A DNA stretch of 64,000 nt from a virus (IMGVR_UViG_3300037484_000445:1-64000); one strand, 5' to 3'. Positions 1-64,000 are shown, counted from the stretch's first letter. Made by a program: numbers and translations. The notes: generated by a model not told the origin, from the letters alone.

Positions 1-241
1 CCAGTTCTTCTACCGAAGAGCAAAAACCAATTGATCGAAATCTGACTGGTCCCTCTCCCAAGAGGTCAGATGCGTCGGCCCCCCATGTAACCCAAGAGGT
101 CAAACCCAGGGGAGCTGAAAAGGAGTCCCACCGCTGAGGATAGCGCCGACTCCCACCAAGTATGGAGCAAAACAGTGACGATCCAAGCAAAGCTGAAAAA
201 CAAAGAGGCCTCGTCCAGGGACGTTGTCTCTTGCTTTGCCC

Positions 242-357
242 GATCACTCCTAGGTCAAGAGATCCTCTCCCCAAGAGGATCTCTTCGATCTGAAGGATCT
301 CTTCTTCCAAGAAGGATCTCTTCTAAGAAGATCTCTGATCTCTCGGGATCTCTGATC
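242..357. repeat. GATC-rich tandem repeats (AGGATCTCTTC units about 18-19 nt apart); possible origin/iterons
   Basis: 10 GATC sites in 116 nt; AGGATCTCTTC at 276, 294, 313; apparently non-coding region. Confidence 0.5.
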
Positions 358-952
358 TTCCTTCCTAGCAGTCTCCGAAGTTCGATCCCCAATTCTGATA
401 CTCACAATAACGCTTCAAATTGTAACGATCACAGTGATTCTTGTAATGGTGTAATAGATGATCGTAGTGTTCTAGGTAGTGATGATGACTCGAATGGTCT
501 AAGTGATGATCTCGTGAGTAGTGTTGGTTGTAGTGTGGTTGATACCCTCTGTGATGTTGGTGATGTTGGTTACCTCTTGGGTGATCTTGTGCTTCGCTAG
601 AGGAGATCTCCTTTCACGGTACGTTGTGTGTTGAGGAGAGAGACCTCTCGGATAGAGAGCTTGCAGCTCGATTGAGCTCGTGATCTTGATCCAGCTGGCT
701 CGAAAGGTCGGTCGACCTCTGAGCTGTATGTAGGATAAATCCTACCTGGCTTTTTCCAGAACTTTATGTGGTAAAGCCAAAGCGATTTCCTCTTTGCTTT
801 TTGTTGACGACTTGGATTCACTTTGGTACAAGGGCGATCCCTCATCGTTTGATGGGGTCATCGTCGACATCACGGGGTCTCGTTAAAGCGTCCCTTTCAA
901 GGGTCTAGGAGAAGGGCGCCTCACGGGGTGGTGTTGACAAGGCAGATTTCCT

Positions 953-2299
953 TTGTCCAATCAGTCGTCTGTGCCTATCGGGGTGCCTCAGGATTACCGA
1001 GAGCTTTTCAGCTGTTATCGGTCCGTAGTTGAAGCGGCGGCCAAAAAACTGGATCTGTCCTGTGCTGACGTTTTACGATCCTTGAGGGAGAAGCGTGCAA
1101 TCGAAGGCTTCGACTTTCGACGCCACGCTCCCAATACGTTCAACCGAGATGAAGTTCTGCTGTACATGGGATTGTCGTCCAAGCAGTGGACGACCCTTTT
1201 CAAGGCTACCAAGATTCCAGTCAGCTCGGGAACGTCCAGAACAATGCCTTGGTGGAGGCGCCGCCCACTGCAAATCAACGGGGACGCCGGGTACGCCAAG
1301 ACTGATGCCCTAGACACTATCTATTGGGCTCCGGACATCATTCGCATGCGTGACTCCTTGGGGGAGCACGTTCCAGTTCCGAGACCGATCTGCCATCGCC
1401 TGGCACGCTCCTTTCGAGCTCGGCTTGGCCAGATGCTCTCGAAGGTGAAGCGTCCGCGACCTTCGAGCTTGAAGCCGCCGGCCAAACTCAAAACTGAGCT
1501 AGCCTCTCCCTTATCGAGCACGCTCTCGACTTGGCCGTCCGACTTACCACGTAACCCTGAAGAGATGATGACCATGTACGGCGACTACATGGTCAGCCAG
1601 GTACGGCGGATCTCCAAGATTCGTACGGAAGACGAACTCCGCGAGGTAGTTCAGCACACGTGGGAGGTGGTTCTCAGTAGTGACGTGTTGGGCAAGTTTG
1701 TCTTGAGTGCCCAAACCAAGCTACCTCGCACTCTCACGTTCGAAGAGACCCTAGGCTATCTTGGTATCACCAAAGTTCAATGGTCCAACGCCGTAGCCTA
1801 TCGTCAGCGCCGAGAGATGTGGATGCCAATGCCCGTTAAGGGCTCAACTGGTGTTGAGGCTCTGTACTTGACCTCGGAGATACAGACTCTTGACGAATCA
1901 AGCTTTCTGAAAAATCATCGAACGCAATCCCGTAAGCGTCCCGAAGTATCCAATAGAGGCTTCAAGTCGTACTTGGGCACGGCCATCAACAACCATTTCA
2001 AGAACCTGCTTCGTACTCGGTCTCGCCGACACAAGGAACGTTGCCTCGATACTACGACGACCCTAACACCTAACAGTACGGGGGATTACCACCGTACCTA
2101 CAGCGAAGAGGGTGGATCCTGGGAGGATTCTTTGGTGTCCATGCAGCACTGCGATATGGAGTCCATGTTGGACTTGGTCTCCGAAATGCGGCGCAAAGGC
2201 ATAAACCCCATGTCCGACGAAGGGCGTCAAGTCTTGGACCGTATGACCAAGCGGGGTATGACGATCAATATGGCAATTCGGTCCGCTGGTCAGGGTTAG
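953..2299 (+). CDS. sigma-70 region-2-like transcription factor with duplicated HTH-like segments
   Basis: YGDYMVSQVRRI..DELREVVQHTW and FKSYLGTAINNHFKNLLR resemble sigma region 2; internal repeat (EVLLYMGLSSKQW / ETLGYLGITKVQW). Confidence 0.45.
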   Translation: MSNQSSVPIGVPQDYRELFSCYRSVVEAAAKKLDLSCADVLRSLREKRAIEGFDFRRHAPNTFNRDEVLLYMGLSSKQWTTLFKATKIPVSSGTSRTMPWWRRRPLQINGDAGYAKTDALDTIYWAPDIIRMRDSLGEHVPVPRPICHRLARSFRARLGQMLSKVKRPRPSSLKPPAKLKTELASPLSSTLSTWPSDLPRNPEEMMTMYGDYMVSQVRRISKIRTEDELREVVQHTWEVVLSSDVLGKFVLSAQTKLPRTLTFEETLGYLGITKVQWSNAVAYRQRREMWMPMPVKGSTGVEALYLTSEIQTLDESSFLKNHRTQSRKRPEVSNRGFKSYLGTAINNHFKNLLRTRSRRHKERCLDTTTTLTPNSTGDYHRTYSEEGGSWEDSLVSMQHCDMESMLDLVSEMRRKGINPMSDEGRQVLDRMTKRGMTINMAIRSAGQG

Positions 2300-2308
2300 T
2301 TCTTCTAT

Positions 2309-3079
2309 GTGTGCTCTTATGCAAGAGCCGTGACTAGAGAAGTACAAGCCAAGGCCGTCCACCTAAGTCGTCGAATCTATGCCTCCCTTCCGTGGGGGTT
2401 TAGGGTCGCTCAACTATTTCTCAAGCTGTCCTTCAGCATCACGGACACCTTAGGCAAGGTAGTCTATGCTCAGTTTGCTTTGGCCGGCGTAGAGGGCCTG
2501 CCACCTATCAAGGGTCAGGACGCTCTATCCATGCCCGAGACCTTGTTCAAGCATCCGGAGCGCCTCCCCACAGGTTACGGCAAAAACTTTGCAAACCAGA
2601 TCTACGCCTACCTCTTGAAGAAGACTCGGAATCCAGCGAAGGTCGAAGAAGTCATCAGCGAAATGCTGATGCGTATCACTAAGGGGTTTGATCTTCGGAA
2701 CGGTATTCCCTTAGGTCAAGCTGAGTCATACGTGTTTAGGCTTGCCAATTTTGCTTTGACAGATGTCATGCGAAAGAAGCAACGGGGTGACGTCTCATTG
2801 GATAGTCCTACGGACGATGAGGATTACCGTCTCGATCCTGCAGATCCCCAGACCTATCGAGACCTAGAAGACTTGATCCCTCAAAGCGAGCTCAATGACA
2901 TTCTGCGTGCCATTGGCAAAGTTCACCCTAAGGCAGTTGACTGGTTCAAGGGGCAATTGGAGGGCGTTACGAATAGGGACCTGGCTGAGCAGTGGGGCGT
3001 TTCCGAGCCTAGAGTAAATCAGCTCGTTCACGTCATCGAGCCCGCGGTGAAGAAGATTCTGCAGCAGCACCTACAGTGA
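2309..3079 (+). CDS. ECF-type RNA polymerase sigma factor (start may be GTG 2330)
   Basis: region 2 (IYAYLLKKTRNPAKVEEVISE..SYVFRLANFALTDVMRK), VSLD, region 4 HTH (TNRDLAEQWGVSEPRVNQL). Confidence 0.75.
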   Translation: MCSYARAVTREVQAKAVHLSRRIYASLPWGFRVAQLFLKLSFSITDTLGKVVYAQFALAGVEGLPPIKGQDALSMPETLFKHPERLPTGYGKNFANQIYAYLLKKTRNPAKVEEVISEMLMRITKGFDLRNGIPLGQAESYVFRLANFALTDVMRKKQRGDVSLDSPTDDEDYRLDPADPQTYRDLEDLIPQSELNDILRAIGKVHPKAVDWFKGQLEGVTNRDLAEQWGVSEPRVNQLVHVIEPAVKKILQQHLQ

Positions 3080-3141
3080 GTTGCCTGAAAAGTCTGGGCT
3101 TACAACGAGTCATTCCACTACTGTTGGTGTAGGCTGCATTC

Positions 3142-4629
3142 ATGGAGTTCGAAAATAGTGTCCTCTTGGGAGATTGTTATGAAGTGCTTCAAAGTCTCCC
3201 ATCGAGCAGTCGAGACGCTTGTGTGTCCGACGTACCTTACGGACTAGGGGATCACGAACCAACTCCTGAGGAGATCTTAGCCTATCTGCAAGGGGGATCC
3301 CTCAATACTGGGGGAGACTTTCAGAATCATGATTGGGAGATCCCTTCGATCCCTACTTGGAAGGAAGTCTTTAGGGTTTTGAAGCCTGGTGGCCACGTTC
3401 TATGCTTTGGAGGCACTCGAACCTTCGACCTCATTTCTCTTGGATTGAGGATGGCAGGTTTCGAACGCCGGGACACAATAGCCGATAACCACCCGGGGTT
3501 GATCTGGTGCCAGTCGCAGGGAATGCCCAAAAGCCGCGATCCCCTAAAGACGGACATCACCCCAAAGGTAGAAGACCTCTTGAGGCAACAGGGTGTTGAT
3601 GTGCCCATCGTCTGGGGCACCACTAAGGATCCCGTTCAAGTTTACGTGGTATCCCTGTTCGATCTTCCTTTTGAGGTCTATCGGGACGAGGCTAATACCT
3701 TCAGTCTTTCTGAAAAGTTGAGTAGCCTGCAGGGGATGGGTACTGGACTAAAACCTACTTGGGAGCCCATACTTGTCTTTCGTAAGCCTTTGGCCTGTAC
3801 GTTGGCCAACAACGTCCTTCTCTATGGAACCGGCGTCTTCAATATTGATGCGGCCCGAGTGAAGCACGCTAACCGGGAAGATTTCGAAGAGCACAAGAAG
3901 CAAGTAGACCTAGTCAAAGCTAAAGGGGGGACTCGAGGTAATTCTTGGAAGAACTCATCTGACTTGAGTGGTGCCAACGATGTTAAGGAGGCTGGTCGGT
4001 GGCCAACCAATGTGACGTTCACACACTCCCCAGAGTGCCAACACGTTGGTACGGTCAAGGTCAAAGCTCCGGTCATCAACCGTTTCGATGATGGTGCCAA
4101 AATATTTGGTGGCGGCGCCGGGCACCCTTACACTCAGCATCAAATGGGTGACGAGAATGGTGAGGAAGATATCGCTGTTTGGGACTGCGTAGAGGGTTGT
4201 CCAGTCCGAGAGCTCAATCTTCAGAAGGGTCCGGTCAAATCTGGTGAGGCCGGCAAGGTTTCTAAGTTCTTCCCTCAATTCGAAGGTCAGGTTCCCGTTG
4301 AGGTCCCATTTTTCTACACAGGTAAGGCGGCCGCCAAAGACTCAACCCTCGATGGCCGTATCGAGAATAAGCATCCCACCCGCAAACCCTTAGGGCTTAT
4401 GCGTTGGTTGGTCAAACTCGTTACGCCGCCAGGTGGTTCCGTTTTGGACCCTTATTGCGGAAGTGGTACGACTCTCCACGCGGCTATCTTGGAAGGTATG
4501 ACCTTCACGGGCATTGAGCTCAATCCTGAATTTCATAGGACTTCAAGTGATCGTGCCAGTATGGTTCTTGAAGACTTGTCAGAAACACGGGACCGTAAGG
4601 AAGCCTTTGAGGGATTTTTAGAGGACTGA
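3142..4629 (+). CDS. N6/N4 DNA methyltransferase (beta-class motif order)
   Basis: GDC..L, DVPY (DPPY-like), RVLKPGG, HPTRKP, VLDPYCGSGTT. Confidence 0.9.
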   Translation: MEFENSVLLGDCYEVLQSLPSSSRDACVSDVPYGLGDHEPTPEEILAYLQGGSLNTGGDFQNHDWEIPSIPTWKEVFRVLKPGGHVLCFGGTRTFDLISLGLRMAGFERRDTIADNHPGLIWCQSQGMPKSRDPLKTDITPKVEDLLRQQGVDVPIVWGTTKDPVQVYVVSLFDLPFEVYRDEANTFSLSEKLSSLQGMGTGLKPTWEPILVFRKPLACTLANNVLLYGTGVFNIDAARVKHANREDFEEHKKQVDLVKAKGGTRGNSWKNSSDLSGANDVKEAGRWPTNVTFTHSPECQHVGTVKVKAPVINRFDDGAKIFGGGAGHPYTQHQMGDENGEEDIAVWDCVEGCPVRELNLQKGPVKSGEAGKVSKFFPQFEGQVPVEVPFFYTGKAAAKDSTLDGRIENKHPTRKPLGLMRWLVKLVTPPGGSVLDPYCGSGTTLHAAILEGMTFTGIELNPEFHRTSSDRASMVLEDLSETRDRKEAFEGFLED

Positions 4630-5126
4630 TGCGTAACCTGGCTCTCTTTTCTGGAAAGACCAAGCCGGAGTACCGCCGACCTTTCACGGTGGTGGATCCT
4701 CAGGGAGAACCCTGGGCCATAGCTACTGACGAGGTTTGGTTGTTTGCCATCAAGGGTCTTAATAAGGGCCCACGCTTTAGAGGCCAAGCCGAGGCCCTAA
4801 GTACGCTTCTCCGGTTGTTACGGTTGCCAACCAGTAACTCAGTCCAGTTCGAGAAGCATACTGTGAAAGAGGGGCTTGAATACCTAGGTATTATCCTTGA
4901 CGTCGTTGTCGATCTGAAACGCTTTGGCACTTTGGTGAACGAACTCCCGGAGCGACCTATTACTATTTGGAATGCTACTGAGGCTTTGGGAGCTCCGAGT
5001 TTGATGCTAACATGTTCAGATTGTTTAGCTGTCTTGATGGGACACTCTGGTGACGCTGAGGGAGTCCTTGAATACGACTTAGTGCCTCTCGTCGGGTCTC
5101 CACTGGATGCCTTTTTGCTCGATTAG
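4629..5126 (+). CDS. hypothetical protein
   Basis: 165 aa ORF, TGATG-coupled to the MTase. Confidence 0.6.
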   Translation: MRNLALFSGKTKPEYRRPFTVVDPQGEPWAIATDEVWLFAIKGLNKGPRFRGQAEALSTLLRLLRLPTSNSVQFEKHTVKEGLEYLGIILDVVVDLKRFGTLVNELPERPITIWNATEALGAPSLMLTCSDCLAVLMGHSGDAEGVLEYDLVPLVGSPLDAFLLD

Positions 5127-5360
5127 AAAAAGCTTTTGAGGGCGTGACATGCGTTTGATCCTGTTCTCGCGAATCAAAGCAGCACTGCGAGAATCAACAG
5201 GTTCAAGATACATGAGTTTCCAAGGACGTCCTGCTTTGGTGGCCTTTGCACCTTTGCGACTTTCGTTGTGTTCCTTGAGACGTCGATTGGGATCAGTGGT
5301 TATACCAGTGTAACGTCTGGTTAGAACTACACTGTAGATGATGTAGACGTACCATTGCAT
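5079..5360 (-). CDS. GIY-YIG endonuclease (small UPF0213/Slx1-like)
   Basis: WYVYII..YTGITTDPNRRLKEHN..GAKATK..RPW..E..IK. Confidence 0.9.
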   Translation of the reverse strand: MQWYVYIIYSVVLTRRYTGITTDPNRRLKEHNESRKGAKATKAGRPWKLMYLEPVDSRSAALIRENRIKRMSRPQKLFLIEQKGIQWRPDERH

Positions 5361-5995
5361 CACCAAACGAACTCTCCTGCATCCTTACGCATCTTGAGAC
5401 GACTCACGATCCAAGGACCGTGCGTGAGGGAGCAAAATAGCCCTCCTGCCCAGCGCTTTCGATCATAGTCTGATGTGTCACGTAGGGCCCTGTCTCGTCG
5501 GCATTCGATGTTGAACTCAGCCGACGTTTGCATCGCTTTTTGAAAAGTACCCCAGGCGGGAGCGTGAGACATAACCCAAACGCTGTAATCCACGAAACCT
5601 TCCTCGTAGAAAGGGTCTCCTTCAGGAAAAGAAGCCAAGGCAGAGTGGATCAATTCGTGGGTCAACTTCTCGAGTGTCGCGCCTGGTTGACCTTCGACGA
5701 TGGAAGCCACGAGGCGTATTTGTCCATTGTCAGGTTGGTATGAGGCATTCACCCCAGAGGCATGATAGCCTTCAGGAATGGCTAGGATCTCTGTCTTAGG
5801 TTCTTGAGGATAACCACCTAAAGCTTGGGACACGAAAGCATAACACTTAGGCGCCCAGGTCTCGACGAAGGAGTTCCATTCGGGACTAAGGAAACTGCAT
5901 TTGAACTTCGGAGCCACGGAAGCCGTGCGTACAGTGCGGCCAGAAGCCCTGTTGAGCATCTGCATTACATCGTCGGGAATTGACCGGGTCATCAC
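5360..5995 (-). CDS. putative zincin-like metallopeptidase
   Basis: THELIH (HExxH) followed by EEGFVDY. Confidence 0.55.
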   Translation of the reverse strand: MMTRSIPDDVMQMLNRASGRTVRTASVAPKFKCSFLSPEWNSFVETWAPKCYAFVSQALGGYPQEPKTEILAIPEGYHASGVNASYQPDNGQIRLVASIVEGQPGATLEKLTHELIHSALASFPEGDPFYEEGFVDYSVWVMSHAPAWGTFQKAMQTSAEFNIECRRDRALRDTSDYDRKRWAGGLFCSLTHGPWIVSRLKMRKDAGEFVW

Positions 5996-6047
5996 ACTAG
6001 GTGGGGTAAAAGACCTTTTATCATTTTGCTAGGTAAGAGGGACCCCC

Positions 6048-7034
6048 ATGCGCCTACTCAACAGCTCAGGTCTTTTAGTCGAAATCAATGAAGCGGTTCC
6101 TACGGTATCGGGCAACTGGAATGCCCCTTACTGGACTAACGGTGCATCTATTGGTTATCCTAACGTCTCGGTTTCGTTGAGAAATTCTCAATTCGTCCAA
6201 TCGGGAGGGGTAGGCTGGTTCGATCTCGAGAACAAGATCTCGGGCATTAGGGGGACGATCTCTCTGACTTTCGTGGCTGGTCCACCAGGGCTCTCGAGAG
6301 GACTTGCTGTTCTCACTAACAGCACTGCCCTAATAAGCCCTAGGATCACGTTGGATCTGGATGGTTTGAACCGCCCGATAATCACGATTCAGAACGCCCT
6401 AGGGGTCGTTGTGGCCACGACCATGGCCTCATATGTTCCTATCCCCGAAGGCGTGGTAACTACGGTGATCCTCTCATGGGATTCGACGCAAGCCATAGAA
6501 GGGACCCGTTTCGCCAAGCTTACGGTGCAGTCGGGAGATATTCCTTCAGGTGACTGGTTGACTAGTCCTGTGGCAGTCTGGGCGTCTTTCATGCCTACTG
6601 TGGCAGGCCTTGGTTTTAGTACCAGTCTCCTACCCCCGTTCAATGGGCAGATTCTAGCGATCCAGATTTCCAACGAAGCCTCTGGTGGAAGTATCGGCAT
6701 TGGGGCGTCCTTGTCGAGCACCCACATTTTGGACTGCTTCGCGTCGGATGTGATTTTGATGACTGAAGGCAACCGCACAGATCCACCTGTGTACACGTTT
6801 GACGTGGTTGCTTCAGATACGATTGTTGTGTCCGAAACGGTGCGTACATCCACCGTCTACGCCGTGGCCCTTGCCGATACGGCGGTGACTTCAGATGCCG
6901 TAAGTGGCACAAAGCAAGTAGATCGTAGCATGGCTGATACGGCAGTGGCCTCGGATTCGATGGTTGCCTACATGAGCTACGGACGCACCTTGGCGGATTC
7001 GGTCGGAGCGTCAGATTCCGTTGCTACTGGTTGA
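6048..7034 (+). CDS. putative virion structural protein (beta-rich N-terminus, C-terminal D-x4-SD repeats)
   Basis: beta-rich sequence; C-terminal repeats (ADTAVTSD, ADTAVASD, ADSVGASD) like those of 34008-37274. Confidence 0.5.
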   Translation: MRLLNSSGLLVEINEAVPTVSGNWNAPYWTNGASIGYPNVSVSLRNSQFVQSGGVGWFDLENKISGIRGTISLTFVAGPPGLSRGLAVLTNSTALISPRITLDLDGLNRPIITIQNALGVVVATTMASYVPIPEGVVTTVILSWDSTQAIEGTRFAKLTVQSGDIPSGDWLTSPVAVWASFMPTVAGLGFSTSLLPPFNGQILAIQISNEASGGSIGIGASLSSTHILDCFASDVILMTEGNRTDPPVYTFDVVASDTIVVSETVRTSTVYAVALADTAVTSDAVSGTKQVDRSMADTAVASDSMVAYMSYGRTLADSVGASDSVATG

Positions 7035-7122
7035 ATTTTTGTTCGTACTTTTTCCTTGCATCCTGATTTCGCTTGAGCTAGCTTGAGCCTCTCAAGGGCA
7101 CAACGTGCCCAAGGATCGACAA

Positions 7123-7284
7123 GTGTCTACTCATTCCTCAATACATACCAAGCGCCAAGGGAGAAAATCCCCGATGGCTTGGTGTGCCCTCAGTCTGAGG
7201 ACAGTTGAACTCGTCGGTTTGGATAGCTATCAGGCGGCCCCCTCAGCCATTTCGTTTGCAGGAAATCCAGAGGTGGGTACATAG
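7123..7284 (+). CDS. putative 53-aa leader peptide of the tRNA array
   Basis: AAGGA SD, GTG start, TAG stop overlapping the 5' arm of a candidate antiterminator. Confidence 0.4.
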   Translation: MSTHSSIHTKRQGRKSPMAWCALSLRTVELVGLDSYQAAPSAISFAGNPEVGT

Positions 7285-7356
7285 GCGGCAAAGGATCTCA
7301 CTCCCGATAAGGGATCCAAGGGCCGCCGGAACACCGAGCGGCCCTTAGTCGTTTTG
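7284..7356 (+). promoter_or_regulatory. mutually exclusive antiterminator/terminator hairpins (attenuator)
   Basis: GGCGGC(7284-7289)/GCCGCC(7322-7327) competes with AAGGGCCGC..GCGGCCCTT followed by AGTCGTTTT. Confidence 0.5.
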
Positions 7357-7428
7357 GGCCTCAACAAGGAAGAAGTCATGGGCGTTACCGACCGTTATCG
7401 AAGCTCGCGTCTATCCAACAACACACAC

Positions 7429-7514
7429 GGAGTCTGATATCAGCAAGGTAGCTGAAGCTGTCTGTAAAACAGTCGCCTCACGGTTAAGTGGTTCAAGTCC
7501 ACCAGGCTCCACCA
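7429..7514 (+). tRNA. tRNA-Tyr(GTA), 8/4-like
   Basis: cloverleaf, loop CT GTA AA, encoded CCA. Confidence 0.8.
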
Positions 7515-7572
7515 AACGAAAGACACACATGTCCAAACACACGCCCGTGAGAGCGGGCCAGCCATAAAGTGA

Positions 7573-7645
7573 GGGTCACTAACTCAACAGGTAGAGTGCT
7601 AGACTTTTAATCTAGAGGTTCTCGGTTCAATTCCGGGGTGACTCA
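7573..7645 (+). tRNA. tRNA-Lys(TTT)
   Basis: cloverleaf, CT TTT AA. Confidence 0.95.
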
Positions 7646-7659
7646 CTAGTACAAATAAC

Positions 7660-7732
7660 GCCTCAGTAGCACAGTAGGTAGTGCAGCGGACTCTTAATCC
7701 GACGATCGAAGGTTCGAACCCTTTCTGGGGCA
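7660..7732 (+). tRNA. tRNA-Lys(CTT)
   Basis: cloverleaf, CT CTT AA. Confidence 0.92.
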
Positions 7733-7744
7733 CTAAACACATAT

Positions 7745-7816
7745 TCCGGGATCTTCCAATTGGCAGGAAAACGGCCTCTGAAGCCGTGAATGTTGGTTCG
7801 ATCCCAGCTCCCGGAA
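7745..7816 (+). tRNA. tRNA-Gln(CTG)
   Basis: cloverleaf, CT CTG AA. Confidence 0.95.
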
Positions 7817-7857
7817 CCGGACATAGAAGCAAGCGCTTCTTACGTTCATTGACAATC

Positions 7858-8101
7858 CGACAGGACGCGAGTCCATTACCCACCCGTCTGTTGTGGACGG
7901 GAGAAACGCACCCTTTATACCCGACAACGGCGTCGGCCCTGACTGGGTGGTCCGTGGAGTAAGGCTAAACCTCTCGAGGTGTAGTCGGAAACCGGCAAGG
8001 GCACCAACTCTTGGAAGGCGTATGGTTCGATCCTGACTTGTTCGTGTGGGCGATAGGTAGTTAAAGGTCCCTCATAAGGGGTAACCTCCAGCGTCTTGTC
8101 G
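7858..8101 (+). ncRNA. unidentified structured RNA of about 240 nt
   Basis: ends pair (CGACAGGACGC/GCGTCTTGTCG); several internal hairpins; lies between tRNAs. Confidence 0.5.
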
Positions 8102-8110
8102 CCCGTTTTA

Positions 8111-8184
8111 GGCCCTATCTTGCTAACGGTTTAGGCAGCTAGCTTCTCAAGCTAGAAATCCGGGTTCGAATCCCGGTAGGGTCA
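8111..8184 (+). tRNA. tRNA-Glu(CTC)
   Basis: cloverleaf, TT CTC AA. Confidence 0.9.
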
Positions 8185-8185
8185 C

Positions 8186-8259
8186 TGTAGAGTATGCAAA
8201 TTTGGTAAGCAGCGCCGCTGTTAACGGCGTGACTGGGGGTTCGATTCCCTTCTCTACAG
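8186..8259 (+). tRNA. tRNA-Asn(GTT)
   Basis: cloverleaf, CT GTT AA. Confidence 0.88.
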
Positions 8260-8263
8260 CTAT

Positions 8264-8342
8264 TCCAGGGTAGCCTAGTGGTAAGGCACTCGGCTGTTAA
8301 CCGAGCGTGAAAACATCGCGGGTTCGAATCCTGCCCCTGGAG
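8264..8342 (+). tRNA. tRNA-Asn(GTT) with enlarged variable region
   Basis: cloverleaf, CT GTT AA, 12-nt variable loop. Confidence 0.9.
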
Positions 8343-8363
8343 CTGTTTGGTGTAATCAAGATC

Positions 8364-8606
8364 ATGCCGCAAGAGAACGTCTTTGAGCCGGGTCTTGGTT
8401 TCCTAGACACTGAATGCAACGGCATAGCCCAAGCGAAGTTCTTTGCCTGGGCGTTAGAGCATGGAAAACTATGTAAGGAACCCGAGGGCAAGCCCTCTTC
8501 GAGATGGTTGTTCAAACGGGTTATCACGGGCATTGCTGATGCCCATCACGTCAAATGTTCGATCTGCAAGGTTGAACACGACATCACCGACTACAGTTGC
8601 TGGTAA
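8364..8606 (+). CDS. small hypothetical protein (CxxC)
   Basis: ATG 9 nt after GGTGTA motif; fills the gap between tRNAs. Confidence 0.65.
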   Translation: MPQENVFEPGLGFLDTECNGIAQAKFFAWALEHGKLCKEPEGKPSSRWLFKRVITGIADAHHVKCSICKVEHDITDYSCW

Positions 8607-8611
8607 TCAAT

Positions 8612-8684
8612 GCGGGTAACTCCTCAACGGTGAGGTGCCACGTTGCCAACGTGGATTTGGCCGGTTCGATCCCGGTTACCCGCT
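8612..8684 (+). tRNA. tRNA-Gly(GCC)
   Basis: cloverleaf, TT GCC AA. Confidence 0.9.
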
Positions 8685-8686
8685 CT

Positions 8687-8848
8687 AGGGCACCCCCTAC
8701 GTGAAGCATACAAGCCTTTGTTGGTTCGACTCCAACCTTCCCCACTAGGACTTAGGTCCGATCTACGGGGAAGTCGCTCAATGGTAGAGCAGCGGAAATT
8801 GAAAATCCGTCTCGAAAGAGATTCTCCGCTTTACAACTCGGGTGCCCT
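8687..8848 (+). ncRNA. circularly permuted tRNA-like RNA with conserved module (element A)
   Basis: AGGGCACCC/GGGTGCCCT end stem; GTGAAGC/GCTTTAC; ATACAAGC; T arm, closed acceptor CTTCCCC/GGGGAAG, D arm, anticodon arm in that order. Confidence 0.85.
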
Positions 8849-8858
8849 TGACTTTTAC

Positions 8859-8931
8859 GCCCCTGTAGTCTAGAGGAAAGGCGTCCGCCTTCTAAGCGGA
8901 GTTCTCGCGGGTTCGAATCCTGCCAGGGGTA
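8859..8931 (+). tRNA. tRNA-Arg(TCT)
   Basis: cloverleaf, CT TCT AA. Confidence 0.9.
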
Positions 8932-8933
8932 CT

Positions 8934-9071
8934 GGGGAACATGAGGCACGGCGCCTCGCCAGACGGTTAATCTGGATGCCAAAAGCATCACTGCCTAGTT
9001 TCTCGGCTCTGCAAGGAGCCTCTCTACTTGGCCTACAAGCACACTTGGTTCGACTCCAAGGTTCCCCGCCA
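8934..9071 (+). ncRNA. tRNA-ended RNA with conserved module inserted in the variable loop (element F)
   Basis: acceptor GGGGAAC/GTTCCCC+GCCA, D arm, CCAGA-CGGTTAA-TCTGG arm, GCAA-capped module, CTACAAGCA, T arm. Confidence 0.8.
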
Positions 9072-9130
9072 CAATGCTTTGATACCCCGCCTTAGGGTGA
9101 GGAGGTACTCGTGAGAAAAGACGTTTGAAT

Positions 9131-9201
9131 GCCCTTACAGCTCGAAGGTCGAGCAACCGCCTCGTAAGCGGTCGGGCCGAGTTCGATTCTCGGTAAGGGC
9201 T
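9131..9201 (+). tRNA. tRNA-Thr(CGT)
   Basis: cloverleaf, CT CGT AA. Confidence 0.92.
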
Positions 9202-9202
9202 C

Positions 9203-9276
9203 CGCAGGATGGAGCAGCCTGGTAGCTCGTTGGGCTCATAACCCGAAGGTCAGAGGTTCAAATCCTCTTCCTGCAA
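9203..9276 (+). tRNA. initiator tRNA-fMet(CAT)
   Basis: C1:A72 mismatch, GGG/CCC anticodon stem, CT CAT AA. Confidence 0.95.
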
Positions 9277-9480
9277 CTAAAATCGGCAATTCGAATCCGT
9301 CGGATGGCCCCATGAATGGGGGACGACGGGCCGATCATCTCCGGGTGACGACCGCGTATCCCCGGGCATCTCGTCGTAGACCCCCCTGCTAGCAGGATAG
9401 AGGCGAGCTCTGGTTTGCTGGATAACTCCAGTTGCGGTGCTTTTCACATGTGGACATTTCATGTTATTGTTGATGTCTTC

Positions 9481-10017
9481 ATGAAACGTGCTTCTTATAC
9501 CAAAGAGACTTTACGATCGGCCATAGCTTCTAGTGTTTCGATGGCTGATGTTCTCAGGTTTCTGGGTCTCCGTCTTGCTGGTGGGACACATTCTCACATT
9601 AGTCGAAAGATTAAGGAATGTGGCCTGAGCACAGCACACTTTACGGGCCAAACTACGAATCGTGGTCTAACCCACAAAGGATCTTACCGGAAGCCGGCTG
9701 AACAAGTCTTAATTAAGCGAGAAAGGGGTTACCGCACTTTATCCGTTAGACTCAGAAGAGCCCTAATTGAGACAGGTGTTGAATACAAGTGTGCCTCTTG
9801 TGGATCTGGTTCTGTGTGGAACAAGCAGCCCCTTGTATTACAGGTCAACCACCGTAATCGTGATTGGCTTGATGATAGGCCCGATAATTTGGAGTTTCTT
9901 TGCCCAAACTGTCATAGTCAAACTGAAGGTTGGTGTGGTAGTAAGGGTGGCACTGATGTGTTGAGTAATGCCAAACAAGGACGTATACGGTGCATGGTGA
10001 AAAGGCAAACACGTTAG
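9481..10017 (+). CDS. HNH endonuclease (free-standing homing type)
   Basis: CASC..LQVNHRN..DNLEFLCPNCH; 3' end overlaps tRNA-Leu. Confidence 0.9.
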   Translation: MKRASYTKETLRSAIASSVSMADVLRFLGLRLAGGTHSHISRKIKECGLSTAHFTGQTTNRGLTHKGSYRKPAEQVLIKRERGYRTLSVRLRRALIETGVEYKCASCGSGSVWNKQPLVLQVNHRNRDWLDDRPDNLEFLCPNCHSQTEGWCGSKGGTDVLSNAKQGRIRCMVKRQTR

Positions 10018-10070
10018 GCTTAGGTCCTAATGAGAGCAATCTCGTGGGGGTTCGAGTCCCTCTGCACCGA
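9988..10070 (+). tRNA. tRNA-Leu(TAG)
   Basis: class II cloverleaf, CT TAG GT. Confidence 0.9.
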
Positions 10071-10078
10071 CTGAGTAC

Positions 10079-10159
10079 GGGCTGTGACCTAAGCCTGGTG
10101 GTATACGGGCGCCCGTCCTATTAACGGGTGGATCAGGGGTTCGATTCCTCCACGGCCTA
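10079..10159 (+). tRNA. atypical 8/4 tRNA-like gene (loop CCTATTA; TAT or ATT)
   Basis: GGGCTGTG/CACGGCCT, 4-bp T stem, extra ACCTAA before the D arm. Confidence 0.55.
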
Positions 10160-10166
10160 CAAGTTT

Positions 10167-10239
10167 GCCCCTCTAGCTTAGGTGGTCAAAGCGCGTTCTT
10201 GGTAAGAACGAGATCCGGGTTCGACTCCCGGATGGGGCT
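10167..10239 (+). tRNA. tRNA-Thr(GGT)
   Basis: cloverleaf, TT GGT AA. Confidence 0.88.
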
Positions 10240-10268
10240 CTAAATCAAACTATCCTTTCAGGTGAATT

Positions 10269-10454
10269 ATGAGCAATCTACAAAAACTGCTTGATTGGGT
10301 AGAAGTCGAGAAGACTAAGGGCTTGATTGACATCAAGTTGTTTCCGCGACTTCCGGGTGACCCAGAAGTCGACCTAGAAACGGCTGCTGGGGATGTTCTA
10401 GCCCTTTGCCGAATAAGCCAAGAGGGTGAGGACATCACCAACTTGGGGTTGTAA
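10269..10454 (+). CDS. small hypothetical protein
   Basis: 61 aa, AGGTG SD, fills the gap between tRNAs. Confidence 0.6.
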   Translation: MSNLQKLLDWVEVEKTKGLIDIKLFPRLPGDPEVDLETAAGDVLALCRISQEGEDITNLGL

Positions 10455-10461
10455 TTCGAAT

Positions 10462-10544
10462 GGAAGAGTTTGGGTGAGTGGTCGCCCGCCAGCCTGGAAA
10501 ACTGGAATACCGCAAGGTAAGCAGTTCGACTCTGCACTCTTCCG
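10462..10544 (+). tRNA. tRNA-Ser(GGA), 8/4 fold
   Basis: GGAAGAGT/ACTCTTCC, T stem GCAG/CTGC, variable arm, G73. Confidence 0.88.
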
Positions 10545-10546
10545 CT

Positions 10547-10634
10547 GAAGGGTAGACCAACAAGGGTGTTGGCGGCGACGTAGAGCGCCGGGACTCTGTG
10601 AAAGGAGTTCGAGGTTCAATACCTCTGTCCTTCG
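10547..10634 (+). tRNA. allo-tRNA-like 8/4 RNA with long variable arm and non-standard anticodon loop
   Basis: GAAGGGTA/TGTCCTTC, GAGG/CCTC T stem, CGGCG-ACGTAGAG-CGCCG. Confidence 0.55.
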
Positions 10635-10638
10635 TTAC

Positions 10639-10711
10639 GGGTCTTGAGCAAGTCTGGTGATTGCACTGGTCTGAAAAGCCAGCCAATACGGTTCGATTCC
10701 GTAAGGACCCA
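10639..10711 (+). tRNA. tRNA-Phe(GAA)
   Basis: cloverleaf, CT GAA AA. Confidence 0.88.
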
Positions 10712-10713
10712 CC

Positions 10714-10850
10714 GAGGGCACCCCCTCATCGTAAGCAAACAAGCACTTTGGGTTCGATTCCCAATTCCCCCTCTAGGACTTCGGTCCGATCATGGGGGAA
10801 AGCCCAGTGGTGGGCAGCAAAGTCATTCGCTTTCAAACTCGGGTGTTCTC
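10714..10850 (+). ncRNA. circularly permuted tRNA-like RNA (element B; no anticodon arm)
   Basis: GAGGGCACCC/GGGTGTTCTC; AAACAAGCA; T arm, TTCCCCC/GGGGGAA closed by a GGAC-TTCG-GTCC hairpin, D arm. Confidence 0.82.
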
Positions 10851-10854
10851 TTAT

Positions 10855-10927
10855 GCGAGCTAAGCCACAATGGCGTGGCACCTGCCTTCCAAGCAGGCCC
10901 AGACGGGTTCGATTCCCGTAGCTCGCT
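10855..10927 (+). tRNA. tRNA-Gly(TCC)
   Basis: cloverleaf, CT TCC AA. Confidence 0.9.
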
Positions 10928-11042
10928 CAACTGTCGTAGGTCGGGGCTTGCTAATAGCTTGTTCCTAAATAACGATAGCCGGAGCGAAGAGACCTCAATG
11001 TAGACCAGCTTGAGGCTCCGAAGGGGAACTCTTCGAGCTCAC

Positions 11043-11115
11043 GGCCCCATCCACCAAAGGCTAAGTGAACGGCCTTTCAAGCCGTAAATGTCGGGTTCGA
11101 GTCCCACTGGGGTCA
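11043..11115 (+). tRNA. tRNA-Glu(TTC)
   Basis: cloverleaf, CT TTC AA. Confidence 0.85.
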
Positions 11116-11122
11116 CTGTCAG

Positions 11123-11194
11123 GCTCCCATAGTCTAAAGGATAGGCACGGGCTTCCTAAGCCTGTTCATGCTGGTTCGAGTCCAGCTGGGAGTG
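11123..11194 (+). tRNA. tRNA-Arg(CCT)
   Basis: cloverleaf, TT CCT AA. Confidence 0.93.
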
Positions 11195-11207
11195 CTTGTT
11201 GATTCAT

Positions 11208-11280
11208 GCCCTTGAAGTCCACTGGGTGGACGCTAGCTTGTCACGCTAGGTCGAGGTGGGTTCGACTCCCATCAGGGGCG
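11208..11280 (+). tRNA. tRNA-Asp(GTC)
   Basis: cloverleaf, TT GTC AC. Confidence 0.9.
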
Positions 11281-11283
11281 CTG

Positions 11284-11354
11284 CGGTCGTAGCCAAGTGG
11301 TAAGGCGGGAGGTTGTGGTCCTCCTATTCGTGAGTTCGATTCTCACCGATCGCC
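11284..11354 (+). tRNA. tRNA-His(GTG)
   Basis: cloverleaf, TT GTG GT, C73. Confidence 0.93.
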
Positions 11355-11379
11355 CTAAAGCTCTTGTGCCTTGTACTAA

Positions 11380-11529
11380 ATGATGGTTCCACAACACGAT
11401 ACCAAAGATCAACACTTAGAGTCCTCGAAAGAGGAATCCAAGTCGGTTATTCCTTGCACGAGTTGTCCTGGTTGGTGGTATGAAGGGGATATTCCAAAGC
11501 ACTGGCCTGGGTGTGAGAAGAACAAGTAA
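11380..11529 (+). CDS. 49-aa hypothetical protein, CxxC..HxxxC
   Basis: MMVPQHDTKDQHLESSKEESKSVIPCTSCPGWWYEGDIPKHWPGCEKNK; fills the gap between two tRNAs. Confidence 0.45.
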   Translation: MMVPQHDTKDQHLESSKEESKSVIPCTSCPGWWYEGDIPKHWPGCEKNK

Positions 11530-11530
11530 T

Positions 11531-11603
11531 GGGGCTGTAGCTCACTTGGGAGAGCGCTGCTTTCGCACAGCAGAGGTAGAGGGTTCGAATCCCTTCAGTT
11601 CCA
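11531..11603 (+). tRNA. tRNA-Ala(CGC)
   Basis: G3:U70, TT CGC AC. Confidence 0.95.
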
Positions 11604-11608
11604 CTCAT

Positions 11609-11681
11609 GGGGCCATAGCTCATCTGGGAGAGCGGCACGCTGGCAGCGTGTAGGTGGTCGGTTCGAGTCCGACTGGTTCCA
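11609..11681 (+). tRNA. tRNA-Ala(GGC)
   Basis: G3:U70, CT GGC AG. Confidence 0.95.
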
Positions 11682-11763
11682 CTATTGGTCAAGAAGGTCG
11701 CCTCTTCTGTACGGAGAGCTGGTAAGAGCGAGGGTAGCGCCGCCAAGCTTGACTGGTAACTAC

Positions 11764-11836
11764 GGGGTCTTAGCTCAGTTGGGAGAGCGTCTGCATGGCA
11801 TGCAGAAGGTCGTCGGTTCGATTCCGACATTCTCCA
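11764..11836 (+). tRNA. tRNA-Ala(GGC), mismatched acceptor stem
   Basis: G3:U70, AT GGC AT, two acceptor mismatches. Confidence 0.75.
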
Positions 11837-11841
11837 CTCAT

Positions 11842-11913
11842 AGGTCATACGCGACGGTAGCGAATTGGATTCCAAATCCGATTGAGAGGGTTCGACTCCT
11901 TCATGACCTGCCA
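11842..11913 (+). tRNA. tRNA-Trp(CCA)
   Basis: TT CCA AA, AGGTCAT/ATGACCT, GCCA end. Confidence 0.85.
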
Positions 11914-11917
11914 GAAT

Positions 11918-11991
11918 GATCCACGACTCAGCTGGTAGACGAGGCAAGTCTGATAAACTTGTAGTGCAGAGTTCGATTCTCTGGTGGATCA
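11918..11991 (+). tRNA. tRNA-Ile(GAT)
   Basis: cloverleaf, CT GAT AA. Confidence 0.88.
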
Positions 11992-11993
11992 CT

Positions 11994-12150
11994 GAGTACC
12001 CCCTACGATAGATCAAACAAGCATTTGTGGGTTCGAGTCCCGCCTCCTGCTCTAGGGTGAAAGCCCAACATGCAGGAGTAGCCGAATGGTAAAGGCAATG
12101 GTTATCCAAACCGTGATTAGCATCACATCGATCTAGCAACTCGGGTACTC
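11994..12150 (+). ncRNA. circularly permuted tRNA-like RNA (element C)
   Basis: GAGTACCC/GGGTACTC; TAGATC/GATCTA; AAACAAGCA; T arm, CTCCTGC/GCAGGAG closed by a hairpin, D arm, anticodon arm (TA TCC AA). Confidence 0.87.
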
Positions 12151-12157
12151 TAACTAT

Positions 12158-12241
12158 GCTGGTGTGGCGGAACGGCAGACGCAGTTGGCTCAAACCCAAC
12201 CGGGGTTAACCCCCGTGAGAGTTCGAATCTCTCCATCAGTA
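12158..12241 (+). tRNA. tRNA-Leu(CAA)
   Basis: class II, CT CAA AC. Confidence 0.93.
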
Positions 12242-12244
12242 CAA

Positions 12245-12303
12245 GGTCCTCGTTTCCAGGCAGGAATAGACGTCGAAGTGGTTCGAATCCACATGAGGAC
12301 CCA
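12245..12303 (+). ncRNA. 59-nt mini-tRNA lacking an anticodon arm
   Basis: GGTCCTCGT/ATGAGGACC, D arm TTCC/GGAA, T arm GTGG-TTCGAAT-CCAC. Confidence 0.65.
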
Positions 12304-12344
12304 GGTTTAGGATAGCTTCGGTCGAAGTTGTTTTAAGCCGTTAT

Positions 12345-12418
12345 CGGGGTGCGGGCTCAAGGCGGGCCGCCTGGTTTGGGACCAGGACATCAGGTGAGTT
12401 CAATTCTCACCACCCCGA
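12345..12418 (+). tRNA. tRNA-Pro(TGG)
   Basis: cloverleaf, TT TGG GA. Confidence 0.88.
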
Positions 12419-12422
12419 CTGG

Positions 12423-12544
12423 GAGGCATCCCATCAGAAAGTACATACACGCATTGTCTAACGGTAGGACAATACCCTTCCAAGGTATCCATACGGGTTC
12501 AAATCCTGTTGCTAAAAACGTCGTACTTTCATCTCGGATGCTTC
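12423..12544 (+). ncRNA. module enclosing a normal-order tRNA-Gly(TCC)-like body (element G)
   Basis: GAGGCATCC/GGATGCTTC; GAAAGTAC/GTACTTTC; ATACACGCA; D, anticodon (CT TCC AA) and T arms; acceptor reduced to about 3 bp. Confidence 0.8.
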
Positions 12545-12552
12545 ACAATAAT

Positions 12553-12638
12553 GCCGACGTGGCGTAACTGGCAAACGCGCTAGCTTGAGGTGCTAGTGAG
12601 GTTTAATCCTCGTGGAGGTTCGATCCCTCTCGTCGGCA
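12553..12638 (+). tRNA. tRNA-Leu(GAG)
   Basis: class II, TT GAG GT. Confidence 0.93.
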
Positions 12639-12640
12639 CT

Positions 12641-12717
12641 GGGTAGGGTATCTTAAATGTCAGAGAAGGGGGAATAATAGTACCTGTCGGTGTTGGGGTG
12701 CAACCCAACCTCTACCC
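12641..12717 (+). pseudogene. degenerate tRNA-like element
   Basis: GGGTAGGG/CTCTACCC acceptor, T-like hairpin without TTC, no good anticodon stem. Confidence 0.4.
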
Positions 12718-12721
12718 TAAC

Positions 12722-12791
12722 GGGACTGTTCATCGGGATGAGGTCAACTTTTGCAAAGTTGTACATTCGGGTTCAACTCCCGACAGCTCCA
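12722..12791 (+). tRNA. tRNA-Ala(TGC), divergent D arm
   Basis: G3:U70, TT TGC AA. Confidence 0.7.
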
Positions 12792-12812
12792 CTATTGGTG
12801 TACTTGGTTTAT

Positions 12813-13106
12813 ATGCCTTACCACGATAATCACGAGTACCTAGAAAACTACTTTAGCGAGTACCTAGCCAAACACGGGGAAGAGCTACTCTTAGTGGAGA
12901 TTAACGAAGCTAGGAAGTTTCGTGGGGCAGATTCAGTGTTGAAAAGTGACTTTGACGCTCGAAAGCGACTTGGATGTGAGTTGCCGGGTAGGGATAGACT
13001 AACCCCTTTTGTAGGAAGTCTTGCTCAATATGCTACTTATCTGGTTTGGCAACCAACTTGGTTTGATCCGAATGAAAAATTGGCTTACTCAGGTGTTGTA
13101 ACCTGA
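12813..13106 (+). CDS. hypothetical protein
   Basis: ATG 10 nt after GGTGTA; the upstream part of the track ORF overlaps a tRNA. Confidence 0.65.
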   Translation: MPYHDNHEYLENYFSEYLAKHGEELLLVEINEARKFRGADSVLKSDFDARKRLGCELPGRDRLTPFVGSLAQYATYLVWQPTWFDPNEKLAYSGVVT

Positions 13107-13131
13107 GACAACCGCCCTCTATGAGGGGTTT

Positions 13132-13216
13132 GCCCAAGTGCTGGAATGGCATACAGCGCCGGCTCAGAACCGGTGGTCTTCATGACGTGAGAGTTCAAGT
13201 CTCTCCTTGGGCACCA
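13132..13216 (+). tRNA. tRNA-Leu(CAG)
   Basis: class II, CT CAG AA, CCA. Confidence 0.95.
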
Positions 13217-13217
13217 T

Positions 13218-13289
13218 GCGGGGCTAGTCTTCTGGGAAGGCACTAGCATGACAAGCTAGATCAGGGGAGTTCGATTCTCCCGTCCCGCA
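13218..13289 (+). tRNA. tRNA-Val(GAC)
   Basis: cloverleaf, AT GAC AA. Confidence 0.88.
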
Positions 13290-13303
13290 CAAACAGAACA
13301 TTT

Positions 13304-13377
13304 GGCGTAGTGGTCGAGTGGTAAGGCAACAGACTGCAAATCTGTACAAATCGAGAGTTCGATTCTCTCCTACGCCT
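13304..13377 (+). tRNA. tRNA-Cys(GCA)
   Basis: CT GCA AA, U73. Confidence 0.95.
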
Positions 13378-13382
13378 CTAAT

Positions 13383-13452
13383 ACCCCTGCTGGTGGAACC
13401 AGTGCCTGGTCTACGAAACCGGGTGAATGAGGTTCGATTCCTCTCAGGGGTG
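13383..13452 (+). tRNA. tRNA-Arg(ACG), short D arm
   Basis: CT ACG AA, ACCCCTG/CAGGGGT. Confidence 0.75.
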
Positions 13453-13453
13453 C

Positions 13454-13527
13454 TGATGGATAGCTCAGCTGGTAGTAGCGGGGCCCTTACAAGGCTCAGG
13501 TCGCAGGTTCGATCCCTGTTCCATCAA
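13454..13527 (+). tRNA. tRNA-Val(TAC)
   Basis: cloverleaf, CT TAC AA. Confidence 0.9.
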
Positions 13528-13593
13528 CCTGATGATCCCATTCGTGGGGACGAGTCCTACATCCTGTACTAATCGACTTTTGGTAGTATTAGG

Positions 13594-14364
13594 GTGATGA
13601 CCTCTCTAGTGGCTAACGTAGTCGAACGGTACAAGTCTTCTTTGAGGTATCGAGACTTACAGCACTTTTGGTCCAAGTTCTCAGAATGGACATTTGACTA
13701 CCTCGAGAGCAATCTAACCTTGTTGTCCGAGGCTGTGGGGCTCTCGCCCTTGCAAAAGAAGATTGCTTTCGTTTCGGACTTGAAGGGTAAGCACGCTGCC
13801 CTCGTCACCGAGTACGCCCCGAAGATGCTAAACTTGTCACCGGAGTCACTTCCGGAGGTCAAGGCTGCTCTAGCTAAGGCCCTCAATCCTTGGTGTCGTG
13901 TGAACAACATGGGTGGGTTCAGCGACGACGATCTTTGGGGTTACATCGAAGACTCCCAGCTATACAAGACCTTGAAGGGGTTTAACCGGGATAAGGTCAT
14001 TGATCGCATCATGGATCTTCCGGAGAATTTCACGGACGACGATCTTGCTTGGCTCAAGGGTATTGACGTTGAGCCGTATAAGGCTGCTTTGGATCGCGTT
14101 CACAGGGTTTTGCCTGACTTCGAACACGAGGGGAGTTACGAAGCTTTCGAGATTTGGGCGAGAGGACTCCCGACAAACTTCGAGGTTTGGGAAGATACCC
14201 TTCCTTTCATCTCAGAAGACAACCTAGCCGATCAACTCTCCGAAACTAGGGTGGGTATTTCTCTGAACCGCCTATTGGGTACGTACTACTTTTTCCCCAC
14301 TATTCAGGAGGATGCTCGGAACTTGAAGGCGGCGTTGCTTAAAATGAAGTTCAAAACAGGGTGA
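13594..14364 (+). CDS. hypothetical protein
   Basis: 256 aa ORF; stop codon lies inside the tRNA-Pro 5' end. Confidence 0.7.
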   Translation: MMTSLVANVVERYKSSLRYRDLQHFWSKFSEWTFDYLESNLTLLSEAVGLSPLQKKIAFVSDLKGKHAALVTEYAPKMLNLSPESLPEVKAALAKALNPWCRVNNMGGFSDDDLWGYIEDSQLYKTLKGFNRDKVIDRIMDLPENFTDDDLAWLKGIDVEPYKAALDRVHRVLPDFEHEGSYEAFEIWARGLPTNFEVWEDTLPFISEDNLADQLSETRVGISLNRLLGTYYFFPTIQEDARNLKAALLKMKFKTG

Positions 14365-14431
14365 AGGCTCAAGGTGGGCCACTTGTCTGGGGGACAAGCG
14401 CTGGCGGGTTCGATCCCCGCCACCCTGACCA
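14357..14431 (+). tRNA. tRNA-Pro(GGG)
   Basis: CT GGG GG, CAGGGTG/CACCCTG, ACCA. Confidence 0.88.
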
Positions 14432-14501
14432 GAGATAAGCCTCAGGGTGGGGCACTTGGTTCGGGACCAAGCTCCGATGGGTTCGATCCCCATATCTCTG
14501 A
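14430..14501 (+). tRNA. tRNA-Pro(CGG)
   Basis: TT CGG GA; first 2 nt overlap the CCA of the previous tRNA. Confidence 0.88.
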
Positions 14502-14603
14502 CAAATCATAGGGTTGTGACAATTTTCAAAAATACTTCGGGGACCCGTTGTGCCTGGTGTATCTGGTGATCAGATTCACACCTCAAGCTGACGGATTACC
14601 CCT

Positions 14604-15341
14604 ATGACCACATTAGCTCAATTGCTGTCCGTTGAAGGGCAGACCAAGTCTTCTTCCAACGAGCAAATCACTGCTCAGTACCAGCTTCTGCAGAAGGAGC
14701 CTCTTCTCAACGGCGTTGCTCGCACCTACCAGCCATTGGAGGATGCCGGTGAGCGTCTGCCTCCAGAAGGCAACCAGGTTCAGGTGCGGGTCAAGGAAGT
14801 TCTTCGAGAGGTGGCTCGTGTGATGACGCCACTCTACGATCTCACTATCCAGAAGGACTCGGCTAACCAAGGCACTCGTGCTGACGTTGAGGTTGACGGC
14901 AAGGTCCTATTGAAGGATGCTCCCGCCACATATCTCTTGTGGTTGGAGAAGCAGTTGACGGATCTTCACACGGTGATCGTCAAGCTGCCGGTGCTTCCCC
15001 AGACTGAGTCTTGGGAACCAGACCCAACTCAGGCCGCTTACAAGACGCCCGTTGTCGAGACGTCTAGGACGAAGAAAATACCTCGTCCTCTCGAATTATC
15101 CCCGGCAACCAAAGAACATCCTGCTAAGGTTGAGTTGGTTCACGAGGACAAGATCGTAGGGTATTGGTCGACCGTGAAGTATTCGGGCGCCATTCCTCGC
15201 CAGCAGGCACAAGACCTGCGGGAACGAATTGAAAAGCTACAGGCAGCGGTGAAGTTCGCCCGTGAAAAGGCAAACACCATCACCGTGCCAAAGGTCGAAG
15301 CCGGGAACGCCATTTTTGGCTACCTGTTCTCTGACCTGTAA
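14604..15341 (+). CDS. helical/coiled-coil protein directly upstream of a large structured RNA; candidate RNA partner
   Basis: 245 aa, strong codon bias; RNA begins about 2 nt after the stop. Confidence 0.75.
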   Translation: MTTLAQLLSVEGQTKSSSNEQITAQYQLLQKEPLLNGVARTYQPLEDAGERLPPEGNQVQVRVKEVLREVARVMTPLYDLTIQKDSANQGTRADVEVDGKVLLKDAPATYLLWLEKQLTDLHTVIVKLPVLPQTESWEPDPTQAAYKTPVVETSRTKKIPRPLELSPATKEHPAKVELVHEDKIVGYWSTVKYSGAIPRQQAQDLRERIEKLQAAVKFAREKANTITVPKVEAGNAIFGYLFSDL

Positions 15342-15342
15342 A

Positions 15343-15771
15343 GGACCCCCAAGCTTAATCTGAAGCTCCTTGTTACTGGTGCTCTGGTTTGGGACGAAAG
15401 TCCCTGTGTTGGTTCGAATCCAACCGCCCCGACTCCGACGTAAGTCGGTAACTCACCGGGGTGTAGTCCAATGATGGCAAGAGGCACTCCAGCGCCAACT
15501 AAGACTGAATCTTGGGACTAAGCTTAAGCTGAATTCTGTTGCTAACTTCTCTATCGGTTGCCTGCAATTTCCACGAATGTTGGTTCGAATCCGATCTCCC
15601 CAGCAATGCTCATCAGGGCCCACTTCATGGGCATTGCTGGGGGGTGGCCTAATGGCAAGGCGCGTGGGCTTTAGAGCTGATGGGCAATCTTAAACGCCGT
15701 AGTTAGTCAGACAGAACGCACTAACCATGCGAACCTACACGGACCTGGGGACAGGCTAGTTTCCCGGGTCC
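15343..15771 (+). ncRNA. about 430-nt RNA containing two circularly permuted tRNA domains (YrlA-like topology)
   Basis: two T-arm / closed-acceptor / D-arm units (about 15378-15496 and 15571-15667) in a paired scaffold with repeated AAGCTTAA(T/G)CTGAA; terminal hairpin 15741-15771. Confidence 0.8.
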
Positions 15772-15783
15772 ACCTAATTTAAT

Positions 15784-15873
15784 GGATAGTGAATCGCATA
15801 GGTTGCGACCTCGTTTCGAAAGCGAGTGGACCCTGTGAAAGGGGTTGGAGATCGAGACTTCCGCTATCCGCCA
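15784..15873 (+). tRNA. tRNA-Ser(CGA), 8/4 fold
   Basis: GGATAGTG/CGCTATCC, TT CGA AA, variable arm, GCCA. Confidence 0.85.
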
Positions 15874-15942
15874 GACCTTGTCGTCTAAGTAGGACGGTAG
15901 TGCCTCAATCTACTCATGAAGGTTCATGTCCTTTCGAGGTCT
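15874..15942 (+). tRNA. degenerate tRNA-Glu(CTC)-like
   Basis: GACCTTG/CGAGGTC, D and T arms, loop GC CTC AA. Confidence 0.5.
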
Positions 15943-15947
15943 GTTAT

Positions 15948-16034
15948 GGAAGACAAATCCGTTAGGTACGGACGCGGTTTTGAAAACCGATGGGTCCCGT
16001 GAAAGGGACTGGGTTTCGAGTACTCTGTCTTCCG
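15948..16034 (+). tRNA. tRNA-Ser(TGA), 8/4 fold
   Basis: GGAAGACA/TGTCTTCC, TT TGA AA, variable arm. Confidence 0.85.
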
Positions 16035-16037
16035 CTA

Positions 16038-16451
16038 ATGGCCAACGTGAATCAGAAGGGTGTTATAGGTTTGGTTAAGGTGACCGCGGATCTTGTAACA
16101 CGTGGATTCGAAGTATTCACACCGATCTCTGATGCATGTCCTGTAGACCTTATTGCTGCTAATGATGCAATGACACTTCGCAGGATTCAGGTTAAGTATA
16201 GAGAACCTTCTGCTAGAGATCATGTGCTTTTTGTGTCTTTGGACTCTGTGGTTAACGGGAGACGTGTTCCTATAAACTTGAGCCTGTTGGACGGTTGGGC
16301 AATTTATTGTCCTCAGACAGAGAAGGTTTATTACGTCCGTCGGGATGCTGTTAGTCTACGTAGTATACGGTTGTGCTTACAGGATTCCAGACAAAGAAGA
16401 CAAGGTCGTTTAGCTACGGACTTTATGGATCCAGCGAGCCTATGGTTTTGA
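16038..16451 (+). CDS. PD-(D/E)XK endonuclease (homing-endonuclease-like)
   Basis: KGVIG..V..DL..RGFEVF.P..PVDLIA..RIQVKY. Confidence 0.85.
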   Translation: MANVNQKGVIGLVKVTADLVTRGFEVFTPISDACPVDLIAANDAMTLRRIQVKYREPSARDHVLFVSLDSVVNGRRVPINLSLLDGWAIYCPQTEKVYYVRRDAVSLRSIRLCLQDSRQRRQGRLATDFMDPASLWF

Positions 16452-16455
16452 CTTT

Positions 16456-16539
16456 GGAGGGTGACGGGTGTGTGGATACCCAGCCGGTTGCTACCCGGTC
16501 TTCACTGCAAGGTGAGAAGTTCGACTCTTCCTCCCTCCG
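16456..16539 (+). tRNA. tRNA-Ser(GCT), 8/4 fold
   Basis: TT GCT AC, variable arm, T stem GAAG/CTTC. Confidence 0.82.
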
Positions 16540-16564
16540 CTAATTTCCTGGTGTATTGGTCCAC

Positions 16565-17026
16565 ATGAACGTTCTCGAGGCTTTTCAGGAGCTCTGGTCC
16601 AAAGTCAACGTCCCTGGGTGCAGTTGCCCGGACATCGAAATTGGCCAATTACGAGAACTCATGGCTGAGATTTTTCTCAAGGATCTCAGCCCCACGGATA
16701 ATGAGTACGACACGCTTGTTTGGTTAAGTCCTCTCGAGAAGTACATCTGGGCGTATGTCAAGATAGCTCCTGGCAGCACCGCGGAAATAGCCCTCTCTTG
16801 GTTCGAAAAGCATATTGCCAAACCTACTCCTCTGGCGCCAAATGATGAGTGGTCCGAAGAGTATGAAGATGCTTTAAGACAGCACTACGAGAAGGACGAG
16901 GCTGAGAGAAGGGCTTTCGCCAAGACATTCACAGAGGCTGAAAGCCACTTAGTTACTTTGAAGCTCATAGCCCAGCCGCCTGCTGAAGAATTGGGGGAGC
17001 TTCGAGCTCTTGAATTTGAATCGTGA
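16565..17026 (+). CDS. hypothetical protein
   Basis: ATG 9 nt after GGTGTA. Confidence 0.7.
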   Translation: MNVLEAFQELWSKVNVPGCSCPDIEIGQLRELMAEIFLKDLSPTDNEYDTLVWLSPLEKYIWAYVKIAPGSTAEIALSWFEKHIAKPTPLAPNDEWSEEYEDALRQHYEKDEAERRAFAKTFTEAESHLVTLKLIAQPPAEELGELRALEFES

Positions 17027-17028
17027 AT

Positions 17029-17100
17029 GTCCCTATGGTCCAAAGGATGGGCACGAGCCTCCGAAGCTCGTTTATGCTGGTTCGAGTCCAGCTAGGGACG
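17029..17100 (+). tRNA. tRNA-Arg(CCG)
   Basis: cloverleaf, CT CCG AA. Confidence 0.93.
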
Positions 17101-17101
17101 C

Positions 17102-17186
17102 CGCAGGTACCGAGAGACGGTCATCTTACCGGGCTCATAACCCGGCGCCCTAGGCGAAGAGGGTTCAATTCCCCCACCTGCAACCA
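17102..17186 (+). tRNA. initiator-like tRNA-Met(CAT) with a long variable arm
   Basis: C1:A72, CCGGG/CCCGG, CT CAT AA, CGCC-CTA-GGCG arm, ACCA. Confidence 0.75.
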
Positions 17187-17188
17187 AT

Positions 17189-17453
17189 GGCTTCGAGGCC
17201 GAAAGGAAAGGCACAGTCAAACGGAAACTGCTCCTCGAGAAGAGGGCTTAGTGGAGTAGGATCTGCACACGTTGACAGGGTGCTGCTCGGGTCAACCTCT
17301 ACAGATTCGAATTGGTTGAGGATTTGCGGATGCACCGGGCTGTGCCTCAACTGGTAACGGTTGGGGGTGGGCGGGAGTCGCCACAGCAGGGAAGCGCGTT
17401 TACCTCATCTCTTTGCACTTAGCATGCGGGTTCGAATCCCGTCGAAGCCGCCA
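17189..17453 (+). ncRNA. 265-nt RNA with tRNA ends and a large structured insert
   Basis: GGCTTCG/CGAAGCC+GCCA, D arm, T arm GCGGG-TTCGAAT-CCCGT, about 190 nt of hairpins between them. Confidence 0.72.
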
Positions 17454-17454
17454 T

Positions 17455-17529
17455 ATTGGAAACGCTCGTCGGCCGAGCAAGGTCTTCATAAGGCCTCGTT
17501 AGTGGGTTCGACTCCCACTTCCAATACCA
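17455..17529 (+). tRNA. tRNA-Met/Ile2(CAT)
   Basis: ATTGGAA/TTCCAAT, TT CAT AA, ACCA. Confidence 0.85.
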
Positions 17530-17592
17530 CCAAAAACACTACATCTCGCTCATCAATGAAGGTGAGCTATCCGTGGTGTATGGGAGGCTTAA

Positions 17593-19479
17593 ATGCCAAA
17601 TGTAGAGAACCTAGGGCCTGCTGAGCGAATCATCAACTCACTACTGACTTACACGGATCACCTTTTTCATGGGCGTCCGGGTATCGTTACGCCGGACACC
17701 ACACTGGCGACAGGTGCCAAGTGGCAGTTTGCCACCTATGTCGAGAATGCCGGCGTCAAGACGGTCTATGCTCTTCGTGAGAAGGGTCCAGTGACAAAGG
17801 TCGAGATTGCTGAGGGTAAGTCCTTGAAGATCAAGGGCACGGCTTTTGGTGTCCTCGACGCCGACGGCATCACCATCAAGGATCCTCGTGGCCGAAAGAT
17901 TGGTGAGTATCGTTCACCTGGCATCTTCAAGGAAGTTGCTACTTGGATGTTCCGTCAGGTCGCTGAGATCTGGAAGTTGGACAACGAGTTTGCTGCTCGT
18001 TGGGCATCTCACGCCTATGCTGAGGATCATCGAGACCTCAAGGTTATTCTGGCTTCGTTCATGCTGGTTCAGACCCGTAAGGGTGACCCCGTATTGGATG
18101 GGGGTAAGGTAGCTTTCCTTGATGAGGACTACCGTGATGTTGGCGAAGCCATGATCTTGCAGAATGGGGCTAAGTACCTGGATCTAAAGATGATCCTTAG
18201 GATTCTGGGGGTGCTAGAGCTTCCTGAGGTTGCGGCGATCGTGCGAGAGCTTGGATTTGGTAACTCGGCACGTAGTAAGTTCTTGGGCCGGTTCCCGAAG
18301 GTTGCTGAGAAGTGGCTTCGGTATCGAGAAGAGAACCCTCAGTTGCTGAAGGGCTTGATTAAGAGCGGTCAAAGGAGCTCGTTGAAGAGACTGGCTACAA
18401 CCGTTCGATACAAGCCGACCACGCCGAAGTTCTTCAAGGATTTGCGTTGGAAGCAGGTCCAGGCCAAGGACGGTCACCGTGGGCTTGCCATTGGCGAGGC
18501 TGTGAGTGCCGCCGAGACTTGGGCGGATCTACGTGAAGAGCAAATCTGCGAGAGGATTGTTCAGTCCAAGATGAACTTCAAGAGGATTGTTGGCCTTTTG
18601 CCGGAAGCTGTCGGACTTTCTCGTGCTGTTATGGCAGCTGCGATCGAGGCTGGTTCACTTTCGGATAAGGACTTGATCCTTTACACGCCGACGCTGGAAG
18701 AGCTTGGTCTGCTCAAGGTTCCAGCTATTCACGGGAAGTGGCAGTTGGCTCTTAAGGCTGCCGAAGACCAGAGGGCTGCTAACGTAGCTACTCGAGTCAA
18801 GGGCAAGGAAACCAAGGAACTACTGCAGGGTGCCGCAGACACGGCTATGCAAAAGGCTGTGGAAGAGGTAATCCGAGGTATGAGGGTCTACTTCATCGTA
18901 GACATCTCGGGCTCGATGGAAAACGCCATTGAGCAGGCCAAGGTCAACATCACCAAGTTCTTGCCGGGTTTCCCGCTCGACAAGATCCACGTTTCGGTCT
19001 TCAATACCTCCGGTCGGGAGATCGCCCTCAAGCATGCTACGGCGGCTGGGGTCGAGAATGCCTTCCGTGGTATCAAGGCCAGCGGTGGAACTAGCTACGG
19101 TGCAGGTGTCATGGCTCTCCATACACACAAGCCTAAGGCTGAAGAAGACGCCCTGTTCTTCTTCATTGGTGACGAGGAGGCCACCCCCTTTGCTCAGGAT
19201 GTAAGGATGTCGGGTATCAATCCGGTAGCCTTCGCTTTCATCAAGGTAAGGGTTAATGGCTACTCTGCTGTTAGGGATACGGCCCAGGCTCTGGGGATCC
19301 CTTGCATCATGGTGGACCAGAACACCTTTGAAGACCCGTATGCTATCCCTCGGACTATTCGCAACTTAATTGCGGCAACTCCTGTGGGACGTGCTCCGGC
19401 CAGGATCCAGCAGCGTGAAACGTTGGTAGACGTGATCCTTAAGACGCCTCTACTGACGAAGCCGGCTTGGGCGGCATAA
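17593..19479 (+). CDS. Ro60/TROVE-like helical protein with C-terminal vWA (MIDAS) domain
   Basis: VDISGSM, GGTSY, IGDEE MIDAS motifs; basic helical N-terminal 400 aa; vWA is firm, TROVE is inferred from architecture and RNA context. Confidence 0.65.
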   Translation: MPNVENLGPAERIINSLLTYTDHLFHGRPGIVTPDTTLATGAKWQFATYVENAGVKTVYALREKGPVTKVEIAEGKSLKIKGTAFGVLDADGITIKDPRGRKIGEYRSPGIFKEVATWMFRQVAEIWKLDNEFAARWASHAYAEDHRDLKVILASFMLVQTRKGDPVLDGGKVAFLDEDYRDVGEAMILQNGAKYLDLKMILRILGVLELPEVAAIVRELGFGNSARSKFLGRFPKVAEKWLRYREENPQLLKGLIKSGQRSSLKRLATTVRYKPTTPKFFKDLRWKQVQAKDGHRGLAIGEAVSAAETWADLREEQICERIVQSKMNFKRIVGLLPEAVGLSRAVMAAAIEAGSLSDKDLILYTPTLEELGLLKVPAIHGKWQLALKAAEDQRAANVATRVKGKETKELLQGAADTAMQKAVEEVIRGMRVYFIVDISGSMENAIEQAKVNITKFLPGFPLDKIHVSVFNTSGREIALKHATAAGVENAFRGIKASGGTSYGAGVMALHTHKPKAEEDALFFFIGDEEATPFAQDVRMSGINPVAFAFIKVRVNGYSAVRDTAQALGIPCIMVDQNTFEDPYAIPRTIRNLIAATPVGRAPARIQQRETLVDVILKTPLLTKPAWAA

Positions 19480-19556
19480 ATCGAAGTTTGAGGGGTCGGT
19501 TGCGTAAAACGTGACCGACCCTTTGCTTCATTACTTTTTAGGTGTATATACACCAC

Positions 19557-20513
19557 ATGTCTTGGCGCGATCTACTCCAGGCGGTTGATGAAACCCTGAG
19601 CTACCCGTGGACGGGTGGACGGACCCTTAGGGGATCCGATGATAGGCGCTTGACCGTTGAGGGCCGACTTCCTAGGGAGTATGGTTGGTGTACTTTCAAG
19701 GTTTTAGGACGTAAGGCTCGCTATACGTCTCCTGCGGAGCCTCAGCCTTTGGGATTCAAAGTTTTGGGTTACCTTGTGGGAGACCGCTTCATTTCGGATG
19801 GTGTTCGTGTTGACCCGGATCCCCAGACCATTGCTACCTTTTCTGAGCCGGTCCACATCTTGGAGGACGGTCTCGATCGATTCGTTAGAATATCCGCTGG
19901 CCGGATCTTTGACGACGGACCCCTGATCTACGATGCTCTGGAGATGCCTTTGGGGCCCGAGGAAGCGGTCCTGGAAGCCTTCTTGGACCAGAAACCATCC
20001 GTAAGCCACATTCCTGGCGTTGTACCGGCTCTAGACGCTGCTTTCAGGCTGGAGACCTATCAGAGAGTCGAGGCCGAGAGACGCCGCCTAGAAGAGGAAC
20101 GTAGGCTTCGGGAAGAGGGAGAGGCCCGGCAGAGAGAAGAGCGTCGCCAGGAGCTGATCAAGCAACTGGGAGACGGCCGAGGGCGAAGGGCTCTGGCTGC
20201 CCAAGACTTTGGCACTGCGGCACGGGCGGCTTTGGCCATTGGCGGGGCCGAGTATCTGGATCACCGTCGCTCTGTCAATCGTGGTGAAATGGTCGTCAGG
20301 TTTAGGCTCAATCACCGTCGGTTCGAGTGCGTTTGTGCTGAAAGGACCCTTGCCATCATTGACTCGGGAATCTGTCTCACGGCTCACTACGATGATCCGA
20401 ACTTTACCGGCGGTACGAAAGGAGACGGCTGGTTCACCTTGGAAAGTCTACCTTCGGTAATTCTCGAGGCAGAGAGGCTAGGCCGCTTGGTGGTGTATAG
20501 ACACGTGGACTAG
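19557..20513 (+). CDS. putative E2-like (UBC-fold) conjugating enzyme with central coiled coil
   Basis: IIDSGICL (cf. E2 G.ICL catalytic Cys) followed by WFTLESLPSVI; next to JAB/Ubl/E1. Confidence 0.6.
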   Translation: MSWRDLLQAVDETLSYPWTGGRTLRGSDDRRLTVEGRLPREYGWCTFKVLGRKARYTSPAEPQPLGFKVLGYLVGDRFISDGVRVDPDPQTIATFSEPVHILEDGLDRFVRISAGRIFDDGPLIYDALEMPLGPEEAVLEAFLDQKPSVSHIPGVVPALDAAFRLETYQRVEAERRRLEEERRLREEGEARQREERRQELIKQLGDGRGRRALAAQDFGTAARAALAIGGAEYLDHRRSVNRGEMVVRFRLNHRRFECVCAERTLAIIDSGICLTAHYDDPNFTGGTKGDGWFTLESLPSVILEAERLGRLVVYRHVD

Positions 20514-20521
20514 GAGACCCT

Positions 20522-20911
20522 ATGCAAGAAGCCGGTGTGTTGGTAGACTTTCGAGGCAACCCGATTTATTGGCATCTGCCAGCAAATCGGGGAACGATAG
20601 TTTTGCCCGATAGTCGAGATCTTTGGAAAGCCTTCGAGGAAAAACGTGACAGGGTTTATGGGTACGCCCATAGTCATCCTGGATCCGGGATGCCCGCGGC
20701 TTCAGCCGAAGATATCACGAGCTTTTCTGCAATTGAGAGAGGCCTTGGGCGTCGACTAGTCTGGTGGATTGCTACGGCCACAGACGTCAAACACTACTTG
20801 TGGCGAGGCCCTGACGAGTACCTTTATCGGGGTTACGCAGACACTATGGTTCCTCATGGCTTTGCTTGGTTGGATGAGCTTAGGAACCTTTCACACTACG
20901 ATGGGAGATGA
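20522..20911 (+). CDS. JAB/MPN (JAMM) metalloprotease, deubiquitinase-like
   Basis: N-terminal EAGVL, HSHPGSGMPAASAED (HxH-x7-S-x2-D). Confidence 0.9.
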   Translation: MQEAGVLVDFRGNPIYWHLPANRGTIVLPDSRDLWKAFEEKRDRVYGYAHSHPGSGMPAASAEDITSFSAIERGLGRRLVWWIATATDVKHYLWRGPDEYLYRGYADTMVPHGFAWLDELRNLSHYDGR

Positions 20912-21168
20912 ATATGGAAGACTTTGAAGCACGGGTAAACGTTACATACATGGGCGCCAACGGAGATCTTCCGGACCCTGTGAAGTACGACGCCACGGAT
21001 GCCGAGATCCTTGGTTGGGTAACGGAAGCCATTCGTACTGGCGGTGTCCCTGGTATTCCGGAAGACGCTAACGCCAACCTGACGGATTTCGTTGTCGATC
21101 GGTTTGGTCCTAGCGAACCGACTCCGTACAACCGCCTGATGGTGCGTCCCAAGACGCCCTTCGGTTGA
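20908..21168 (+). CDS. ubiquitin-like (beta-grasp) protein
   Basis: 86 aa, ends RPKTPFG with a C-terminal Gly; lies between JAB and E1. Confidence 0.75.
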   Translation: MNMEDFEARVNVTYMGANGDLPDPVKYDATDAEILGWVTEAIRTGGVPGIPEDANANLTDFVVDRFGPSEPTPYNRLMVRPKTPFG

Positions 21169-21186
21169 ACACCTTGCGAGGGTACC

Positions 21187-21762
21187 ATGGCCTTGATTAC
21201 AATTGTTGGTGTAGGAGCTCTTGGGTCACACGTGGCTCAATTCCTCCGAAACGCGGAAGCTGAGATCAAAGTCATCGACTTCGATCGTATTGAGACCAAG
21301 AACACGAAGTCTCAATTTCATAGCTCGCCCAACGTGGGCAAGCTCAAGGCGCCCTCGCTTCAGCAGACCTTGAACTTCTTGTTCAAGACGAAAATCACAG
21401 TGGTTTCTCACAAGCTGGTTGATGACAACGTCAATCAGCTTTTGGGTGGATCCAACCTCGTGATCGACTGCTTGGATAACGGTACAGCTCGGAGATTGGT
21501 CCAAACATTCTCTCGTGCTCAAGGAATCCCGTGCTTGCACGGGGCTTTGGCTGCGGATGGAGCTTTTGGTCAAGTTCTCTGGACTGAGCACTTTCGAATC
21601 GACGATGAGGTGGGTGCGGGGGCGGCGACCTGCGAAGATGGAGCTCATCTTCCGTTCATCGCCTTGGTCTCCAGCCTCATGGCACAGTCAGCTCAGACGT
21701 TCCTGCGAAGCGGGAAGAAGTTGAATTTTCAAATACATCCGACGGGCGTAATCTCCGTCTGA
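21187..21762 (+). CDS. E1-like ThiF/MoeB adenylyltransferase
   Basis: VGVGALGS, IDFDRIETKN, DCLDN..R, ATCED (candidate catalytic Cys). Confidence 0.92.
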   Translation: MALITIVGVGALGSHVAQFLRNAEAEIKVIDFDRIETKNTKSQFHSSPNVGKLKAPSLQQTLNFLFKTKITVVSHKLVDDNVNQLLGGSNLVIDCLDNGTARRLVQTFSRAQGIPCLHGALAADGAFGQVLWTEHFRIDDEVGAGAATCEDGAHLPFIALVSSLMAQSAQTFLRSGKKLNFQIHPTGVISV

Positions 21763-21834
21763 TTTTCTCTCGACATCGATTCGAGGTCGGTGTATACAAG
21801 GACTGCAGCTGGGGAATGCTTCCCCAGCACTCAC

Positions 21835-21967
21835 GGCGGATACGAGGCATGGGCCTCACCAGACACATAATCTGGATGCGAAAGCATCACTGCCTAGCGT
21901 CTCGGTCCCGCAAGGGACCCTTAGTTTAGGCCTACAAGCACACTTGGTTCGATTCCAAGATCCGCCA
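21835..21967 (+). ncRNA. tRNA-ended RNA with module in the variable loop (element H; paralog of F)
   Basis: GGCGGAT/ATCCGCC, CCAGA-CACATAA-TCTGG, GGTCCC-GCAA-GGGACC, CTACAAGCA, T arm. Confidence 0.82.
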
Positions 21968-21969
21968 CC

Positions 21970-22120
21970 TGGCTTCACTCCCACGTAGAGATCAAACACG
22001 CATCTGTTGGTTCGAGTCCAACTTTTTCCGTCACAAACTGGAAAAATAGCCTAACTGGTAAAGGCAATCGTCTGAAACACGATCAATTGTACTACCGGTC
22101 TCAACACTCGAGTGAAGTCA
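21970..22120 (+). ncRNA. circularly permuted tRNA-like RNA (element D)
   Basis: TGGCTTCACTC/GAGTGAAGTCA; GAGATC/GGTCTC; AAACACGCA; T arm, TTTTTCC/GGAAAAA, D arm, anticodon arm CT GAA AC. Confidence 0.85.
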
Positions 22121-22126
22121 AACTAA

Positions 22127-22251
22127 CCCGGTAAAAGGGCAATGGCAGCCCACCTGTTTTAGGGATAGGCATAGTCGCTCGGACGACTCGACCTCGCAAG
22201 GGGTCTCCAGAACGAGCATACAAGCATGTGGTTCGAATCCACATACCGGGA
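22127..22251 (+). ncRNA. tRNA-ended RNA with module in the variable loop (element I)
   Basis: CCCGGTA/TACCGGG, D arm, loop TT TAG GG, GCTCG..ACTC-GACCTC-GCAA-GGGGTC..CGAGC-ATACAAGCA, T arm. Confidence 0.82.
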
Positions 22252-22252
22252 C

Positions 22253-22386
22253 TGAGGGTCACCCCCTCTAGTATACATACAAGCAAACTAGCTCAGTCGG
22301 TAGAGCATCCGCCTCATAAGCAGAACGTCGTCGGTTCAAATCCGACATTTGCACCTTTAGTCGTATACTTTCTCGGGTGACCTTCA
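22253..22386 (+). ncRNA. module enclosing a normal-order tRNA(CAT)-like body (element E)
   Basis: TGAGGGTCACCC/GGGTGACCTTCA; GTATAC/GTATAC; ATACAAGCA; D, anticodon (CT CAT AA) and T arms. Confidence 0.83.
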
Positions 22387-22418
22387 ACATCTAGCTCTCC
22401 ACCACGTGTGGAAGGAAT

Positions 22419-22451
22419 ACGAAGCCGTCTCACAGGGCGGCTTCGTCTTTT
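22419..22451 (+). terminator. intrinsic terminator-like hairpin
   Basis: ACGAAGCCGTCT..GGGCGGCTTCGT followed by CTTTT. Confidence 0.55.
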
Positions 22452-22521
22452 CCGGGATCATCCAACGGCAGGATGCCGGCCTTTGAAGCCGAGAATCATG
22501 GTTCGAGTCCATGTCCCGGAA
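22451..22521 (+). tRNA. tRNA-Gln(TTG)
   Basis: cloverleaf, CT TTG AA. Confidence 0.92.
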
Positions 22522-22557
22522 CCGATAACCCTTTGATGGTTCACTTACTACGTCTGC

Positions 22558-22631
22558 TGGGAACTCATCCAATGGTAGGATACCGGCCTCTGAAGCCGTT
22601 CATCTAGGTTCGAATCCCAGGTTCCCAACCA
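22558..22631 (+). tRNA. tRNA-Gln(CTG)
   Basis: cloverleaf, CT CTG AA, ACCA. Confidence 0.9.
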
Positions 22632-22695
22632 ACCCTATGACCCCAACCCCTTCCAAGTTCACTATCAAGCCGCTGGCGGCGGCAAGGAGTGAACA

Positions 22696-22896
22696 ATGGC
22701 TCATCATAAGCGTAGAAGGCGTCGTAGAGGCGGTATTTTAGGTTGTTGCGGTATGTGCATGCTCCGCAAGACCGATGGTCGTAGAAACAGCCGACGGTTG
22801 ACTTTACAGGACAAGGCCAGTTTACTGAAGCTCGTAGAAGGACTAGACGAGTGTGGCCAAGCTTCCGAAAGAGATCATCATCGAGGAGATCCATAA
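22696..22896 (+). CDS. small Arg-rich, Cys-containing protein
   Basis: AAGGAG SD; KRRRRRR, CCGMC. Confidence 0.5.
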   Translation: MAHHKRRRRRRGGILGCCGMCMLRKTDGRRNSRRLTLQDKASLLKLVEGLDECGQASERDHHRGDP

Positions 22897-23245
22897 GGTC
22901 GACTATTCTTACGGAGACTTCGTGGAGATGCTTGAGGATATCAAGCGTCTCCGTCGTAAAACAGGTTGGCTGGTTCTATCCATCACGTCGTCATCCTCGG
23001 ATAATCTCGTGTACTTGGTAGCGGGTGATGAAGGATCAGCCTCCTTCGGCATACCTGTAAAGGTTCTGAGTCGAACGCTTTGGACTAGTCGCTACCCTAA
23101 CAATCCTGAGGTGGGGGGTTTGCGTCGAACCATTTTTGGACGTGGTGGTGTAGATAAGATTGCTGCCATGCTGAACGAAACCCCAAGAGAAGCCGATTTG
23201 GAGGGCCCTACGCCCTTAGACCGGATCCTGAACGAGGACCCCTAG
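22853..23245 (+). CDS. hypothetical protein
   Basis: 130 aa ORF. Confidence 0.6.
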   Translation: MAKLPKEIIIEEIHKVDYSYGDFVEMLEDIKRLRRKTGWLVLSITSSSSDNLVYLVAGDEGSASFGIPVKVLSRTLWTSRYPNNPEVGGLRRTIFGRGGVDKIAAMLNETPREADLEGPTPLDRILNEDP

Positions 23246-23248
23246 AGA

Positions 23249-23644
23249 ATGGTCTTCGAGGACATCTACGAGCTCTTGGAGGCTGTTCGGGCCTATCGAC
23301 TAAGGTCTAAGGAGAGCCTGATTCAGGTGTGTTCTACCACGGGCCTCACCTTTGGGTATTACACGGCAGATAGTGACTTCCCCACAATCTCTTGGACTAT
23401 TGATCTGAACGTAGCCAAGGCCACAGCTCTTGCGCGAGGGACCCGTGAATCACTTCACATTCGGGAACTGTTGTCGAGCTTCATGGGTCGACGACAGCTT
23501 CTCATTGAACTTCGTGAGGGCATTCTAGACTATGGTGTTGCCGCCACTCCAAGGCCACCTGTAGTAGGGATCGAGGGTTCCTCGCCCCTTCCTGTTGATG
23601 ACCCCGCTAATGGGCTAGAACAATGCCTAATCCCCGGTCTGTAG
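23249..23644 (+). CDS. hypothetical protein
   Basis: 131 aa ORF. Confidence 0.6.
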   Translation: MVFEDIYELLEAVRAYRLRSKESLIQVCSTTGLTFGYYTADSDFPTISWTIDLNVAKATALARGTRESLHIRELLSSFMGRRQLLIELREGILDYGVAATPRPPVVGIEGSSPLPVDDPANGLEQCLIPGL

Positions 23645-23650
23645 AATCAT

Positions 23651-23725
23651 GCTGGCGTAGCTCAACGGTAGAGCACCGGTTTTGTAAACCGGCGGTTATG
23701 GGTTCGATTCCCTTTGCCAGCTCCA
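23651..23725 (+). tRNA. tRNA-Thr(TGT)
   Basis: TT TGT AA, CCA. Confidence 0.95.
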
Positions 23726-23726
23726 T

Positions 23727-23798
23727 GCGAACGTAGCTCAAGGGTAGAGTACTAGCTTCCCATGCTGGTTGTTGAGGGTTCGATTCCCTTCGTTCGCT
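23727..23798 (+). tRNA. tRNA-Gly(CCC)
   Basis: TT CCC AT. Confidence 0.93.
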
Positions 23799-23803
23799 CT
23801 GAT

Positions 23804-23878
23804 GCTCTAGTGGTCCAAAGGATGGGCAGCGGCCTTCGAAGCCGCCTTATGTTGGTTCGAGTCCAACCTAGAGCGCCA
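23804..23878 (+). tRNA. tRNA-Arg(TCG)
   Basis: CT TCG AA, GCCA. Confidence 0.93.
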
Positions 23879-24326
23879 AGGTTTCTGGTGGCGAGCTCGT
23901 GAACGTTGTTGCCCGGTGTTTGGGTAGCGTTGCCGTGTCGAACCAGAACTGGCAGATATGGTTCAGAGACGTCATTAGTCTCTCGAAGCCCAAAGGTTTT
24001 CTCACATAGGCGTTACAGTGGTTTGCGTAGGCTGTGACTACGTCGTCCTCGGACATTGAGTTCGTTAGGATGATCACAGGTATAGAACGTAAGCCTGAGT
24101 CTCGCTTCATCTCCTTGAGGACCTCTAGTCCACTTATCTTGGGTAGATTGAGGTCGAGAAATACAATGTTGGGGCGATACTCCGCCGAGTATAGAATCTG
24201 AAGAGCTCCTTCACCATCGGTCGCCGTGGTCAGTTTATGCTCTAAGCCCGTGTCACGCAGGGCCTCTCTGATCAAGAGGGCGTCTTGGTGGCTGTCTTCG
24301 ACAAGCAAAATGTGAACTTCGGTCAT
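23868..24326 (-). CDS. single-domain response regulator (Rcp1/CheY-like)
   Basis: ILLVEDS, FLDLNLPKISG, IILTNS, YVRKP. Confidence 0.95.
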   Translation of the reverse strand: MTEVHILLVEDSHQDALLIREALRDTGLEHKLTTATDGEGALQILYSAEYRPNIVFLDLNLPKISGLEVLKEMKRDSGLRSIPVIILTNSMSEDDVVTAYANHCNAYVRKPLGFERLMTSLNHICQFWFDTATLPKHRATTFTSSPPETLAL

Positions 24327-24328
24327 GA

Positions 24329-25393
24329 CTAGGATTGGGTTGCAACGGGTAGTGTGAAAAAGAAGGTGGATCCCTTACCTGGGGCTGATTCTGGCCATAT
24401 TCTACCTTGGTGGCGCTCTACTATTTTCTTGGCAATGGCTAAACCAATGCCGGTTCCTGGGTATTGCTCGATTGTGTATAGGCGTTGGAACACCCCGAAG
24501 ATGCGATCCTTATGTCGCATATCGAATCCAATACCATTGTCCTGAACGGAGATAATACAGCAGTTATCCTCCCCGGGATTCACAGTAACGACTATCCTGG
24601 GTGTGTCCAGGTTCCTGTACTTGATCGAGTTCGAGAACAGGTTCTGGAACACTTGAGCGATCAAGCTACGATCACCGTAGACCGTTGGAAGGTCACTGGG
24701 TATCGTGAAGATAACGTGGGCCTCTTCAATGCTACGTACAAGGGAGCGCCGGGCCTCTTCAATGGCAAGACCCAAAGGAAAGGTGGCCTCTTTGGACGTT
24801 GGTGTGCGACCAGCTCTGGAGAAGGCCAATAGGTCATCAATCTTGGTCTCCATCCGTTTGGTAGTCTCCACGATCTCTTGTAGGAACTTGTTCCCCTCTT
24901 CGTTTAGATGCCCGGAATACCGCCTCTTAAGCAAGGTTGAGAATCCGGCGATGGCTGTTAGGGGTTCCCGAAGGTCGTGAGAGGCTATGTAAACGAACTG
25001 CTCTAGGTCGTGGTTGTTCTGCTGTAGAGCAGCTTCGGCGCGTTTTTGTTCGGATATGTCTTGGAGCTGAAGCAACAAGGCTGTCATTCGCCCCTCTTTT
25101 CGAACAGCTGAGACGCTAACCGAAGCCCACAGGAACTTCCGATCACTACGTAGGTAGCGTAGTTCTATTCGGTAGTTCTGTGTCCTTCCGCTTTCGAACT
25201 TGTCGATCGTGTCAGTGAACATTTCTAGATCATCGCTGACCACAAGGTCGTTGTGGCTAAGTCGAAGGAGCTCCTCCCTGGTGTGGTTCAGAGCCTGACA
25301 AGCTTGGTGGTTGGCTTCGATGATTTGCCCCGTCTTGGACACGATGAGTTGGGCCACGAAGGAATCGTCGAAAGCCGCCCTTAGAGTTTCCAT
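24329..25393 (-). CDS. PAS sensor histidine kinase
   Basis: PAS/PAC, ASHDLREPL (H-box), QVFQNLFSNSIKY, DNGIG, GTGIGL; GAGGAG SD before ATG 25393. Confidence 0.95.
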   Translation of the reverse strand: METLRAAFDDSFVAQLIVSKTGQIIEANHQACQALNHTREELLRLSHNDLVVSDDLEMFTDTIDKFESGRTQNYRIELRYLRSDRKFLWASVSVSAVRKEGRMTALLLQLQDISEQKRAEAALQQNNHDLEQFVYIASHDLREPLTAIAGFSTLLKRRYSGHLNEEGNKFLQEIVETTKRMETKIDDLLAFSRAGRTPTSKEATFPLGLAIEEARRSLVRSIEEAHVIFTIPSDLPTVYGDRSLIAQVFQNLFSNSIKYRNLDTPRIVVTVNPGEDNCCIISVQDNGIGFDMRHKDRIFGVFQRLYTIEQYPGTGIGLAIAKKIVERHQGRIWPESAPGKGSTFFFTLPVATQS

Positions 25394-25395
25394 GT

Positions 25396-26277
25396 CTATC
25401 TCCTCTCGGATGTGCCTACACTCCTTGAGGGCCCTCCCTGGTGTGCGAACCATGCTACGGCCCCTAAGAGAGCCAATACTACTGCAACCAAGCCAGCGAG
25501 TACAACGACATTGTGACGCGTCAGTTTGAGGCCTTTGGCTTCCGGGTTGATACTCGTTAGAGAGCTTCTTGAGATCCTTTCGACATCCTTGACACGGTGA
25601 TCGAGACCATCAATGCGAGCCTTTACGGATAGTTGCGTACCTGAACCCAACAGTTCGGTTTGCAGGGCTTCAATGACCTTGCTGGTGTGTTCGTCCCGAG
25701 CATTCTTTTCTTCGAGCTGGGCCGATAGGCGCTGAAGTTCTGTGAATAGGTGTCTCGAGATGTCCGCGACGGCGGAAGTGGTCGCCACGGTTGAAGCTTG
25801 GATGGCTACGTGCTCTCCACTTTGGTGAGCCGTGACCATATTAGCTTTGGCTCGTTCTAGTGCGTGCATTGAGGCAGCCTTGTCCGTCGGTACCCGTATA
25901 GTTCGATGATGCTTCTCGACGGCAAAGATGATTCGACGGAAGATGTCTTCCTCGTTGGTGTAGTCCTTGAGAATGTAATCCGCGGCCCCTGCTTTGATCA
26001 TGTCTAGGGCTAGGCCACGATCCTTGTTGTGCGTCATCACGATGACGGGCACATCAGGGTACCGATCACTCAGTTTCTGAAAGGTTTCTTTTCCAGTTGA
26101 GTCAGGCAACTGTAGGTCGAGTATTACACAATCGATGTTTCGACTATCAAGGTAACGGAAAGCCGTCTCCAGACTATTAGCCTCTCGGAACTTGGCTTCG
26201 TTTTGGAATCGACTCTCAAGCAAGTACCTGAGAAGGTCTCGGTCTGTGGGGTTGTCTTCGACTATTAGGATACGCAT
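25396..26277 (-). CDS. response regulator receiver with coiled coil and C-terminal TM helix
   Basis: ILIVEDN, ILDLQLPD, DYILK; VVVLAGLVAVVLALLGAVAW. Confidence 0.85.
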   Translation of the reverse strand: MRILIVEDNPTDRDLLRYLLESRFQNEAKFREANSLETAFRYLDSRNIDCVILDLQLPDSTGKETFQKLSDRYPDVPVIVMTHNKDRGLALDMIKAGAADYILKDYTNEEDIFRRIIFAVEKHHRTIRVPTDKAASMHALERAKANMVTAHQSGEHVAIQASTVATTSAVADISRHLFTELQRLSAQLEEKNARDEHTSKVIEALQTELLGSGTQLSVKARIDGLDHRVKDVERISRSSLTSINPEAKGLKLTRHNVVVLAGLVAVVLALLGAVAWFAHQGGPSRSVGTSERR

Positions 26278-26374
26278 GGTACCAACCTCTTAAGATCTGT
26301 GTGACAAGAGCATATTCACAGCTTGTGTAGCTAGACCTTTTCGCGTCCTTGTGCTAAAGGCCCTAGGGGTAGCT

Positions 26375-26737
26375 ATGCCCAGTACAGTTCACGCATTGAA
26401 GACTTGGCCAATACCATTTCAGGCAATTTGGACTGGGCACAAACTCTACGAGCTTCGTAGAGATGATCGTGGTTACCATGTTGGCGACCAGTTGAAGTTG
26501 TTGGAGTGGGTGCCGGTACATACAGGTTCCTGTGATTGGGTCTCTGATCATTGCGTGAAGTGCAATAGAAAGTCAGAGGATCCTCTCGATGGATCTTATA
26601 CAAATCGCCACATTTCAGCCGAAATCAGCTATATTACAAGGGCTGGGGAATTTCCTGGCCTTGAGGAAGGTTTTTTGGTTTTGGGAATTCGCGTTCTCGA
26701 ACGAGTTTCTCCCCAGGGACAAGTCGTTGGTGTATAA
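26375..26737 (+). CDS. ASCH/PUA-like (DUF3850-type) protein with Cys/His insert
   Basis: HALKTWP..F.AI..G.K..ELR.DDRGY.VGD.L.L.EW. Confidence 0.8.
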   Translation: MPSTVHALKTWPIPFQAIWTGHKLYELRRDDRGYHVGDQLKLLEWVPVHTGSCDWVSDHCVKCNRKSEDPLDGSYTNRHISAEISYITRAGEFPGLEEGFLVLGIRVLERVSPQGQVVGV

Positions 26738-26747
26738 GTAAGTCTAT

Positions 26748-26830
26748 GGCAGCATGGCGGAATGGCAGACGCGGCGGATTTAAAATCCGGTGATCCATAG
26801 GTCGTGAGGGTTCGACTCCCTCTGCTGCTA
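26748..26830 (+). tRNA. tRNA-Leu(TAA)
   Basis: class II, TT TAA AA. Confidence 0.9.
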
Positions 26831-26950
26831 CTCTTTGGTGGCCACGCTGGTGTGGCTCGCTGAAGTGGTGGAGGTGTCCAGAAGCCGGTTGTAGGTATGT
26901 CTGGTCGCCCCTGGTTCGGCTCTAGTCTCGGCTAGGGCCGAACCATTAAT

Positions 26951-27024
26951 AGGCTTCTAGCTCAATTGGTCAGAGCTCCCGACTCATAATCGGGCGGTTC
27001 TCGGTTCGAACCCGGGGAGGCCTA
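26951..27024 (+). tRNA. tRNA-Ile2/Met(CAT)
   Basis: cloverleaf, CT CAT AA. Confidence 0.92.
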
Positions 27025-27072
27025 CAAAAGTTGGACAAATCCAAAGATTCGGTGTATCGTCCTAATGTATTC

Positions 27073-27432
27073 GGGCTCGACAGGTTTCGACGTGGTGAAC
27101 AAGGAATATATCGATCATGCAAGGGCGCTCGCCCCTTCAACGAGCCGTAATAACTGCAAACGACAACAGCATTGCTGACCGCCTCGTAGCGTAAGCCATT
27201 ACCCCAGTAGATCGTCCTAGTATCTGGGGAGTGAAACCAAGACCAGGGCTGGGTTTCCGGGATTGCCTAACCACCGGGTATCGAGATTGAAGAAAGGCTT
27301 TGGACAGACAAGATTCTGTCAAAACCCTAGGCGAAAGCCCACGGTCAAATAGGGTCATCGTAGTGGGCTAAGCATGTGAACAAGGTACTTCTAGAAGCGC
27401 TGCGGACCCCGGTTCAATTCCGGGCGGGTCCA
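27073..27432 (+). ncRNA. ssrA: tmRNA; tag (A)ANDNSIADRLVA at 27156-27194
   Basis: GGGCTCGACAGGTTTCGAC 5' end, G3:U70, TAACT-GCA resume context, T arm and CGGGTCCA 3' end. Confidence 0.95.
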
Positions 27433-27436
27433 CTAA

Positions 27437-27470
27437 AGGCCTCAAACTAGCAATGGTTTGAGGCTTCTGT
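27437..27470 (+). terminator. terminator-like hairpin
   Basis: AGGCCTCAAAC..GTTTGAGGCTT. Confidence 0.55.
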
Positions 27471-27474
27471 CTAA

Positions 27475-28071
27475 ATGGAGATGAACATGGTCAAGCTAAG
27501 TGAGTTGAATCTTTTATCCTTTGGCCATACTATCCAGATGGCCGGTGCTATCTTTCAAGGAGAAGGACAAACCTTCCTGGCATTCTTTCCTGAGGACGCC
27601 GACAACCAAGATCATGTCCTCAACCGTTTGGAGTTGAGTCTGGATGATTGGAACGCGATCATTCGGCAGACAGACCTCTTAGAGACCGAGATCTTGGCGA
27701 GGGCGGCTGATGGCACGCTCACCAAGGTGGTCATCCGTAAGAGTCAGCGGCAAATAGAACAAGGGGTTTCTTGGAAGGTCTTCAAGCGTGACGGCTATAG
27801 CTGTCGCTACTGCGGTAAGGACGACATACCCCTCACGGTGGACCATTTGGTTTGCTGGGAAGCCGGCGGCCCAAGCATTGTCGAGAACCTTGTATCGGCT
27901 TGTCGCAAGTGCAACAAGACTCGAGGGGATCTTTCCTATGCAGATTGGTTGAACCATCCGTACTACAGGAAGGTCGCTTCAGGCTTGAGTGCTTCTGAAC
28001 GTGAGGCTAATATCCAGTTGTTGCAAACTCTGGGTTCTATCCCTCTGAACGTGCATAAACGGTCCCGCTAG
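27475..28071 (+). CDS. HNH endonuclease-domain protein
   Basis: RDGYSCRYCG..LTVDHL..GG..NLVSACRKCN. Confidence 0.9.
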   Translation: MEMNMVKLSELNLLSFGHTIQMAGAIFQGEGQTFLAFFPEDADNQDHVLNRLELSLDDWNAIIRQTDLLETEILARAADGTLTKVVIRKSQRQIEQGVSWKVFKRDGYSCRYCGKDDIPLTVDHLVCWEAGGPSIVENLVSACRKCNKTRGDLSYADWLNHPYYRKVASGLSASEREANIQLLQTLGSIPLNVHKRSR

Positions 28072-28137
28072 TGGGATCAGAAGGGACCCCTGACGAGGGT
28101 CTTCAAATCATGAGAAAAAAGAAACGGTAAGGGTACC

Positions 28138-28731
28138 ATGGACACGCGGACACTCATTCTTAACCAGTTCTACAGGCCCCATGAAATTGTCGATTGGAAG
28201 GTCGCTGTCACCCGGATGTTCTCAGGAAAACTGGAAGTTCTAGTCCAGTACGACGAGGTCATTGCGCATATCGATCGGCAAACCTTGACGACGTTCCCAG
28301 ACCTTCAGAAGTCCCTACGACAGGTGATAGGATCAGAAGCTGAGAGCTTCGATATCAAGGTGCCTGCCGTAGCCGTACTTCGTCGTAATATCGGCCGAAT
28401 GAAGACAGGGATCAAGTATGGTAAGAAGAACGTCTGTCTGCGTGATGAATTCACTTGCCAATACTGCGGTCACAAGTTTCCCATGAGTCAGCTGAATCAG
28501 GATCACGTCACGCCGAAGTCCAGAGGTGGTAAGACCGTATGGACGAACATTGTGATGTCTTGTTACCCTTGCAACGAGAAGAAGGCTAATAGGACCCCTG
28601 AAGAGGCGGGAATGAGGCTTCTGTCCAAGCCTGTCAAGCCGAAGGTCTTGCCGATGGGTGAACCCTTCATCGACATTCAGCAGGCGCCGCCCGAGTGGGA
28701 GCCTTACATAGACCTTAGGGTTGTTGCCTAA
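28138..28731 (+). CDS. HNH endonuclease (McrA-like)
   Basis: RDEFTCQYCG..DHVTPKSRGG..WTNIVMSCYPCN.KK. Confidence 0.93.
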   Translation: MDTRTLILNQFYRPHEIVDWKVAVTRMFSGKLEVLVQYDEVIAHIDRQTLTTFPDLQKSLRQVIGSEAESFDIKVPAVAVLRRNIGRMKTGIKYGKKNVCLRDEFTCQYCGHKFPMSQLNQDHVTPKSRGGKTVWTNIVMSCYPCNEKKANRTPEEAGMRLLSKPVKPKVLPMGEPFIDIQQAPPEWEPYIDLRVVA

Positions 28732-28741
28732 GGTTCCAGCC

Positions 28742-28781
28742 AAAAGGCCGTCGAGTTAGCACTCGACGGCCTTTTGCTTTT
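28742..28781. terminator. bidirectional intrinsic terminator
   Basis: AAAAGGCCGTCGAGT-TAGC-ACTCGACGGCCTTTT. Confidence 0.85.
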
Positions 28782-28830
28782 AACCCACCTTTGGTAGGTT
28801 GGCTTTGTATTCTTTTCCAACGTAGGAACA

Positions 28831-29128
28831 TCTTAGCCGTTGGTCGGTCTGTGAACCTTTCCCCCACAGGCATCACAGGGCAAGAGGGTGTCACGGTCTT
28901 CCAGTCTTGGTAAGCCGCAGAATCATTCGACTTTGTGACGCTCTTCTATGGATATCCACACCTAACACAGTTCAACGAAAGAATTTCTTGATGCTGTTGA
29001 GTTCTCGGTGTATAGCTGTCCTTGAAGGATCGCGCTCACGCTTGGATCTTTCAAGGAAACCTAGGAGTGCAGGCCTATACCTGTACCGTACAGCTAAACG
29101 CACCCGTAAGGGTTTGGTAAGGCTGAGG
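28831..29128 (+). ncRNA. candidate multibranch structured RNA of about 300 nt
   Basis: closing TCTTAGCC/GGCTGAGG and several long internal helices in an intergenic region. Confidence 0.45.
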
Positions 29129-29215
29129 ACATCGACCCAGGAACGCAATAGATTTGGGACCCGTCCAGTCCGCGTCAATTGCAAACCCCCTCGAATGTGT
29201 ACGGAGGAATCTCCT

Positions 29216-30628
29216 ATGGAGTTTCTAGCCCAGCTCTCTCATGAGACATTGGATCATTCTCGCTCGAATACCCCTCACCTTGTCCTTACCCTAAAGGCTC
29301 CGGCCTTGGATTGGATCAAGAAGAGGCCCTCACTTTGCGTCGTGCCTGCGGTAGACCTTTCAGGCTCAATGAGAGGGGACAAGCTGGAGTATGCTCGGAA
29401 GAGCTTGCATAAGCTCGTTGACCAGCTACAGCCTGGAGATGTCACGGGCCTAGTTGCCTTCGAAAGTCGAGTCCATCTCTTGGTTCAACCAGCTGAGGTG
29501 ACCGCGGCTCATAAGTCTCGGATGAAGGACGCTATCAACCGCTTGAAGATCATGGGTGGTACGGATCTCTGTGGTGGGGCCCTTCAGGCACTCGAAGTAG
29601 TGAAGGGTTTGGACTTGCCAGCCAAGTTCATCAAGCGGGTTATTCTGTTCACGGATGGTCAACCCACGGATGGGGTCACCAACCCCGATCAGATCTTGAG
29701 TTTGGTTGAAAGCAATCGCGGATCGGTTACTCTTAGTGCCTTTGGCTACGGGGCCATCGGGGGTGGAACTTGGGGTGGCTGTGATCCCGAGTTTATGGAG
29801 AATCTATCCCAGCGTGGTCAAGGGAACTATGCCTTCATACAGGACCCTGATAGCGCTCTGACGGCGTTTGGTCGGGAGCTTGGAGGGTTGATGTCCACCT
29901 ACGCCCAAGACCTTCTTGTGACGATTGAGCCTTTGAATGGCCATAGGGTCAGCAAGGTCCTTACCGATGTTCCCGTCGACCGTAACGCCTTAGGAGAGAT
30001 CGAGTTCAAGGTTTCGGACATCATGTCTGAGGAAACCCGACACTTCGTATTCGAGACCGAACTAATTCCAGGTAAGAGTGGTCCTCGGGCTGTGAATTTG
30101 TTCAATGTGCGACTCGTGTATTCTGCCCTTACGGATAAGGGTACTCGGGAAACAAAAACCCTTGAAACGAAGGCTAAGGCTCAGTTCGTCAATCCCGGTG
30201 AAGAACAGAAAGATCCCAGTAAGGCTTTGGATGAGGTCATAGCCTTAGCACAGGTCTTTAGGGCTCAGATCGAGGCCGAAGAACAAGCTAAGAAGGGCAA
30301 CTATGTTGGAGCCGTTGAGACGATGAGCGTGGTCTCTAAGGGGTTCCAGCAACGTGGTCTCATGGCAGCAAACAAGGTTGCCCAGAATATAGGCACTCGT
30401 CTTGGAGACGCCAACCTTTATGCCAGCAACACCTCCTACTTGAGGAGCATGTCGTCGGGGGGTCGCCGGTCTTACGGTCTCAACTCGGCAGATGCTGAAG
30501 CCCAGGGCGATCTTGAGATGATTCTAGGTTCCCTAGGCAATGATGCCATCAACACCATGTCCGCAGAATTTGCGTCCAATGAGCCTAAACCTTCTTTGAA
30601 GGTCGATATCCCGAACAAGTCAGACTAA
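29216..30628 (+). CDS. vWA domain protein (YfbK/CLCA-like)
   Basis: VDLSGSM, GGTDL, LFTDGQP, G.GNY.FI; GGAGG SD before ATG 29216. Confidence 0.9.
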   Translation: MEFLAQLSHETLDHSRSNTPHLVLTLKAPALDWIKKRPSLCVVPAVDLSGSMRGDKLEYARKSLHKLVDQLQPGDVTGLVAFESRVHLLVQPAEVTAAHKSRMKDAINRLKIMGGTDLCGGALQALEVVKGLDLPAKFIKRVILFTDGQPTDGVTNPDQILSLVESNRGSVTLSAFGYGAIGGGTWGGCDPEFMENLSQRGQGNYAFIQDPDSALTAFGRELGGLMSTYAQDLLVTIEPLNGHRVSKVLTDVPVDRNALGEIEFKVSDIMSEETRHFVFETELIPGKSGPRAVNLFNVRLVYSALTDKGTRETKTLETKAKAQFVNPGEEQKDPSKALDEVIALAQVFRAQIEAEEQAKKGNYVGAVETMSVVSKGFQQRGLMAANKVAQNIGTRLGDANLYASNTSYLRSMSSGGRRSYGLNSADAEAQGDLEMILGSLGNDAINTMSAEFASNEPKPSLKVDIPNKSD

Positions 30629-30717
30629 GCCTAGTCGGATTGAATCCTAGGGGGTGGCTTACACGAGCCACCCTTTTAGGTTTAAGCTGTAGAATTCACT
30701 TATACCCTGTGTTTGAC

Positions 30718-31320
30718 GTGGACAACCATCTACAAGCCTTCAAGACGGCCGTACTTGCTCGCAAAATAGCCTCTCGCTACATAGAGGCCATGGAACACGC
30801 CACTGATGAGGCACGCAAGAAGTACCTTCAGGGCCACCCTAAGGCGGATCCGAAGAACCACACGGTTCGGCACAAGACTCCACAGCAAATGGGGAGGTCG
30901 GATAAGAAGCGTTGGGACTCGATGTTGAGTGCTACGAAGGGCTTGAAGGAGTTAGGGCAGAAGGCTATTGGTGGAGACGAAGAGGCCACAAAGGAAGTGG
31001 GCGCTCGCTTCAACGCCATCTATAGTGGCGGCGAAGATATCGTCAAGGATGCCACGCCATTACTCCGTAAGGTTGAGAAGTCGAAGAAGGGCAACCCCAA
31101 AGTGCAGGAGCACGCAGATGCTCTGAAGAAAGCTTTGGCCAAGTGGGATGAAATGGTGCCCAAGTTGGAGAAAGCCAAGGGACGCAATCCCCGAGCACAA
31201 TTGGACCATGGTCAAGAAGCCTTGAACTTAGCTTCAGAGATTCGAACGCACCTGTTTCATTTGCAGAATGCCGCGGTGCAGTCTGGGGACATCAAGGCTC
31301 GTTACGCAACTCTTGCGTAG
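30718..31320 (+). CDS. basic helical hypothetical protein
   Basis: about 200 aa from GTG 30718, downstream of a terminator hairpin at 30649-30680. Confidence 0.6.
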   Translation: MDNHLQAFKTAVLARKIASRYIEAMEHATDEARKKYLQGHPKADPKNHTVRHKTPQQMGRSDKKRWDSMLSATKGLKELGQKAIGGDEEATKEVGARFNAIYSGGEDIVKDATPLLRKVEKSKKGNPKVQEHADALKKALAKWDEMVPKLEKAKGRNPRAQLDHGQEALNLASEIRTHLFHLQNAAVQSGDIKARYATLA

Positions 31321-31439
31321 ATCCCTCAGTTTTGGATGGGGGTCAACAAACACTCCAAGGACACACTCTTTGGGGTGTTCGTAATTTCAGGGTATTGAGG
31401 GTCACACCTATTGTAACAGTGGTGTAGGTCTCTAATGCT

Positions 31440-32012
31440 ATGGGTGAACTGTACATTAGCATCGACGTGGAGACCGATGGTCCTATTCCAGGACCTAACT
31501 CAATGCTGAGCTTAGGCGCTGTAGCCCTTACACCCAGAGGGGTGAACTTAGGAGAATTTGAGATCAACTTTGAGGAGTTGGAAGGGGCTTCGGGAAACCC
31601 TGACACTATGGCTTGGTGGGCCAAGCAACCCAAGGAAATTTGGGATGCCTGCAGGAGAGAACCCAAGCATCCTCAAGTGGCTATGAGGCAGTTCGCCTCA
31701 TGGATTAACGATTTGGCAGAGGAACACCATTTGACTCCCGTGTGTGTTGCTTACCCGGCGGGCTTCGATTTCATGTTCGTCTACTGGTACCTGATGAGGT
31801 TCTTGGGTAAGAGTCCCTTCAGTTTTTCTTGCTTGGACATCAAAACCTACACGATGGCCACTTTGAAGCTACCTTATAGGCAGTCCACGAAGAAGAACAT
31901 GCCTCGAGAGTGGTTCAAGGATCTTCCCCCACACGAACACATCGCTTGTTCCGATGCTCGCGAACAAGGCCTTCTCTTTCTCAATATTCTCAGGCACAAT
32001 GTTCACCGTTGA
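31440..32012 (+). CDS. DEDDh 3'-5' exonuclease (Rv2179c-like)
   Basis: ISIDVETDG, AGFD, HIACSDA. Confidence 0.9.
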   Translation: MGELYISIDVETDGPIPGPNSMLSLGAVALTPRGVNLGEFEINFEELEGASGNPDTMAWWAKQPKEIWDACRREPKHPQVAMRQFASWINDLAEEHHLTPVCVAYPAGFDFMFVYWYLMRFLGKSPFSFSCLDIKTYTMATLKLPYRQSTKKNMPREWFKDLPPHEHIACSDAREQGLLFLNILRHNVHR

Positions 32013-32355
32013 AGAGATCACAGCGTGGTCTATCGATGAACTGATCACGGAGATCCGTGTGCTTCTACCCCCAGGTGTTGCCCTGACGGTAGATTCCCAG
32101 CCGGGCTACTTCGTTGTGCGTTTGACCAACGCTGAGGGTTCTCTGGTTCAAGAAGAAGTAAATCCCGATCAGCGGTTGGCTTTGCTCAATATTTTTGGGT
32201 GCCTATGGTCGACTCCCAGTGTATCTGATGATTCCCCTTGGCGTCGCAGACGAGAGTTTCCGCGACGCCCGATTGATATGGCCAACCGTCAGGATGTCCC
32301 CGATCCCGAGGATTTGAATCCAGACGAAGTCCAGTCCTTGTACAAGCAGCGTTAG
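31999..32355 (+). CDS. hypothetical protein
   Basis: ORF between the exonuclease and GroEL. Confidence 0.55.
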   Translation: MFTVEEITAWSIDELITEIRVLLPPGVALTVDSQPGYFVVRLTNAEGSLVQEEVNPDQRLALLNIFGCLWSTPSVSDDSPWRRRREFPRRPIDMANRQDVPDPEDLNPDEVQSLYKQR

Positions 32356-33972
<1,617 letters not shown>

Positions 33973-34007
33973 GGTTTGACTCTTTTTCTTGTAAGTCCAC
34001 TTAGGGA

Positions 34008-37000
34008 GTGGATACCCGTTTGTTTCGCATAGAGACCCGTCCAGGGAGGCTCCGTACTCAGGACCTCCCTTTATTGGCTCGGGCCCTGGTCGGCTACTAT
34101 AAGGGCCAGGTCAAGGTCAAGACGGGTATTACTCGAAACCTTCGGTACGTCAGACTTGAAGCTCCCAGTTTTCACGTCCAAGTCTTGGCGGAGGACTGGG
34201 CTAGGATATTACCCTACATCCAAAACGATGACTTCAACCAGCTGATCACTAAGGCCCAGCCGGACTCGGTTTACAAAAACCCTCTTGTGGCCCATGACGT
34301 CGCGATTGTCGATCAAACGGACCGTCAATACTACAACAGGATCCTTGGCGTTCTTGGCACGATCTTCACTGAAGCCTACCCAACAGCTCGACGTCCTTTT
34401 GGCTTCGACCGTATTTTGCTGGATGCCCTAAGTATCGTCGACTTTGCTTCGCCCTCGAAGGACTACGATATCTTCGCTTCGGATGTCCTTAGCGTCACGG
34501 ATCAAGAAGCTGTAGAAATTGAAGTATTCCCGAATGAGGTCATCAGCGTCACCGACCAGGTAAGTATTGACCTGGACTACAACATCTACGTTTCGGATGC
34601 ACTGAATCTTCCGGACCAGGTCAGGACCTATTTAGACTACGATGTTACCGTTGCCGCTGATAGTGTGGCTTTGGTTGATGACATTGACATTGAGGTTGAG
34701 GTCTCCCCTGGAGAAGTCGTAAGTGTCACTGATCAGGTAACTGTCGTTTCAGAGTTCGAACGCCTACCTCTCGATTTGGTTAGCTCTACAGATCTGACGG
34801 CCACAGATCTCTACTTCAATAGGACCGCGTCGGACGTACTTGTCGTAGCGGATCAAGCAAGCATTGAAGTTGGCATCTCCAATTCAGACACTCTCGATCT
34901 TACGGATCAAGTTGCGACGGCCCTTGTTTTCGGAGCCCTTGTTTCAGATGCCCTTGTCGTCACCGACCAAATCGGTATCGATCTGGTCTACGGTGTCATT
35001 GCCTCGGACTCGAATTCAATCACAGATGACATCACCGCGGTTTTGGACATTGGGGCAACACTTACGGACACCATCAGTGTCGCCGACCAAATCGGCACAT
35101 CACTAAACTTCGGTGTTATTGTTTCCGATACTGCAACTCTTACGGACCAGACCAACACAGCTCTTGAATTTGGGGTCTTCGTCTCGGACACCCTTTCCCT
35201 TGTAGACCAGGTGGGTACAACTGTAGATGCCACCCTTACGGACCAGGTCACCTTTACGGACCAGGTTGTCTCGGATCTTAGTTTCAGTCGATTGGTTTCG
35301 GATGCCGATCAGGTTACCGACCAAGTTGCGACGGCCCTCGTCTTTAGTGTGTTAGGTTCGGACACTCTCACTCTCACCGACCAAGCTTCAGCGTCACTCT
35401 ACTTGGAGGTCAGTCGTTCAGATCTTCTGTCGATTACCGATGCCCTGAGCCTCGAGACCTTTATCACAAGTTCCGATGCTATTGACTTGAGTGACGCCCT
35501 ATCCACGGCCCTAAGCTACAATGTCAACCTCTTCGATGCAACCTCGGTAGATGACCAGTTGAGCATCGAGGTCTTGAACACTTCCTTTGACACGATCAGT
35601 ATTGCGGACCAGGTTAGTGTAGCCCTCAGTCTCAATATCACTCTTGTTGATACCGTTTCTATTCTGGACCAGGTCTCCTCTGAAGTATCCATTTCATTCT
35701 CGGATACCGTTGGGGTTACGGACCAGGTGGATGCCTCGGTGGACTTTGGTGTCTTTGCCGCGGACGTGCTCACCGTCACTGACCAAGCATCTACGGCTCA
35801 AACCATTAGCGTTACCGCGTCGGATTCGCTCACTCTCGTAGATGAAGTTAGCTTCGTCCAAGATGCCACGATCTTCGTGTCGGATGCCGTCACGGTCGTT
35901 GATCAGGTTCACACTTCGGTCGATTTCGTTGTAGCGAATTCTGACGCAGTGCTCGTCACGGACGATGTCACTACGAACACCGGTCTCGATATTTCACTTT
36001 CCGATGCGATTGCGATCACAGATACGGCCACCCCCTCTAGGGATCTTGCGTTGTTTGTGTCCGATTCGATTGGCATCACGGACAGCTTCAGTAAGACCGT
36101 ATACGTCACGGCCACGGATTCCCTTGTCCTTACAGATCAGACAAGCACTTCTAGAGTTATAGCTAGGCGAGTTCAAGACACGGTTCTTACGACGGATAGT
36201 GCTCGGGCAAGTCGTGAGTTAGCTGTCGTGGTATCCGATGCCATTAGTGTGACGGACAGCTCAATCTCTGGTCGTGGCGAGGACCTGTTCATCAACGATA
36301 CTTTGAGTGCCTCTGACCAGGTTTCCTTGGCCTTGTCCTACAATAAGACGGTCTCCGATGCTGTGACCGTAGCGGATCAAACGCAATTAGCCCTTGCTTA
36401 CAACATTCCCGTAACCGAGTACATTGCTCTTACCGATCAGGCCCGGACTAGTTTGGTCTTTGGCATCGTGTGCTCGGATGTTGTGAGTGTCACCGATCAA
36501 CTAGCCTCAGTTGAGAGGTTCGTGGGCGTCTCGGATGCGATCTCCGTTTCAGACCAGACGGTTTTGGGTGTCAGTTATGCCAGGGAGTTGTCTGACTCCG
36601 TTAGTACTTCAGATCAGTCCGGTGCGGGTTATGTCGTTGCAGGGGATGCTTCAGACACTACAGATGTCTCGGACCTTGTGTCGATCGTTGTAGACAAAGG
36701 CGTTGCAGACGTCCTCAGTATTTCTGACCAAATCCTACCTGAGATCTCTTATGTAAGAGATTTTGCAGACGTCATCAGTCTCTCGGATTACACCTTAGCT
36801 GAGAGGATTATTGAGGTATTCGACGCCCTCACGGTAACAGACCAGGTGTCCTTGGCTTTCTCGTACGCTAGAAGTGGCACCGACACCCTAAGTACGACGG
36901 ATCAGATTAGCACAGCGGTTAGCGCCTCGGTCATAGCTTCCGACGCCCTTGGCCTTACAGATCAGGCTACAACTTCAGTTACTATTGCTCTCGTTGCTTC

Positions 37001-37274
37001 GGACGCAGTAGACATTTCAGACGCAGCCATCGCTGAAATTGAGATTTCTGCGGCCGACGCCATCAGCGTGGACGACTCTTTGCTTAGGGAGACAGACACC
37101 CAGCGTTTTGTGTCGGACACTGACAGCCTTACAGATCAAGTCGTTGCATCGTTGACATCAGATCGTACCCCTTCAGACTCAATCAATACATCGGACTTGA
37201 TTGCTATTGAGGTGATAATCTCTGCGGCCGACACTCTTAGTACTTCCGACTCAGTTAGCGCCGAGTTGGTCTAA
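34008..37274 (+). CDS. large acidic repeat protein, putative virion fibre/structural protein
   Basis: dozens of SD-x4-DQ repeats (about 15-19 aa). Confidence 0.65.
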   Translation: MDTRLFRIETRPGRLRTQDLPLLARALVGYYKGQVKVKTGITRNLRYVRLEAPSFHVQVLAEDWARILPYIQNDDFNQLITKAQPDSVYKNPLVAHDVAIVDQTDRQYYNRILGVLGTIFTEAYPTARRPFGFDRILLDALSIVDFASPSKDYDIFASDVLSVTDQEAVEIEVFPNEVISVTDQVSIDLDYNIYVSDALNLPDQVRTYLDYDVTVAADSVALVDDIDIEVEVSPGEVVSVTDQVTVVSEFERLPLDLVSSTDLTATDLYFNRTASDVLVVADQASIEVGISNSDTLDLTDQVATALVFGALVSDALVVTDQIGIDLVYGVIASDSNSITDDITAVLDIGATLTDTISVADQIGTSLNFGVIVSDTATLTDQTNTALEFGVFVSDTLSLVDQVGTTVDATLTDQVTFTDQVVSDLSFSRLVSDADQVTDQVATALVFSVLGSDTLTLTDQASASLYLEVSRSDLLSITDALSLETFITSSDAIDLSDALSTALSYNVNLFDATSVDDQLSIEVLNTSFDTISIADQVSVALSLNITLVDTVSILDQVSSEVSISFSDTVGVTDQVDASVDFGVFAADVLTVTDQASTAQTISVTASDSLTLVDEVSFVQDATIFVSDAVTVVDQVHTSVDFVVANSDAVLVTDDVTTNTGLDISLSDAIAITDTATPSRDLALFVSDSIGITDSFSKTVYVTATDSLVLTDQTSTSRVIARRVQDTVLTTDSARASRELAVVVSDAISVTDSSISGRGEDLFINDTLSASDQVSLALSYNKTVSDAVTVADQTQLALAYNIPVTEYIALTDQARTSLVFGIVCSDVVSVTDQLASVERFVGVSDAISVSDQTVLGVSYARELSDSVSTSDQSGAGYVVAGDASDTTDVSDLVSIVVDKGVADVLSISDQILPEISYVRDFADVISLSDYTLAERIIEVFDALTVTDQVSLAFSYARSGTDTLSTTDQISTAVSASVIASDALGLTDQATTSVTIALVASDAVDISDAAIAEIEISAADAISVDDSLLRETDTQRFVSDTDSLTDQVVASLTSDRTPSDSINTSDLIAIEVIISAADTLSTSDSVSAELV

Positions 37275-37335
37275 TGAAATCCTAGAATGAGCAACCCGAG
37301 GACACACATGAAGTGTCCATACACATGAGGGTAAC

Positions 37336-37554
37336 ATGAGCATCGATCCATCTGGCACGACACCTGGTTTAGCCCCCAAAGCTGAAGAGAAGCCCCCCAT
37401 CGTCAGCATGCGTTGCAAGGGGACCAACTGTGACTCTATGGACTTCAACGAGATTAAGGTTGAGGGTCCTGAGCATCAAGGCCTTCGGGTCTATCGTTGT
37501 TGCAAGTGCGGCCACGTTCAGACCATTTCTGTTGGTGGTGCCTTCAATTTGTGA
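37336..37554 (+). CDS. small zinc-ribbon protein
   Basis: CKGTNC..YRCCKCGH; GAGG SD. Confidence 0.7.
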   Translation: MSIDPSGTTPGLAPKAEEKPPIVSMRCKGTNCDSMDFNEIKVEGPEHQGLRVYRCCKCGHVQTISVGGAFNL

Positions 37555-37562
37555 GTTCAACC

Positions 37563-38243
37563 ATGGACAAGACTGACCTTGATGCTTTTGAGCGTACCCT
37601 TGTAGAGATCAACCCGGGCATCAAGGTCAGGTTCAAGGATGAGTCCTTGTTCCAGAAGGCTTTGGGCCTTTTGGTTAGGCCTTTCAACCCCACGTTTTTG
37701 ACGGAATATACGACTACTATCGGAAGCACGGTGTACTTCCCTTCTCGGGAGTTCTATTACGCTAAGCCTGAATCAAGCTTTAGCATCCTTGCTCACGAGT
37801 ATGTACACATCTGGGACTTCAAGCGGGATCGCTGGTTTAAGTTTAAGTACCTTTTCCCACAAATTTTGGGTTTGGTGCCCTTGGTAGTCTTTGGTCTGTT
37901 TGTTTGGTTCTCTGCATGGTGGTGGTTGTCCTTGTTGGGACTGGTCGCTGTGGCTCCTTGGCCAGCAAAAAAACGCACATCATACGAACTCCGGGGTTAC
38001 GGCATGAACGTCGCCATAGCTCAGTGGGTATACGGACGGGTTCAACCCAGTTCGTTGACACACATAGTGGATCAGTTTGTGGGATCCAGTTACTACTACA
38101 TGTGTCGTGACCGGAAGTATGTAGAAGGCGAGCTAGAATCCTTTCGACAGCAGGCGGCATTGGGGGTTTTGCAGAACTATGCTCCCTATGATGTGGCCTA
38201 CCGTTTTCTTTCTTCGCGTAACAACCTATTGCCAAAGTCCTGA
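37563..38243 (+). CDS. membrane-associated HExxH metallopeptidase-like protein
   Basis: LAHEYVHI, hydrophobic segment, downstream E (YELRGY). Confidence 0.65.
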   Translation: MDKTDLDAFERTLVEINPGIKVRFKDESLFQKALGLLVRPFNPTFLTEYTTTIGSTVYFPSREFYYAKPESSFSILAHEYVHIWDFKRDRWFKFKYLFPQILGLVPLVVFGLFVWFSAWWWLSLLGLVAVAPWPAKKRTSYELRGYGMNVAIAQWVYGRVQPSSLTHIVDQFVGSSYYYMCRDRKYVEGELESFRQQAALGVLQNYAPYDVAYRFLSSRNNLLPKS

Positions 38244-38248
38244 AAAAC

Positions 38249-38482
38249 ATGCCCGAGTCAGGTAGCTGTATTCGGTGTCTTCGGTGTAGTAGCCTGAAAG
38301 TCGAGGCAACTGGATCGGATGCGACCCGTTATGTATGTTCTGGTTGTGGCCAGCATTATGTGATGGTAATGCACATGGTTCCGGTTGACACACACACGCA
38401 AGTAGCTTTGTTGGAGGCACCCCTTGTTGAATCAGGTCCAAGAACAGACGGAAGGAGTGAGGTACCTAACGAAGGTCGTTGA
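38249..38482 (+). CDS. small zinc-ribbon protein
   Basis: CLRC..CSGC. Confidence 0.5.
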   Translation: MPESGSCIRCLRCSSLKVEATGSDATRYVCSGCGQHYVMVMHMVPVDTHTQVALLEAPLVESGPRTDGRSEVPNEGR

Positions 38483-39371
38483 GGGCACCTACACATCGCC
38501 GTTGCTGCTCGTTGGTGAAGAGGGCGTTGGGAAACGGTTCTCCGTTCTTCAGGCTATCAAGCAATCGGCTTCTCAAGGGAATCCTGAAGATCCCGCCATC
38601 TTTCAGATCGACTCCAAGGCCCATCCGGACGTTAGTATCATTGAATCCGAAGGTGGTAAGGACATAGGCATCGACGCTGTTCGTGGCGTGCTCTCAAGAG
38701 CGGTCACTTACCCTATGATGGCCCCTTACAAGTACCTCGTGGTAGATGGGGCTGACCGCCTCACCATCCCTGCTGCTAACGCCATTTTGAAGACGTTGGA
38801 AGAGCCACCGGAGAAGACCCGATTTTTTCTGATTGCTGAATCTTCGGACCGGGTGATACCCACCATTCGTTCACGTTGCAGTAGGGTTCGCTACAAGCGT
38901 TTGAGTGAGAAATTCGTCCTAGAAACAGTCCGGAACTTTGTTCCTGACGTGACTAAGTCACTTGTCTACACGCGTCTGGCAGAAGGATCGCTAGGAAGAG
39001 CTCTTTACTACTTCGGTTCGAGTCGTTTAGGTCTTCGTGACCGTTCCTTCGGCCTAATCAAATCCGGCCTCAGTGGGGATCTTTCTTCACTTTTTTCGGC
39101 TGTGAACAACATCGGCAAAGAAGACCTTGGCCTCGCGCTTCGTTTTTTTGAACACCTCCTATACGACTTAGCCATGCTCCCTTACGCACCCGACAAAGTA
39201 GCTAATCTGGACTTGGTAGACGAGTTACAGTCGGTACGGTCCAGCCTTGGGGATAAGCGTATACGTGGATTGCAGCGTGGCTTGTACGATTTGTTGCTTC
39301 GGTCTAGGTACACGCAAATCACTCTAGATTTCCACGTAAAGACCTATCTCGCTCTAGCCTTTACGGAGTAA
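38424..39371 (+). CDS. holB: DNA polymerase III delta' (clamp loader)
   Basis: GEEGVGK, HPDV, AANAILKTLEEPP, PTIRSRC. Confidence 0.92.
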   Translation: MLNQVQEQTEGVRYLTKVVEGTYTSPLLLVGEEGVGKRFSVLQAIKQSASQGNPEDPAIFQIDSKAHPDVSIIESEGGKDIGIDAVRGVLSRAVTYPMMAPYKYLVVDGADRLTIPAANAILKTLEEPPEKTRFFLIAESSDRVIPTIRSRCSRVRYKRLSEKFVLETVRNFVPDVTKSLVYTRLAEGSLGRALYYFGSSRLGLRDRSFGLIKSGLSGDLSSLFSAVNNIGKEDLGLALRFFEHLLYDLAMLPYAPDKVANLDLVDELQSVRSSLGDKRIRGLQRGLYDLLLRSRYTQITLDFHVKTYLALAFTE

Positions 39372-39382
39372 GAACTTCCACC

Positions 39383-40354
39383 ATGGCGAGATCTGCTGGA
39401 CCATTTACTATTGTTTACGGAGATGAGAGTTTCCTCCTCGACAGGGCCATTGAGACCAAGCGTCTTCAGTGGAAGCAGCAGAAACGTAGCACAACTCTTT
39501 TGGATGGTGAGTCCACAACGGAAGGGCAATTCTTGGCCCTTTGTGAGACACAGTCTATCTTTGAGGATGACCTTCGAGCTATCGTTTTGGACAACGCTCA
39601 AGAGCTGAAGGTTGGGAAGCGTTTGGAAGGCTACCTTACGAACAAGAACCCCAAGGACTTATCGACGATCATCTTGATCGTGTACCGGGGTGCCAACTTG
39701 GCCAAGTCTTGGACGGAGGCCGTTAAAAAAGGCTCCGAGGAACACTACAACAAGTTCAAGCCTTGGGAGCTTGATAAGGTTTACAAGCGTACGGTGGACG
39801 AAGCCAAACAGTTGGGGTTGCGTCTGGGTAAAGGAGTTCCCGAGATGCTCCACTATGCTCTTGGGGACAACCTTCGATTAGTCGTGAACGAGCTCAGGAA
39901 GCTCTCCTATTTAGTAGGGCCTAACGGTCTGGTTGAGAAGGTTGACGCAGCCTCTGTTGTCGCTCCAGATGTCCCCGTTGAGCCTTGGCAAGTGGCCGAG
40001 GCAGCACTTTCGAAAAACCCTGTGAAGGCCATGAATCTTGTAGCCCTGTTGCACGCCTACATGGGTGACGGATTCGTTGTTCCTGTTACGATTGGCCTGC
40101 AGCGACAAGTAGAGAAAATCCTAGTGGCTCGGCAAATGTTGGACAAGGGTGATGCCATTTCCACTATTGCGGCGGCCATGGATAAGTCTGAGTTCTTCTG
40201 CCAGAAGAACGTAATCCCTGTAGCTCGAAGACACACAGTCAGAGAACTCCTTGGGCATATGAACACACTATGTAAATTAGAGTCTAGGGTAAAAGGGGCG
40301 GCTCGATCCAAACGAACCCTGGTTGAGCTAGCCGTGTTGTCCATTGCAGCGTGA
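39383..40354 (+). CDS. holA: DNA polymerase III delta (clamp loader)
   Basis: YGDESFL, SIF, NELRKL..; follows holB. Confidence 0.85.
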   Translation: MARSAGPFTIVYGDESFLLDRAIETKRLQWKQQKRSTTLLDGESTTEGQFLALCETQSIFEDDLRAIVLDNAQELKVGKRLEGYLTNKNPKDLSTIILIVYRGANLAKSWTEAVKKGSEEHYNKFKPWELDKVYKRTVDEAKQLGLRLGKGVPEMLHYALGDNLRLVVNELRKLSYLVGPNGLVEKVDAASVVAPDVPVEPWQVAEAALSKNPVKAMNLVALLHAYMGDGFVVPVTIGLQRQVEKILVARQMLDKGDAISTIAAAMDKSEFFCQKNVIPVARRHTVRELLGHMNTLCKLESRVKGAARSKRTLVELAVLSIAA

Positions 40355-40365
40355 GAGAAGTACCT

Positions 40366-42306
40366 ATGGAGATCGTTGACACCACCAAAACAGTTCAACT
40401 TAGGCTGCGTGAAGAGTTCCTAGAGCCTTACCGGCAGAAGGGTGACCCGTTCAATTCTCTCCTGGCCCGTTCGACGTACTTGACTAAGTACTGTCGTGGT
40501 GGTGTAGAGACTTGGACGGACACAATCAGGCGTGTAGTCGAAGGAAATGCCAATCTCGCTCCGGGCGTTTCAGAGAATGAAGCCCAGCTCCTATTCCATA
40601 TGTTTTGGACAGGGCAGTCTTTGCCTCCTGGTCGAGGACTTTGGACTGGTGGTGTTGAAGGGATCCCGGCTGATGCCCGCTTCAATTGCTGGTACACTAC
40701 CCTCTACTCGCCTGAGGATTGGTGTTGGGTTGCTAACCAGCTCATGCTGGGTGGTGGCGTCGGAGTAGGCCTTAGTGATATCGATTCTATGCCTACTTCT
40801 GCCGAAGCACCTGCTAGGTTCGCCATTTGGTGTCGTTCTGATCACAAGGACATCGTCGAGGTCACGCCTGAGGGCCCTTCTTTCCTGAATGGTACGACCC
40901 CTGTTTACCGTGCAGCAGATTCACGTGAGGGTTGGGTTACGGCTCTTCGTCGAGTTCTGACGGCTGCCTACGAAGGCAAGGACTTAGTAGTCGACGTATC
41001 GGACATTCGAAATCGTGGGTCTCTTATCAAGACCTTCGGGGGCATTGCTTGTGGCCCAGGGCCTTTGGCAAACCTATTGAGAGCTTCTTGGAAAATTATC
41101 CGTGGAGCTGCGGGTAGGCGACTCAACAGCATTGAATGCCTTGACATTACCAACCACATTGGCTTGTGCATCAAGAGCGGCAATGTTCGACGAAGTGCCC
41201 TAATCGTTTTAGGTCAGGCAGGGGATCAGGATTTTCGTGACGCCAAGAAGGACTTTGAGGCTGTCATAAGTCATCGTCACACATCGAACAACAGCATAGT
41301 ATTTCGTTCTTCGGACCAGATCGAGAACTTTGACTGGAAGAGCCTAGTGGAAGACAATATCCACTTCGGTGAGCCCGGTATTCTCAATCTGCCCTTAGTA
41401 TGGCGTACGGATCCCGGGGCTAAGGGTATCAATCCTTGCGGTGAGCAGGCCCTCCATGATCGGGAGTCTTGTAACCTGGCCGAAGTATTCCCTGCCAAGT
41501 TCGAGAGCAACACCGATGCCGGTATGATGTTCCGGTTGGTGACGCGCTATTGCATCCGTCAACGACTGACACCACTTTTGGACCCACAAAGCCATGCTGT
41601 GGGGCTCAAGAACATGCGTGTCGGCGTAGGCTTAGGGGGTCTTTGCGACTTCAACTGGACCCCGGAAACATTAGCCACCTGGTTCGGTATGTGTCGTCAG
41701 GAAGCTGATGCTTATGCCGACGAACTTGGTGTTAGCCGCCCTATCACAGTTACGACCGTTAAGCCAAGTGGTACGATTAGCCTACTCAACGGATCGTCTC
41801 CCGGCATACATGCTCCTCACGCTCCTTACTATATTCGACGTACTCGCATTGCCAAGAACGACCCCATGGCTATGGCCATGATGGAAGCGGGTGTGCCATT
41901 TGATGAGGACATCTACGACACCAAGGGGAATACCTGGGTTTTCGAATTCCCAACCAAAGCCGCCCACACGAACTCGAGTTCCAAGACTGAGACCGTAAGA
42001 GAGCAATTTCAACGTCAGGCTACTGTTCAAGAATGGTGGGCGGACAACGCCGTGTCGGCTACCCTCAACTTCACCCCCGATACTGAGAGAGAAGAGTTGG
42101 CTAATTGCCTAAAGGAGTTCGTCCCACGGCTGAAAAGCACCTCATGCCTTCCTCGTACGCACGGCTACAAGCAACCCCCTTATGAGGAGATCGACGAGTT
42201 AACATTCCACCGCATGTCTTCTTTGATTGATAACAACCACCCGCTAGTCCATGGTGGTGATATCGAGGTCGAAGAGTGTTCCAGCGGGTCTTGTCCGGTA
42301 CGTTAG
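40366..42306 (+). CDS. nrdJ: class II adenosylcobalamin-dependent ribonucleotide reductase
   Basis: PPGRGLW, FNC, GNVRRSA, NPCGE, CNL, TVKPSGT, C-terminal CSSGSCP. Confidence 0.95.
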   Translation: MEIVDTTKTVQLRLREEFLEPYRQKGDPFNSLLARSTYLTKYCRGGVETWTDTIRRVVEGNANLAPGVSENEAQLLFHMFWTGQSLPPGRGLWTGGVEGIPADARFNCWYTTLYSPEDWCWVANQLMLGGGVGVGLSDIDSMPTSAEAPARFAIWCRSDHKDIVEVTPEGPSFLNGTTPVYRAADSREGWVTALRRVLTAAYEGKDLVVDVSDIRNRGSLIKTFGGIACGPGPLANLLRASWKIIRGAAGRRLNSIECLDITNHIGLCIKSGNVRRSALIVLGQAGDQDFRDAKKDFEAVISHRHTSNNSIVFRSSDQIENFDWKSLVEDNIHFGEPGILNLPLVWRTDPGAKGINPCGEQALHDRESCNLAEVFPAKFESNTDAGMMFRLVTRYCIRQRLTPLLDPQSHAVGLKNMRVGVGLGGLCDFNWTPETLATWFGMCRQEADAYADELGVSRPITVTTVKPSGTISLLNGSSPGIHAPHAPYYIRRTRIAKNDPMAMAMMEAGVPFDEDIYDTKGNTWVFEFPTKAAHTNSSSKTETVREQFQRQATVQEWWADNAVSATLNFTPDTEREELANCLKEFVPRLKSTSCLPRTHGYKQPPYEEIDELTFHRMSSLIDNNHPLVHGGDIEVEECSSGSCPVR

Positions 42307-42450
42307 AGATTTCACGTGTCTACACAGTTGGCTCGGCCACATTGGTGGTGTGGCCGAGCAGGGTTTGAGGGCTAATTATGTAGCGTGACTTCTGAAGATT
42401 CTCCCTCAAATAGGTTTCTGTGTGTTCGTTGGTTGGTGTAGCTGCTGAAG

Positions 42451-44331
42451 ATGAGCACCTCCGAACGAATTGCCTGGTTGGAGGACAAACTCCGTCAGGC
42501 GAGTGCAGATTATTATGGCGGCGCGGCTAGCGTTGAGGACGAAGTCTACGAGTCCTGGAAGGAAGAGCTAGCAGCCTTGAAATCGGACAGTCCTGTCCTT
42601 CGAGCTATTGGAGCCCCGCCGACTTCGGAGTGTCCTAAAGTTCGACATAAGATCCCTATGGGATCTCTGGATAAGGTTCAAACCCCTGAGGCTATGCGTG
42701 CTTGGATGGCCAAAATGGGTAATAGGCGATGCTTACTTTCTGACAAATTGGATGGCCTATCCATTTCGCTGGAATACCAACGGGGTAAGTTAATCCAGGC
42801 GTTAACTCGAGGGGACGGATTCACGGGTGAGGATGTCACGGGAAACGTCGCCAAAATGCGACGCAACATTGATAGTCGTATGGATTCCTTACCTAGTTCC
42901 TCTGTGGAGGGTATCTTCAGAGGGGAGATCGTGGTCTTTAAGGAAGACCACCTGAAATACTTTGCACACCAGGCCAATACTAGAAATTCAGCCGCTGGCA
43001 CTGTTAGACGCTCGGATGGTACGGGCTGCGAATACCTGTATGTTCTCGTGTACCAGATCATTGAAGGATCTGATGCAACCACTGCTTACGGGCAGATGAT
43101 GGATCTCAATGGCTTTGGCTTCAAAACTCCGGAGTTCTATCTTACTGAAGACCCCACTTGGTATTGGGAACAATACCAAGAGCACAAGCGATCTTCGTTA
43201 CCTTATGATATCGATGGATTGGTCATATCAATCAACGATCTGGCGGACCAGTATGCCCTTGGTGAGACAGATGGTCGTCCCAATGGGGCTATGGCCTTCA
43301 AATTCCCTCCCCCTAAGGGTGTGACTATCTTGCGAGACATTATCTGGCAAGTCGGGGGTACTGGGCGTATCACGCCTGTGGCCGTCTTTGACGAGGTCAA
43401 TCTTCTGGGTACCAAGGTTACTCGGGCCAGTCTCTACAACCAAGAGTATATCGAGCAGTTGGGCCTCGACATAGGCGCTCGGATCATCGTAGCAAGGGCC
43501 AACGACGTAATCCCGAGAGTTGTTAGTGTCATCGAGAGCACGGGTACCGTAGCTAAGCCCCCAAAGACGTGCCCGGTGTGTGGTTCAACCACTGAAAAGG
43601 ACGGGGAATACATCATCTGTCCCAACACTTCTGAGTGCTCGGCCCAAACGGTTGGGCGTCTCAAGCAGTGGATCCGTGAACTGGGTATCCTGGAATGGGG
43701 TGATAGCTTGCTGCAGCGTCTGGTCGATGAAGGCCTCGTACGGAGCGTTGCTGACCTTTACAGGCTCTCCAAGGACAACCTGGCGGCTCTGGACCGTATG
43801 GGTGACAGGTCCGCCGAGAAGGTCTTTGGGACGCTACAGTCAGCAAAGACTCTTCCCTTGGCCCAATTCCTTGGAGCCCAAAGCATACCACTTTGTGCGA
43901 CATCCACTTTGGAGTTGGTCATCAACGCGGGGTTCGATTCTCTAGACAGGCTCCACACGGCATTCCTTGCTGACTTCGAGCGTATTTCAGGGATGGGCCC
44001 CAAGAGGGCCGCTGCCTTACATGATTGGTTGCGCAAGAATGCCTCTGTCATCCAAGATCTGTTGGATGCCGGGGTCAGCATCAAAGCTCGGGCTATCGGG
44101 GCTCTGACGGGCAAGTCTGTGTGCTTTACGGGCAAGTCCGTTCGTAAACGGGGTGAGCTCGAACAAATGGCTGTGGATGCCGGTGGCTCAGTGAAGAATT
44201 CGGTCGGAAAGGGTTTGACCTTCTTGGTTTTGGTCGATCCCAATTCTACATCTTCGAAAGCTCAGGCAGCAAGGCGAGGCGGAACGACCTGCATTTCTGA
44301 AGAAGACTTCGTGAAACTGTGTGGAGGCTAA
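42451..44331 (+). CDS. ligA: NAD-dependent DNA ligase
   Basis: MGSL.K, KLDG, TRGDG, RGE, DGLVI, Zn finger, HhH, BRCT. Confidence 0.97.
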   Translation: MSTSERIAWLEDKLRQASADYYGGAASVEDEVYESWKEELAALKSDSPVLRAIGAPPTSECPKVRHKIPMGSLDKVQTPEAMRAWMAKMGNRRCLLSDKLDGLSISLEYQRGKLIQALTRGDGFTGEDVTGNVAKMRRNIDSRMDSLPSSSVEGIFRGEIVVFKEDHLKYFAHQANTRNSAAGTVRRSDGTGCEYLYVLVYQIIEGSDATTAYGQMMDLNGFGFKTPEFYLTEDPTWYWEQYQEHKRSSLPYDIDGLVISINDLADQYALGETDGRPNGAMAFKFPPPKGVTILRDIIWQVGGTGRITPVAVFDEVNLLGTKVTRASLYNQEYIEQLGLDIGARIIVARANDVIPRVVSVIESTGTVAKPPKTCPVCGSTTEKDGEYIICPNTSECSAQTVGRLKQWIRELGILEWGDSLLQRLVDEGLVRSVADLYRLSKDNLAALDRMGDRSAEKVFGTLQSAKTLPLAQFLGAQSIPLCATSTLELVINAGFDSLDRLHTAFLADFERISGMGPKRAAALHDWLRKNASVIQDLLDAGVSIKARAIGALTGKSVCFTGKSVRKRGELEQMAVDAGGSVKNSVGKGLTFLVLVDPNSTSSKAQAARRGGTTCISEEDFVKLCGG

Positions 44332-44335
44332 GTTT

Positions 44336-45265
44336 ATGACACTTGAAGCAGATGCCCTAAAGGGTAAGTACTTTCCGGTTTTGGATCACGGATTTGTGGC
44401 TTTGAAGGATTACATGGGCTGTGATGCCGACGTAGTTCAGTCCGCAAGAGTTTCCTATGGTGCTGGAACTAAGAAACTTTCCGAGGATCGAGGACTTTTG
44501 CGATATCTCTTTCGAAATCGCCATACTACGCCCCTCGAGATGGTGGAGTTGAAGTTTCACGTCAAACTTCCCATTTTTGTTGCCCGACAGTTAATCCGAC
44601 ATCGTACGGCAAGCGTCAATGAATACTCCTTGCGATACTCTCTAGCCCCGCTTCAGAGCTACATCCCCGAGTATGAAGTGTTCCGAAAGCAAAGCGCTTC
44701 AAATCGTCAGGGTCGTGGAGAGAGCGCCGACAGAGCCGTCTATGAACGGATCACGAACATGTGGCGAACCCTGTTCGAACAGTCCGGAGATCTCTACAAG
44801 GAAGCTGCTTTGGTCGAAGAAATTGCCAGGGAGTTAGCTCGCTTGCATTTACCCCTTAGCCTGTACACAGAGTGGTATTGGAAGATTGACCTTCACAATC
44901 TTTTTCACTTCTTGGGTTTACGTAGCGACCATCACGCCCAGTGGGAAATTCAACAGTACTCCAATGTGAAGGCTGGTATCACTAAGATCGTTGCTCCCTT
45001 GTCCTTCGAGGCTTGGGTCGACTACGCCTTCTGTGCTCGGAATTTCAGCCGTATGGAATTGGTAGCTCTTGAGGAGACGCTTCGCGTAGGGAAGCTGTCC
45101 ACCGAACGCCTTCTTGAGCTCGGTCTGTCTTCTAGGGAAGTGGATGAGTTCCTACTGAAGACTTCGGGCGCTCCGGAAGTACCCAATTTCGATCTAGATC
45201 TAACCCAAGCTAAGGACGGCGCCTACTTCCAAGCTTTGGCTGAAGCAGCTGTCCCTCAGGTGTAA
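44336..45265 (+). CDS. thyX: FAD-dependent thymidylate synthase
   Basis: RHTTPLE, RHRTASVNEYSLRY, HAQWEI. Confidence 0.97.
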   Translation: MTLEADALKGKYFPVLDHGFVALKDYMGCDADVVQSARVSYGAGTKKLSEDRGLLRYLFRNRHTTPLEMVELKFHVKLPIFVARQLIRHRTASVNEYSLRYSLAPLQSYIPEYEVFRKQSASNRQGRGESADRAVYERITNMWRTLFEQSGDLYKEAALVEEIARELARLHLPLSLYTEWYWKIDLHNLFHFLGLRSDHHAQWEIQQYSNVKAGITKIVAPLSFEAWVDYAFCARNFSRMELVALEETLRVGKLSTERLLELGLSSREVDEFLLKTSGAPEVPNFDLDLTQAKDGAYFQALAEAAVPQV

Positions 45266-45268
45266 TTC

Positions 45269-47527
45269 GTGGCGGAAGTAATAGTTGGGCATGTGCGTTC
45301 AGTAGTCTTCAATCAAGGGGATTACTACATCTTGGACTTCGATGCTGTGAGTCGGGGGCCCACGAAGGCCAAGGGTAGCCTGTACGGATTACTTCAGGTT
45401 CGCTTTGGGGTCCCCATCAAATTCACGGGAAAGTGGATTACTCATTCGAAGTACGGCAAGGAATTTCAGATCCAGAAGTGGGAACCTTGGGCGGAGACGC
45501 CTTCGGAGGCCGCTGTCTTTCTGTCCGTTTGTATCGAGGGTTTCTCAGATCTTCGTGTATCCGATGCTCTAACTTCACGCTATGGCCTAGATGTCTTTCA
45601 GAAGCTCGCTAAAGAGCCTGCCAAGATACAGACGGACTTGGCTGATGTCTTGCCCACAGAGTCCTTAGAGCGGGCCTTGTTGGGGTGGGGCCGCACTATT
45701 GCTCAACGAGATCTGTCCGTGGTGTTGAAAGCGGGGGGACTCACCGTTGGTGACATTCAGGCGGTCATGGCCAAGTTTGGGTCAGAAGCCGCTAAGGTAG
45801 TTGTCGAAAACCCGTTTCGGCTTATGGAGATCGTTGGTATATCCTATGCCAAGGTCGATCGTTTGGCTACTAGGCTAGGTGTAGATCCTGGGGATCCTCG
45901 GCGTCTTCAAGGAGCTATTCTGTGGTCGATCCAGGAGGCTGGGCGCCAAGGTCATCTGTTCCTCAAATGGAACGAGATGACGCTACTCGTGAACGATATT
46001 CTTCATGAGGAGAAGCTAGCTCCTTTGGCTTTAGGTGATAACCCGACGAAGACTTACCAAGACGCCATACGGGTCTTGCTTGAACAGAAGTCTGTTGTGT
46101 TAGATGCGATTTCGGGCTTGTATGTTCCAGAGTACTTCAACTATGAACGAGCCTCGGCCGATCTGCTGAGTAAGCTTCTGACCCCTTCAACGCTTGATGT
46201 TGATAGCCAGGCGTTCGTGACTTCCTATGAGAAGTCTCATCAGATACAGCTGTCCGAAGCTCAGCGTCGTTCGGTAGACCTTCTCGTGAATCACAAGGTA
46301 CTCGTTATCACGGGATTGCCCGGTACTGGTAAGACCACGGTTCTTAGGGCTTTGGTTCAACTTCTCGAAGAAGCCCACCTGACTTTAGCTTTGATGGCAC
46401 CTACAGGGATCGCAGCCAAGCGATTGGCTTCAGTCACGGGCCACGACGCTTCAACAGTGCATAGGGCTTTGAAGTATGATGGTTCTGAGTGGGGTTATCA
46501 TAGCAACAACCGCTATCTAGTCGATGGCGTGATTCTAGATGAAGCCAGTATGATGGATCAGGAGCTGCTTTACAGGCTCTTGTCCGCTCTACGCCCCGAT
46601 ACACGTCTTGTGTTAGTGGGGGATGATGCTCAGCTACCCTCTGTGGGCCCGGGCAATGTGCTGCGTGAACTTGTGGAGTGCGAGGAGGTTCCACACGTTC
46701 GTTTGACGGAGATCTTTAGGCAATCGAGTAAGAGCGAGATCGTCATCAACTCACATAGGATCAACTCTGGTAAGATGCCGGAGCTCACATCTTCTAGGGA
46801 GGACTCTGAGTTCAAGTTTGTTCGAGTTTACGATGAATCCCGTATAGCCATTCTCATTATCCAAATGGCTTCGAAACTCAAGGCCCGTAACGCTAATTTC
46901 CAAGTGTTGTCGCCCAAGTACGATGGCACGGTTGGCGTGGACAACTTGAACAGCTTGTTGCGGGATGCCCTGAATCCGTCAGGTCCTGACTCACAGGACT
47001 GGGACAAGGGCCCCCAGTCGTTTCGACGTGGAGACCGTTTGATGGTGACCGCCAATGACTACAAGTTGAATGTCTACAACGGTGACGTTGGAAAGCTTGT
47101 GGTTATTGGAAAAGAGGGCCTGATTGTCAGGATTCACGGTGTTGGTAAAGGCTTGGACATGGATGTCCCTTTTCCCAATGACGTGGCCAAGACAAAACTT
47201 CGCTTGGCTTACGCCATCACAGCACACAAGTCACAAGGATCTGAGTTTGACACCATCATAATGCCCATTGTGAAGACACAGGGGCGAATGCTTCAACGCA
47301 ATCTTCTCTACACAGCGGTAACCCGAGCACGTAAACGAGTTTGGTTGATCGGTGACGAGATGGCCATTCAATTGGCCGTGAACAACAACAAAGTGGTGCG
47401 ACGCAACACAGTGTTGGCAAAAGCCCTAATCCAAAGTTTGGCCGCTGGTGTAGCTGTTCAGAACAACGAAAGCGTCAATGTTGAGCATCTACCCGTAGAG
47501 GCCGGAGTCACCAATGGACCAGAATAG
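45269..47527 (+). CDS. recD2: RecD2-like SF1B helicase
   Basis: GLPGTGKT, DEASM, GDDAQLPSVG, AYAITAHKSQGSE, LYTAVTRA. Confidence 0.95.
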   Translation: MAEVIVGHVRSVVFNQGDYYILDFDAVSRGPTKAKGSLYGLLQVRFGVPIKFTGKWITHSKYGKEFQIQKWEPWAETPSEAAVFLSVCIEGFSDLRVSDALTSRYGLDVFQKLAKEPAKIQTDLADVLPTESLERALLGWGRTIAQRDLSVVLKAGGLTVGDIQAVMAKFGSEAAKVVVENPFRLMEIVGISYAKVDRLATRLGVDPGDPRRLQGAILWSIQEAGRQGHLFLKWNEMTLLVNDILHEEKLAPLALGDNPTKTYQDAIRVLLEQKSVVLDAISGLYVPEYFNYERASADLLSKLLTPSTLDVDSQAFVTSYEKSHQIQLSEAQRRSVDLLVNHKVLVITGLPGTGKTTVLRALVQLLEEAHLTLALMAPTGIAAKRLASVTGHDASTVHRALKYDGSEWGYHSNNRYLVDGVILDEASMMDQELLYRLLSALRPDTRLVLVGDDAQLPSVGPGNVLRELVECEEVPHVRLTEIFRQSSKSEIVINSHRINSGKMPELTSSREDSEFKFVRVYDESRIAILIIQMASKLKARNANFQVLSPKYDGTVGVDNLNSLLRDALNPSGPDSQDWDKGPQSFRRGDRLMVTANDYKLNVYNGDVGKLVVIGKEGLIVRIHGVGKGLDMDVPFPNDVAKTKLRLAYAITAHKSQGSEFDTIIMPIVKTQGRMLQRNLLYTAVTRARKRVWLIGDEMAIQLAVNNNKVVRRNTVLAKALIQSLAAGVAVQNNESVNVEHLPVEAGVTNGPE

Positions 47528-48314
47528 GGTTACTAAAATTTACGATGAGTTGGGGCAGATGTTGGTGGGGTTAGATCCGGACCCAGCTTCTCGAGGTCCA
47601 GGCTACCTTCAGGAGTTGATATCTCGCACGAGAGGCTACTTGAATCGCACGAGTATCCTCACACAGGAAGCACACCAACAGCATCAATGGTTGGATCGGG
47701 ATCTCAATGCAAAGAAGACGGCGTTTCAGCTATGCTCGGACGAGATGTTGGCCGGGGATAAGCGCGTTACGCTGTTGCCTAACATTGATGACCGTAAGGC
47801 TATGATCAACCTACTCTTGAGGGATGAACGGCAAGAGATCGCTCAGTTGGAGCAGGCTGTCCGGGAAGTCGCCTATGTGGAGAAGGCTATCAAGCACCGC
47901 CACAAGGAGTTGGATAACACTATTAGTGCTATTCGAATGCAGAAGTCCTTGATTGAGTCTGAATCCCGCACGGGCTCGTTTTATGGAGACGAGGGTAATG
48001 CCTCTCGAGGCGATGTCTATGCCGGGAAGGCGGGCACGCCGGCCTCCTTGGACAATGACTTGGATGGGGATGAGATCGGCCGTCTTTTGGCAGAAAGTAT
48101 GGGTGAGACCGGCGCCAAGGACGAGGACCCGGTGGCGCCAGAGACGTTCAACGTTAGTGTAGGGGAGCCTACCCCACCCCAACCTGTTGGGGTCACACAC
48201 ACTGAAGAGCCGACAATTTCTGAAAAATCTGTGACTGACGAGAGTGAGTTTGATAAATTCCTACAAGGGGACGATTTGGACGACATTTTCGCTGGTCTAG
48301 ATATGGAAGTCTAG
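47514..48314 (+). CDS. coiled-coil protein with acidic tail (possible recombination mediator)
   Basis: helical N-terminus, acidic C-terminus, located in the recombination block. Confidence 0.5.
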   Translation: MDQNRVTKIYDELGQMLVGLDPDPASRGPGYLQELISRTRGYLNRTSILTQEAHQQHQWLDRDLNAKKTAFQLCSDEMLAGDKRVTLLPNIDDRKAMINLLLRDERQEIAQLEQAVREVAYVEKAIKHRHKELDNTISAIRMQKSLIESESRTGSFYGDEGNASRGDVYAGKAGTPASLDNDLDGDEIGRLLAESMGETGAKDEDPVAPETFNVSVGEPTPPQPVGVTHTEEPTISEKSVTDESEFDKFLQGDDLDDIFAGLDMEV

Positions 48315-48393
48315 TGTAGTATTCGGTCTGTTCGTTGGCCCTCACCCATAACAACTTGTGGGGGAAAGCGACCTTGAAAGGACAGCTAAAGCT

Positions 48394-49272
48394 ATGTCTA
48401 CGTCTATTGATTTGGATGGATACGACGAGTTCGAAGGCGATGTTGGGCTTGGTTCTGAGGACAAAAAGCACGCGAAGTCCAACCAGCTAGAGTGGTTCAA
48501 AGGGGAAAAGGGGCGTAAGTACCGGGCAGCTCTGGTTTACTTCCACCCTCTCGTCGCGAGTTTGGTTGTTGCGGCAAAGGCAAAGGCCAAGCGTGGCGAG
48601 GCCGTGCCGACCAAAGAAGAACTTCAAACGGCTCTTCAGGCGGCGCTAAACAAGCGGGCCACGTTCTTCGACAAGCCTGTCGATCAGCTGGCAGACTACG
48701 AGCAATTGGACATGTCCAATGCCAAGTTCAAGATGGTCGAAGCCCACTACAAGGACGGCTTCGGGTTCGTTGTTTCTAGGCTTGGTTTGGATGGGCCAGA
48801 GGCAGATCTTCTGTGGAAGAGCTTGGGTGACCCGAAGAAGTACTTCGCCACGGCCCTGTTGCTGTATCCGACGAAGAACCGCGAGGGTGAGCTTGACCGA
48901 GACAACGTCAAGAACTTCGTTGTTTCGCCGTGGAGGATCAGCGGAAAGCTCTATGAGACCTTTCACACGCGAGCAGCAAGCTTACGTGAGAATGGGTTGA
49001 ACCTTGCTTCCCAAGATCTGTTGCTGACCTGCACCAACACTGACTATCAAAACTTCGACGTTGATGCAGCAGGCCCGGCTCTTTGGGTCAAGAACAAGGG
49101 TTTGGCGTCGCTCGTGTTGGCCAAGGCTCACGCCTTATACGACAAGCTCCAACCGTTCCGTGTCATGAGTACGGCCGATCTCAGCATCAAGCTGGGTGTG
49201 AATATGCCGTCCGGATCCGACATGTCTGTTGGTGCCGAAGAAGAGTTCAAGGATCTTCTCGCGGGCGTTTGA
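48394..49272 (+). CDS. putative single-stranded DNA-binding protein
   Basis: aromatic beta-rich core, acidic C-tail (EEEFKDLLAGV), strong codon bias, followed by a hairpin at 49282-49305. Confidence 0.55.
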   Translation: MSTSIDLDGYDEFEGDVGLGSEDKKHAKSNQLEWFKGEKGRKYRAALVYFHPLVASLVVAAKAKAKRGEAVPTKEELQTALQAALNKRATFFDKPVDQLADYEQLDMSNAKFKMVEAHYKDGFGFVVSRLGLDGPEADLLWKSLGDPKKYFATALLLYPTKNREGELDRDNVKNFVVSPWRISGKLYETFHTRAASLRENGLNLASQDLLLTCTNTDYQNFDVDAAGPALWVKNKGLASLVLAKAHALYDKLQPFRVMSTADLSIKLGVNMPSGSDMSVGAEEEFKDLLAGV

Positions 49273-49309
49273 GTAGGAGATTGAAGGGGCCGTAAGGCCC
49301 CTTCAGCCC

Positions 49310-50119
49310 ATGATAACCCTTGGCATTGATCCGTCTTTGACCGGATTCGGATGGTGTATACACAATTCATCCGTTACGGGACCAGCACGTGTCATTGCTA
49401 GGGGTGTTGTCAACACACCTGCTGCTGAGATCTTTGTTAGTCGGTACATTTTTCTTCGAACGCAGTTGATTCATTTGATCGCTGAATACCCGGAGATTCA
49501 AGCCGTTGGGGTTGAATCTCCGCCGTTTGGGGAAGACTTTAGTGAGGGTCTCTATGCGTTGTTTGTCTACGTGAACGAAGCTCTTTATCTCTTGCGTAAG
49601 GACGTCGTTTACTTCGATCCGTTGACTGTGAAGTTGTTGGCGAAAATGGACCCTAAGGTAATCCAAGGGACTATGGACAAGAACAACATGATTGTGGCGG
49701 CCCGAGCAGAAACAGGCATTCATAGTTGGAACAACAATGCCGCCGACGCATACCTCATTGGAAGATCAGCAGCACGGTTTTGGCGACTTGAGTCCGGAGA
49801 AATCACACTCGAAAACCTGACCCCCGCCGAGGCACATTCCTTCAGTCGTGTACACACCTTTACGCGAGGAGCCAAAGCAGGGCAAACCAAACGTGATGGT
49901 TTGGTGTTTCGTGAAGGGGAACGGTTCTTCAAGTTCTCGCATCTACCCCCTAGTCCGATAGAGAGTGAGTACATACAATGGCTTCTAAGAAGCTCTCAAA
50001 AGAGTCTGGAAAAGGATCCGCTTCAACCGGATCTAGCCCCAAGCCCTCTCCAGCTGCAGCGCCCCAGGTTAAAGCCGCCCCCCAAGCCAAAGCAACCCCC
50101 AAAGCCTCCGCCAAGTTGA
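49310..50119 (+). CDS. ruvC: RuvC-like Holliday junction resolvase
   Basis: LGIDPSLTGFG, VGVES, DK, NNNAADA. Confidence 0.85.
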   Translation: MITLGIDPSLTGFGWCIHNSSVTGPARVIARGVVNTPAAEIFVSRYIFLRTQLIHLIAEYPEIQAVGVESPPFGEDFSEGLYALFVYVNEALYLLRKDVVYFDPLTVKLLAKMDPKVIQGTMDKNNMIVAARAETGIHSWNNNAADAYLIGRSAARFWRLESGEITLENLTPAEAHSFSRVHTFTRGAKAGQTKRDGLVFREGERFFKFSHLPPSPIESEYIQWLLRSSQKSLEKDPLQPDLAPSPLQLQRPRLKPPPKPKQPPKPPPS

Positions 50120-51390
50120 ACCTTGCCGGTTCGGCGGCCCTGAAAGCCGTCTGTGCCGCGGTTCTCAAGACTACCGGTCATAAGCCTATCCTTGAGAACA
50201 AGAAGCCCCTACCAGCGGTACCTAGCGGTTCTATGGCCATCGATGACTTGATCGGCGGTACTCTGTCCGCTGACAAGACCGGGCCAAAATGCCCCGGCTA
50301 CCCTCGACGGAAGATCACCGAGATCTATGGTCCTGAGTCAAGTGGTAAGACCACTGCCGCTATTCAGGCCATAGCTGCCGCACAGAAGGCTGGGGGCACG
50401 GCCATGTTCTTGGACTTCGAACATGCTTTGGATCACCAGTACGCTAAGCGTGTGGGTATGTCCTTCGATTCGGACAAGCTTGTGTTGTTTGCTCCGGATT
50501 CTTTGGAGCAGGGTTGGAAGATGATCAACATCGGCATCCGGGCAGGTGTCGATTTGATTGTTGTCGACTCTGTCGCTTCGATGGTGCCCCAAGCAGAGAT
50601 TGATAAGCCTCCAGGTGATGCGGCTCGTATTGGTGCTGTGGCAGCGGCGATGTCCTCGACGCTTCCCAAGATAGTTGGTTGGTTGGGTAGCCAGGATCCG
50701 CAGTACAACCGCAACCCGTTAGGTACGGCTCTTGTATTCTTGAACCAGATCCGAGCCACGATTCAAACGGGTGGTCATGGTGGGGGTGGCGGCGGTGAAG
50801 GGGACAACACCTCTGGTGGTAAGGCCCTCAAGTACTACGCCTACCTAAGAGTCAAGTTCACGAGAATCCGTGGAGAATCCGTAAAACGTAAGGACCCGAT
50901 GACGGGTAAGGAGCGGACCTATAACTACGGAAATCACACCCAGGTCAAGCTCGTCAAATCCAAAGTTGATGGCAAGCAAGGCTTCACGACGGACATCTTC
51001 ATTCGTTTCAACTACGGTATTGACGATCATTACTCGTTGATCGAAGCGGGTGTGTCCAACAAGCTGATCTCCAAGAGTGGGGCCAGTTATGAGTACGCGG
51101 GACAGAAGTTCGTAGGTAAGGACAAGATCCGCAAGTTCTTCTTGGATAACCCCAAGTTGTTCTCGGAACTTAGGTTCAAGATCTTGAAGTCCATTCGGGA
51201 TGATGATGTTGACACAAGTACGTTGGAAGACGAAGAGTCCCAGATCTTCGCCGCTTTGGATGACGTCGCAATCGTAGAAGACACATCTAGTCCCGACGAA
51301 GATCCCGGTGGCGAACTTGAGCCCATTGAAGAAGACATTGACACTGACGACTTTGAACCTCCTGCTGAAGACGTGACTGGCGAAGAGTAA
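49978..51390 (+). CDS. recA: RecA recombinase
   Basis: EIYGPESSGKTT, DFEHALD, VVDSVA, FLNQIR, GGKALKYY. Confidence 0.97.
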   Translation: MASKKLSKESGKGSASTGSSPKPSPAAAPQVKAAPQAKATPKASAKLNLAGSAALKAVCAAVLKTTGHKPILENKKPLPAVPSGSMAIDDLIGGTLSADKTGPKCPGYPRRKITEIYGPESSGKTTAAIQAIAAAQKAGGTAMFLDFEHALDHQYAKRVGMSFDSDKLVLFAPDSLEQGWKMINIGIRAGVDLIVVDSVASMVPQAEIDKPPGDAARIGAVAAAMSSTLPKIVGWLGSQDPQYNRNPLGTALVFLNQIRATIQTGGHGGGGGGEGDNTSGGKALKYYAYLRVKFTRIRGESVKRKDPMTGKERTYNYGNHTQVKLVKSKVDGKQGFTTDIFIRFNYGIDDHYSLIEAGVSNKLISKSGASYEYAGQKFVGKDKIRKFFLDNPKLFSELRFKILKSIRDDDVDTSTLEDEESQIFAALDDVAIVEDTSSPDEDPGGELEPIEEDIDTDDFEPPAEDVTGEE

Positions 51391-51395
51391 GGGCT

Positions 51396-52880
51396 ATGCT
51401 TGAACTCGAGGTCCACAACTTCCAGTCAGTTCTTCGTGCTAAGGTAGTAGTGGACGGGTTCACTGCTATCGAGGGGCGTTCGAACATCGGTAAGAGCGCC
51501 TTCATTCGAGCAGTTCAGTGTGCTTTGACAGGGGCCGTGGGGACGGACTTCGTTCGTCACGGCCCCGCTTGTGAACGCTATGTTCGAGGGAACAAGAAGT
51601 GCAGTTGCTTTTCTACCGTCATATTTCGTTCTTCCAAGTTGACGCTCACTTGGGAGAAGGGGGATAGCGTCAATCGCTACACAGTCGTTCGCCCAGACAG
51701 CTCTACACCCGAAGTATTCAACGGCTTGGAACGTGGAACGCCGAACTTTCTACTGCCCGATTTTCAAATGGTTCAGATCGGCGCGAAGAAAGAATTGGTC
51801 CAAATTCCGGATCAGTTTGAGCCGATCTTTCTGTTGAACCAATCCGGGCCTTCTGTTGCCGATGTCTTGAGTGATGTAGCTCGGCTCGACTGCATCAATA
51901 AGGCTATGGTGTTGGTGGGTAAAGACCGTAAGGAAACGGCGTCTAAGCGTAAGGTTCGAGAGGAGGATATCAAAAACCTTACGGCCAGTTTGAGCTTGTA
52001 TGCTGGCTTGGATGCCGTTCCGGTTAGGAGTGTTGAAGTCCTAGGGGCTAAATTACGCAAGGCCCAACAGACCCTTAGCCAGGTAGAGGGGTACATAAGC
52101 AAACTTCAGGGTCTCAAGGTCACTCTTCAGGCTCTATTTCGGGCACTTGAACCCAATCTGCCTGACTTGCGGCCACTGGAGACCACATACTCTGGTTTGG
52201 TTCAAGTGGAAGGATTTCAAGCCCGAGCTACTGCAGGCACAGCAGTTGTTCTTGACTTGTCAACGGCGTTAAAGCCCGATCTACCGAGTATTGATCCCTT
52301 ACTGAGCACTAACTCTAGTTTGACTTGTGCCAGCAGTTTCCTGGTCAGGTATCAAGAACGAGCCCAAATCCTCGACACCTTGACTGGCGTTGACCAGGTC
52401 GGTGTGCCTGATGTGCCTAAGTTAGGTGACAGCTTCAGTACTTTGCAGCGAATCTCTTCCCTAACTCAGCGTTTGAAGGCCGTAACCGAGGTTACCGATC
52501 AATATGAGGGTCTGGACCAGGTTTCTGTTCCGGATGGATCAAAGCTTGTTCAGCTATGGCCTCAGATATCTCAGTTGGAAGAGTACTTGCAAAAGCATAC
52601 GCAGTTGCAAGCAGATGTCTTTCGGGGAGACGCGGCTCAAGGGGCTTCCGAACTAGATATGGGAAATCTTCCGAAGAGACTTGAAATGTTGGGCAAAGTC
52701 TCTTCGATGCTCGGTCGTCTATCCGCTCTCAAGACAGTGTTCTTAGCAACCAAGCAGGAACATGCCGTGGCTGAGGTTGAGGTGCGACAAACGGTTATGG
52801 ACCTAGAAGCTCTTGGAACATGCCCTACTTGCAGCCAATCCTTTGCTAAAGGTCAGCACTTGCATTTGGAGGGCTCGTGA
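51396..52880 (+). CDS. SbcC/Rad50-like ATPase, N-terminal half (Walker A to zinc hook)
   Basis: NFQS, GRSNIGKS, Q-loop, coiled coil, ends CPTCSQ. Confidence 0.85.
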   Translation: MLELEVHNFQSVLRAKVVVDGFTAIEGRSNIGKSAFIRAVQCALTGAVGTDFVRHGPACERYVRGNKKCSCFSTVIFRSSKLTLTWEKGDSVNRYTVVRPDSSTPEVFNGLERGTPNFLLPDFQMVQIGAKKELVQIPDQFEPIFLLNQSGPSVADVLSDVARLDCINKAMVLVGKDRKETASKRKVREEDIKNLTASLSLYAGLDAVPVRSVEVLGAKLRKAQQTLSQVEGYISKLQGLKVTLQALFRALEPNLPDLRPLETTYSGLVQVEGFQARATAGTAVVLDLSTALKPDLPSIDPLLSTNSSLTCASSFLVRYQERAQILDTLTGVDQVGVPDVPKLGDSFSTLQRISSLTQRLKAVTEVTDQYEGLDQVSVPDGSKLVQLWPQISQLEEYLQKHTQLQADVFRGDAAQGASELDMGNLPKRLEMLGKVSSMLGRLSALKTVFLATKQEHAVAEVEVRQTVMDLEALGTCPTCSQSFAKGQHLHLEGS

Positions 52881-53857
52881 CCAGGATATCCTTCTTATTT
52901 CGCACCGATGTGCATGTTGCGGACAAAAACCCCATTTCTTGGAAGGGAGACTATCGATCTGAGATCCTAGATGACTTGGTCCAGATTGGACAGTTGGCAG
53001 ATCTCCATCAGGTTGAAGCTGTTCTTGATGGAGGTGATTTCTTCCATGTCAAGACGGCCGTACGCACATCACACGGCTTGGTGATTGATGTTCTGAAGAT
53101 TCACCGAGATCACTACAAGAAGAGCGTCTATGGTATCGAGGGCAATCACGACATCTTCGGGAACAACCTGGAGACGATCGACTCGCAGCCCTTAGGTGTG
53201 CTCTACAACACATTGGCCTTTCGAAACTTACGCAACGAGGTATTCGAGAAAGACGGCCTCAGAATTAGGGTCGTGGGGTTCCCTTATAGTCCTACTCGGA
53301 CGCTGAGGGAAATTCAGGCGGTTCGAAAGCAGCCAGGTGACGACTATATGGTAGCTGTCATTCATGCCTTGGCAGGTAAGGATCCACCGGCTCATGTCGA
53401 GGAATTCTACGGTGAACCTGTCTTTCGGTACGATAGTTTGATCTATGAAGGTGGTCCAGATGTGTTTTGCTTTGGGCATTGGCACAAGGACCAGGGGGTA
53501 GTTTGCCTGGAAGGGCGTCACTTTGTTAACCAGGGGGCGGTGTCTCGAGGGTCACTCACCCAGGACAACCTTAGTCGGGTCCCCCAGGTAGCTCTTTTGG
53601 AGTTCACTCCTGAGGGTATCGGGATCAAGACCATTCCCCTGAAGGTGGCGGCGCCCGAAGAAGTCTACGACCTAGAACGTAAGGGTCGTCAAGAGAAAGT
53701 GTCTTTGGTCATCAGCCAGTTTATCGATCAACTCCAACAGGGCCTTGTTGTAGACTCGGACCAGGATATCGAGGATAGCATTCGGAACATACCTAACGTG
53801 GCCCCTGATGTGCAGGCTCGGGCCTTAGCCTACCTTGAGACAGCGAGGACTTCGTAG
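52877..53857 (+). CDS. SbcD/Mre11-like metallophosphoesterase nuclease
   Basis: TDVH, GGDFFH, GNHD, GHWH. Confidence 0.9.
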   Translation: MTRISFLFRTDVHVADKNPISWKGDYRSEILDDLVQIGQLADLHQVEAVLDGGDFFHVKTAVRTSHGLVIDVLKIHRDHYKKSVYGIEGNHDIFGNNLETIDSQPLGVLYNTLAFRNLRNEVFEKDGLRIRVVGFPYSPTRTLREIQAVRKQPGDDYMVAVIHALAGKDPPAHVEEFYGEPVFRYDSLIYEGGPDVFCFGHWHKDQGVVCLEGRHFVNQGAVSRGSLTQDNLSRVPQVALLEFTPEGIGIKTIPLKVAAPEEVYDLERKGRQEKVSLVISQFIDQLQQGLVVDSDQDIEDSIRNIPNVAPDVQARALAYLETARTS

Positions 53858-54772
53858 ATGTATCTGTCATATTCTGGCTTCAAAAAGGCCATCACGTGCT
53901 TGTTCTCGTACTGGCATGAATACCCCAACAAGACGCCTAAGACAGGACCTGATGATCGTTTGGGTTCAATCTATGGGTCTGTTGTGGGTAAGTTGTTCGA
54001 GGACTTTTATGTCCAGAGGGTGTGGCTGCAGCCCAATCCTAAGGAGTTCTTGCTCGGACGCGTGACTCAGACCGTAGATGCTGTGATAAAACAGGAAACC
54101 ACGACCAAGGGTTGGAAAACAGGGGGAGTCCTTCTTTGGAAGGGATCGGAATCAAATCAAAATCCTAAGGGTATGTACGCCAATCGAGCTGAACTAGAGG
54201 CAGACATCCGAGACACCATTCCTCGAGGGTTGGACATCATTCGCCAGTACAAGCTCATCGGTCCTCGTGCGGACGCTGAGTACAAACTCGACTTTAGCAC
54301 CCCTGAAAAGCACACATTGGCGGGTCGTGCGGACTTCATCATCCAAAGGGTTAGGCCGTTCAGCGACCTACTCATTGTGGATGGGAAGGGATCCAAACAC
54401 CGAGGTGACTACGTGGACCCGCAACAACTCGTTTGGTATGCGATGTTGTTTTACCTACACTCTGTGAGTCAAGGCAAGCCCCAGTTGCCCAATAAACTGG
54501 CTTTCCTCTATTGGCGTTGCAATCCGGATAATGCCGTGGATTGGTTGAGTGTGTCGGAGGACGACGTTAAGGCCCTCCTGGCTACTGTGTTGGACACAAT
54601 TCGACAAATCGAGGAGAAACTCAAAATACTCCCTGCCGGTGTGTCCATGGATACGGTAAGAGGTGTATTCAAACCTAAGGCTAACGAATCAAACTGTAGG
54701 TTTTGCCCCTATATCGCGGCTTGTCCCTCAGGCTACAAGATTCAAGAGGAACTCAAATGTCGTCAACGCTAG
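53858..54772 (+). CDS. PD-(D/E)XK exonuclease (Cas4/AddB-like)
   Basis: LSYS..C, GRADF, IVDGK, QL.WY, CRFCPY..C. Confidence 0.88.
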   Translation: MYLSYSGFKKAITCLFSYWHEYPNKTPKTGPDDRLGSIYGSVVGKLFEDFYVQRVWLQPNPKEFLLGRVTQTVDAVIKQETTTKGWKTGGVLLWKGSESNQNPKGMYANRAELEADIRDTIPRGLDIIRQYKLIGPRADAEYKLDFSTPEKHTLAGRADFIIQRVRPFSDLLIVDGKGSKHRGDYVDPQQLVWYAMLFYLHSVSQGKPQLPNKLAFLYWRCNPDNAVDWLSVSEDDVKALLATVLDTIRQIEEKLKILPAGVSMDTVRGVFKPKANESNCRFCPYIAACPSGYKIQEELKCRQR

Positions 54773-55041
54773 AACAGATCAAAGAACGCGTAGATGCCCT
54801 TAGTGTGAGGTTCAAGAAGGCTAGTGAGAAGAAGGCCAACCTCAGCGGGCTTTTGCAGGCCAAGAAAGAAGAGCTGAACGCTCTCGTCGAAGAGATTCGG
54901 ACTGCCGGACTCGATCCCAAGAAACTCAAAGAACACCGTGATGACCTGAAGCTGGAAGTCGAGACTATGATCAAGGAACTCGACGAGAAGCTTACATCTG
55001 TAGAAGGGGCCTTACAGGCCTATGATAAGGGAACGCCATGA
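54757..55041 (+). CDS. small coiled-coil protein
   Basis: GAGGA SD, heptad pattern. Confidence 0.65.
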   Translation: MSSTLEQIKERVDALSVRFKKASEKKANLSGLLQAKKEELNALVEEIRTAGLDPKKLKEHRDDLKLEVETMIKELDEKLTSVEGALQAYDKGTP

Positions 55042-56309
55042 AGATCAAACTATCCCTCAGTGCCTTGAATGAAGCTTTAGACCGAGTATCTGTTGTGAAG
55101 GCCTTTACTGGATCTAGCAAGATCGAAGCCTACTTGTTCACAGTCAAGGAAGGCCGTTGTCATATCCACTCGATGAACCTTGACACTATGGCAAGTCGCG
55201 TGGAAGTTCCTATTTTGGAGTCCGATTCCGACTTCAGCTTTGCCTATCCTTCGGACCGTGTTGCCGCCTTTAAGACGTTGGACGGCTGGATCGAGATCGA
55301 AGCGGGCAATACGGATACAGGGTTTTGGGTCAAGTACCTCACTGAGGGCGGTGCTTCCGCGGAACGTTCGACCTTTAGCTACAAGGGTTTGAACACGGTC
55401 GATATTCCTGATGAGACCCTGGCTAAGACGATGGTCTTCTCCACGGCCGTTCTAAAGGAGGCCCTCAATACGGCGGCTGAACCGATCGAGACCAATAGGG
55501 CCTCCAATGACTCGGAGAGCTCACACCTTCAGACGGTTCAGTTGTTTGACACCAGCCAGGATGATTGGGCTAAGGGTGATGGGACTTGCTTTGGTACCAA
55601 TGACGGGAATCGAAGCAACTACTTTCACAGTCCTAGTTTGATGGGTAAGGGATTCGCCATCCACGCCTTGAAGCTCGGCACTTTCATCAGCTTCCTGAAC
55701 AAATGCGGGAAGTCCGTCAAGATCGCCGTCGGCGATGGCAAGACCTACGCTATCGATCAGGTCGTTGGTGAGGGCGGGGAAGTGAAAGATGGGGCGGTAT
55801 TCGTTTGGTCGCAGCACAAGAAGCTCCACGGTAAGTATCGCTATGTCGGGGCCAAGCAAGACAAATTGGTTTTGTTGACGCCCAGGGAACTCATTCTGAA
55901 AGCTCTTCGGCAGGTTCGCCTCGAGATGCAAGATGCCAACCAGAACAAAATCCGTCTGGTCTATTCGAATGGCACCATACGATTCTTGGGCGGCGTCAAT
56001 AAGGAGACTGTGAAGAGCGTTGAAGTTCCGGTCAGGGTGTTGAGTGATAGTCTCGAGGACAGCCACAAGGATAGTGGTGGGGAATTCAAGGCCAACGCCA
56101 ATGTCCTCTACTTCATCGACCTGTTCTCCGACAGCAAAGTCAATGAAGTCGAACTCCGCGTTACGGTGTCTGATACGGGAAAGAGGGCCTTCAAGACGAT
56201 CGAGAAGTTCTTCTTGAATGATAGCGGCAAGATCGAAATCTCCCCTGAGAGCGCCAAGGAGGCCTGCCACGAATGCCTAGTGACCCGGTTCATGATGGCC
56301 ATGGAATAG
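55038..56309 (+). CDS. DNA polymerase III beta sliding clamp-like protein (divergent)
   Basis: MKI.L....LNEAL..V, three-domain length, co-occurs with holA/holB/dnaX. Confidence 0.65.
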   Translation: MKIKLSLSALNEALDRVSVVKAFTGSSKIEAYLFTVKEGRCHIHSMNLDTMASRVEVPILESDSDFSFAYPSDRVAAFKTLDGWIEIEAGNTDTGFWVKYLTEGGASAERSTFSYKGLNTVDIPDETLAKTMVFSTAVLKEALNTAAEPIETNRASNDSESSHLQTVQLFDTSQDDWAKGDGTCFGTNDGNRSNYFHSPSLMGKGFAIHALKLGTFISFLNKCGKSVKIAVGDGKTYAIDQVVGEGGEVKDGAVFVWSQHKKLHGKYRYVGAKQDKLVLLTPRELILKALRQVRLEMQDANQNKIRLVYSNGTIRFLGGVNKETVKSVEVPVRVLSDSLEDSHKDSGGEFKANANVLYFIDLFSDSKVNEVELRVTVSDTGKRAFKTIEKFFLNDSGKIEISPESAKEACHECLVTRFMMAME

Positions 56310-56965
56310 CGAGCCTTGAAGCTCGTGTCCTAAAGGTCTTGGAATCTCGGACACGTCTTACAACCCTTCGAGATCAACTGGCGAACGACTTAGTTTCTAA
56401 GGAAGCTGAGGTCGTTCGCCTCACCAATGAATTGGACGTCCTAACAAAGGTGACGGAGTTGTTCCGCCACCTTATGGACCAGCTGATCGACAAGCAAGTA
56501 AAAGTGGTCGAGCGAGTGGCCACCGAAGGCCTACAAACGGTCTTTCCTGACTTGAATTTGAGTCTTGAGGCTGAAGTTGAGCCTAAGTACAACAAGATTT
56601 CGGTGGATTTCTTCTTCCGGCGGGGGCCTAAAGGTCATCGTGGATCACACCGGGGACATCCCTTATCGTCTTTCGGTGGGGGGCCCGCGTCCGTGGTGTC
56701 TTTGATTCTGCGAGTGCTAACTGTTAAGAAGCTAAACTTGGCGCCGTGCCTAATACTGGATGAATCCCTGGGGGCAGTTTCCCCAGAGTACATCGAATCA
56801 ACAAGCCAATTCATCGGGGCTTTAGCCGAGAAATTAGGGTTTGATATCCTATTGGTCACGCATAAGCCAAGTTTCTTGGCCCACGCAAAACACTCCTACC
56901 GTTGCCAGGAAGATCTTGAGGATGACGGTGTATCCACTCATTTGTCACTAAAGAGGATCTCGTGA
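56273..56965 (+). CDS. SbcC/Rad50-like ATPase, C-terminal half
   Basis: coiled coil, FGGG signature, LILDES Walker B, LVTH H-loop. Confidence 0.85.
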   Translation: MPSDPVHDGHGIASLEARVLKVLESRTRLTTLRDQLANDLVSKEAEVVRLTNELDVLTKVTELFRHLMDQLIDKQVKVVERVATEGLQTVFPDLNLSLEAEVEPKYNKISVDFFFRRGPKGHRGSHRGHPLSSFGGGPASVVSLILRVLTVKKLNLAPCLILDESLGAVSPEYIESTSQFIGALAEKLGFDILLVTHKPSFLAHAKHSYRCQEDLEDDGVSTHLSLKRIS

Positions 56966-57507
56966 AAAACCCCGAAGAGATTCGAGCCAGGGCTCGGTGG
57001 TACATCGAAACCGAGTTGGAACGGCGCCTTAGCCAGGCAAGCCGCCGACTGCCGGTATTATGCCAACATAACCACCGTCAAGCTTTGGATACCCGAAAAC
57101 ACGTAGAAGGGGAGCCCAACCCCGACTACAACAAGCAAACTGGCCCAACGATAGGGTTGTGCATGTTGGGTTCAGATGGGATCATTTGGCAGGGTACCGT
57201 CTGCGAAGACGATATCGATGCTCAGACTTGTGCCTATTTCTCCCCGATTGCTACGAAAGATAGTGTGTTAGCACAATTTCGTGAGGAGTTAGCCGACATC
57301 TCTTGGGTTGAAGCTAACATGCCTACGTTGTACGAGCTCCTTTGGGTGTTGAGTGACTTCACACCACCAGCGCCCAGGCTTTGGTTCAAGCTCTGGTGCT
57401 TCTTCATGCGCATTAAGCTTGAGCCAGTTCGACCTCGGTTGAACCCAGTCGATATGCTAGACGGTTTCACTGAGGCTCCGAGCAGAGAGGTCCAGCCTCC
57501 GGGCTAG
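56962..57507 (+). CDS. hypothetical Cys-rich protein
   Basis: 181 aa, overlapping stop/start. Confidence 0.6.
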   Translation: MKNPEEIRARARWYIETELERRLSQASRRLPVLCQHNHRQALDTRKHVEGEPNPDYNKQTGPTIGLCMLGSDGIIWQGTVCEDDIDAQTCAYFSPIATKDSVLAQFREELADISWVEANMPTLYELLWVLSDFTPPAPRLWFKLWCFFMRIKLEPVRPRLNPVDMLDGFTEAPSREVQPPG

Positions 57508-57514
57508 GTCACTT

Positions 57515-58144
57515 ATGTCCATGAAACTGTCGATTCTTGAGCGTCTTCTAACCGTAGGCCGGCATCGCCCTCATCTTCATCCTGAGGTTTTGGATTTTGC
57601 TCCCCCGGTGGCGATGCAGTACCCGACGACCCATGATGAGGGACCTTGGGTCACATCCCTTTCTAAGGGGCGTTTTACCCGAACTAGGGCCAATCTCGAG
57701 GGCTACGTAGGGCAAGCTTTTCATACTTGCCCTATCGAGGAGGAAGACCGCCTGTTTGCCAACTTCTATGAGGACCTTTGGAAGATCTCCTCGGAGGCCG
57801 GATGGTCTAACCGTTGCATTTCAATCGAGGACGCCTTTCGGCAGATGAACGGTACCGGCTACGAGGGACGTGTGTTGGTGGTGCCCTATGCTTCTTTGCG
57901 TGAAGCTGTGGGTAAAGATTTGTCTGAGGAAGAAGCTGAACAAATCAGCCTTGCCAAGGGTTGTGTGGCTGAGGTGCAGGGTGTGAAGGTCATTTCGGCT
58001 CGAAGTTCTTTACCTGTGGGCTCAGCTGTATTGGCCACCGTAAAATCTTTGACGGGATACTACACAAGAGTCCGTGACCATGTTGGTGTAACGATCCTTC
58101 ACGCGGATCGATCGCTGATTTTGGTCGGACATGAAGTGGCTTGA
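57515..58144 (+). CDS. hypothetical protein
   Basis: 209 aa ORF. Confidence 0.6.
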   Translation: MSMKLSILERLLTVGRHRPHLHPEVLDFAPPVAMQYPTTHDEGPWVTSLSKGRFTRTRANLEGYVGQAFHTCPIEEEDRLFANFYEDLWKISSEAGWSNRCISIEDAFRQMNGTGYEGRVLVVPYASLREAVGKDLSEEEAEQISLAKGCVAEVQGVKVISARSSLPVGSAVLATVKSLTGYYTRVRDHVGVTILHADRSLILVGHEVA

Positions 58145-58850
58145 AACCTTAGTCCAATACGCTCACGCTAATCTCCAAGGCGACCGTGAACTGGAGGCCT
58201 TGTGGGAACGGGGAGCGTCTGATGAACAAATCCGAGATTTTCGGATAGGTTACCTGGACAAACAGCTCCCGCTCCTTCAAAATGCCCAGGAGTTCTATTC
58301 CTGGTATGGGTTCAACAAGTCAAAGTTGTTGGACGTGTTCGTTTTTCCCTTGACGAACGCCCTCGGTCAGGTGAAAGGTCTACAGTTTCGAAGGGTTGAA
58401 CGTAGAGCCAAAGGATACCTCGACTACCTCCCGGTTAAGGACGAACCCGCCTTCTTTGGGTTGAGTCAAGCCATGCCTCATGTGTGGAAGACTCGGACTA
58501 TCTGTTTAGTCGAAGGAGCTTTCGACCATTTTCCCGTGCAACGAGTCTTCCCGAACACCGTACCCACTATGACCTCAAGTGTTTCCACAGCCTTTTACAG
58601 ATTTCTGCGACGTAATGTGCAAGAGGTGTGGTTCTGCTACGATATGGATTCTGCCGGTAGAAAAGGTGTGTGGGAATTCCTCGAGAGTTACCGATTGGAA
58701 TTCAAGCGAATATTGCACCCTCAACTCCCCAGACTTGTGGCTGTGAACGGTCGCCTCACTAAGGATCCCGGTGAGCTGTGGGAGTGCCTAGGGGACGATC
58801 AGTTCCGTATGCGTCTGAAAACTGCGTTCGAAGGAGTCTGTTATGCCTAG
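58131..58850 (+). CDS. DnaG-like primase catalytic core (TOPRIM), no Zn-binding domain
   Basis: F.IGY, FPL.N..G.V.G..R, VEGAFD, YDMDSAG, KDPGE. Confidence 0.85.
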   Translation: MKWLETLVQYAHANLQGDRELEALWERGASDEQIRDFRIGYLDKQLPLLQNAQEFYSWYGFNKSKLLDVFVFPLTNALGQVKGLQFRRVERRAKGYLDYLPVKDEPAFFGLSQAMPHVWKTRTICLVEGAFDHFPVQRVFPNTVPTMTSSVSTAFYRFLRRNVQEVWFCYDMDSAGRKGVWEFLESYRLEFKRILHPQLPRLVAVNGRLTKDPGELWECLGDDQFRMRLKTAFEGVCYA

Positions 58851-59340
58851 AGAATGGTCAAAAGCTGATGATGCAATTGAGCGTATGGCCGAGGGCCTGA
58901 TCGCCAATTACCACCCCGAGCTGTCCACCGCTCGAATCATGTACGTGTTCATCTCTGAGGCCCCGAGTAAAGGTGGCCACAAGCTGTATGGAAAGGTATC
59001 CAAAGCGTCAGGCTTTTTGGAGTGGGCTTTGGAGCAAGACTTCATAGTGATGATCTCCGGGGACATCTGGAACACGAGTGAGTCCCACGAGCGTACTGCA
59101 ATTCTTGATCATCTCTTGGAGCGTTGTACTGGCGAAGAAGATGAAAAGGACGCTTCCATGAGCTGGAAGATCCGAGAACCTGACGTTCAGGAGTTCTCTT
59201 CGATCCTTGATCGTCATGGCGCTTGGAATACAACCTTAGCTGGCTTCATTTCCGTTGCGAAGAAGGTTGACCTTTCGGGATTTGAAGAGAACAGTGAAAA
59301 GGGCGTCGACCTAACTACTGTTGAAACCACGGAGGGCTGA
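58843..59340 (+). CDS. putative phage metallopeptidase-like protein (degenerate motif)
   Basis: AILDHLLERC, EPDVQEF..I..RHG.W. Confidence 0.6.
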   Translation: MPREWSKADDAIERMAEGLIANYHPELSTARIMYVFISEAPSKGGHKLYGKVSKASGFLEWALEQDFIVMISGDIWNTSESHERTAILDHLLERCTGEEDEKDASMSWKIREPDVQEFSSILDRHGAWNTTLAGFISVAKKVDLSGFEENSEKGVDLTTVETTEG

Positions 59341-59345
59341 GCACC

Positions 59346-60782
59346 GTGTGGGATGTAAGATACCGTCCAATGTGTTTTGGTGATGTCCTTGGACAGGATG
59401 GAGCCGTCAAGGTTCTTAAGTCTCGCCTCGAGAAGGGCACGGCAACGGACACCTCTTACATCTTCAGTGGTGGAGCGGGCCGCGGTAAAACGACGCTTGC
59501 TCGTATCTTGGGTAGATCCCTGTTGTGCCAGCAGCTAACACCCGAATCTGAACCGTGCAACCAGTGTGACAACTGTAGGGACGCCCTAAGCGAGACGTCT
59601 TCGATTCTTTCGGAGATGGATGCGGCTAGTCGTGGCACCATTGAACACACTAGAGCCATTGTTGATAGCTTGGCTTTTGGCGTTCAAGGGGCGTCCAAAA
59701 AGGTCTACATCATCGACGAGGTACATCGTATGGGTCGGGACGCCCAGGATGTGCTGCTGAAACCCATTGAGGACAAACAATTAGTCTGTATTTTCTGCAC
59801 GACGGAGCCTGAGAAGATCCGGGGCCCTATTCGATCCCGTTGTGAAGAGTACAAGATCCGTAAAATAACGCGTGAGGATGTCCTTAAGCGTATGGCTTGG
59901 ATTCTGAACCGCGAGAAGATTGAGTACGAGCCTGATGCCATCCTTATCGTGATAGACCATTCAGGCGGTCATGTTCGAGATGTCATCAACAAGTTGGAGA
60001 TGATCGCTCAGTTGGGCCCTGTCTCTGTAGAGGCCGTTCGAGATAACTTGAACTTGTCGGCTGTCTCAACGTACTATCAAATCCTTTTGGCTCTAGGTAA
60101 TCCGAGTGAGGCCATACGCTTAGCTGAAGAAGCCTGTGATCGTGTGGGACATGAAGAGGTATCGGAAGGCTTGGCTGAGGCAGCCATGAACTCCTACCGA
60201 CTAGCCCACAAAATGGAATCCGAGTTCTCCTACTTTGATCGAGACTTGGCCATTAGGGTCTATGACGCTTACAAGGATGCAACTGTTCGTCTAGCCGAGT
60301 ACTTTCTTCGCTCCTACAAGGTCTCGAGGATGAGCCTTTTTGGTGACATATTGGCCTGCCATTCGGGCGTTCCAACCCCGAAATCTGAGGCTTCAGTCAC
60401 TATCAGCGTCGCGGCCCCTGTGGTGGCTCCTGTGGCGTCACTTCCTGCTTCGTCTCCGGCAGCCCTTGTAGAAGACGAGAAAACGCCAGAACCTGTGACT
60501 TCAGCGCCTGTGGCGCCGTCTCAGCCCGCACCTAGTCCGCAACCAGCGACACCCCCGCCACTGGGGTCCAATCTTCGAGCTGACAAGGTAGGTAATCTCG
60601 GTTCTGGCGATCCTGAAGCCCTCACTTCGATTGACATTCACACAGTACCTATAGACCCTCCTCGAGGGCACGAACCTGAAATTCCTATTCGATCCACAGT
60701 TTCGAAGGAAAAGTTTCTTACCGCCGACGAGTGGAAGGCCAAGTTTTCTCAACGTTTAGAGGCAGCCTCTTGGGGTAAATAA
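59346..60782 (+). CDS. dnaX: DNA polymerase III gamma/tau (clamp-loader ATPase)
   Basis: YRP..F..VLGQ, GRGKTTLAR, PCNQCDNC, EMDAAS, IIDEVH, IRSRC. Confidence 0.95.
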   Translation: MWDVRYRPMCFGDVLGQDGAVKVLKSRLEKGTATDTSYIFSGGAGRGKTTLARILGRSLLCQQLTPESEPCNQCDNCRDALSETSSILSEMDAASRGTIEHTRAIVDSLAFGVQGASKKVYIIDEVHRMGRDAQDVLLKPIEDKQLVCIFCTTEPEKIRGPIRSRCEEYKIRKITREDVLKRMAWILNREKIEYEPDAILIVIDHSGGHVRDVINKLEMIAQLGPVSVEAVRDNLNLSAVSTYYQILLALGNPSEAIRLAEEACDRVGHEEVSEGLAEAAMNSYRLAHKMESEFSYFDRDLAIRVYDAYKDATVRLAEYFLRSYKVSRMSLFGDILACHSGVPTPKSEASVTISVAAPVVAPVASLPASSPAALVEDEKTPEPVTSAPVAPSQPAPSPQPATPPPLGSNLRADKVGNLGSGDPEALTSIDIHTVPIDPPRGHEPEIPIRSTVSKEKFLTADEWKAKFSQRLEAASWGK

Positions 60783-62609
60783 GTGGGGCTGTGGGTTGTA
60801 CTAGAGACAGTCGTACGTAGTGAACAGCCCGATCCGGAAGCTGTTCGTAAGGCTATTTCGCGTGTATTGCCAGGCACTGAAGTGTTCGTGCCAGCAGCTG
60901 TATCTCAAGTAGGATCGGATAGAGTCACATCGTACTTGCTTGAGGGGTATGTCTTCGTTCGTTACGATCGATCGGCTTCCGATTATTTCAAGCTCGACGG
61001 TACAAAGTACATTCAGAACGTTCTTCTGTCTCCGGGCAGCCAAAACCGAAACAAACGCATCTCGACGGTGGATGATGTCCACGTCTTGAAGATGCGCGAG
61101 CAGATCAAGCAGCTCGTCGACAAGGGTATCAGCATAGGTGATACCGTGATGATCACCTCGGGCCCCTATCGGAACATGACCGCTGTTGTACTCGAGGATT
61201 TTCCCGAGGAGAACAAGGTTCAGGTTCACATTGGCCTAAGGTCTAAGCAAAGTCTCATCTCCTTTCCACGGTCGTTTTTGACGGTCGTGTCAAAGTCCCC
61301 ACTTTCTTCAATCCTTAGCCACCTGAAGTCCTTACAGGATTGGGTCAAAATTGTTGAGCCGATCCTGACTTGGGAAGCTTCAGTGGAACCTCTACAGCGG
61401 TCGTATAGGGCTTACATACGATCCGTGGAGTTTTTCGATCGTTCCATCAATTCCATCTGGTTTAGGATGTTCTCGAGTATGGTTCCTAACTACTTGGTAG
61501 CCATCAATACTCGGATGGGATCTTTGACTCGTTGGGAAAATGCACCCGAACGCTTGAGTCATCTTACGACCTTTGTTCACGTCTATGAGAGCCGAGAAAC
61601 AGCGGAACTCCTGAAGAAGCTTCGGGCTAAAATGAACCGCCTTGTTTGGCTTGAAAGTGTCTTGAACCGTATTCAAACCCTGTGGAACGATGTGGACAAG
61701 CTTTCCAAGTCTCTTGCCAGAAAAGATAAAGGTAGGGTCATGAATCACAATGTGTTGGTGGATGGACACAATCTGGCTTTTCGCTGTCTTTATGCTCCGG
61801 GTATAGCGGACCTGAGGGACAGCCAGAGTAGACCTACTGGGATGATTTTAGGTGTTCTACGGAGCTTAGCGTCCCTCAAGAAGCGATTCCCGGATGCTAC
61901 CCTTATGGTGGCTTGGGATGGATCCTCTCAACGACGTAAGCGGAAATTCTCTGAGTATAAGGCCAACCGTAAAGCTCACGAAGTCGTTGCAGAGGGGGCG
62001 TTTGATCCCTTAGGGTTCATCAAAGTAATTCTACCTCTTTTAGGGGTACCTCAAATTTGGAATCCTAAGGAAGAAGCCGACGATGTCATCGCTACCTTAG
62101 TGAAAGGTAAGCTAAAGGGTGACATAAACATAGTTTTCTCTACAGACCGAGATTTACTGCAATTGGTGACCCCCACAACACACCTGTTGGTGCCGCCTGT
62201 TGGTAGTCGGAACGAGATCCTGTTTGATCCAGAGGCAGTTCAGGAGGCTATGGGGGTACCTCCAAACAAAGTTGTGGAACTTCGGGCGCTCTATGGAGAC
62301 ACATCGGACAACATCCCTGGCGTGCCTCGAGTGCCGAAAAAAGTGCTTAAAGACCTCATTCAGGCACATGGTTCTGTGGATGGTTTGTACCGTTCAGGGC
62401 TGGCAGGGCTAAACAAGGGTCAATATGAAAGGTTGCGTTCTGCGGAACCTCAAGTCAGAATCAACTTGGATCTGGCGACCTTGGTTGACGTGGTCGTCTC
62501 TACCACCCCCTCAGATGTGGACCCTGACCGCGCAACAACGTTGTTGCGCGAGCTGGACATAAACCCCAGTAGTCTTCTCGACGTCTTTTTTGGGAACTTA
62601 CCACCATGA
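60783..62609 (+). CDS. NusG-like (NGN+KOW) domain fused to a PolI-type 5'-3' exonuclease/flap endonuclease
   Basis: LLEGYVFV, GDTVMITSGPY (KOW); VDGHNL, WDG, YKANR, EADDVIA, TDRDL, GDTSDNIPGV. Confidence 0.88.
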   Translation: MGLWVVLETVVRSEQPDPEAVRKAISRVLPGTEVFVPAAVSQVGSDRVTSYLLEGYVFVRYDRSASDYFKLDGTKYIQNVLLSPGSQNRNKRISTVDDVHVLKMREQIKQLVDKGISIGDTVMITSGPYRNMTAVVLEDFPEENKVQVHIGLRSKQSLISFPRSFLTVVSKSPLSSILSHLKSLQDWVKIVEPILTWEASVEPLQRSYRAYIRSVEFFDRSINSIWFRMFSSMVPNYLVAINTRMGSLTRWENAPERLSHLTTFVHVYESRETAELLKKLRAKMNRLVWLESVLNRIQTLWNDVDKLSKSLARKDKGRVMNHNVLVDGHNLAFRCLYAPGIADLRDSQSRPTGMILGVLRSLASLKKRFPDATLMVAWDGSSQRRKRKFSEYKANRKAHEVVAEGAFDPLGFIKVILPLLGVPQIWNPKEEADDVIATLVKGKLKGDINIVFSTDRDLLQLVTPTTHLLVPPVGSRNEILFDPEAVQEAMGVPPNKVVELRALYGDTSDNIPGVPRVPKKVLKDLIQAHGSVDGLYRSGLAGLNKGQYERLRSAEPQVRINLDLATLVDVVVSTTPSDVDPDRATTLLRELDINPSSLLDVFFGNLPP

Positions 62610-63343
62610 GTTCAGGCTATGTCATCCCCACAAACCCTCTGGAATTGGCCTCTCGCGTACAGTACCATGATCCTAGGTTTGAGGAGGATGACGAGGAGTA
62701 CCTCGATCCGGAAGAAGCCGAGGTTCGAAACGTAAGCCTTGATACTTTTGCCAGCTACTTTCCAGACGGGGACTACGAGAGTCGTATCGTCCCTTTGTTG
62801 GATCGCATCCCTGAGCGCGAGGCCGACTTCATTGAGATGTACTTTTTGCAGAAGAAGATCCAGGCGGACATAGCCCAGATCTTCGGGGTGACTCAGGCAG
62901 CTGTTAGTTATCGTCTAGTCCGTGGTGTGAAGCGTCTCAAGTTCCTGATCACCATCCCACAGGTGACCGAAGAAGAACTTAGGGCTGACTTACCTAAGAT
63001 TTTCCCAGCTAGATTAGGGTGTCCCGTTTGCGAACGTTCTTCGAACAGAGATTGCCCCGTGTGTCATGGATCTAGGATCATACTTTTAGATGTTGAGATC
63101 CTAGTAGGTATGTGGGGGATCACCTGCCAATCGAAAGTGGCTGACAAGTTAGGCCTGACTCAGGGGAGAGTCAGGCACCGCTTTTTTAGGGCTGTAGGGA
63201 CCCTGGCGTCGGCGGCAAAGGTGGACGAACGGTTCTTGCCCTACCACCAGATATTTAGCATTATGTCCTCTAAGAAGTTCAACATCCTTCATGAGGTACG
63301 CCTTCCGCAGTGGGCGGATCGTGGCGTGGATGAATGCGCCTAA
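62606..63343 (+). CDS. sigma-70 region-4-like double-HTH protein with Zn-ribbon insert
   Basis: IPERE..QADIAQIFGVTQAAVSYR; CPVC..CPVCHGS; QSKVADKLGLTQGRVRHR. Confidence 0.7.
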   Translation: MSSGYVIPTNPLELASRVQYHDPRFEEDDEEYLDPEEAEVRNVSLDTFASYFPDGDYESRIVPLLDRIPEREADFIEMYFLQKKIQADIAQIFGVTQAAVSYRLVRGVKRLKFLITIPQVTEEELRADLPKIFPARLGCPVCERSSNRDCPVCHGSRIILLDVEILVGMWGITCQSKVADKLGLTQGRVRHRFFRAVGTLASAAKVDERFLPYHQIFSIMSSKKFNILHEVRLPQWADRGVDECA

Positions 63344-63415
63344 GCGGCTAGGTAAGGGGGTCAAAAAGTAGGCTTTTCTTCTTATAGCCTCACTGTTGAC
63401 GGAGGAGTCCATCCC

Positions 63416-64000
63416 TTGCCGATTTCCGCCGCCAACCTCAGTAACCAAGATTTAGGGTTCAGCCTGAACCTAAACGGTCGTGTTTGGAGGTGGAAGACCC
63501 GCATGGATGTGTCGGGTTTGACACCGACCTTCCAAATCATCGACATTCTGACCCCCTATGGGGTTTTTCGGGATGCCGTACCGCTTCCGGGGGAAGTCGT
63601 GCAGGCTATGAGCGATTCAATCGCTTCTTTGCTGGCCAACTTCCAGCCAAGCATACTCCTTGGACCACCGAGCTCTCTGGTCTTTACGGTGGACGAAGGT
63701 CGCGGATATTCACAGCCACTATCGGGTCGCCTTACAAATAATGGCGTCTTTGGTTCGTTGCTCAGTGGCACGTTGATTCCGTCGGCGCCTTATATCCACA
63801 TTTCCCCTGAGGTGGTGGGCCACCTGGCATCGAACCAGTACGGCTTGTTCGATGTCTCTGTGGATTCGACGGACTTGTTGGCGTCTTCCAGCCCCTACGC
63901 GGCGTCTATCACCGTTCAAGACACGTCGGCTTCAAATTCTCCCCAAACTCTGCCTGTGGTCATTAACGTTCGACCTTTGGCCATTGTTGCAGCAACTCCC
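63416..64000 (+). CDS. partial CDS running off the window; Ig/BACON-like virion protein
   Basis: GGAGGA SD plus TTG; open to the end; YAASITVQD..SNSPQTLPVVINV resembles BACON repeats. Confidence 0.65.
   Translation, partial: MPISAANLSNQDLGFSLNLNGRVWRWKTRMDVSGLTPTFQIIDILTPYGVFRDAVPLPGEVVQAMSDSIASLLANFQPSILLGPPSSLVFTVDEGRGYSQPLSGRLTNNGVFGSLLSGTLIPSAPYIHISPEVVGHLASNQYGLFDVSVDSTDLLASSSPYAASITVQDTSASNSPQTLPVVINVRPLAIVAATP

What the first reader, a model, noticed from the sequence alone, without database searches (positions are those of the whole stretch)
17593..22386. Phage operon: Ro60/TROVE-like vWA + E2 + JAB + Ubl + E1, followed by four tRNA-mimic RNAs - candidate RNA-baited ubiquitin-like tagging system
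Seen: five co-directional genes, i.e. a helical+vWA protein (DISGSM MIDAS), an E2-like protein (DSGICL), JAMM (HSH..S..D), an 86-aa protein ending in Gly, and a ThiF/E1. Four module-bearing RNAs start 73 nt after the E1 stop and lie in tandem. Known: E1-E2-Ubl-JAB sets form bacterial conjugation systems (e.g. Bil-type anti-phage), Ro60 has TROVE+vWA architecture and binds Y RNAs, and host anticodon nucleases target tRNAs during infection. Inference: the Ro-like protein may hold the tRNA decoys and serve as an RNA-guided adaptor (E3-like) so that host tRNA-attacking or tRNA-binding proteins are captured and Ubl-modified. Here the conjugation cassette would be on the phage side.
Basis: partly seen in the sequence, partly recalled or inferred. 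Interest (0 to 1): 0.94.

Follow-up and report, generated by a model that had tools for sequence, protein, structure and literature searches.

The report
Ro60-like RNA particle with ubiquitin-like module
A 452-kb phage keeps five genes (a probable Ro60-like RNA-binding protein, a new cysteine protein, a trimming protease, a small ubiquitin-like protein and its activating enzyme) next to four tRNA-shaped RNAs, a link between an RNA particle and protein tagging that I found in no paper I could search.

Summary
Window 17593-21762 holds five co-directional genes, and four structured tRNA-like RNAs begin 73 nt after the E1 stop.

- **Conservation.** The same five genes occur in the same order in about 50 of 60 huge-phage loci and in MAG contigs, mostly Myxococcota. 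A covariance model of the permuted-tRNA RNA finds a strong copy downstream of E1 in 25 of 39 usable loci, including loci with no tRNA array.
- **Well supported.** The ThiF-type E1 and the JAMM peptidase keep their catalytic motifs. The ubiquitin-like protein always carries ...RPKTPFG, followed by 0-61 extra residues. The six loci with no JAB gene found, in three clades, all have a protein that ends exactly at the Gly, so JAB probably trims the precursor.
- **Moderately supported.** The 628-aa protein resembles Ro60: the best Foldseek matches in two libraries are Ro60/TROVE proteins, but TM-scores are low and no sequence profile matches.
- **Not supported.** The "E2" has one invariant cysteine, but no UBC fold or family match was found.
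- **Untested.** The decoy-and-tag mechanism remains inference.

This scan has already noted the same module in at least 36 other genomes. I found no paper describing it.

The parts
17593..19479 (+). 628-aa protein: N-terminal beta domain, helical domain (about residues 110-427) and C-terminal vWA domain with a complete MIDAS. Probable Ro60/TROVE-like RNA-binding protein.
   Evidence: AF2 model pLDDT 84.8. Foldseek top PDB hits are Ro60/Rsr/phiLo Ro60, E 8e-9 to 3e-6 over more than 500 columns, TM 0.2-0.26. Top BFVD hits include Ro-like, TROVE and DUF2828 proteins. vWA domain Z 14. ESM features nearest to TROVE/DUF2828, score 0.83. No Pfam TROVE match.
19557..20513 (+). 318-aa protein: OB-like beta barrels, a long charged helix, and a C-terminal helix / four-strand / helix domain with a single invariant Cys273 (D-x-G-[IV]-C-L). 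Candidate thioester carrier; E2 identity unproven.
   Evidence: AF2 model pLDDT 83. Best Foldseek E 0.025 and best VIA Z 4.7, with no UBC hit. Invariant Cys. 445 clusters at 50% identity, all with the same architecture. Starts 10-90 nt after the vWA gene in many loci.
20522..20911 (+). 129-aa JAMM/MPN+ metallopeptidase. Probably trims the Ubl precursor after Gly and may also deconjugate.
   Evidence: Prok-JAB 21.2 bits, below the 25-bit cut-off. E3, H50, H52, S61 and D64 conserved in at least 95% of 53 sequences. JAB presence tracks Ubl C-terminal extensions.
20908..21168 (+). 86-aa ubiquitin-like candidate ending ...RPKTPFG. Its start overlaps the JAB stop.
   Evidence: R80, P81, K82, F85 and G86 conserved in at least 95% of 55 homologues. 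0-61 residues follow the Gly in other phages. No Pfam or PDB sequence match. The fold was not predicted.
21187..21762 (+). 191-aa minimal ThiF/MoeB-type E1 adenylating enzyme.
   Evidence: Pfam ThiF 83.9 bits. NCBIfam ThiF 71 bits, MoeB and UbaA lower, all below equivalog cut-offs. GxGALGSH, D31, D33, N39, Q43, K54, D94 and T148-C149-E150 conserved in at least 95% of 48 sequences.
21835..21968 (+). RNA-1: cloverleaf tRNA-like RNA with open acceptor end (…ACC), CAU in the anticodon-loop position, and a roughly 60-nt variable-arm insert carrying the CUCGG motif and a GCAA hairpin.
   Evidence: Fold -56.6 kcal/mol, z -4.45. Same design in the other loci. Not called by ARAGORN or Rfam.
21971..22119 (+). 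RNA-2: circularly permuted tRNA-like RNA (T arm, sealed acceptor stem, D arm, anticodon-like arm) closed by a 5'/3' helix with the CUCGR motif. YrlA-like order.
   Evidence: Covariance model R1 121.7 bits. 24 of 26 pairs covary in 17 sequences. Partial Rfam tRNA hit of 27.8 bits at 22040-22094.
22127..22254 (+). RNA-3: second RNA-1-type tRNA-like RNA with a long variable-arm insert (ACUCGA plus GCAA hairpin).
   Evidence: Fold -48.1 kcal/mol, z -3.25.
22253..22386 (+). RNA-4: tRNA-Met-like body (22282-22355) clamped by a long outer helix that carries UCUCGG.
   Evidence: ARAGORN and Rfam tRNA, 51 bits with a shortened acceptor stem. Fold -44.9 kcal/mol, z -5.0.
22419..22452 (+). Probable intrinsic terminator (12-bp GC-rich hairpin plus UCUUUU) closing the unit.
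   Evidence: -25.6 kcal/mol, z -3.9. The pattern scan missed it.

Best explanation
This is a conserved huge-phage module that joins two things. One is a Ro60-like ribonucleoprotein: a helical-plus-vWA/MIDAS protein with its own tRNA-shaped RNAs. The other is a small ubiquitin-like protein system.

Proposed steps:
1. The Ubl is made either mature or with a short to long tail after ...PFG.
2. The JAMM peptidase trims it to expose the Gly.
3. The minimal ThiF-type E1 adenylates that Gly, probably forming a thioester on Cys149.
4. The Ubl is then attached to a protein, either directly as in E2-less SAMP/TtuB systems or through the invariant Cys273 of the OB/coiled-coil protein encoded right after the vWA gene.
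5. The Ro60-like protein binds the tRNA-like RNAs through their shared CUCGR helix module and gives the tagging reaction its place or its target.

Shown here: the genes, their motifs, the synteny, the RNA structures, and the link between JAB presence and Ubl tails. Inferred: RNA binding, thioester transfer, the nature of the target, and the purpose. The purpose is probably control or protection of the phage's translation and tRNA apparatus during infection.
For: - Same five genes in the same order in about 50 of 60 viral loci at 42-63% identity, despite variable inserts.
- In three high-GC MAG loci the five genes sit back to back within 4 kb.
- Strong R1 RNA within 1 kb after E1 in 24 of 39 loci with enough flank. 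32 of 43 strong hits lie in the 2 kb after E1. This holds in L063 and L077, which have no tRNA genes.
- Ubl...RPKTPFG with 0-61 extra residues.
- All 6 loci with no JAB gene found, in 3 separate clades, have a Ubl ending exactly at Gly. 41 of 48 loci with JAB have a tail.
- Catalytic motifs of E1 and JAB are conserved in at least 95% of sequences.
- One invariant Cys in the 318-aa protein.
- Ro60/TROVE proteins are the top structural matches in PDB and BFVD and the nearest ESM clusters.
- RNA-2 has the T / acceptor-stem / D order of YrlA (PMC4201824).
- A terminator-like hairpin follows the fourth RNA.
Against: - No sequence profile links the 628-aa protein to TROVE: Pfam 0 of 34 members, and hhalign of the N-domain gives E 0.13-0.18. 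Foldseek TM is only 0.2-0.26.
- No E2/UBC match for the 318-aa protein.
- The Ubl fold was not predicted, and its tail is FG rather than GG.
- Synteny within one viral clade can be inherited rather than functional, and in many phages unrelated genes sit between the five.
- Similar RNAs also lie elsewhere in the tRNA array (window 8682, 10710, 11988).
- 14 of 39 loci show no strong R1 copy after E1.
- No experiment exists.
Confidence: 0.55

Rival explanations
1. Sulphur-carrier pathway. The E1 adenylates the small protein, which becomes a thiocarboxylate and donates sulphur for thiolation of the phage's tRNAs or tRNA-like RNAs, as Urm1/Uba4, SAMP2/UbaA and TtuB/TtuC do. The invariant cysteine of the 318-aa protein would relay the sulphur, and its OB-like part would hold the RNA.
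For: The E1 scores best against ThiF, MoeB and UbaA models. The module sits among 48 tRNA genes and tRNA-like RNAs. Known E2-less Ubl systems serve tRNA thiolation (PMC2948915, listed; established knowledge of TtuB/TtuC and Urm1). The 318-aa protein has weak OB/S1-like matches.
Against: The phage genome has no PP-loop thiolase (PF01171, PF03054) and no cysteine desulfurase (PF00266), although each family was found in all 14 control genomes. Known sulphur carriers end in GG, whereas this one ends in FG. The E1 has no rhodanese domain. Long and variable precursor tails are more typical of protein modifiers.
Confidence: 0.15
2. Two separate modules that merely travel together: a Ro60-like particle with its RNAs, and an unrelated Ubl/JAB/E1 set (for example for virion assembly, like lambda tail proteins I and K), kept adjacent by inherited gene order in one phage clade.
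For: Unrelated genes are inserted between the five in many loci; for example, L002 has 3 kb between the cysteine protein and JAB. The JAB's best PHROG match is a tail protein family. All loci belong to one family with 42-63% identity.
Against: The order survives many independent insertions. In three high-GC loci the five genes are contiguous with gaps of 9-60 nt. The RNAs follow E1 rather than the vWA gene, so the two halves are interleaved. No locus with enough flank shows the vWA gene without the 318-aa gene.
Confidence: 0.15
3. One reading: the RNAs are decoys for host tRNA-cleaving defence nucleases, and the Ro60-like protein acts as an E3-like adaptor so that captured nucleases are Ubl-tagged and neutralised.
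For: The RNAs keep tRNA elbows, and some keep anticodon-like arms with variable loops. The module is phage-borne. The phage also carries RtcB, a tRNA repair ligase.
Against: Nothing here identifies a target. In high-GC MAG loci with few or no tRNAs the module may be chromosomal, which would not fit a purely counter-defence role. No E3-like domain was detected.
Confidence: 0.1

Closest known systems
Ro60 (Rsr) with Y RNAs: Salmonella and Mycobacterium YrlA/YrlB, Deinococcus Yrn1, Thermus phage phiLo Ro60 with Yrl1/Yrl2 (PMC4201824, PMC12135203)
   Same: A helical domain followed by a vWA/MIDAS domain. tRNA-mimicking RNAs encoded on the same strand within a few kb. RNA-2 has the T arm / sealed acceptor stem / D arm order of YrlA and is closed by a terminal helix. 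Found in phages.
   Different: No Pfam TROVE or Rfam YrlA match. An extra N-terminal beta domain. Low global structural overlap. RNA-2 keeps an anticodon-like arm. Two of the RNAs have open tRNA ends with the extra module placed in the variable arm. No known Ro60 locus includes Ubl, E1 and JAB genes.
E2-independent prokaryotic Ubl systems: archaeal SAMP1-3/UbaA/HvJAMM1 and Thermus TtuB/TtuC with a JAMM peptidase
   Same: A small protein with a C-terminal Gly, a single-domain ThiF/MoeB-type E1, a JAMM peptidase, and a functional tie to tRNA.
   Different: The tail is FG, not GG. The precursors have tails of up to 61 residues. No thiolase partner is present. The set is coupled to a vWA protein, a new Cys protein and non-coding RNAs, and is phage-encoded.
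Bacterial anti-phage Ubl conjugation operons (Bil: BilA-D; Bub; type II CBASS Cap2/Cap3)
   Same: A gene set of Ubl, JAB-type peptidase and E1, plus a Cys-bearing candidate carrier.
   Different: PADLOC models match only the E1 adenylation domain (49 bits) and weakly the JAB; none matches the Ubl or the 318-aa protein. The E1 is far smaller. The module is on the phage side and tied to RNAs.
Lambda and T1 tail assembly pair TAPI (Ubl) and TAPK (JAB plus NlpC/P60) (PMC1779556)
   Same: A phage-encoded Ubl with a conserved C-terminal Gly followed by extra sequence, next to a JAB peptidase predicted to release it.
   Different: The tail assembly pair has no E1. It sits among tail genes, not among tRNA genes.

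Membership tests
Ro60/TROVE | Match to the TROVE sequence profile (Pfam PF05731) | tested here: not met
   0 of 34 family members match at E up to 10. No match anywhere in the 452-kb genome, although the control genomes responded. hhalign of the N-domain against 14 myxobacterial TROVE proteins gives E 0.13-0.18.
Ro60/TROVE | Helical-repeat domain followed by a vWA domain with MIDAS | tested here: met
   AF2 model: helices from about residue 113 to 427, then vWA 430-595. vWA Z 14.2, rmsd 3.3, 159 residues aligned. D437, S439, S441, T500 and D527 invariant.
Ro60/TROVE | Overall fold like solved Ro60 (closed ring) | tested here: inconclusive
   Ro60/Rsr/phiLo Ro60 are ranks 1-10 in PDB Foldseek, E 8e-9 to 3e-6 over 529-561 columns, but TM is 0.19-0.26 and rmsd 15-18. 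BFVD gives the same picture. ESM features score 0.83, which is only a lead. Model pTM is only 0.51.
Ro60/TROVE | Y RNA partner encoded nearby on the same strand | tested here: met
   RNA-2 has the T / acceptor-stem / D order and a terminal helix, starting about 210 nt after the E1 stop and 2.5 kb after the vWA gene. It gives no hit to Rfam YrlA at E up to 10.
Ro60/TROVE | Binds Y RNA and misfolded RNA | not testable with these tools
   Needs pull-down or structure.
E2/UBC | UBC or Prok-E2 sequence profile | tested here: not met
   No UQ_con or Prok-E2 family among the matches of 30 members at E up to 10. No NCBIfam or PADLOC match.
E2/UBC | UBC fold | tested here: inconclusive
   No UBC chain among the Foldseek hits (best E 0.025) or among the 50 best VIA-align rows listed, out of 48,161 representative chains (best Z 4.7). 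One RWD-domain chain scores Z 3.9 over 216-306. The C-terminal domain was not folded on its own.
E2/UBC | Invariant catalytic Cys in a loop after the beta-meander | tested here: met
   C273 is invariant in the 30- and 42-sequence alignments and kept in all 63 distinct domain sequences; C258, C260 and H277 are not. There is no HPN motif.
JAMM/MPN+ peptidase | E ... HxH ... S..D metal site | tested here: met
   E3, H50, H52, S61 and D64 conserved in at least 95% of 53 sequences. Pfam Prok-JAB scores 21.2 bits, below the 25-bit cut-off.
E1 / ThiF-MoeB adenylyltransferase | ThiF profile above cut-off, nucleotide loop, Mg-binding Asp, Cys in the crossover loop | tested here: met
   ThiF 83.9 bits against 28.1. 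GxGALGSH, D94 and T148-C149-E150 conserved in at least 95% of 48 sequences. It is below every NCBIfam equivalog cut-off, so it belongs to no named subfamily.
Ubiquitin-like beta-grasp modifier | Conserved C-terminal Gly exposed by processing | tested here: met
   The ...RPKTPFG core is conserved in at least 95% of 55 sequences. 0-61 residues follow in different phages, and tail presence tracks JAB presence.
Ubiquitin-like beta-grasp modifier | Beta-grasp fold | not tested
No Pfam or PDB sequence match.
Bil / Bub / CBASS type II defence operons | Matches to the system's own protein models | tested here: not met
   PADLOC gives only E1-domain matches (at most 49 bits) and a weak JAB match (16.9 bits). 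The Ubl and the 318-aa protein match nothing.

The most novel reading that the evidence does not exclude
The module is an RNA-directed tagging machine of a new kind. The Ro60-like ring, loaded with tRNA-shaped guide or bait RNAs, would choose what the ubiquitin-like protein is attached to. The boldest version is that the activated Gly is transferred onto the free 3' end of the open-ended tRNA-like RNAs (RNA-1 and RNA-3), giving a protein-RNA conjugate analogous to an aminoacyl-tRNA.
Probability: 0.12. Interest if true: 0.95.

Novelty: new variant of a known kind. Interest (0 to 1): 0.78.

Why it matters
Ro60-Y RNA particles and ubiquitin-like tagging are each well studied, but I found no paper that connects them. 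Searches combining Ro60 or TROVE with ThiF, JAB or ubiquitin-like terms returned nothing relevant.

A module that is kept across hundreds of huge-phage lineages, and that places a tagging system beside an RNA particle, points to a new way for a virus to manage tRNA or translation factors. It would also give the long-unexplained vWA/MIDAS site of Ro60 a testable partner.

The system is small, five proteins and four RNAs, and could be rebuilt in vitro.

Tried and rejected
- **TROVE by sequence profile.** The full-length hhalign match (E 3e-4) is matched by the vWA halves alone (E 3e-4). The N-domain alone is not significant.
- **PDB profile searches.** The vWA family and the Ubl family gave only vWA hits or noise.
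- **VIA-align second look at the 628-aa model.** It listed only vWA domains.
- **ESM Atlas for the 318-aa protein.** No usable hit.
- **Profile search of the Cys domain against 1.84 billion proteins.** It returned only the same family (445 clusters), with no bridge to known E2s.
- **Fetching Prok-E2 families for a profile comparison.** PF14461 gave 0 and PF14462 gave 1 match in 201 Myxococcota genomes, so I dropped this.
- **Search for longer, fused forms of the vWA protein (1100 aa or more).** None found, which is weak evidence. Fusions of 700-1000 aa were not specifically sought.
- **Are the MAG contigs phage or chromosome?** A window protein and a terminase family gave nothing, and the terminase model also missed the phage itself. 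GC content and tRNA counts are mixed. Unresolved.
- **Promoter and terminator pattern scan.** Counts were at shuffle level.
- **Megablast against phage records.** No match.
- **ORF 17361-17624 (87 aa).** It overlaps tRNA-Met 17455-17529 and has no family match, so I treated it as spurious.

Full report
**Setting.** The window is the first 64 kb of a 451,925-bp IMG/VR virus record that CheckV rates 94% complete. It carries 48 tRNA genes and a tmRNA between 7.5 and 27.4 kb, all on the + strand. It also encodes replication genes, a chaperonin and a ribonucleotide reductase. This is a huge phage. Megablast finds no close record among 50,697 phage genomes. By protein search, only the uncultured Virus Rctr197k matches the 628-aa protein, at 56% identity.

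**Observation.**
- 17593-19479 encodes 628 aa with VDISGSM.
- 19557-20513 encodes 318 aa with IIDSGICL. Homologues show that the ATG at 19557 is the start.
- 20522-20911 encodes a JAMM peptidase.
- 20908-21168 encodes 86 aa ending RPKTPFG.
- 21187-21762 encodes a 191-aa ThiF protein.
- RNA-1 begins at 21835, which is 73 nt after the E1 stop.

**Conservation of the gene set.** The 628-aa and 318-aa proteins each have more than 1,100 relatives at E 0.001 or better, at 58-67% identity. Many lie on contigs of 300-660 kb, and none carries a functional name.

I fetched 60 viral loci around homologues of the 628-aa protein. In these, tblastn finds the order vWA, Cys protein, JAB, Ubl, E1 in about 50. 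The exceptions are mostly loci cut off by the contig end. Unrelated genes are often inserted between the five, yet the order holds, even in the most distant locus (L049, 42% identity).

Eighteen further loci come from MAGs, mostly labelled Myxococcota. In three high-GC loci with no tRNA genes (L063, L076, L077) the five genes sit back to back within 4 kb. I could not settle whether these contigs are chromosomal or mis-binned phage DNA.

**The ubiquitin-like part.**
- *E1.* It clears the Pfam ThiF cut-off (83.9 bits against 28.1). It keeps the nucleotide loop, the Mg-binding Asp and a Thr-Cys-Glu in the crossover region in at least 95% of 48 sequences. It scores best against ThiF, MoeB and UbaA models but below every equivalog cut-off.
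- *JAB.* It keeps E...HxH...S..D.
Its family signature is still telling. The ...RPKTPFG core is conserved in at least 95% of 55 sequences. It is followed by nothing in some phages, by 1-14 residues in most, and by 32-61 residues in four.
- *JAB tracks the Ubl tail.* In all six loci where no JAB gene was found, the protein ends exactly at the Gly. In 41 of 48 loci with JAB it carries a tail (Fisher p 7e-5, not corrected for relatedness). On a tree of the vWA proteins the six JAB-less loci form three separate pairs, each next to JAB-bearing relatives. This is the pattern expected if JAB matures the precursor. A JAB gene lying outside the fetched flank cannot be excluded.

**The "E2".** The AF2 model (pLDDT 83) shows OB-like beta barrels, a long charged helix, and a C-terminal domain of two helices, four strands, a loop and a helix.
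- Cys273 in D-x-G-[IV]-C-L is the only cysteine kept in all 63 distinct sequences. C258, C260 and H277 vary, which argues against a zinc site and for a reactive cysteine.
- Nothing ties the domain to UBC. There is no Pfam, NCBIfam, PADLOC or Atlas match. The best Foldseek E-value is 0.025, to S1/OB proteins. The best VIA-align Z is 4.7 against 48,161 chains.
- A profile of the Cys domain, run against 1.84 billion proteins, found 445 clusters, all with the same architecture.

The E2 reading therefore rests on one cysteine and a compatible topology. Known SAMP and TtuB systems conjugate without any E2, so a missing E2 would not break the model.

**The Ro60-like protein.** The AF2 model (pLDDT 84.8, pTM 0.51) has a beta-rich N-terminus, a helical domain and a vWA domain.
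- The vWA domain is secure: Z 14.2, with a fully invariant MIDAS.
- For the whole protein, the ten best PDB matches by Foldseek are all Ro60, Rsr or the Thermus phage phiLo Ro60. E-values are 8e-9 to 3e-6 over 529-561 columns, ahead of every vWA-only protein. TM-scores are only 0.19-0.26.
- The BFVD viral library gives the same ranking: Ro-like protein of Gordonia phage VanLee, TROVE proteins and DUF2828 proteins.
- Language-model features of residues 1-428 alone are nearest to TROVE and DUF2828 clusters. The score of 0.83 is a lead, not proof.
- Against this, no sequence profile sees TROVE. In my hhalign test the helical domain alone was not significant.

I rate "Ro60-like architecture" as likely, and "member of the TROVE family" as unproven.

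**The RNAs.**
- RNA-1 and RNA-3 are cloverleaves with open acceptor ends and a large insert in the variable arm.
- RNA-2 is a circularly permuted tRNA: T arm, sealed acceptor stem, D arm and an anticodon-like arm, closed by a helix between its ends.
- RNA-4 is a tRNA-Met-like body clamped by a long outer helix.
- Each carries a CUCGR motif beside a helix.

Seventeen RNA-2 copies from 13 sources align with 24 of 26 predicted pairs showing compensatory changes. The T / acceptor-stem / D order is the order described for YrlA, the Y RNA bound by bacterial Ro60 (PMC4201824). Rfam's YrlA model does not match.

A covariance model (R1) finds a copy scoring 60 bits or more downstream of E1 in 25 of 39 non-redundant loci with at least 1 kb of flank; 24 of these lie within 1 kb. 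Of 43 strong hits in the loci, 32 lie in the 2 kb after E1. L063 and L077 have no tRNA genes, yet they keep the RNA 100-270 nt after E1. The link is therefore not a by-product of sitting in a tRNA array.

A 12-bp hairpin with a U tract follows RNA-4 at 22419-22452.

**Weighing the readings.**
- *Best supported.* A real Ubl/JAB/E1 system works together with a Ro60-like particle and its tRNA-shaped RNAs.
- *Sulphur-carrier rival.* It is serious, because E2-less Ubl systems serve tRNA thiolation. However, the phage has no PP-loop thiolase and no desulfurase, and the tail is FG rather than GG.
- *Two unrelated modules in inherited synteny.* This remains possible. It fits poorly with the contiguous five-gene loci and with RNAs that follow E1 rather than the vWA gene.

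**Novelty.** Phage Ro60 with Y-like RNAs is known (PMC4201824, PMC12135203). A comparative review of jumbo phages lists TROVE proteins only as RNA-repair platforms (PMC7824862). None of my searches found a paper joining Ro60 or TROVE to ThiF, JAB or a Ubl.

Earlier notes of this scan describe the same module in at least 36 other genomes and reach similar conclusions. These are unchecked AI notes and not independent evidence. One of them was later marked as having partly failed.

Noticed in passing
L065, L067, L068, L070, L071, L080 against the other loci: No JAB gene was found in these six loci, which fall into three separate clades. In each, the Ubl ends exactly at the conserved Gly. Elsewhere the Ubl mostly has a tail of 1-61 residues.
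   Followed up: yes
L063, L076, L077 (MAG contigs, GC 0.69-0.73): The five genes are contiguous within 4 kb, with no tRNA genes nearby. Most MAG hits are labelled Myxococcota, which hints at the host range or at chromosomal copies. Whether these contigs are phage or chromosome was not resolved.
   Followed up: partly
window 8682-8863, 10710-10864, 11988-12166: Three more copies of the permuted-tRNA RNA (R1 scores 64-90 bits) lie inside the tRNA array, away from the five genes.
   Followed up: no
L002:9935-10879 (+), Virus Rctr197k KX853510: The homologue of the 318-aa Cys protein is not annotated in the public record. A minus-strand CDS is annotated over part of it, and the vWA homologue is only a misc_feature.
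   Followed up: partly
L107:1489-2208 (-), G000 284145-284840: A second, canonical ThiF/MoeB-type gene (217 bits) lies elsewhere in the phage. It sits next to a DUF4419 gene and small ORFs with no family match.
   Followed up: partly
L106, G000 303693-304952 (-): The phage encodes an RtcB RNA ligase (280 bits). In bacteria RtcB is often encoded with Ro60 and Y RNAs, but here it lies 280 kb away.
   Followed up: no
window 28907-30628: A second vWA-domain protein (573 aa, Pfam VWA 53.6 bits) lies just past the tmRNA and two HNH endonuclease genes (27475-28731).
   Followed up: no
L023:7124-7420, L026:12269-12565, L047:12157-12537: Some Ubl precursors have C-terminal tails with CxxC motifs, which look like small zinc ribbons. 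Some 318-aa proteins end in strongly acidic tails (L005, L011, L013, L058).
   Followed up: no
window 14604-15341: A DUF7873 protein (305 bits) lies inside the tRNA array.
   Followed up: no
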